Made by a program: the position numbers and the translations under genes. A stretch of DNA of 63,694 bases, counting the filler, from Hyphochytrium catenoides (Eukaryota > Protista > Hyphochytriomycota): NCBI GenBank assembly GCA_900088475.1. It is 9 parts of 9 records of this genome, joined end to end, with 100 filler letters (N's around TTAATTAATTAA, not from the genome) between each part and the next. Parts side by side here need not be neighbours in the genome. Positions count along the whole stretch, not along the records: positions 51,331 to 58,487 come from FLMG01004499.1; 8 more parts are not named here. One strand, 5' to 3'. The notes under the pieces were generated by a model that saw only the letters and a program-made list of their open reading frames with translations, did no database searches and was not told the origin of the DNA. Shown in pieces: positions 1 through 63,694 of the stretch. Positions within the stretch are counted from its first letter, which is position 1. Every line of letters starts with the position of its first letter.

Positions 1-13484: not shown

Positions 13485-16098
13485 ATGGGGAGTAGAGCCA
13501 TCATGAGGCTCTCACTCCCTTCTTATTCGAAGCTTCCCCTCTGTTATGGGCGGCTCCATCGCAAGAGAAGGCTGTCTTTTGCACCAGGAAGTGCGGCTTG
13601 CTCATTTCAAACGGCAAGAGAGAGAGAAGACCCTGAACCCAAGGAAGGAGAGCGGGCAAACAAAGTGCTCTATGTGGATGAAGACTATGTAGGGACTCGG
13701 GTGGACCGGTGGCTGCGATCTATCTTCCCTGGCGCCTCTCAGGCCGTGCTGGAGAAGAATCTCAGGCAGAAACGGATCACACGTGCGGTTGCCGTGCAAG
13801 GGGACGGTGGAATAGAAGGCGGCAAGACGAAGCCCCGAAAGCTGAAGGCGTAAGAATGGCAGTCTCTCTACGTCATGGTTCTCTAACCTTCTGTCTCTTT
13901 ATACGCCTCTGGCGTCTCGATGGTTCGCGGAAGCGGTCTCCTTCTCATTAAGCACCTTCTTTGTCTCTCTCCTCCCTGCATGTCTCTGAACTTCGTAAGT
14001 CCGCCAAACGTGCCGTCGCCAACGAGCTTCCTCTTTCTTTTCCATGTCTTCCTCTTCTTTGTCCGTCAAACGCGTCACTGGTGCTCTCGCGTCGAGCTGG
14101 TCTATCCCGTTCTTTTGCTTATCCTGGCCTTCTCCTATATTCCTTCCCTTTTTTATGCCAATCTCTTCTCTCTTCTAATATGTCTTCCATGGTCACTACC
14201 TCTTTCATCTCAGGAGTGATCGACTGGAGGAAGGAGAGAGGCTAGTTATCCAGAGCGCTGTCCTCCGTGAACTTCTGGGCAACAGCCGTTCTCGCTCTCT
14301 TCCTTCCCCTACCAAGCACCTACAGGACGAAGAGAGGAGAGAGAGATTGATGGAAGAAGTAGATCTTCCTGTTATCTATGAAGATGACCAGCTGTTGGTC
14401 ATCAATAAAGCTCCTGGTCTAGCCATGCATGTGAGTTTCCGCTATTGATGTCAGTCATAGCGCTTAACATACCTCTTTCTCTCTCTCTTGCTTTCTTCTC
14501 TGTCCCTCTCTCTCTGTCTCTCTCCTCCCTATCTGTTATTTGTCTCCTCGAGATATGTCCTAAATTCCTGTTCTAGAGGCTTCTCCCCTCTCTTTAGCCT
14601 CCAGCACCTGCTTTGCCAGAATCACCTCAGGTTTTGATCACCTTCTCCTTGCTCTCATTGCTTGCTTCTTTGCTCTCAGGCGGGTTCAAAGACAAGCCTC
14701 TCCCTTCTGGACTACCTTGAATCTATGTCCGGAACGGGGGGCTACTCTAAGCTAAGGATAGTCCATAGACTAGACAAGGTAAGACACAAACTTGAAAGAA
14801 GGATGGCACTCTGTCGATTGATGTGACTGCCCCTCTTTCCGATGAGGTCGCTCGGGTTGAGTTATGCCACGTGGAGAGGGGACTCTCTCTTCAACTTCGA
14901 CAGTCTTCTCTCTCTCTCTCTTCTCCGCGGCTCTTATCTGTCCCCTCTTTCCTCTTCCTCTCTAGGACACTTCCGGAGCCCTCGTCTTGGCAAAGAGTCG
15001 GACGGCCGCGGAGGCATTGGCCCAAGCTTTCCGAGTTCAGCGGATACGGAAAACATACATTGTAGGACCATTCTTCTACCTTATCTATTCCTTTCTTTGA
15101 CACCGTTACGTCTCCATTTTCTATCCACAGCGTGTACTTCTCTGCCAGACCTTTCTCCTCCTGCGTGCCAATTGCTTACTCTCTATGGCTCAAGCTTCTG
15201 TCTCTTTGTGAAGCTAACAGAAAACCCTTCTTATACCTTCCCAGGCCTGCGTAAGATGGCCTCATTACAGAGACGCGCTCTCTAGTGAAGGAACGATTGT
15301 GCTGAAGGTCCCTTCCGAAACTGGAGGAGGGGCGAGAACGCGAAATCAGGACAACGTCAAGACTTGGAACGGCAGAGAGAGAGAACAGAAGAGAGAGGAG
15401 TCTACAGGCGATCAGGTGGCGCGAACGGACTATGAGGTTATCTATGAGGATCACATGCGAGAAGAACTGTGGCTGAAACTCTCTCCGCTGCATGGGAAGA
15501 AGAGACAGCTGCGTTATCATTGTGCTGGTGCGTACGCGATGTTTCTCTCTCTCTGTTCTTCCCGTTCCTACTTCATCTTCCTCTCCCTCGAGTTTGATGT
15601 CTCTGTGTCTCTCTCTCCATCACTCTCTGCAATCCTATTCTCTCGTGCGCTGAAACTTCGAGTCTTCACTCGTTGGACGTGACGTGGCTTGATGCGGGTA
15701 TAGAGTAACCATAACCCACTTTCCATCTACCGCTCTAACTGTTTCCTCTAACGATCTTGTGACTAACTCTCCGCTCTGGCAATGCAGAGGGCCTTGGGGC
15801 ACCCATTCTAGGCGATAAGAAATTTGGTGGCCGTGGTGCTTCCCCGTTCGGCAAGCTCTATTTGCATGCAAGAACCATAGAGATCCCTCTTGAGACGCTT
15901 TGGGGCAGCGACAGCCGCGGAAATTGGAGACAGGGCAGAAGAAACGTGGAAGCAGAAGAGAGAAGCATCGGGCAGGGCTCTTCTGTTGAAGTCAAAGATG
16001 GAAGATTGAGGGTGATTGCGCCATTTCCTCCTCATTTTCTTCAGAGATGGGTTACATCCGGAAGAGACCTGGACCTCCTGGAGGGCTTAACCCTGTGA
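13485..16098 (+). CDS. RluA/RluC/RluD-family RNA pseudouridine synthase with N-terminal S4-like domain and probable organellar presequence, 6 exons
   Basis: S4-like RVDRWLRSIFPGASQAVLEKNLRQKRI; motif I VIYEDDQLLVINKAPGLAMH; catalytic VHRLDK|DTSGALVLAK; RKTYI; GKKRQLRYHCA; GAPILGDKKFG; LYLHARTIEIP. The N-terminus is Arg/Ser-rich and poor in acidic residues. Confidence 0.9.
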
Positions 16099-16982
16099 CA
16101 TACAAGGAGTCCGTCACACATGAACATGTAGAGGGATAAGATCTTGTACGAGCACAAGCAGGTACACTTCCCAAGCCTTACAGATATAGAAAGGGCACAC
16201 AGGGACAGAGAAGACCCGGGAGGCACCGGTCTGGGCTGGCATCCACTTCGGGACAGCTTCCTGAACTCAGCTACCTCAGTGAGATTCCTACTAGCGGGTT
16301 GATTAGGAGAAGTAACAACGATGCTGCCAGACAAGTGGCAGCCACCTAGCGCTCTTCGGTTGAAGAGACAGAGAGAGTCACGAAGAGAAGACTGAGCCTG
16401 GACCAGAGAGGGAAAGAGATTTATTGGCCCCAAGTGAAGGTCACTCAGAGCTTTGTCCCCAGAAACTGAAAAGGCAAAAATCTTGGCTCATCGAGCTGCT
16501 GCCGCTCTGAAGGAAACCTTCAAATAAACTTCGGAGTCAGTGAAACATATAACCTCTATATTTAAGGCACAGGCTTTAGCGAATGTTTCACTGAGGTCTA
16601 TCGTTCTGGAAATTTCCACGAACTACTCCAGGAGAAGGTCTGGGAGAGGTGATCAGTGGTGGGAAGGAAAGACAGGGAGACGCAGGGGATGACTTGTCAA
16701 GAGATTTTATCGAGACAAAGCTAGCGAGACAGAATGAGTAAGAGATATTCCTTTAACCACTCTAATCAATCATAACAGGGCCATACCGAGAGGCAAACGA
16801 GATACGAGAGGAAGATTCTCATCTGGAAGTCCACATCACATCTCCCCCAGCCCAGGGCATTGAGATCTTCAACCAGACATTGACGAGCACCACTGTTGGC
16901 AAGGTTAACGGCTGGGTAGAAGTGACATCAAGAGGAGCGCTTGCCCTAGAGGTGCAAAGGACAAGAGCAGCTAGGAGCTAGA

Positions 16983-22548
<5,566 letters not shown>

Positions 22549-22928
22549 AACAAGTTCTCTCTTCCTCGTAGGGCTTCCTAGTCTGTTCTTTGGGTCGTTT
22601 GCTACCACGTTATCTCTCGGTTTGCCTTGACTCTCTCTCTCTCTCTTTGCTTTCCCTCCTCCCTACATTTCTCTTCTTTCCTAGTTCACCTTTCTCTGCA
22701 AATAAAGAAGTAAACACAGCCGCTTTTAGCCCGTGGTTTCTCTCAGTCTCTCTCCTCCCTCTCTCTTCTCTTTGACGTAAGTTGAGGGTTAGGTAGTGTC
22801 TTCTCAATATATAATGACAGATGGGTTGAATGGTAAGCAAAAGGCTTTTGCTTCCTCTAGTTGTGCGCGTTTCCTCCTCTATCGCGACTCTGTCTCCGCT
22901 CTTTATAAGACTTGCTGTCTGGGAGACC

Positions 22929-25900
22929 TTAAGCCTTACGCTGCTTCTTCCCCTGACCTTTTCTCTCTTCTTCTACTCTTTTTCTCTTCTCCTCCAGCTT
23001 GGCGACCTTCTCTTGCTTCTTCTGGATCCCGTGTTGCATGCGGCCATACAGCCTCTTCGCTTTCTTGTTCATCATGTTCACGCGCATCTCGTGCTCCTCT
23101 CGCTCTTGAAGATCTTTCTTTTCCGCCTTAGACAAGAGTTTCTTTGACTCTTTCTTGTCCATTCCACCTTTCTTCTTTGACTTCTGTTCTGCTTCAGACT
23201 GAGAAGTGTCTTCTTCCTCTTCCTCCTCCTCCTCCTCTTCTTCTCCTTCTTCCTCAGTAACAGGCTCGTTCTCTCCTTCTTCTTCCTCTTCGGCGTCGTC
23301 CACTTCGTCCCTGGCCTCCTCTTGCTCCTCAGTAGACGAAGGAGGGAAGACACCTGCTGCTTCATTCTTCATCTTCTCTACTTCCTTCTTGAAGTCAGGC
23401 GTGTAGCCCTCTCGCTCGTCATCAACGAAGGGAGAGAGATGTGGAGGGAGAGGCTTTCCTACTTCATACAGAGAAGCTGGCAGGAGAAAGCTGTGATTTG
23501 CACTGTCAAAGATCCACTGAGGTTGCACGTACTCCCGACCAAAGTACCTAAGTAGCAACAGGGTGAGAGAAGACTCAGGGCACGAGAGACAGAGAGCAGA
23601 AAGATGACCAGTTGGAGAGAGAGGGAGAGCGATAGAAACGAAAGGAGAGAGAGCCAGCTGAATATCATATAAAAGAAGCTGGTAAATAAACTCCAGAAGT
23701 GAAACTGTGGACAGGAAAGACTGCCCTCTCCGGATAAACTAGTAGCGGGAGTCGGTAGGAAAGCTTCTATTAATGCAGGGGCGGGAGAAGGAGAAGAGAG
23801 AGAGAGAGAGAGAGAGAGGAAAAAGAAAGAAAGAGAGAGAGGCTTACTACCTGTGCCCCTGCACTGGCCTATCACAGATCTGATGGGTGATTCTCGGATC
23901 TTTCACGGTATAAGGAGAACCCTCTCCCTCCCAGCCCACCTCTCCTCCGAGAGATCGTATCACCAGCTCCAGAGGGCCATGTGGGACCTCCCTGGAGAGG
24001 AAGAAGTAGAGCGAGCGGAAGAGTCTGGCCTTTCCTTCAAGCTGCTCACTTTGTGCACGGATAGTGAGCGCCTCTTCATTGCTTGCAAAGGCTGCCTCTA
24101 GAGGCTCTCTCAATGCGTCTTCATCGTCCTCATCGTCGTCTTCGTCTTCTTTGAAGACAAGGTCGTCCTCTTCATCTGCTTCCTCCCTTTCTGTGATCTC
24201 CTGAAGCTTTGTCCCTAGACTCTTCAGCAGCTTCTTGCTCTTCTTTGCGCTAACAGCGGGCTTGGACGAGTGAGAGTTGCCATCCTATAAATAAAATGCA
24301 CCACGAGGAACGGGTAGAAGAGAGAAACGGTGTAAGTCTAAACACCGAGTTGTTTAGATAAGCCATGGAGTGAAGGGAAAGGTAGACTGAAAGGTGAGGA
24401 GAAAAGGCCATTGCTTACCTCTTTGTCAGTTACTGGGCCCTCATCCTCCTTGTCAGGTCCTCCCGCTCCCGCCTGGGAGATAGCTTCTAGCTTAAGAGAC
24501 GCCAGCTGAGCGCCTAGGGACAAGAGAAGGTAAGCAAGGTTTTATTATCAACGAGCGAGCTTCGTCCTTTTTGAGAGTGCCGCTCTCCTCACTACCACCA
24601 GAATCTCTGCACTTCTTTTTACCAATACTCTCCACCTCCCCCTCTTTCGCAGTCTCTTTCTCTCTTTCTCTCTTTCTCTCTCTGTCTCTTTTCTCTCTCT
24701 CTCTCTCTGTCTTCCTCTCTCTCGTTTTTCTTTTTTGCTGTTTTGTTCCTCTATTGTTGTCTCTCTCTTTCTTGTTGCTTCCCCCGTCATGAAAGATCAT
24801 TCACCTGCTGCGTCCAGCTTTAGGTCAATGGCAGGTGGGTAACTGATGCCTAAGTCGCTATAAAGCTTGAAGTTGACAAACTTGATGAGACACTCGTAGA
24901 ACTCTAAGAACGTCAGCATCACTCTGAAGTCCACATCCTTCGGTAACGTCGGTGGGAAGGCGTGAGGAACCAGCCACGTGATCTCTTGGCCCATAATGTT
25001 GGCTTGATAGTAAATTCCCTTGATAGATACGAACACCTGCTCGGCGAGGTGACGAGACAAGGAGCATGGATGGGTGAGTCATGAAGTGCCGCACCTCAAC
25101 TAGATGGAGAAGGACGGAAGAGCCATCAAGTCTGGTTTGACCGACACACTGAGAGAAAGAGAGGTCATAGGACGGAGGAGAGGTGGAGATGTGAAGACGA
25201 CATGAACAAAAGAAAAGAGCTTAAGAGAAGGTGTGCCTTGTGCCTAAAAGAGCTAACAGTTTCGCTTAGGAGCGCTACCCTGCCGTACAAGGCCCATGAG
25301 ATAGGGCAACTGTAAGATATGAGCACATCAGCCAGGCGATGAGGAGAGAGCGTTGGTACCTTGGTCAGGCTGTGTGACCGCGCTATGTAGTTCTGCCATT
25401 CTCTGCACAGCTTTAAGCAGTTTGCTGTTCTCTCAGACTTGATGCGGCCCTCGGCAGGTAGAGCCGCAAAGAGATGGATCATACACAATGCGTCGTCTAG
25501 ATCTCCCAGTGCATCTGTGAATTGAGGGTATCTCTCTTTGATGAGATGGTCCAACTCGTAGGTAGGCTTCTTGGCGTCGAGCCGACGGGCCTCAGCCACA
25601 TCTTTACGGCCAGCAGCACGACGAACCTATGGCAACAAGGGGCACGTGAGTTGGACAATAACCTTGAGAGTGACGAAGAGGAACGAGATCAAGACGAACA
25701 GAGGAAGTAGAGAAAGATTTTGATAGGTGGAGACAGAGAGAGGTAAGGCTGAAGGCCCATGAGACAGACAGGAGGTAAAAAAGGCAGAAGATAGACCACC
25801 AAGGGGTAGATGAGCAAGGATAGGCAGGATGTAGGGCTGATACCTTCTTCATAAACGCCTTAAAGTTGCGGAACTTCTCTAGAAGCGGCTCGTGTGCGAG

Positions 25901-26466
25901 GTAGGAGATATCCTTAACATGGTAGTACACCTTGTCCTTGCCATTCGCCTTCTTCTTCGGATCACGCGGGTATATACCTATAGGTCAGAGGCCATCGCGG
26001 CTGTCAAGGAGAGTGCAAAGCCTGCATTGCCTCTACGTTGCATCTACTGGGATGACGTCTTCCATCCTCTTTCTGATCCTCTTTCCCTCTTCTTTCTTTT
26101 TACTCCCCTGGCTTCTCTTAAAGGGATTCCACCATAAGTCCTCGCGTTCCATCAGTCCCTTCCTTTCTCTCTCTTCTTGCCGCTGCATTGCAGAGAGCCT
26201 TGACGCAGCTCCTTGGTCGTCTTCTCTCTCTATATCCAATGCATACATTTGCTTCTCTGCGTGTTCCCCTTTCTCCCTCACGAACTGACTCCTTGGCCTT
26301 CAGATTTCATTATCTGCCTTTGTCTCGCTATGTGTTTATGCTTTAAAGCCCCAGGCGATTGGAAACTAGCTTACCTTTCAGGATGCAAAGCCTTCTGAAG
26401 TCTTTCAAGGTGATCTGAAGTTTCTTTATGCACCGACTACGCGTGATATAGTTGGCCGCTTCACCC

Positions 26467-26502
<36 letters not shown>

Positions 26503-26835
26503 AGGAAGTGAGGCCATGTACATTGCAGAACCTTGGGGAACAATGCAGACACGGAGGACGGAGCGAGACAGAGGGGAGAGGAAAGAGAAGAGCTGGCCAT
26601 GGAGAGAGAGCATACGCACGCAAAAAAGAGAAAGAAGGGGATTGGTGGAAGAAAGAGGCGACAAGGAGAGAAAGAAAACATAGTTGAGATGAAGAAAAAA
26701 AGAGAGACATACTTTGTGGCCCTTCTTGTTTTCCTTTCCGAACTTGGCGAGCCTCCTCTTGCTTCCCATAGAGGAAGTCACCTTTGCTTTGATTGACTTG
26801 CGCTTCTTCTTCCCTTCAACTCTTTTCGTCCCCAT
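22929..26835 (-). CDS. PES1: Pescadillo/Nop7 (PeBoW complex, BRCT domain), 8 exons
   Basis: [145 protein letters not shown] and [10 protein letters not shown]; stop TAA. Confidence 0.96.
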
Positions 26836-28101
26836 CTTCGCAATGTGTTCTTTCGCTGCGGAATGCTATACTCTCTTTCTGTCACAGGGTCCGCGTAGTC
26901 CAAGGCTGCTGGGAGTTACTTCGTCTTCCGCTGCCGTTCTTGGAAGTCCACCATAAGCTTCCACTGGGTAGAGGAGACTTCCCGATTGCTAGCCAGGCAG
27001 ACGACGAGTTCTGAAGACGCCCAGACGCTAAAGTTGGTAAAGAAATCAAGGCGGAGGAGTAGCTTCTCTCAGACATGGGAAAGAAAGGTGTGTTGAGAGA
27101 CTGACAAGGGACAGGAAGAGAGACGGGGGGGAGTCAGGAAGACAGAGAGAGAGAAAGAGAGAGAGACAAGGNNNNNNNNNNNNNNNNNNNNNNNNNNNNN
27201 NNNNNNNNNNNNNNNNNNNNNNNNNNNNNNNNNNNNNNNNCAGGAAGCCGATGATGGACCAGGAGTGCGAACCATCACGAGAAACCCCTTCTTCATCCAC
27301 CAACCAAACCGCTCCCGGGGGAGCTCTGTAACAACCTACTCTGGAAAAATCACCTCGAACAGACTGAACCTGTGAGAATCAAAAGATGAATGCTTTGATT
27401 CTTGCAACTGATGATTCTACCATTCTACCCACTAATCAAGGGATCGATAATCAATATTGTTCCTTTCCCAGTGATCAACGGTTCATTCCCTGAAAACCGA
27501 AAAAGAGCTCTTTATCAGTTCCGACTGGAAACAGAGAGGAGAGCGAGAGACAGAGAGGATGAAGAAGAAGACCTCGAGCGAGAGAAAGAGAAACAGAAAG
27601 AGAGAGGCGGATTCCTGTAGAGGGTAGAAGTGGGGGGAGTTCATGACTGGTAAGATGCGAGATGATGAGAGAGAAGAGAGATCAGAGATCAGCAATGATC
27701 ACAAAGAAGTAGAGTCCTTGATCAGAGGAGCGCTTTCCCAAAGCTTCTCTTCTGCAAAAGAAAGCGAGGGGTTCTCAACATATCTAGTTATCAAACTATG
27801 ATTACTGATCCTGTAGTTGGAAAGGGGGTGGAGTGGAGTGGAGTGGAGGTTGGGAGGGGGGGTGTCTGGNNNNNNNNNNNNNNNNNNNNNNNNNNNNNNN
27901 NNNNNNNNNNNNNTTAATTAATTAANNNNNNNNNNNNNNNNNNNNNNNNNNNNNNNNNNNNNNNNNNNNAGAGAGAGAGAGAGAGAGAGAGACTCGTGGG
28001 ACGAAAAGCAGCAGGCACACTCACAGGTGGGGAGCAGCGTTGAAAGCATAGATGGAGAAGACTGTGAAACAGAGAAAGAAACTTTCAGAAGAGAGATATA
28101 A

Positions 28102-28133
<32 letters not shown>

Positions 28134-28149
28134 CAGCAACGTCTATATT

Positions 28150-29049
28150 ACCGTTCTGGGAAGCTGAAAGCTGTTCTTCTAGTATCTTGCTCCTCAGCGC
28201 GAGCTTCTCCTGCTCTGCCTGCAGCTTCAGCTCTCGACCCTCCAGCTCCAGCAGCCGCTGAGTCTTTGCCTCTAACTCCGACTGTACCAGGGAAAGACGC
28301 ATATAAACACACGCAGAGAGAGACAGAAACAGAGAGAGAGAGAGAGAAAATCAGAGGGAAAGAGAAACAAAGTGAGAGAGAAGCAAAGAGAGAGAGAGAG
28401 AATGAGAGAGAGAGAGGGGGAGAGAGAGAATGTGTGAGAGAGAGAGTGGGGAAGAAGGAGGGATCGGCGGGTTCAAAGAGAGAGAGAGAGTCATTGTAAA
28501 CGTGAAGATTATAAGTATGACAGATACGCCAGAGAACAAAAAAGAGAAAGAGAAGGCAATATTCACGGTGTCTCCTCTACCTGCATGGCGCTTTCTCTTT
28601 GTCCCATGTCTCCGTTTTCCCCTAGCGCAATAGCAGAGACGGCTTTCTTCCTCTCTTCCGTGAGGAGAGACTCGAGCTCACGGATCTGAGGGAGGAGAAG
28701 ACAGAGAACATTGAGAAAGGCTCGAGAGAAAGGGGAGAGACCCACAAAGTAGATAGATAGAAGCAAGAAAGGGGTAGAGAGGGAGAGAAAGAGAGAGAAA
28801 TAGAGAGAGAGAGACACACACACAGAGACAGAGAAAGAGACAGAGAGACACAGAGAAAGAGAAAGAGTCAGGTAAGGTCAGACGTCTCTTAAGGAAGAGT
28901 AGTCTAGGACAAGACGAAAACTATTCACAAACCTGGGCACTGGAAGCCTGAACAGAAGCTTCCAAAGTCGAAACCTTGTTTTCTATTGCCTTCTTAAGGG
29001 CTTGCTCCTGATGACAGAGGGAATAAGAGCCAGAAGGAAAGAGAGAGAG

Positions 29050-29088
<39 letters not shown>

Positions 29089-29198
29089 CGAGGTAAAGAG
29101 AGAGAGGTGAAGGATTGAGGATACAGCAAGAAAGAACATGTATCACGAGAAAGACGTGGATCTCCCGATTACCTTCGAACCTTTCCCTTGTAGCAAGC

Positions 29199-29253
<55 letters not shown>

Positions 29254-29927
29254 TCCTGCACTCTCTTCGTCTCTCCTTCCTCAATCTACCTGCTGATTCT
29301 CTATCTGCAGCTGGCTGATGGTCTCCTGCGCTCCTCTGAGCTCTCCTTCTGTCTTCTTCAGCTGCTCGCCTAAGGACAGCTCCGCCGCCCGCCGCCCCTC
29401 CAGAGCCGCTCGGGTCTCGGAATGAAGTTGCCGCTCCGAAGAGAGACTCTAGGGAAATAAAAAGAGAGAGAAAGAGGGAGAGAGAGAGTGAGAGGAAAGA
29501 GAGAGAACGAGAGAGAGGAAAGAGAGGCAAGAAGAAGTGGAGGACGGCACTAATGTGAGTTCTCTTGACTTGTGAGGGACGTAGACAGAGAGAGAGGGCG
29601 AGAGAACAAAGAGAGAGAGAAAACAAAGAGAGAGGAGAGAGAAGGAGAGAGAGGAGATGATCGCAATAATGTGAGGTCCTCAAAAAAAATAGAGGAAAAT
29701 GGGAAGAGAGAGGAATGTGGGTCAGAGAGAGAGTGGGAGAGAGAGAGAGAGATATCCTTACCGCTTGCGCCAACTGGAGTTCTCTCTCCAGCGTCTCCTT
29801 TGCCACGTTGGCGGCCATGAGCTCTCCTCTCACTGCCAGCAGCTCGCCCTCCGTCGGGGCAGAGCTCTGAGAGCTCTGGAGAAGGAAAGAGTGTCAGGCA
29901 TTGTAAAGAGAGAACCAGAGAGAGAGA

Positions 29928-29961
<34 letters not shown>

Positions 29962-31094
29962 CAGTTAGAAGAGAGCCGGATCTATGGACAAGATACCTTT
30001 TGAAGACCTCATAAAGACGAACATGATGATGGAGAGGAAGTGGATAGAGAGCAAGAGAGAGAAAGATAGATAGAGGTACCTAAGTGAGAGAAGTAGGGGA
30101 GAACAGTGCAAGAGAACGCAGAGAGAGACACTGCAGGAAAGGAGAGAAAGAGAGAAAGGGATCGCACTTCTAGCTTCTCTCTCAGGGATTTGTTCATGGT
30201 CTCAAGGTTTGCTGCCGTCTTCTGCAGAGAGAGAAGCTGTCCCTCCATCCCCTGAGACCGGGACGAGGCCTCTTGCAGCTGAGAGAGAAGCTCCTCTCTC
30301 CTCCGCACAGCCTCTGACAGCTATAAAAAAGAGAAAGGAGAGAGAGAGAAAATAAGAATGAGATTAGGCGCTGGTGAGAGGGTTTGAGAGAGGGAGAGTG
30401 TAGGGAGAGTGGAGAGGAGAGAGAGGAGACGAGGTACTTGAGACGACTATCAAGAGGACATTCGAAAGCATAGAGAACAAGAGAGGGAGAGGGAGAGAGA
30501 AAAAGAAGGGAGAGAGAGAGAGAGAGAGAAAGGGCATGCGAGTCGAAAGAGGCGCCTCCCGATAGAAGGGAGATGAAGCTGAAGGTAGCACGATGGAGAG
30601 AGAGAAAGTGACGGGACGATTAATATAGGGAGGGGAGAAAGAGAGAGAGAAAGAGAGAGAGAGAAAGAAGACTAGACTGGTAAGAAGGTTTTTACCTCCT
30701 TCTGCAGCTCTCCCTTCGTCTTTTCCATCTCTTTCTCTTTCTCTCTGCTCTCCTGCAGCCACTGCTTGGACGCCTGCAACTCCATTGACAGCTTTCCAGA
30801 CTGCAACTGGAGCTCATGGTGACTCTGTTGGAGAGAGGAGAGATCCTACGCAGGAGAAGAGAGAGAAAGGCGGAAAGCAGAGCAAAAAGCGGAAGGAGGG
30901 AAAGGTGGGAGAGGTTAGCCCGGTGAGAAGATGGAAGGGGAGAGCAAGAGAGGAAAGACAGGGAGAGAGAGAGAGAAAGAGCGAGGGCTATGAAGGAGGC
31001 TGGTGCTGCGTAGCTTTTTGAAAAGAGAGGACCATTTGCAGACAAACCAGAGAGAGGCAGTGCCCTACAGAGGAAAGAGGACTAGGGCTTCGAA

Positions 31095-31129
<35 letters not shown>

Positions 31130-32286
31130 GAGAGACAGAGAGAGACAAAAGAGATAAGAGAGATAGGAGTAAGTAACGTGAAGAACGAGGCTTCTAGTGC
31201 AGCTGCGAAAAGAAGTGAGCGTTAAAAGGCGATCGGGAAGAGATAAAGAGAGAGTTCGAGAGACAGAGGGAGACAGAGAGAGAGGAACGAGAGAGAAAAG
31301 GCGTACTGCAGTCATTTTCTCTATGGTCTTGGAGAGAGACTCTGCGTCTGTTCGGTATTTCTCGAACTCTAAGAGCTTCAAGCGCTGCTGGTCCTGCGCC
31401 TCCTAAAAGAAAGAGAGAAAGAGAGAGAAGAGAGAGAACGGGAAGCGGAGAGAGAGAGAGATTAAAGGGAGCTCTGGCGCAGCAGAAGGTGCAGTACCTA
31501 GGACAAACTGAGTGTATCTCTGTCTGATTCTCTCTCTCTCCTCTGCTCCGTCCTCCTCGCTCAAGCTCCTCTCTTCTCCGCTTCTCCCTCTCTCTCTCTC
31601 TCTCTTCTCTCCCATTCTCTCTCTCTTTTACTCTCTCTTCTCTCTGACCTGCATCTTCTTCCTAATGTTCTCCTTCATTCCCTCAGCCGCCTTGAGAAGA
31701 TGGTTCCAGTACGCGGTCGAGCGACTGAGAAGCTGTTCCATCAGAGGAGAAGGGTCCTCGATCTCAGTAGCTTCCTCTTCTTCTTCCACTGAAAAGAGAG
31801 AGAGAGAGAGAGAGGCCAAGGGAGAGAGAAATGGAGGGAGAGAGGACCGAAAAGAGAGGTGGCGTGGTTGTGTGAGTGTGTGAGTATGAGAGAGAGAGAG
31901 ACGAAGAGAATCACGAGAGGTAGAGTCGGTGCAGAAGACAGCAAGGAAGCTTTCATCGCGAAGATCTGAGGAAGAGAGCGAGAAAAAGAAAACATAGAGA
32001 GAGGTTGAACTTGAGAACGTCAGAGAGAGGGAGATTTCTAAAAAAGAAGGCACGCAAAGGAAACGCCTCAGGCCGTTATGAAGAGACCCAAAGGGCAGAG
32101 CCAAAAGAGAGAGAGAGAGAGTGAGAGAGAGAGAGAGAGAATGTGTCTATCCTCACCCTGTGTACAGCCATGGACCTCGAGTCTAAGAGCAGGTTTCCCT
32201 TCCCAGGCCAAGGGCATGACTCTGAGCTTCTTGGCCGCACCTGGAGCGGGAAGAACTCGAAGGACCTGTGGTTATAAGGCCGAGTG

Positions 32287-32319
<33 letters not shown>

Positions 32320-32359
32320 NNNNNNNNNNNNNNNNNNNNNNNNNNNNNNNNNNNNNNNN

Positions 32360-32393
<34 letters not shown>

Positions 32394-32460
32394 TAGGTGC
32401 TATTGAGATGGGGAATAAGGGAGAGCCGAGCAACAAGAGCTTCAAGCTCTCAACAGTCAT

Positions 32461-32498
<38 letters not shown>

Positions 32499-34599
32499 AA
32501 GACAAAGAACCAGAATAGAAGAGCGGAGATACTGGCTCCTCCTAGCCTTTAGGTTGTCAGGCTCCCAAAAAGAAAGATTGAGAAAGAGAGAGAGAGTGAG
32601 AGAGGAAGGTTGTGTGCGAGAGAGAGAGAGAGAGGAGAGAGCGAGAGAGAGAGAGAACGGCAAGGGGCATGACGACAAGAGAGAAGCTCACCTTGAGCAG
32701 AGAAGGTCCACAGCCTTCCAGTAACTGCGGGTCAGACCATGAGACGCCGTCTGCGCTGAGAATCACTTGGAACTTGGTGACACAGTCGACGCCTTCCTTT
32801 CTCTCTCCTTCTGAGGGAGAAGATGCAACAGGGCTCTCTTCTTTCTTTCTCTCTTCTCTCTCTCTCTTCTTCCTCAAGGCACAGAGCGCTAGACAGGAAA
32901 GGAAGATGCACGTCTTCTCTGCTGCTGCGCCCGCCAGAATATCTGCCACCTTCGCGTCTACCTTGGGCTCCTCAGCTCGCAGAGAGGCATTTGTCAGCTC
33001 AATCACCTAGAAACAGAGATGAAACGCGAGGGAGAGAAGAAGGAAAAGAAAAGAGAGAGGGGGAGAGAGAGAGAGAGAGAGGAAATGGAGAGAGAGAAAG
33101 AGGAGGGAAGAGAGAAAGGGAGAGAGGGACAGAGATGGTAGCAAGACGGGGGTCCGTGAGGTCGGGAGAAGAAGAAGGGAAGATCAACAAAAAGAAAGTG
33201 AGAGGAAAGAGAGGAATGAGACAGAAGAAGAGACTTCTTTCGGTTTCTATGGAGATCTGACAGGCGAGCCATTGAACCAGAGAAGAGAACACGAGAAGTA
33301 ATGCTGCCGAGTGGGAGGAGAAAGATTGGGAGAGAAAGAAAGAAAGAAGGAGAGAGACAAAGGGAAGCGGTATTGCTAGCAACAGAGAAAGACAGGGAGA
33401 GAAGCGACGCGGAGAAAAGAAGAGAGGCAAAAGACAGAGAAGAGAGAGAGACACAGAGAGAATAAAGAGGAAGAGAGAGCGACATGAACAAAGATAGTTC
33501 ACACAAGTAAGGAAAAGGCACGAAGAGAGAGAAAGAGATTTCCTGTTCTATTGTGCAGTATTTCTCTCTCTCTCTCTCTCTCTCTGACCTTAGCAAAGTA
33601 CTGGCTCCTGCTCTCCTTGTTGTCCAGCTTCTCATAGGTCACGCCCTGTAACTCAGTCGGGATCCAGCCTGTCTCTCTCTCCCCTTCTCCTACTTTTAAG
33701 AGAAGAGAGATGAGGTCAAAGAGGAAGCGAATGGGAGGTTTCTTCAAGAGCTTGGAAGGGATCTTGGACGTCTTCAGGAACTCCTCCCACGAGATAACCT
33801 GGACGCGGGCCGAGGGGGAGAGAGAGTGAGAGAGAGAGAGAGAGCCTACTTTGTGACGTAGGAAGAAACCGGGGTCGAGAGAGGGAGAAAGAAAATAGGT
33901 AGATAGAAGAGAGAGAAGTAAAGAGAGAAAAAAAGGAGAGAGAGAGAGAAAGAGAGAGAGAAAGGGAAGGGAAGAGACAGGAAAGCGAAGAGACAGAGAA
34001 GCGAAGAGAAAGAGAAGAGTATAAGAGCGGGAAGGAAGAGAGAAAAGAAGGTGCTACCTGAGAGATAACGTGATAGGTCTGCTCGGGCTCCCCATTGAGC
34101 TGCGGGATACTCACTTCCGCTGCAGGAGAGAGAGAGGGAGAGAGAGACGCGGACGGAGCAAGAGAGAGAGGGAGAGGCGCAGCTTGCAATTCTATGGCAT
34201 GCACGGTACAGGGCCGACCAAAGTCAATCTCAAGGTAAGGGGAAGAGTCATCTCCGGAAGGACACCAGGCACCGTCCTACAGCACAGAAGAGAGAGGAGG
34301 AAAAGAGGAAAGAGAGAGAGAGAGAGAGACAAAGAGAGAGAAGCAGATGAGAGAGCGCAGAGAGGCTTGAGAACGAAAAGGAAGCAGAGCTGAGCAGAGG
34401 AGAGAGACAGAGGGAGAGAGAGAACGCTGGCGCCTAGAAAAGGACTGACATGGGGAGAAAGAGAGAGAATGCCCACGGGAAACACATGGGAGAGAAAGAC
34501 AGCATAAATAACTGTGACCTCTTGACGGAGAGCTGAGGGGGTTGAAAAGTGAAGAGAGACAGAGAGAGAGAGAGAGCTGAAAGGGTAAACACTGCCTCT

Positions 34600-34639
<40 letters not shown>

Positions 34640-36292
34640 GGCATCTCACCTCGTTTAACCTGGCCTGGGCTACGTCTTCCCCGTTAGAAGAGGCAGAGAG
34701 AGAAGAGTTGGGGATGAGACCTGACTCCAACCCTAAAGCCTTGGACTGCTGCCCTTCTTGAGAGAGAGAAGAGGGAGAGGGGGAGGGAGAGAGAGAGTGG
34801 GAAGAAGAAGAAGAAGAGAGGTTGATGCATTCCTCCTGCCACTGACGCAAGCTCAACACGATGTCCCGCGCGTCCTGGGAGGACACTGTTCCTTCTATCG
34901 AAGAAGAGATATCCAGTTACGCAACAGAAGACAGATAGTGAGAGAGAAAGAGAGAGAGAGAAGTGACTCAGCGAGAAGAAAGAGAGGCAGAGATAGAGAG
35001 ATAGAGATAGAGAGATAGATAGAGAATTATAAATATAGAGAGGGTAGAGAAGGACTGATGCGAAGGGACAGGAAAGAGTCAAGAAAGCCCCAGACTACGA
35101 AATGGCAAGAAACTCTATCGAGACAGAGAGGGAAGAGGTTGGATATAAAGATAGTGAAGCGACGCACATAAGCCGTCAGAGGGAGAAAGAGAGACATAGA
35201 AAGAGAAAGAGAGAGAGGGAGAGAGAGACATAGAGGGGAGAGAGAGGACGGGCGGAAGAGCCAAGCAAAGATGCTTTCTCGCTTACCTTCTTTCGCCGAA
35301 TCCGCCTTGGCATTATCGGACGCTAGAAAGGTTGAAGCAGAGAGAAGAGACGAAGATTGAGACCAGCGTTGTGAGTTAGCCACCATAAAGAGAGAGAGAG
35401 AGAGAATTCGAGAGGAAGAGAGAGAATCGAGAGGAAGAACTGAGGAAGGGACGTTTGAGAGAAATATGCAGTGCCAGAAGAGCGCCAGCCCGCCACACAG
35501 TCAGAAGCAGCAAATACTGGAGGCTCTTCTTCCAAGACTATCTACACCTCTCACTTTCTCTTCCGTCTTTCTCTCTCTCTCTCTATTACATATAATCGAA
35601 CCTCTCACTCCTCCCCTCTCTCTCTCTGTCTGTCTTTTGCTGCTTCATTGTCTCTTACCGAGCTGCTCAATAAAGAACTCTGTGTAGCTCCTGTGGCTGT
35701 ACAACTCTTTTCTCCCGGCAAGAAAGAGACGTTTCATCTCTCTGACATCTAGTCCAGCTTGCCGCAGGAGGATAGACAGGCCGCGGAGAAGATCATCTCT
35801 CTTCTTTCTCGCCTCCTCCTCTCTCTCTTTCTGTTCGGTGGCCTCAGAAGAAGGAGGAGAAGAAGAAAGAGCCGCCGAGTCTCTCTCCTTCTTTGCTTCC
35901 TCTTGCTCTCCCTTCCGTTTGAGTTCCTGCAGATGCTGACGGATCTGAGTGGCAAGGGCAAAGGCATCGCGAATCGCTCTACATAGAGAGAGAGAGGAGA
36001 GAAGGAGAGAGAGAGAGGGGGAGAGAGAGAGGAAAGGGATTGAGAAAGACAATGTCAGTCTTGGTTTGGGGGGAAGTAAACTGGAGCAGATAGGCTATTC
36101 CCGTGAAGGGCAAACAGGGAAGAGTTAAAATGAGGCGACCAACAAAAGAGGGAAAGGAAGAAAAAGAGGAGAGAGAAAAAGAGAAAGAAACGAAAAGGAG
36201 TCGACGGTGGCACCTGTTTTCCAAGTCATAAAGCTTGCGAGACTCCTCACGCAGACTTCTGAGTTTCATAACAGCCTTCACAGACAGAGAGT

Positions 36293-36334
<42 letters not shown>

Positions 36335-37195
36335 ACACGAGAGAGAGAGAGGAGGTTAAAAACTTAGAAGAGTTGGAGTTGCGAAACAAGGGAGAGAGAC
36401 AGAAAGATAAAAGAGAACAAAGCTGGGGTGGTGGAAGTGGACATAGCGATGCAAAATAGACACCTTTGAGGGAGGGAGAGAGAGAGAGAAAGAGAGAGAG
36501 AGAAAGAGGGAAGGAGTGCGAGAGAGAAAGGGGGCGGGGAAGAGAGAGAGAGGTGAGAAAAAGCGAAAGAGGGAAGAAGAAGACTTGGATCATGCCATAA
36601 GGGGCTTTGGTGGGGAAGAGACAGGCAGAAGAGGGAGAGAGTACAAGAGAGACAGAGGAACGAGGAAGAATGGGAGCAGGGAGAGAGAGAGAGACTGCAG
36701 ACCTGGCTGACTGCCGCCTGATCTCCGCTGAGCTCCGCCCCAGTGGTCTCTCTTTGAGTCTTCCAGTTCTTAACATCAGCCTCCAGAGAGTCGTTGAAGA
36801 CACTCAGGACCGTGCTCTGCTCCTGCGCCAACTCTGCCACAGGAGGACAAAGAGAGAGAGAGAGAGAGAGAGAGAGCAGGTGAGATGAGAGAAGGAAAGA
36901 AAAGTAGAGAGAGAGTTTCGAGAGAAGCAAGATGAGGAGTATTAAGTGGTAGGTATGCGGCGGGGAGAGAGACAGGTTTGCAGAAGAGAGATCTCTTCAT
37001 CATTGCCTTTCTTAATATCCTATACTTCCTGCAGCCTCACCTCTTGGTCCTCTGTCTCTCTTATATTTTCTCTCTCTCTCTTTCTCTCTCTTTCTTCTCT
37101 CTCTCTCTCTCCCTCTCTCCCTCCCTCTCTGCTTCTCTCCCCAGGGCGCGAGATTTTACCTCTGTACTTCTTGCTTGCTGCTGCCAGCTCTATCC
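28150..37195 (-). CDS. Large multi-exon protein (both ends off the scaffold): N-terminal helical region, F5/8 type C (discoidin) domain interrupted by an IFT54/MIP-T3-like CH domain, then a long coiled coil
   Basis: Discoidin motifs LGLESGLIPNSSLSASS..AQARLN, GAWCP..PYLEIDFGRPCTVHAIELQ, VTKFQVILSADGVSWS and LRVMPLAWEGKPALRLEVHGC; CH-like KLLKKPPIRFLFDLI..KESRSQYFAK|VIELT..DILAGAAAEKTCIFLSCLA; heptad-rich exons at about 28150-31790. Confidence 0.75.
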
Positions 37196-37296
37196 ANNNN
37201 NNNNNNNNNNNNNNNNNNNNNNNNNNNNNNNNNNNNNNNNTTAATTAATTAANNNNNNNNNNNNNNNNNNNNNNNNNNNNNNNNNNNNNNNNNNNN

Positions 37297-39094
37297 GCTT
37301 GATAGCCGAGCTCAAGGAGCTTGGCGAAAGCAGCTGTGAAGTCTGAGAACCAAAGCTCTTCATCTTCTGCATAAGCTTCCGCATACTTCCGGAACTCAGG
37401 ATCCCAGATCAGCACCATATCTATGATAGACATATAAAAGAGGTTAAGAAAGACATCGAGGATTTGTTAGACATACTAAAAGAAGCAAAGAGTGGGAACA
37501 GATAGGGAGAGAGAGAAAGGGAGACGAGAGACAGACGCAGAGAAAGAGAGAGCAAGAGGAAAGGAGACATAATCAGCGAGACCGGAGGCAGAGACTGATC
37601 AAGATAGATAATGCTTATTGGAGAAAAAGAAAGCAAAAGGAAGAAAGAGAGAGANNNNNNNNNNNNNNNNNNNNNNNNNNNNNNNNNNNNNNNNNNNNNN
37701 NNNNNNNNNCAACACGTTAGAACCTGTTGGACTAAGTTAGCCCCAGTTATAGCTTAGTCCGACAGAACAATCAGATCGCCTGTAGGATCCTCAAACTGGA
37801 GAGGACCCTGCCATTTCTTTCCCTTGTGGGTCTTCTTCTCTCTCCAGGTGTTGTTCACTAGCTCTCTGTAGTAAGTGTTGCTGAAGGTAGTCTCAGAGCG
37901 AGTCCACGGTCCCCAATAGCCGCTTCGGTCTTCATGGCACCGTCCTACCGCGTGCGCACCTGGACGGCAATGAAAGCAGAGGACAGAAGTTGACAGAGAG
38001 AGAAAGAGAGAGTTAGGGAAAGGCGAAGAGTGAGAAAGAGAAAGGAGGAAGACAACGTGAATAGACCGATGCGTAGCAAACGAGAAGAGGATGAGGCGGA
38101 GAGAGAGACAAGAGACGACCAGGAAGGAAGTGTAAGCCAAACGAGAGAGACGAGGATGCAATCTGAGAGAACCTCCGAAACTCTTTGACGCTCGGTTCTG
38201 AGTCTTTCTGCGCCGCCCTAAGCTTTCTGACCCTCAGTTGACCTGCGATTTCTACTCACCTAGTAACGCCACTATCTCTCTGTCAGAGAACCCCATCCGA
38301 TAGAAGATCTCTCTCACGTGCTGAGCTGTGGCCTTGTGATGGCCCTTGTCAGCACTGGGAAGCCTGCCGTTAGCAGGAACCTTCTTCTCGTCAGGAACAT
38401 CAGTACGGCCAGGCCTCCATGGCACTTCGGGCCCTCCCATGTCCGAGATGGCAACCACACCAGCCAGAGTCCAGAGATCTGTACATGAAGATTATGTCAG
38501 TATGGTAATCTATGCAGTTTCAGATATTCAGAGATTTGGCATTGCATATCTAAGCTTCTCACCTCCATAAGATATGGCTGGATACTTCTGCTTGATGGGC
38601 TCGAGGAGAGCTCTGGCATGGTGCAGACCAGCATTCGCAGGGTCTGTGCTCTCAGGGGCAAACCTCATAGTTCCCCCATTAGATCCTCCGGTCCTTGTCT
38701 TCTTGTCATAGGTACCTGACGCATGCCAGGCGAGCCTGACGAAGGTTGGAGCCCAAGAATCGTCTTTCTCGATGATTTCAGAGATCTCCGTGCGGATGTT
38801 ATCGTACGGAAGATCCGCAGCTTTGGCTTGGGCTACAAGCCCAGACGTGGCGATAAAAGAGGCGGTAAGGGCGGCAGCGAGCAGGGAGGAGAGAGAATCT
38901 CTCGCGTCGTTCGCTCTCTTCTCCTGCTGAAAGAGAAAAGAAGAGAGAGCCCTGGCTCCCGATTTCGATCTTCCTCCCTCCAGCGCTTCATGAGAAGCGA
39001 ACGGTCTCCGGCGTCTGAGAAAGGTCTTCCCGCCTGCTAAGCCTCGCACCCCTCGAGACAGGGAAGGGGCAATGACTGCATGGACTCGCTGCAT
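37297..39094 (-). CDS. CCP1: Class I heme peroxidase, mitochondrial cytochrome c peroxidase type (stop codon lost at the scaffold end)
   Basis: [17 protein letters not shown] (distal R-W-H), [58 protein letters not shown] (proximal His), SGYWGPWT (Trp191 equivalent), [18 protein letters not shown] and FAKLLELG. The Arg-rich presequence plus hydrophobic segment fits intermembrane-space targeting. Confidence 0.9.
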
Positions 39095-39318
39095 CGGTCC
39101 CACAATATCTCTTCTTTCTCTCTCTCTCTCTTTCTGACTGTCTGTCTCTCTTTGTATAACTTGGTTCCTAGCGCTTCTCTCAAGTGTCACGTGCTGCGCT
39201 GCGCCTTGGGCCTCGTAGTCTGGGATGAGCAACGGCGAGGAAGCTACAAAGTGAAGAGACGACGGTAGCAGCGACCTCCGTTATCACGCAAGATGATCGA
39301 TCCAGGAAATGAGAAGCT

Positions 39319-39349
<31 letters not shown>

Positions 39350-39416
39350 AGAAAGAGAAAGATAGAGAAAGAGACAGAGAGAGAGAGAAGGAAAGGGGGG
39401 AGAAGAGAGAGAGAGA

Positions 39417-39447
<31 letters not shown>

Positions 39448-39833
39448 NNNNNNNNNNNNNNNNNNNNNNNNNNNNNNNNAGAGAGAGAGAGAGAGAAAAA
39501 GAGAGAGAGAGAGAGAGAGAAACAGCTTCTGATTCTGCCCTCCAGCACTCTCTTCCCATCCTCGCAAGCAGCTTCTGACTTCTGACAAACAACCTTTCAG
39601 TAACCAAACCGACAGGACCTCACACTCTGCCAATTTACAGGTACCGTCTTCGTTAATTCACGAGTCAACTATCAGAAAAAGGGCTCGTTGTCTGTAGATT
39701 ACGAGACATTCAATGTCAATTATCTTGTTGTAATGTAAGTTTACAGCTACATTTGACCTATCCTGGGGGATATGTGAAGATTATCGAAGCTCTTGGAGTG
39801 TACGACCTATCCTCACCCCTCCAGTTCTATGGG

Positions 39834-39864
<31 letters not shown>

Positions 39865-40205
39865 NNNNNNNNNNNNNNNNNNNNNNNNNNNNNNNNAGAG
39901 AGAGAGAGAGAGAACGAGAAAGAGAGATAGATAGATAGATAGAGAGAGTGAGAGAGAGGGAGAGAGAGAGAGAGAGAGCGCCAGCCAACAAGGGATGAGA
40001 CATGAGAACCGATCCGCAACCCGCTGTCAGCACGATCAGCGTCTTATTGAAAGGACAGAGGCAGAAGAAAAGAGAGCCAAGGAAGAGAGAGAGAGCGAAA
40101 CCAAGAGACAGCCCAACAGCCGCGGAATCTTACCCTAGAAAAGAGTGAAGAGACTCTGGAGTGCAGGCATTCTCTCTCTCTCTCTCTCTGCGATCTCTAC
40201 CTGCG

Positions 40206-40811
40206 ATGGGAAACAGCTCTGGGAGAGAGGAGTACGGCGGGCTCTCAGGAGATGATCCCTGTGCTCCAGATATGAGAATCTTTCTCCAGTAAGCACGCGT
40301 CTCTCCTTCATCTTAAGTTCTCTCTAGCCCGCTCTCTCTTTCTCTCTCTTTCTTCGGTATCTCCCTTCCTGTTCACGTCCTTACGCGGCATTATGTTTTC
40401 TTGCATCACTCTCTACCCTCCTTCTCTCTCTCTCTCTCTCTTCTCTCTGTCTCTCTCTCTTCTCTCTGTACTATGTCTCTGGTCTTTTCTCTTTTGACCT
40501 CTTACCTATGTTCTCTGACTTCTTCTCTCTCTTTCCGCTAAGTTACGTTCCTCTCTCCTCTCTTTCTCCGTGTCTCTCTCTCTTCTCTCTTTGTATCTGT
40601 CTCTTTTTGTCGTCTCTCTCTCTCTTTCTTTCTCTCTCTGTTGGGATATCTTCTCTCTCTTTCCTGTGTCTTCAGGTGCGTGGAGGCGCATCAGAGCCGT
40701 CAGGCCGGGGGTCTGAGAGGCGACGATTGCCTGGAGGAGATCGCGCGGTACAGAAACTGCAGGAAGAAAGCTCGGCAGGAGAAGAACGAACGAGAAGGAA
40801 AGAAAGCCTAG
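40206..40811 (+). CDS. 72-aa twin CX9C (CHCH) protein with a possible N-myristoylation site; 2 exons (40206-40288, 40676-40811)
   Basis: Spliced translation MGNSSGREEYGGLSGDDPCAPDMRIFLQCVEAHQSRQAGGLRGDDCLEEIARYRNCRKKARQEKNEREGKKA*. It has two exact C-X9-C motifs, and the GT-AG, CT-rich intron keeps the frame. Confidence 0.8.
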
Positions 40812-41212
40812 CTTCTCTTGAGGCTGAAACCTTAGAGAGGAGATACGAGGCCATTAAAAAGAAAGGAGAGAGAGAGAGCATGAGAGAGAGAGAGGAGACG
40901 GAGCGAGAGAGACTCTCTTTGTCTTCCCTTTCACAAAGAGAGCCATTTGGCTTCGGGGTAGTTGTCCTGAGCCCAGGTGCTGAGACCGTTCCCTCTCTTT
41001 TTTCTCTCTCTTCTTTTTCTTAGGGATGCTGCTCTCTTTCTCCTCTCTTTCTCTCTCAGCCTCTACGTTCTCACTCTCCACTCGCACTGCCGAGAAAGGA
41101 GAAAAACGAGGAGAGAAACTAGGGAGAGAAGAGAGAAAGGAGGAGAGAAACTAGCGACGGATCGTTCTCCCACTTTCCCTTATTTACCTTTATCAAAAAA
41201 GGCAACCGCACC

Positions 41213-42034
41213 TTATTTTTCCTGCCAAAGGGGCTCCGTCTCTTCTGCTCCCATTGAGGGCAGAAAAGAAAGCTCGTAGACACCTTCCCTCTTCCCTTTT
41301 CCTTCTTCTTTCTCTTGCTCTTTCCTCTCTCTCACTTCGTCTCTCTCTCCCAGTCTCTCTCTCACCCATTGTACAATAGTGGCGCTTGAAGGAGTCTCCT
41401 GGATGGGAGATGACGTCTCCACGCCTTTCTCTTGGAACTCTTTATATGTCATCTCCTCTTGTCCACAAGAGAGACGAGCGGAGGCGTTGGGAGAGAAGAG
41501 AGAGTTGTTTTCTAATTTGACGGAGAGAGAGAGAGGGAGAGAGTCCACCTGACAGTAGGAAAAGCGCCCGAAGAGAAGGCGCGGCTGATTCTTGACGATG
41601 ACGCAAGTGTTTCCTCTATAGATGTCAGCAGCTGTGGGGTCAGAAGAGGAGTAGGTGCAGGTCATGTCCAGACATCCTGATTCGGGGGAGAGAGAAAAAG
41701 AGAGAGAGAAAGGGTAATAAGAAAGAGAGAGAGGATCAGCAGAGAGGGAGGTGTTAGGGTGAGCAGAGAGAGAGAGAGAGTAAGAGTAAGCAGAGAGAGG
41801 AGATGGTTACAGAATCAGAAGGACAAGGAGGGTAAGAAAAGCTAGCGGGTCCTTTGAGGATGATCCAAAGAGAGAAAGACAAAGGGAGAGAAGAATTTAA
41901 GAAGAAGAGAGAGGAGCGACCGGCTTTCCCGTCTCCGTTTCCTTAGAACTATATCGTGCCTTCAGGACCAGTGGTCCAATATCTTCTTTTTCTCTCCGTT
42001 ACTCGTTTTTGATAGTTCTTCCTCCTCGAGATTC

Positions 42035-42068
<34 letters not shown>

Positions 42069-42871
42069 TATCCATACAATTTCCTCACTCTCACTTTCCT
42101 CGTCTCCAGTGTTGTTTTTTCTTCCACTGTCCCGTACATGTCTCTCTCTTCTTTCAGTGCTCTTGTCTCTCCCTATCAGTCCTCCCTTTCCCGTGTCTCC
42201 CCGATTTTACCTAGGAAAGGTTGGATGACAAGATTCCTCTCGAACCGCTTGTGATGTCCGCCATAGTCACACTTGAAGCCGTCCAGCAGGTACATCACGT
42301 TATCAAAGACCTAGGGAGAAGAGAAGGTGAAAATAAGAGAAGGAGAGTAAGAGAGAGAGAGAGGAAGAGAAGAAGAGAGGGAGCGGCTGTCATGTAGAGA
42401 GGGGGAGAGAGAGAGAGACACACAAACAATAGGCAAGGAAAGAAGAAACAATAGGAGTAATAAGCCAGAAGAGATGCGGAGAGTCCAAACCAGAGACGCC
42501 ACACAATGGAGAGAGTATTTCAGAGAGAGAGAGAGAGAGAGCGGGGAGAGAGGGAGAGAGAGAGAGAAAGACTGGGAGAGAGAGAGGAAAGAGAGAGAGG
42601 AAAGAGAGAAAGAGAGAGAGAGGAAAGAGAGAAAGAGAGAGAGAGGAAAGAGAGAAAGAGAGAGAGGCAGACCGCCATGGTGGCGAGCGAGGAAAGAGAG
42701 AGGCAGCCGTATCATCATACATTTATGTAGGAGCTTCCATCGTCACAGTCAACGCCTTGGCCCGCGTGGTAGCCGCCCAGGAGCAGATTGAAGCGAATCT
42801 CAGAGGCCGTCGGGACTATAGTCGGGGGCCCTCTTCCCTTCTCGAGAGACAGCAGAGGAAGGCGATGCCAG
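41213..42871 (-). CDS. C-terminal exons of a right-handed parallel beta-helix (pectin-lyase fold, GH141-like) protein
   Basis: SWHRLPLL..SEIRFNLLLGGYHAGQGVDCDDGSSYIN|VFDNVMYLLDGFKCDYGGHHKRFERNLVI and the C-terminal TYKEFQEKGVETSS..PSSATIVQWVRERLG resemble the DxDDGSSY/K-x-D-x-GGH beta-helix family; the 5' part is off the scaffold. Confidence 0.6.
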
Positions 42872-43242
42872 CTGCACGGCGTAGGCCAAGAGAGGAAGGC
42901 CATGAGGCATGATGACAGGAGAGAGTTGTAGAGAGAAGGAGAGAGAAAGAAAAAGAATGCGATAAAGCGTTAAAGAGTCAAGGCGCAAGGTCAACAGAGT
43001 CAGGTTTGACCAGGCCAAATAGAGGTACAACTGAGACACGTAGAGAGAGAGAGAGAGAGAGAGAGAGANNNNNNNNNNNNNNNNNNNNNNNNNNNNNNNN
43101 NNNNNNNNNNNNTTAATTAATTAANNNNNNNNNNNNNNNNNNNNNNNNNNNNNNNNNNNNNNNNNNNNCAGATGCCAAGCCCAACCGAACGCTGAGGAGA
43201 AGAAGAGAGAGCGTTTCTAATGACTGGTGTATGAGGGACTAG

Positions 43243-43886
43243 GACCAGACAGGCTTATCATCAAGTAGCAAAAGTGTGAGAACCCAAATAATGTAGAATC
43301 TTAGACGAGAACGAGACAGGACACACGCCATACACTCTTTGTTCTTGTGGAGGTAGCAGCAGTCGTTCTCCCCGCCTGTGGACCATAAACAGTGACCGCC
43401 CATCGTCAAGCTTGCTTGGTAGTTATTATTAGTGATTACTGAGGCTTCTTGTTGACTTGTTGAGCATGCTATCCTCACTGGCAGTCTACGGCTGGTACCT
43501 CCGCCCCACCGACTAGTTCTATCCTCGCCACGACAATTGGATGGCTGCTGGTACAAGAAGAAGGAAAATTTCGTTGTTGAGTTAGTCGGATCACGCTTCT
43601 TCCTCTTTATAGAGCACTTTTTATGGTATGGAGCCAGGCAGAGAGGAAAATATGATGGACCAACCATGGGAAACATGGTCATGGATGAGAGCAGCTATGA
43701 GCGCGATAGAGTTTATCAGAGAATCACGGGCCGTCGCGATTTATGGTCTACAGGCGGGAAGAACGACTACTGCTTTCTCCGTTAGTGGGGATCAATGAGT
43801 ATGGCGAGTATCCCTGTCTCGTTCTCGCCCAAGGGATACAGTTTGCATCTTACACTTTTGCTACCTATAAATGAGCCTGTCCGGTC
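43243..43886. repeat. Diverged ~145-bp inverted repeat pair (43243-43389 and 43740-43886) of a dispersed family; third copy at about 50960-51160
   Basis: Shared blocks gacaggct, gtagcaaaagtgt, cgagaacgagacagg, cgccatac and gtcgttct..cccgcctgt.gaccataaa read forward in copy 1 and reverse-complemented in copy 2; several recur forward at 50960. Confidence 0.8.
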
Positions 43887-44400
43887 TTCCCATGAAAAAT
43901 CGACCGATCCCGAGAAGCCTTCGTTTCTTCCAGGGGTGGGCAATTAGGGCCACTCTCTCAGCATTGGCCATAGGTTAAATTATCACCTACATAACTTTCT
44001 GTGAGGTAATTGGTAATTTCAAGGTAAATTATTTTTGTGTTTGTGTCAATTTTCGCTGGAGTTACGTACAATATATGGGCACATTATGGTCAGACAGATT
44101 CGGGATCTGACGCGGAACATCAGAACACTTAAGAACCGTTCTTCAAGATGCGAACACCCTTTCAAGGATCGCACAATTCTCTCCTCAAAGAGGGAAGAGG
44201 AAGCAGAATGAAAGATCGCACCGAATTGCGTAACAAATTTTGGCGCCAGAGCTTCGAGAATGAAGCCCAGATTTGCAGATAAGCAAAAGCTCCATTTCGA
44301 ATTTCGGAGCACCGATTAAGGTTTTACAAAGAAGCGCGGCCATTGAAGTGCTAGGACTTTAGCCTAGCTTTTTGCGTCGTTTTTCCTTTTAGCTGCATCA

Positions 44401-46181
44401 ATGGAGACTGAGGATATTCTGGCTGATCCAACTGCGGTTGATAAGCAGATGTCAGCCAAACCTCCAGGATCGCTGCCTCTTGTCGGATATAGACAAATGT
44501 CGAAGGGAGAGAATCCTTTGATTGAAGATTTGCCAGAACCGGACGAGGAGCACCAAGAATTTCATGCAAAGGAAGAGGATGAAGTTCAAGAGGCACTGCC
44601 TGCCGGAAGAGACATCGAACAAACGGGGGAAGGCACTGGGGTGCCATTTGAAGCCGCTGGGAAAGAAAGCGAAGCTTCATTTGAGTTTGGACCACTGCTA
44701 ACGGAGTCGAAAGGCCAGAGCTCTATCGAGGCCACGGAAATTCAAGAGGAACAAGATTCAACCGATAATGGCCCCACTGCAGCTGCTGAGTAACTAAGTC
44801 ATCAGGTTGATGACAACAGCCAAGAGAAGACCCAATCCGCTTTGGCACAAGATGGTGATGAGAAAGGAGCAGCTGCAGGAACTCAAGGGGTAATGCAAAC
44901 AGAAGAAGGAGAAAGAGAGCCGCTGGTAGCGCAAATCTGAAAAGATAGTCACTATTTCACCCCTCGCGCCTGAGATTACCGACGACGGGCAGAACCAAGA
45001 AGCCGGAATTACGGGGTCCACAGTAGAGAGAGAGACAGAAGATCAGGATGCACCTTCTGTGTTAACGGGAAGATCGAAGCCAAGTGTGGAGCAGGAGACT
45101 TATAAAGATCAGCATGCTGAATCGGAGCCACTGGATAACGAGCGACATAATAGTTCAGGTGACGGGGGAGAAGTACGGTCGACAACGATAGCCCGCGGAA
45201 GAAAACCTGATTCAGCCTCCATGACAAGCTCTGGCTTCGATAGCCAGACAGGCAGTGATTTGGCTTCCTCTCCAGCACCATTAAAAAGACGCTCAAGCAC
45301 CAGAGTGCGCAACGAAATACCTCGATTTGATCCTTCGTCTCCGCCTTCGCAAAGGAGAAAGAGCCTAGTGTCTGCGCCCACACCAGATGCAAGGGTGAGA
45401 CTTCTTCTTGTTACCAGCTAAAATGAGGAAGTAACAGGAGCGGCAACTAACTGGGAGTATTGCAGGGCGCAGGAGTGCCGTTGGGAGAACTAGAAACCGG
45501 TGAGACCAAAACATACGAATACGCCACCCACACTTGCTGCTCCTCTAACGTTTGCACCCAGTAAACGATATGCTGAGCAAGATTCCCGCGAATCATGATC
45601 TCTTGCAGGCGCTGCACAGGTAAGCGAGGCGTACAGCCTCTCCTTTCTCTTGTTAGAAGCTGGTTCACAACTAGACCTGTGACTGTACTTTATTATTTTA
45701 CGGGTTCCTGTTCAACAAGCCCGGTATGTATTCTACGGATCATACGCCACACAAGCGGTCCATCTGACCATTCTTCCCTGACCGTCCTTCTCATTGTTCT
45801 TGCTCACATAACTCCGAACTAGGTACACACGCGGAAGAAGGAGATTCGGCAGTTCTCGGGTTTTGTCTGGACTGAGGTAGGGCGGGAACAATGGTTAAAC
45901 CAAAGCCATGACGATATAGCGCACTCAGCGACATCTGTCATGCGTAGAGCTTCCCGAGGGATAAGGCTGTGGAGAAGCTAATGGAACGTAAGTGGAAGAT
46001 TCCTATCCTCAAGGTATGTAGTTAGCGGAGAGGAGTAATGTAGACCTTCCACTAAGTTCCTTATTTTATGACGCACCAGGATCTCTGCCAATTGCTTGGT
46101 CTGGAGAAGACTGGCGATAAGGCCACTCTTGTGGAGAGAGTAATCTCTTTCCTTGAGCAACCTCGCCCTCGGCCTCGACAT
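44401..46181 (+). pseudogene. DEK: DEK-like chromatin protein (acidic N-terminus, DEK core and SAP domain), disrupted and truncated
   Basis: Short-intron exons give GAGVPLGELETVNDMLSK..DLLQALHR, RKKEIRQFSGFVW, AVEKLMERKWKIPILK and DLCQLLGLEKTGDKATLVERVISFLEQP. There is an in-frame TAA at 44791-44793 and a frameshift near 44930 in the acidic exon, and no C-terminal DEK_C domain is visible. Confidence 0.7.
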
Positions 46182-46287
46182 GTACGTTGTGCATTGCTGT
46201 CCGGATCCCTAGTTTCACAGCTGGAGCCATCGACTCTCATACCCATCTTGAGATGGAACGTTTAGCAGTAGATATACCTTGATGAAA

Positions 46288-46322
<35 letters not shown>

Positions 46323-46376
46323 TAAGATAGAGAGGGCAAGAGAGAAGACAGCGTCCCATCAAAGAGAAAGGCCTAC

Positions 46377-46840
46377 CTGGAAAGCATACTGTCTCAAGGT
46401 GGAGTCCCCTACGAAGAACTCTGTAGAGAGCTGCTTGCATGACTCCTTTGGGCACTTTGGCTCCTCTCTGGGTGAAGTAATAGAGAGAAGCATTAGGGTA
46501 GAGAACGAAGTACCGCTGCTTCCAGTTGATGCCGCTCTTTATTGCTCTCTACATAGCCAACAACGTGGACAAGAAAGAGTGAGGATAACTTGTAAGAGAA
46601 CACAGGCCTTCATAGCTCTTTTCCTATACTCAATGGAGCTCTTGGTTGACTGTCAGTAGTCTACCTACTAGGTCCCTCCAGCATCATCATTGACCAAGAG
46701 TAGTAGTCGGAGGCTCATGATTCTTGACAGAAAGGCCCTGATTGTGGACCTCCACTCACCTTCAGCAGGTAGCCTTCGATCACCGGCTTTTCCGAGGCCT
46801 TGACGGGAGTCATGCTTTCTTGGCCCTTGTCTTTCGCCAT
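46377..46840 (-). pseudogene. N-terminal fragment of a PH-domain protein, frameshifted and truncated
   Basis: Exon 46840-46760 MAKDKGQESMTPVKASEKPVIEGYLLK; exon 46548-46377 RAIKSGINWKQRYFVLYPNASLYYFTQRGAKVPKGVM. A net +1 shift (apparent 4-nt duplication, atgcaagcag) at 46431-46440 puts QLSTEFFVGDSTLRQYAFQ out of frame. Confidence 0.7.
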
Positions 46841-47032
46841 CCGCTACAGGCCGCAGGTGGCCTGCATCATCAAGACGGACAGGTCGGTGGAGTAAATAAG
46901 CCAGCAGGAGGAGCGCTTTGCTCAACGCTCAACAATCTTCAACCTAAAACTTCCCGTCGTCGTCGTGGTGCTACTCTTCTTATGGCAGAAATGAAGGCCT
47001 TAGGACGTGGTGCCTGGGATGATGGGGGAAGA

Positions 47033-47077
<45 letters not shown>

Positions 47078-49197
47078 AAGAGGAACTCCTCGTGCTTCAA
47101 CAGACACATTGCCAAACAAACCGCCGCCAGAAACAGATCAGAACCGGAGTCATAGCTTGCGTTTGTGGGCTGCGTACTCACTTTAACCTTAGTTATCAGT
47201 CCAGACTCAGGTCAATATCAAACCCACTCCTCTCTCTCCGCCCGTGTTACAAGACCCTTTGCTCTCCCTCACTCCCCTAACTAGCCCCTCTATAACCCCC
47301 CCAAGCGAAGATCAAAAGGGAGGATCAGTATGAGAATCACTAGAAACGATTGCCTTTTAGATTCCTTTGATCAGTTCTTTTGGCCCAATTTCTTTGGGTG
47401 CTGGGGAAAATGTGAAGCTCCAGCAACTTTTAAAGCAGAAAACTGTATGTGCCGCCGCAGCCGCTTTGTTCACCGCCAAGAAGATGATGAAGATGCTGAG
47501 CCATCCAGGAGGAGGATCGTCATCGGGGCTTCATCAGCAGAGAGCAGCAGTGGACAGCAGGAAGTTCTGGGAAAGCCTGTCATATCATCGGCGTCACTGT
47601 TGTTGGTGGCTTGGCAACGCAACGGTGTTGGCAATCAACGACGATCACTTGTAAGAATATAACCTGTAACCTACGACGATGATGGAATAATGGTTGATCA
47701 GGGAGATGGTGGTGGCAATAGGTGGTTGCGGAGGAGAAGAAGAAGGCGTAGCCTGATCGTCGTTGAGTGGTGTTAGAACACGAGGAAGAGGTTATAATAG
47801 TCATAGGACTCAAGTCTAAGGACGCCTGACTTGACGAATAAAGTGTTTTGACAGCTGTATGTCTTTCTGGCCGCACAAGTGATTATGATGGTTGGTCTCG
47901 ATCTCCTAGCTAGTCTGCTGCTGGCTGCCAAGTAATGAGAAATCGTAGATAGTCTCCTTCTTTACTTGAGGAAAGCGGGTGGCCGCGGCAGGGCTCCCAG
48001 TCTTGACCTTTGACCCCGATCCAAGAGAGCATCACGCTCGCTACCTACTAGCTGACGACTATCTCGCGGCTCACCTATAGCCATCACATCAACATTCTTG
48101 GGACAAATCACCACCAGCAGGAGTAAAATGGTGCGCGTTGTTGGACGTAGCAGAGAAGTGTACGACGACGACTATGAAGAGCTGGCTAGTACTCACTCCG
48201 AAGCAGTAAGAGGAGGGCAACAACAAGGAATTGAACTCATTCGTTGTCGTTCATGGAAGGCGATTCAGCAACTAGTTCCGAACTGATGGCGAAGAAAGTC
48301 TGAAGAGGGAGCTACTAGCTACTATCAGCTAGTTTGAGATGGGGATCACAAATAGTGCCATTCCTCGTCGTCCTCCAATACTTTTGCAGATGCTTTCGGA
48401 TGGATCCTCGGCGGGTAACCAAAGGAGAGGCATCCTCTTCCTCCGCCTTCTCGCATCGTGACGTTATCACACGGTAAACAATAAAGGATTGCTCTGATCG
48501 TCGTCGCCAACCTGCCGCTCCCATGGTGGCCGTAGCTTAGCAGAAGCGCTTACTTCTAGACCTACGGCCTTTACTACCAACGCAAAGTGAACTCTGGAAC
48601 AGCACAGAGGGAGAATCGCCAATCAACCGGCTTCAAGCGGTTGCCACGCTTAGTGATCGTAGGCAATATTCATCGTGGTGCTATACCTTCTGTTGCTATC
48701 ATGTTTCTATACTTCTTGTACGTCTCAGGTTGATGCAGAACTGCTGACTCAGCAAGCACTTCTAAGCTTGAGCATCCTCCTTCCATCCGCCATTATTAAC
48801 ACTCCTTTCTGCTCATCACCTTTTGGAAAGTGCAGCCGCAGAAAGAAGCTGAGCGATGATGGGCAAGAGGAGATAAGTATCTATAGCAGCCTTCTATCAC
48901 CACTACGATCTGCCAGTATATTGACTGTTCTCTCATCTCTCTCTACTGCTAGCACCATCTCAGTTCTCCCTCATGGGCCGATAGTACTGATAATGTATTT
49001 ATGTCTTCTTTGGTTCTAGTCTAATAACGTTGTTCCTCCTGTCGTCAGGCAGTCGAGGCAGAGGATCCTCAGCCTTTCAAATTAGGCTCTTTGTTTGGCC
49101 ATGTCGTTGATCAGAATCTTCAGTGTCATCCTACGTCGTCTCTTGTAAGGATGTGGGAGAGGCAGAAGGGCTAATAGGCCCGACTATAAACTGCTCT

Positions 49198-50304
49198 TTA
49201 ACCTGAAAAGATGTCCGTCCATTCTGGGCAGAAGAACTCGTCGAGGTACATTGTGGGACAGCTCAAGGCGAAGTTCCTGCTCGGGTTGAACCACACGGTT
49301 GCACCCGGATACGTCCACCGCTTCGAACCGTCCGCTTGCGTCTCTTCTTTGGCAACGTATAGACCAAGCTGTAAGGTGTCCTTAAGCTCATAGAAAGTTG
49401 CATCGGACACCTTGAAGAGCTGCAACCTGTTGAGCCCTTTCTTGTTCTTTATCTTCTCATAGGCTCCTTTAAGATTTCGCCATGCCTTTTGGACCCGTTC
49501 ATCATTGGGATGAAGCTGATGGATCGGCAACCCAGTTGCCGTTCTTTTTCTCTCAATCAGCCCAGTACCAAACTGCTTTTGCCCTTTGGTGGAAGAGGGT
49601 TGGCTATCACTTGCGGTTCTGGTTAGGCATGAGTTGTCCCAGGCCCAGCATTTGGATTTGAACTTGCCGGCATTACCGCTCGTCTGCACCGCGGCAGTGG
49701 CTTGTAGAGAGCTCTGACTCTTCTTGTTTTCCTCCTGCAGCTCCAAGCTCAAGTAGAATATCTTACTTGACGGGTTGGATAGCTGCTGTTGGCTGGAGGA
49801 GAGGACCTTGGTGAGTTTGAGCTTTGGATCACTTCCGGATCTTTGCCGATTGTTGTACATCCAAACCGCGTGTTTAGCTGCTGTCTCAACTTCGCCGCCC
49901 CCTGACGTCTGAGTGTTCTGACCATCTTGGGAGGAAGGTGAAGGTGTTGGCGTAGATGGGTTTTTTTTTGGAGATGGCTTGGGCTGGTTCTTAGGAGTAG
50001 GAGTGCTATTTTTTTTTCCCCCTGCCTTGGCTCCTTTCTTTGATGCCGTCTTCCTCTTCTTGTTAGCTGGAGTCGGACTGCCCGACTTTTTATCACCGTT
50101 TTTTTTCGCCTTGCCCGTCTCCTTTCCGACGGTCAGAGCGCGTAAGGATGGCGTTGTCGAGATCGTCGCATGAATGTAATCCACCTTGCCGCTCTCTTCA
50201 TGCTCTTCCTGGTTCTGCGCTGCCGATTCCTGCAGAGCACTTCCTGCCAAGAGAATGGCGATGGGCAGTAGAAGCACGCTGCGACGGTAAAAGATGTTCC
50301 TCAT
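49198..50304 (-). CDS. Intronless secreted protein: signal peptide, Lys/Pro/Ser-rich linker, one or two degenerate cystatin-like domains
   Basis: 368-codon uninterrupted ORF from MRNIFYRRSVLLLPIAILLAGSALQESAA. EVETAAKHAVWMYNNRQ..LKLTKVLSSSQQQL..IFYLSLEL and LHPNDERVQKA..LQLFKVSDA resemble the cystatin helix-plus-strands pattern. Confidence 0.65.
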   Translation of the reverse strand: MRNIFYRRSVLLLPIAILLAGSALQESAAQNQEEHEESGKVDYIHATISTTPSLRALTVGKETGKAKKNGDKKSGSPTPANKKRKTASKKGAKAGGKKNSTPTPKNQPKPSPKKNPSTPTPSPSSQDGQNTQTSGGGEVETAAKHAVWMYNNRQRSGSDPKLKLTKVLSSSQQQLSNPSSKIFYLSLELQEENKKSQSSLQATAAVQTSGNAGKFKSKCWAWDNSCLTRTASDSQPSSTKGQKQFGTGLIERKRTATGLPIHQLHPNDERVQKAWRNLKGAYEKIKNKKGLNRLQLFKVSDATFYELKDTLQLGLYVAKEETQADGSKRWTYPGATVWFNPSRNFALSCPTMYLDEFFCPEWTDIFSG

Positions 50305-52394
50305 GGTGCTGCTGAAGGCTAAGTCAGCCTGACCGATTGTCACAAAGGCTTCGTTGGTAGGTAGAGAAGGAAGCAAGGGCTATTGTCGATCAGATTCCGA
50401 TGTGAACTGTGTTCAATAGATGCGGCGCGGCGGCGGTGACGACTAGCTTGTAGCTCCTTCAAACAAACTTTCTTGCTCTCCAAGGGATTTTCATCAACAT
50501 AACCTCAGAAGGCAGTTTTAGGCCGGGTTGGCATCAAGAAGAGGAAGTTGACCAATTGTTTGGCACAGTGAAAAGAGGATAGAAAAAGGGGATGACCGAG
50601 AGGCGGGGACAGGGTATTGTGGCTGTTGGATCGGCCTACGTACAGGATTGTCACGGAAAGCGAAGAATAGTTAGGGGTAGTGGACCCTCGGCCATAATCC
50701 CATTGACGAAGAGGAGTGAGAACAGTCTCCAATGACACCTGCTCTGGGGATGGATGACAGGCAGACTCTCCTCGCTTGGTATGAACCAACCACTCTTGCA
50801 AATGATAGTAGAAGTATGGGGCAGCAGAGATGTCGGGTCGCAGAAGATAGCAGAAAAACGAACGAGGCCGATGTCCAGCAGCACTCATACTTCTTATCTC
50901 CCTGTATCTAAAGAAGAAGAAGAAAGCGAATGCTCCTCATGAGTCATGAAGAGGACGACGACAGGACAGGCTCGTAAAGTAGCAAAAGTGTAAGAAGCAA
51001 AAAATCTATCTTAGGCCTGCAGTCACCATAGAACTACTTCTCTTATCCTTTGAAGAAACAGTAGTCGTTCTCCCCGCCTAGTGAACATATCAAGCGGCCT
51101 ATCAAGGTTTTATGGCTGGTTCTACATCTTCCCAACCTATCCACCGCCATGGGTGGCTGGATGTTCTAGTTCAAGAGGTGAAGACGTGAAGACATTGTTG
51201 ATCATCCTTCGTCTTGATGGATTGGGAGGANNNNNNNNNNNNNNNNNNNNNNNNNNNNNNNNNNNNNNNNNNNNTTAATTAATTAANNNNNNNNNNNNNN
51301 NNNNNNNNNNNNNNNNNNNNNNNNNNNNNNCTTCCTCCACCCACCGCTGTCTGCACGTGTGGAAGCCGCTTCACTTGTCTTTATTGCGTATTTGCCTTGG
51401 CCTTGGCTTGAGCTTGTCATTGAGAAGGATGCCAATGTGCCTAGCCGTCCTTGTCTCACCACCTTATATATTCTTTCTCTCTCTCTTCTCTCTCTCCTCT
51501 CTGCCTTCCCTCGCTTCTCTTTTCTCTCTCTCTTATCTCTCTCCTCTTTCCCTCGCTTATCTTTTCTCACCACTCTCTCTCCCCTCTCTACTTCTCCCCT
51601 CTCGCTTTCTCTTTTCTCGCCACTCTCTCTCTCTCTCTTCTCTCTCTTTCTTCTCTCTCCCTTTCTCTATTCTCTAATATTGTAACACATTTCTCCAGAG
51701 GTCAGAAGGCGGGTGGGATCACAAGAACCAGAAGAAGTTTCTTATAGTGTCCCTAACTGGTATCCAAGGACGGCCTTAGAGAAGAAGGCGGTCAAGCGGC
51801 AGGAAGCCCGGCACCTGGAAGCTCAGGGTGAGGACCGCCTTCAGGGTACTGAACCGGGCGGGTGGGCGATCACTAAGGCTAACTTAGTCACTATGAAAAG
51901 CTTAGAATGGGTGGGACCCTATGTGTCCTCCCTGCTATAGGGGCCACTGGGGTTCCAGCTATGGGCAGGGGTGCGTGGGCAGGTCAGAAGGACGGGAGGC
52001 TTATGTAAAACGGTATTGGGCCGCCTTCAGGGTTAACCTCTACGGGCCGCCAGTAGCCGCCACCGTCCGGACTGTCCCTTATAGAGACAAACTCCTCCTG
52101 CGCTCTCAGCTCCTGTCGGCCCGAGGAACAGATGTAATGCTTCACTCGAACAGTCAGCAGTATTGATGTGTCCCGCCGGTTCAGGTTTAATTGTCCATGA
52201 AGGACTTTGGCGGGAAGTCTCGGGCGGGAAGGAAGGGCGTGATGAGATGGCAGAGTTGGTTGGTGCAACTTATCCGCGGGTCAATGTGAGGAAAGATAAT
52301 AGTAGCAGGTCCGGTATCATACCTGGACTGGACCACGAACCTCCAGGAGGCGACCCTTCGCTCTTGTTTCTGGCTAAATATACCTATGGTAAAC

Positions 52395-52429
52395 TGTCCC
52401 CAATGAACAAGGTGAGGCAGGGTTTATAA
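52395..52429 (+). promoter_or_regulatory. Putative snRNA-type (type-3 Pol III-like) promoter: USE-like TGTCCCCAATG, 17-nt spacer, TATA-like box; copies at 55533-55567 and 58393-58427
   Basis: TGTCCCCAATG is invariant in all three units, with identical spacing to TTTATAA/CTTATGA. The TATA-like box lies about 30 nt upstream of the conserved 104-nt block. Confidence 0.55.
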
Positions 52430-52454
52430 GCCCGGGCCGACCCTCAACTCTCAA

Positions 52455-52563
52455 CAAGTCACAGCAGTAGTGACGGCGGTAGAGTGTCCACTTGGTGCAT
52501 GTCCGCGATCTTGGAGTGAGAGATCAAGACGCAGGAGGACCAAGACTTTCCGCTCTCTTTTTT
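52455..52563 (+). ncRNA. Unassigned structured small RNA, copy 1 (~105-110 nt, ending in T6)
   Basis: 104 nt identical to 55594-55697 while the flanks are strongly diverged; 5' hairpin GTCAC/GTGAC; long stem GGCGG/CCGCT, AGAGT/ACTTT, CTTGGT/ACCAAG, GCG/CGC, TCTTG/CAAGA; oligo-T end. Confidence 0.6.
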
Positions 52564-55500
52564 CTCCAATTTTGAGCTTTTTTCTCGATTTCGATTTTCA
52601 AGTCTGCCAGCGCTTGGTATCCAGGAATCTCTCTGCTCGGTCCTTTCATGGATAATGGAGATAAGCTCCGTAGCTCGTTGCGTGCGCTATGTGATGCATC
52701 CAATGCTAATTTATGCGCAACACTAGAGATTGTAGTTCAACAACGAGATCAAGGGCGGGACCATTGGAAAATATAAAGCTGGGCAAAGGATCAAGAGAGT
52801 TTGTGTTTATGGCTAAACGGTCTCACGTGTCGCTGCTGCGTACGTTCGCTATCCCGTCGTGCTTACGCATAAATGCTTTGAGGAGCGTAAGGTGGGCTAC
52901 GCCTTCGGCGTTGGCCACAATAAAGATGAAGCTGACTTAAGATACTAAACAAATTGCTAGAGGTTTGCTTGAGCACTACACTCCCTCATTATGCATATAT
53001 TACTAGCCGACTGTCCTCCGCCGCCGCATATCAGTTCACAGCTGTGACAAGAGGGCATAGGTTATCCTTATGAGATCCTTTCTTGCCATGAGACATCTTA
53101 TGATATACTTGGCCGAACTGGCGAGATCTCTAAAATAGTTGACCATAATTGGGCTCTCTCAACAAGGAAAGTAGGAATCAAGCTCCACATCTCCTACCAC
53201 GTGCCTTGCCTTCCTCTATCATTCGCGACACTAATACTATACGGGCGGCGTCACAGATAGATGAAATAGCGTTGGTTTTCTGGAGCAGTCAACAGCCCTA
53301 TTCGAATTGAGCATACAAACATATTTCTACGAACGGTAGCCACATACATATTTGGCTTCTACTTAGTAGACAAAATCAGGCCACAATAGTCATGCTCTGG
53401 ACTCTGTTTGTGCCTTTGTTTCAGCTCTGTGAGAAAGCAATGTCCTTTATATGCAACCATGATTTGCAAGGAAGCAAAGTACGATGAAGACAGCAAAAAA
53501 TGCTAGTCAATCTACTTTTGCGCACCTATAATTCGAAAGGAAAAGTCGCAAGGAGCGACAGACGAACAGTTCGTTAATGTTTGATCATCTTTTGATCATA
53601 AATTTTTCGTGCCGAGTTCTTGACAGTTGTATCCACCGGGTGAACCTCTACCCCTGTGATTTATTCGACCCTTATTTGGTGCAAGGAGACTGCTGGTCCT
53701 ATTGAGCAGTGCTTCGGTTCGCCTGGCTCTTGCTTAGGTTGTTGCGGGTCTCTGAATGTTTTCTAGTCTCATTGATGAATATCCACGATCGTGCCAGACA
53801 TGTTGATGATCTGAAGTATGTTGGCGTTTGGCTTGTCTTAAAGTTAGCCCTTAGGCCTCATCCCGCTGCAAACTACTAGGAAATTGGCATGTTTCATCTA
53901 CAGACGACTGAGATTGAGGAAAAGACATACACACCTAGGTAGCTCACGAGTGGTTGACCAGAAGTTATAAGTACTACGAACCACCTCTTCTATCGTAGCC
54001 CTATTCTCCTCTGCCAAGTACCGAACACAAGGAGCACGGATAGGCTGTAGTATTTTATTGAGGGCCCTAGAGGCCCATTCAGTGAAGATTGGGGGTCAGG
54101 ATTACGCTGGGACTAGAGACTAGTGGTTCTGAGCGAGGTGCAGCCACAATCTGAAGAACCATGGTAAACATTAATGGAGCGGCAACAGAACCATGAAAAA
54201 GAAAAGAGGGGTCTTCGTCTCGTTCAGTCTCGACTGACGATCGCTTAAAGCGGACAACCGTACCGCCAAGCAGTGTACTACTACTATTAGCATCACTTCT
54301 ACTTGTGAGTGCCGATAGGAGGTTGTTTGCGATAAGTAGAACGTTAGGTGTGCACTTCCTGGCAAGCCTGCCATATTCCTAGGAATTCAGCTCACATTGA
54401 CCGCAGTGTGAGGGACCCGATGAGGCTAGCCAGGCGTATGCGATGCAGTCTCTTCTCTTCGACACTATCTTATGAAGGGCGGTCCTGGTCAGAGGAGTCA
54501 AAGAGTGGCTCTCAAGAAGCATACTTCTCTTTCGCTTTCCTCTTTTCTCTCTTTTTCTTTGCATTTCCTAAGGTTAGCCTCTCTTATCCCCTCTCTCTTA
54601 AATGTTCCTTACTTTTATATCGGCACTTTCAATGGACTGACCTAACGCACTAGGGACATTCTCTCCTTAGATTCGATATATATAGCGCATTCAAAAGACT
54701 ACCCTTTTCAGGTTAAAGTGTTATTGGTCGCTCTCTCGCGCAAACTCCTGTGTGTGGGTTGTCTGGACTGAGGCCTGGCTAGCCGAGGTGGAATCAAAAT
54801 ACCTCACGCTCGATTCTCATTTCACTCCCGCTCACCCTTCTTACATAACATAGAGCCAAACTGCTGATCCGTGGCAGTCGGAGACCGACAACAAGTTGCC
54901 GCAATCTTACTTATTACTGGACAGCCAAAGGTCGTGAACACTCGATTAGGGCCTTCGCTGGGCAGAAAGAAATTGAGGAAGAGAGGAGCTGGTCCACTTA
55001 CCTGTAAGATACACATAGAAATCCAAGTTTAAATCTTCAGACTCATGTAGTGGGACCATAGTCGTTTGCCCCCGTTTGAATGCATGTCTTCTATTTGTGC
55101 AAGTATCATAAGTAATGTCATATTTATGAAGGTGTCGCTAACAGACGACGCATACAACGGTGCACGGGAGTGTAAAACGGTTGTACTGGCCTCCCCGGCT
55201 GTCTCTCTCTGTCCTCCCTTTCTATCTCTGTTGTGTGTCGCTAACAACTACAGTATCGCCATTCCCTACTCGGTGCTTTAAGCAACATCATACGCTGCTT
55301 CCATCAAGCCAGATGGTTTACCCATTAAAGTCCCACTAGCGAGATGGCCTCCATCGCTGCAAAGGTATGTTTCTATTGACTTCCGTCAGGGATGCTCGTT
55401 GTGGCCATGGAACCTTCCACGGTACATCATAACGCTTTTTTTAACAAGCTGTACACGCCGCCACACCAAGACCACACCAACAGCTCCCGTGACCCTTCGC

Positions 55501-55593
55501 TCTTGCTGCTCCTACACAAACCCATGGCGAACTGTCCCCAATGGACAAGTGCAGGCAGGGCTTATGAGCCCTGGCTAATCCTCTAACTCTCAG

Positions 55594-55713
55594 CAAGTCA
55601 CAGCAGTAGTGACGGCGGTAGAGTGTCCACTTGGTGCATGTCCGCGATCTTGGAGTGAGAGATCAAGACGCAGGAGGACCAAGACTTTCCGCTCTCTCTT
55701 TGTCTTTATTTTT
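55594..55713 (+). ncRNA. Unassigned structured small RNA, copy 2
   Basis: Identical 104-nt core, same upstream promoter-like module, and a T-rich 3' flank with its first T5 run at about 55709-55713. Confidence 0.6.

Positions 55714-63694: not shown

Follow-up and report, generated by a model that had tools for sequence, protein, structure and literature searches.

A predicted multicopy small RNA gene with an snRNA-type external promoter in Hyphochytrium catenoides

Introduction

What keeps a block of about one hundred nucleotides unchanged in two tandem units whose surroundings have diverged, and, if the block is a gene, to which class of RNA does it belong? The question is raised by a locus of Hyphochytrium catenoides (assembly GCA_900088475.1). 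The window, that is, the whole stretch of DNA analyzed, is 63,694 nucleotides long and consists of nine joined parts; the locus lies in the 7.2-kb piece at positions 51,331 to 58,487 (FLMG01004499.1). An initial annotation had described a 104-nt block shared by two 3-kb units that align only in patches and had read it as a structured small RNA gene of unassigned class. Here, the block, its promoter, its predicted fold, and its relatives were analyzed computationally, and alternative explanations were weighed.

Results

Two Identical Copies Between Diverged Flanks

Repeat finding and alignment confirmed that the two copies are identical at 104 of 104 nt.

52455..52558, + strand: small RNA copy 1 (predicted); 104/104 match to copy 2, with a predicted fold and no Rfam match
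55594..55697, + strand: small RNA copy 2 (predicted); sequence the same as copy 1

They are embedded in a slightly wider near-identical block (52446-52562 and 55585-55701; 98% over 117 nt). Upstream, the promoters of copies 1 and 2 aligned with 78% identity (74/95) from -103 to -10; downstream, the identity of the 3' flanks was approximately 42% (24/57 in the first 42 nt past the block). The spacers of approximately 3 kb (52575-55113 and 55715-57981) gave no alignment in self-BLAST save one 46-nt patch, which agrees with the patchy alignment of the units noted before. Given a flank identity of 78–85%, the chance of 104 identical bases in a row is at most 1e-7.

The boundaries of conservation are sharp: the identical block begins approximately 30 nt past a TATA-like box and finishes at a T-run. 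An identity of 104 nt enclosed by a diverged promoter, 3' flank, and spacers, with boundaries of this kind, is as selection on a transcript predicts. Neither drift nor homogenization of whole units predicts this pattern.

Upstream Promoter Elements and 3' End

The element TGTCCCCAATG resembles a USE/PSE and lies at a fixed spacing, about -60, in all three promoters of the piece. A pattern count over the 7.2 kb placed exact TGTCCCCAATG at 52395, 55533, and 58393 only, so that the invariant upstream element of the initial annotation stands and extends to a third promoter.

52395..52405, + strand: USE/PSE-like element TGTCCCCAATG, copy 1; about -61 to -51, exact in three promoters
55533..55543, + strand: USE/PSE-like element TGTCCCCAATG, copy 2; exact match
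58393..58403, + strand: USE/PSE-like element TGTCCCCAATG, copy 3; exact match
52423..52430, + strand: TATA-like box TTTATAAG, copy 1; -33 to -26, from sequence and alignment
55561..55568, + strand: degenerate TATA-like box CTTATGAG, copy 2; from alignment
58421..58428, + strand: TATA-like box TTTATAAG, copy 3; from alignment
52352..52454, + strand: proximal promoter block, copy 1; counterparts 55491-55593 and 58350-58443
52558-52563, + strand: T6 run at the end of copy 1; likely Pol III terminator, where inter-copy identity stops
55709-55713, + strand: T5, the first run of at least four T past copy 2; 12 nt beyond the identical block

The three copies of the proximal promoter block showed pairwise identities of 74–78%. 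The TATA-like box approximately 30 nt upstream reads TTTATAAG in copies 1 and 3, but in copy 2 it is degenerate (CTTATGAG). On the 3' side, the annotated T6 of copy 1 and T-rich tract of copy 2 were both found, the latter consisting of T3, T3, and then T5.

The plant USE is RTCCCACATCG, and TGTCCCCAATG is not the same as this sequence. It does have the CCCA core that is common to the USEs of many lineages, as listed in PMC8287931. The gap between the USE and the TATA-like box is 17–19 bp and matches neither plant class, with 23–24 bp for Pol III, as in the Pol III genes of Arabidopsis, and 32–34 bp for Pol II (PMC8287931). In green algae, type 3 promoters with a TATA box direct Pol III and TATA-less ones direct Pol II, as in human (PMC8287931). 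Judged by its elements and their spacing, a CCCA-core element at about -60 followed by a TATA-like box and a T-run is the geometry of a SNAPc-type (type 3) promoter. The type 3 architecture proposed in the initial annotation is borne out in this respect, but copy 2 has neither a good TATA box nor an immediate terminator.

A Third Promoter Copy and a Distal Conserved Block

Alignment identified a third promoter copy at 58297-58443, whose similarity to units 1 and 2 ends at about -10.

58444..58487, + strand: sequence after the third promoter; no relation to the RNA, truncated at the edge of the piece
55154..55260, + strand: conserved distal block in unit 2; from about -440 to -335, counterpart 58023-58131

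The third promoter, with its different downstream sequence, is absent from the initial annotation. Its position before another sequence suggests that the promoter is a modular unit. A 5.8S fragment reported by Rfam on the other strand within this promoter (E 0.14) was considered spurious.

The sub-blocks of the distal block in unit 2 and its counterpart are 91–94% identical, and the summed contig depth over the block was high in a DNA run from this organism. Self-BLAST located no such block upstream of copy 1. The distal block is probably an enhancer-like element; a second RNA gene was rejected for it, as a fold signal was seen on neither strand.

Predicted Fold of the RNA

For the 104-nt RNA, the minimum free energy and centroid structures coincided at -36.6 kcal/mol, and the predicted fold was dominant in the ensemble. 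It would comprise a 5' hairpin of 5 bp (RNA positions 4-20) and, from position 21, a long irregular hairpin at whose base GGCGG is predicted to pair with CCGCU; in the lower stem, a bulged U is predicted between two 5-bp segments. The opposite strand folded less stably (-30.1 against -36.6 kcal/mol for the + strand). The z-score was -1.68, and 9 of 200 shuffled sequences folded equally well, so the RNA is predicted to fold modestly better than shuffled sequence. Thus, the 5' hairpin and interrupted stem-loop described earlier were recovered by both structure predictions, but the statistics behind them are weak.

Search for Known RNA Families, Internal Promoters, and Coding Potential

The locus carries no signature of a known family. 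The comparison with Rfam that had been proposed in the initial annotation was carried out with cmscan: 4227 families gave nothing at E ≤ 1 on the 7.2-kb piece, and zero matches at E ≤ 10 were obtained with lax filters on 141 nt alone. Within the same scope, spliceosomal snRNAs, 5S, 7SK, MRP/P, snoRNAs, and small ribozymes had no covariance-model match. ARAGORN predicted no tRNA or tRNA-like gene, the C/D box motifs UGAUGA and CUGA do not occur in the RNA, and a telomerase RNA was rejected because the RNA has no CCCTAA-type run resembling a telomere template. These searches are in accord with the earlier statement that hallmarks of U1, U2, U4, U5, U6, 5S, tRNA, C/D boxes, a hammerhead core, and a telomere template are missing. 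The 104 nt also contain no canonical Sm site, and an snRNA of the Pol II Sm class is disfavored on that ground.

The B box proposed within the RNA did not hold up, since GWTCRANNC occurs in the 7.2-kb piece at chance frequency (3 seen, 2.95 expected). An internal A/B-box promoter of the vault, tRNA-like, or 7SL-like kind was rejected on this ground and on the negative ARAGORN result.

A protein-coding reading was rejected as well. There is no stop-free frame longer than 117 aa in the whole piece, which argues that the block is not coding, and the longest stop-free frames are low-complexity translations of CT repeats. CpG is depleted (observed/expected 0.69), and the GC content is 48%.

Copies and Relatives Elsewhere

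Contigs of four DNA runs, including one of the same organism, were compared with the locus. In the same-organism run, 98 contigs of varying identity fell on 3.7 kb, most densely at the RNA and promoter, and the entire stretch, spacers included, was covered by many short variant contigs. The gene is therefore multicopy, as had been claimed, with many variant copies among these contigs. Contigs of another sample contained the RNA with 2 differences over 112 nt, followed by diverging flanks. One metagenome run has an upstream variant in common with the same-organism run, and the metagenome contigs that bear the RNA may therefore come from the same organism. DNA of this organism was also observed in rhizosphere, soil, and food-production metagenomes.

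Exact searches gave no further copies: scans for the RNA yielded 0 matches in viral contigs and, with the central and 5' 20-mers, 0 matches in metagenome contigs. The single genome-contig match was dismissed as a chance 21-mer, flanked by unrelated sequence and located in a bacterial open reading frame. Neither a protein search with the two frames open across the RNA nor an exact-sequence look-up of two ORFs of the window returned a match. In open papers, 14-16-mers of the RNA had 0 full-text matches, and a 10-mer of the promoter element appeared in unrelated primer lists only.

Discussion

A Probable Multicopy RNA Gene With an External Promoter

The arrangement described above points, with a little better than even confidence, to a multicopy RNA gene of approximately 100-105 nt with an external type 3 promoter, probably transcribed by Pol III and of unassigned class. 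The anatomy, the sharp limits of conservation, the presence of many copies, and the lack of any known-family signature are observed, whereas transcription itself, its polymerase, both RNA ends, the fold, and the role are what we infer. An external promoter of the snRNA kind (SNAPc, type 3), built from TGTCCCCAATG at about -60 and a TATA-like box at about -30, would drive non-coding RNA genes present in several copies; typical units would have the distal block at about -440 to -335 in addition. Transcription would most likely be carried out by RNA polymerase III, starting at one of the purines A52456, A52457, or G52458 and ending in the T-run past the gene, so that the RNA would carry oligo-U at its 3' end. 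The predicted RNA would present a 5'-terminal hairpin of 5 bp and then the long interrupted hairpin closed by GGCGG/CCGCU, and it would most plausibly serve an abundant ribonucleoprotein as its RNA scaffold. A tentative further step, which we rate somewhat short of even, is to see in this RNA the first member of a family of abundant Pol III RNAs not described so far. As it stands, the locus is a well-formed gene prediction made from sequence.

Alternative Explanations

The locus may instead be no gene but a piece of a repeat or mobile element, for example an LTR-like piece or a repeat that bears a promoter, whose identity arose from recent short gene conversion or from the assembly. The many short variant contigs over 3.7 kb, spacers included, do indicate a repetitive neighborhood; the CpG depletion (0.69) and the lack of long open frames would suit decayed repeats, the predicted fold does not clearly exceed that of shuffled sequence, and copy 3 is a promoter without the RNA. 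However, conversion or collapse is not expected to start approximately 30 nt past a TATA-like box and stop at a T-run, and, against a 22% divergence of the promoter, the block shows 0 changes over its 104 nt. In LTR pairs, identity runs from end to end and the internal regions align. The spacers here do not align, and an LTR or transposon was rejected as the main explanation for this reason. The contigs of the other sample, with 2 differences over 112 nt of RNA before their flanks diverge, also speak against a repeat. We regard this account as unlikely; short-tract gene conversion may be the source of the 104-nt identity. There is likewise only a small probability that the RNA is a highly diverged member of a named family which the Rfam models do not reach in this lineage, such as a Pol III RNA of the Y, vault, or 7SK kind or an atypical snRNA. 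Y and vault RNAs are products of type 3 Pol III genes of approximately 100 nt with a stem-closed main domain and a 3' U-tail; their genes are clustered in vertebrates, and the Rfam models were built from animals. The predicted RNA resembles them in size, closing stem, U-tail, and clustering. Its bulged U between 5-bp segments loosely recalls the bulged helix of Y RNA, and a GAUC motif stands on either side of the apical loop, an arrangement shared with the 5' hairpin of 7SK. Against such kinship, lax cmscan on 141 nt gave no match at E ≤ 10, Y_RNA included; the 5' end makes its own hairpin rather than pairing with the 3' end as in Y and vault RNAs, and the helix that would pair the two ends is not predicted. 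The length is one third of that of 7SK, and GAUC/GAUC pairing is not the favored fold. The likeness to vault and Y RNAs suggested in the initial annotation thus remains a loose one, weakened by the separate 5' hairpin and by A and B boxes at chance level.

A spliced-leader RNA, or another Pol II RNA of the snRNA type, would explain the locus differently: trans-splicing would donate the 5' 38-41 nt, and multicopy clustered genes would meet a large demand for the RNA. Spliced-leader genes of nematodes and trypanosomes have SNAPc-type promoters and those of trypanosomatids terminate at T-runs, which the promoter and T-run here resemble; the gene is multicopy in its source organism, and for a lineage-specific leader the lack of an Rfam match seen here is to be expected. 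Spliced-leader genes are multicopy and 75-123 nt long, a range that includes approximately 104 nt, and their exons of 22-25 or 36-39 nt end in WWG followed by GU, the 36-39-nt form being the euglenozoan and flatworm pattern (PMC3795323). A candidate junction UUG|GUG lies at RNA positions 41/42 (52495/52496) and would give a leader of 38-41 nt, its exact length being set by the start; a start at 52457/52458 would yield an exon of 38-39 nt with a UUG end. However, an Sm site AU4-6G, always there in the exon or intron of spliced-leader RNAs (PMC3795323), is found nowhere in this RNA, and the nearest site, AUCUUGG, is predicted inside the most stable stem, at a cost of 5.4 kcal/mol to free it. The candidate exon contains no UUU and is GC-rich, not AU-rich; the intron would begin with GUG, not GUA; two hairpins are predicted instead of three stem-loops; and conservation spans all 104 nt, beyond the exon. 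This explanation also requires trans-splicing in a lineage whose leader is found in no open paper. A spliced leader is a minority alternative because the RNA has no such Sm site, and we consider it quite unlikely. Its specific form, the spliced-leader RNA of a soil eukaryote lineage without described trans-splicing, with AUCUUGG as a non-canonical Sm site and kinetoplastid-like T-run termination, seems to us more improbable still.

Significance and Comparison With Known Systems

If the predicted Pol III gene is transcribed, its product would be an abundant small RNA, fully constrained in sequence and outside every catalogued family. Lineage-specific RNAs with type 3 promoters have time and again turned out to form the core of important particles; the telomerase RNA of plants and ciliates, the Class I RNAs, and the Y and vault RNAs are examples. 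In practice, the conserved promoter may also serve as a handle for finding other small-RNA genes of this organism and for driving guide RNAs.

The predicted RNA shares with Y and vault RNAs a length of approximately 100 nt, upstream promoter elements, clustered copies, a bulged interrupted stem, and a U-tail (predicted here), but it has a 5'-terminal hairpin outside the long stem and no Ro-binding helix sequence. Its USE, TATA-like box, and T-run are like those of the U6, plant U3, 7SL, MRP, and plant and ciliate telomerase RNA genes, and the absence of a convincing internal promoter and the product of approximately 100 nt are in line with type 3 genes. A short 5'-terminal hairpin and an oligo-U end (predicted here) also recall U6. 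In contrast, the RNA matches U6, U3, 7SL, MRP, or telomerase RNA neither in sequence nor in structure, and it has no telomere template. Spliced-leader RNA genes are similar in size, clustered multicopy organization, snRNA-type promoter, and a possible UUG|GU junction; here, however, there is no canonical Sm site, U-rich exon, or three-stem Y shape. As in 5S rDNA arrays, an invariant gene of approximately 100-120 nt alternates with fast-diverging spacer and is followed by a T-run terminator; unlike in those arrays, the spacers are 3 kb long and not homogenized, and the gene is not one for 5S rRNA, as Rfam reports no 5S match whichever threshold is applied.

Dictyostelid genomes are AT-rich, whereas the GC content here is 48%. 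From the dictyostelid Class I RNAs, the predicted RNA differs in its length of approximately 104 nt, its separate 5' hairpin, and the identity of all positions between copies. Those RNAs are lineage-restricted and multicopy, with 18-39 genes per genome, and measure 42-65 nt, with paired ends and a conserved 11-nt motif (PMC7919456). The two systems are alike in a USE-like element approximately 60 nt upstream, downstream T-runs, an AAG start, and having no homologues known elsewhere (PMC7919456). That a lineage can have a multicopy small RNA of its own, with a USE at -60 and a T-run, thus has a precedent in the Class I RNAs.

Conservation of a 104-nt block between diverged units

Analysis of the piece at 51331–58487, which lies within a single part of the window, gave the following features.

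51450–51680: imperfect CT-rich microsatellite of ~230 bp (TCTCTC..., periods of 9–11 nt) at the left end of the piece
51700–52005: short dispersed repeats, GGTCAGAAGG(C/A)GGG(T/A)GG and GGGCGGGTGGG(C)GATCAC, in the region upstream of copy 1 that stands in place of the usual distal promoter sequence
52395, 55533 and 58393: upstream element TGTCCCCAATG
52455–52558 and 55594–55697, predicted + strand: RNA copies 1 and 2
52570–52583 and 55709–55722: second conserved motif, downstream of the RNA
55154–55260 and 58023–58131: distal block of units 2 and 3
58297–58487: range holding a third, ~150-bp proximal promoter copy

The G + C content of the piece is 47.8%, with a moderate CpG depletion (observed/expected, 0.69). 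No convincing coding sequence was found in a scan of the whole piece; stop-free frames reached at most 117 aa, and the longest were translated CT-rich microsatellite.

Shared blocks within the piece were mapped by repeat finding, self-BLAST and alignment. Few were found, among them 52352–52574 versus 55491–55714 (88%) and 55114–55584 versus 57982–58443 (73.5%), and by the same three methods the 2.3–2.5 kb between shared blocks showed no alignment save one 46-nt patch. Inside the first pair, the two RNA copies agree at 104 of 104 positions, whereas identity is 78% over the 94 nt upstream (74/95 aligned columns) and ~42% over the 42 nt downstream (24/57). Given a flank identity of 78–85%, the probability of 104 consecutive unchanged positions is at most 1e-7. 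The initial annotation had described just such an identity inside poorly aligning surroundings, and it was confirmed.

Promoter and 3′ end

The element TGTCCCCAATG is invariant at its three sites and absent elsewhere in the piece. A TATA-like box lies 17 nt downstream of it; copies 1 and 3 have TTTATAAG there, and copy 2 has CTTATGAG. Near-identity opens 15 nt past this box, at 52446, and is broken once, by a mismatch at 52454. If transcription starts at any of the purines of 52456–52458, the box would lie near −30 and the upstream element near −60. The upstream element proposed at fixed spacing is confirmed; the TATA-like box occurs in copies 1 and 3 and is weak in copy 2.

CCCA-core USE/PSE elements are widespread, with examples such as TCCCAWCATC, ACCCATAA, RTCCCWTA and GNCCCAYW tabulated from many lineages (PMC8287931), and by its sequence the element here fits this family. 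Type 3 promoters of green algae, as in human, direct Pol III genes when they have a TATA box and Pol II genes when TATA-less; in land plants and ciliates the polymerase is set instead by USE–TATA spacing, which in Arabidopsis is 23–24 bp for Pol III and 32–34 bp for Pol II (PMC8287931). The gap of 17–19 bp here is below both Arabidopsis classes (PMC8287931).

Identity of the copies ends in a T6 run of copy 1 (52558–52563). The T-run expected after the block is present in copy 1 but delayed in copy 2, where T3 and T3 precede a T5 at 55709–55713. The second conserved motif, in which G(TG)AG(C/G)TTT comes after a T-run, lies 12–25 nt past the RNA and also occurs in a variant contig (loose end TCCTCCTTTTTTGAGCTTTTT) of X2, a DNA sequencing run from this organism. 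The motif may serve as a reserve terminator or be akin to the snRNA 3′ box.

Predicted RNA fold and family searches

The predicted + strand fold comprises a 5′ hairpin of 5 bp (GUCAC/GUGAC, 7-nt loop) and a long interrupted hairpin at positions 21–100, with a GGCGG/CCGCU base and a bulged U. The two hairpins originally proposed are indeed the minimum-free-energy and centroid structure, and this shape predominates among alternatives up to 3 kcal/mol above the minimum. Shuffled sequences averaged −30.6 kcal/mol and 9 of 200 were as stable as the real one, so its −36.6 kcal/mol (z, −1.68) has modest statistical support. The reverse strand is less stable (−30.1 kcal/mol; z, −0.86).

The Rfam scan suggested earlier (4227 families) gave no match at E ≤ 1 for the whole piece or at E ≤ 10 for the 141 nt of the RNA region alone under the laxest filters, and ARAGORN gave no match. 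Within the RNA sequence there was no UGAUGA, CUGA, AU4–6G Sm site or telomere-template-like run, in agreement with the reported lack of C/D-type motifs and a telomere template. The claimed B box did not hold up: GWTCRANNC has three occurrences in the piece where shuffles predict 2.95, and so is no evidence.

Distal block and third promoter copy

The distal block common to units 2 and 3 (91–94%) is better conserved than the stretch between it and the proximal promoter, and carries AACGG repeats and ACAAC/GTTGT inverted arms; its contig depth in the source organism is high. Copy 1 has no upstream distal block. Because neither strand gives a fold signal, we read the block as an enhancer-like element. 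The third promoter, with its own distal block at 58023–58131, is intact to about −10; the sequence then following (58444–58487; GTAAAGAGTACTGGAAGTTACTGCTTACG...), truncated by the piece edge, is unrelated to the RNA. One promoter thus precedes two or more distinct sequences. Behind the third copy may lie a different small-RNA gene using the common promoter; alternatively, the gene may have been displaced by an insertion.

Copies in other samples

Among the runs found to contain the stretch, none is recorded as an RNA run. In X2 contigs, 98 short, mutually variant pieces fell on 51700–55400, in four identity classes from >99% to <90% and densest over promoter and RNA bins; the unit, spacers included, is therefore multicopy in that genome, although summed contig depths do not equal copy number. 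A rhizosphere metagenome contig spans 52475–52586 with two differences and is divergent beyond. A food-production metagenome contig spans 52352–52512 with 16 differences; an upstream variant is common to this contig and X2, and the two may come from the same organism. Organism B, a second species label among runs sharing sequence, is represented by 14% of sampled words. Since the food-production contig may be X2's organism and organism B is known from words alone, cross-species conservation is at most suggested.

No homologue was retrieved from viral contigs, metagenome contigs, prokaryotic genomes, protein collections (via spurious ORFs) or open papers. The RNA 21-mer GGTGCATGTCCGCGATCTTGG had a sole exact match among prokaryotic genomes (L001:3216–3236), inside an ORF of an alphaproteobacterial soil MAG; it was rejected as a homologue, with unrelated flanks and ~0.3 chance matches expected for the database size.

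Interpretation and comparison with known systems

The deciding observation is the extent of the constraint, which opens one promoter-to-start distance past the TATA-like box and closes at the T-run, while between copies the promoter shows 22% divergence and the spacers are no longer recognizably related. Selection on a transcript would explain these boundaries, which none of whole-unit concerted evolution, an LTR pair or assembly collapse would give. A non-gene repeat homogenized by gene conversion is an unlikely source, as short tracts could reach the observed boundaries just by coincidence. The locus is therefore best read as a genuine small-RNA gene family of unassigned RNA class, with a type 3-like promoter and a predicted transcript. 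Pol III is roughly twice as likely a polymerase as the alternative, judged from the presence of a TATA-like box and a T-run and the absence of an Sm site; the weak box and late T-run of copy 2 keep this preference modest.

Rfam models for Y, vault and 7SK RNAs are animal-based and could miss a diverged member; such an assignment is nonetheless improbable, for the 5′ end of this RNA is unpaired with its 3′ end, and in Y and vault RNAs those ends pair. A spliced-leader RNA would suit the clustered multicopy genes, the ~104 nt size and a UUG|GU junction that would yield a 38–41 nt leader. It is improbable given the missing Sm site, which a review of SL genes calls universal, and the lack of a U-rich exon and three-stem shape (PMC3795323).

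The closest phenomenon is the dictyostelid Class I RNAs, which are lineage-specific and multicopy and whose genes have a USE at −60 and T-runs downstream (PMC7919456); they differ in size, in end pairing and in motif, so the RNA is not a member of that class. The presumed mode of working is like that of U6-type and other type 3 genes. The RNA family appears to be uncatalogued, within the known kind of small RNA gene that has a type 3 promoter.
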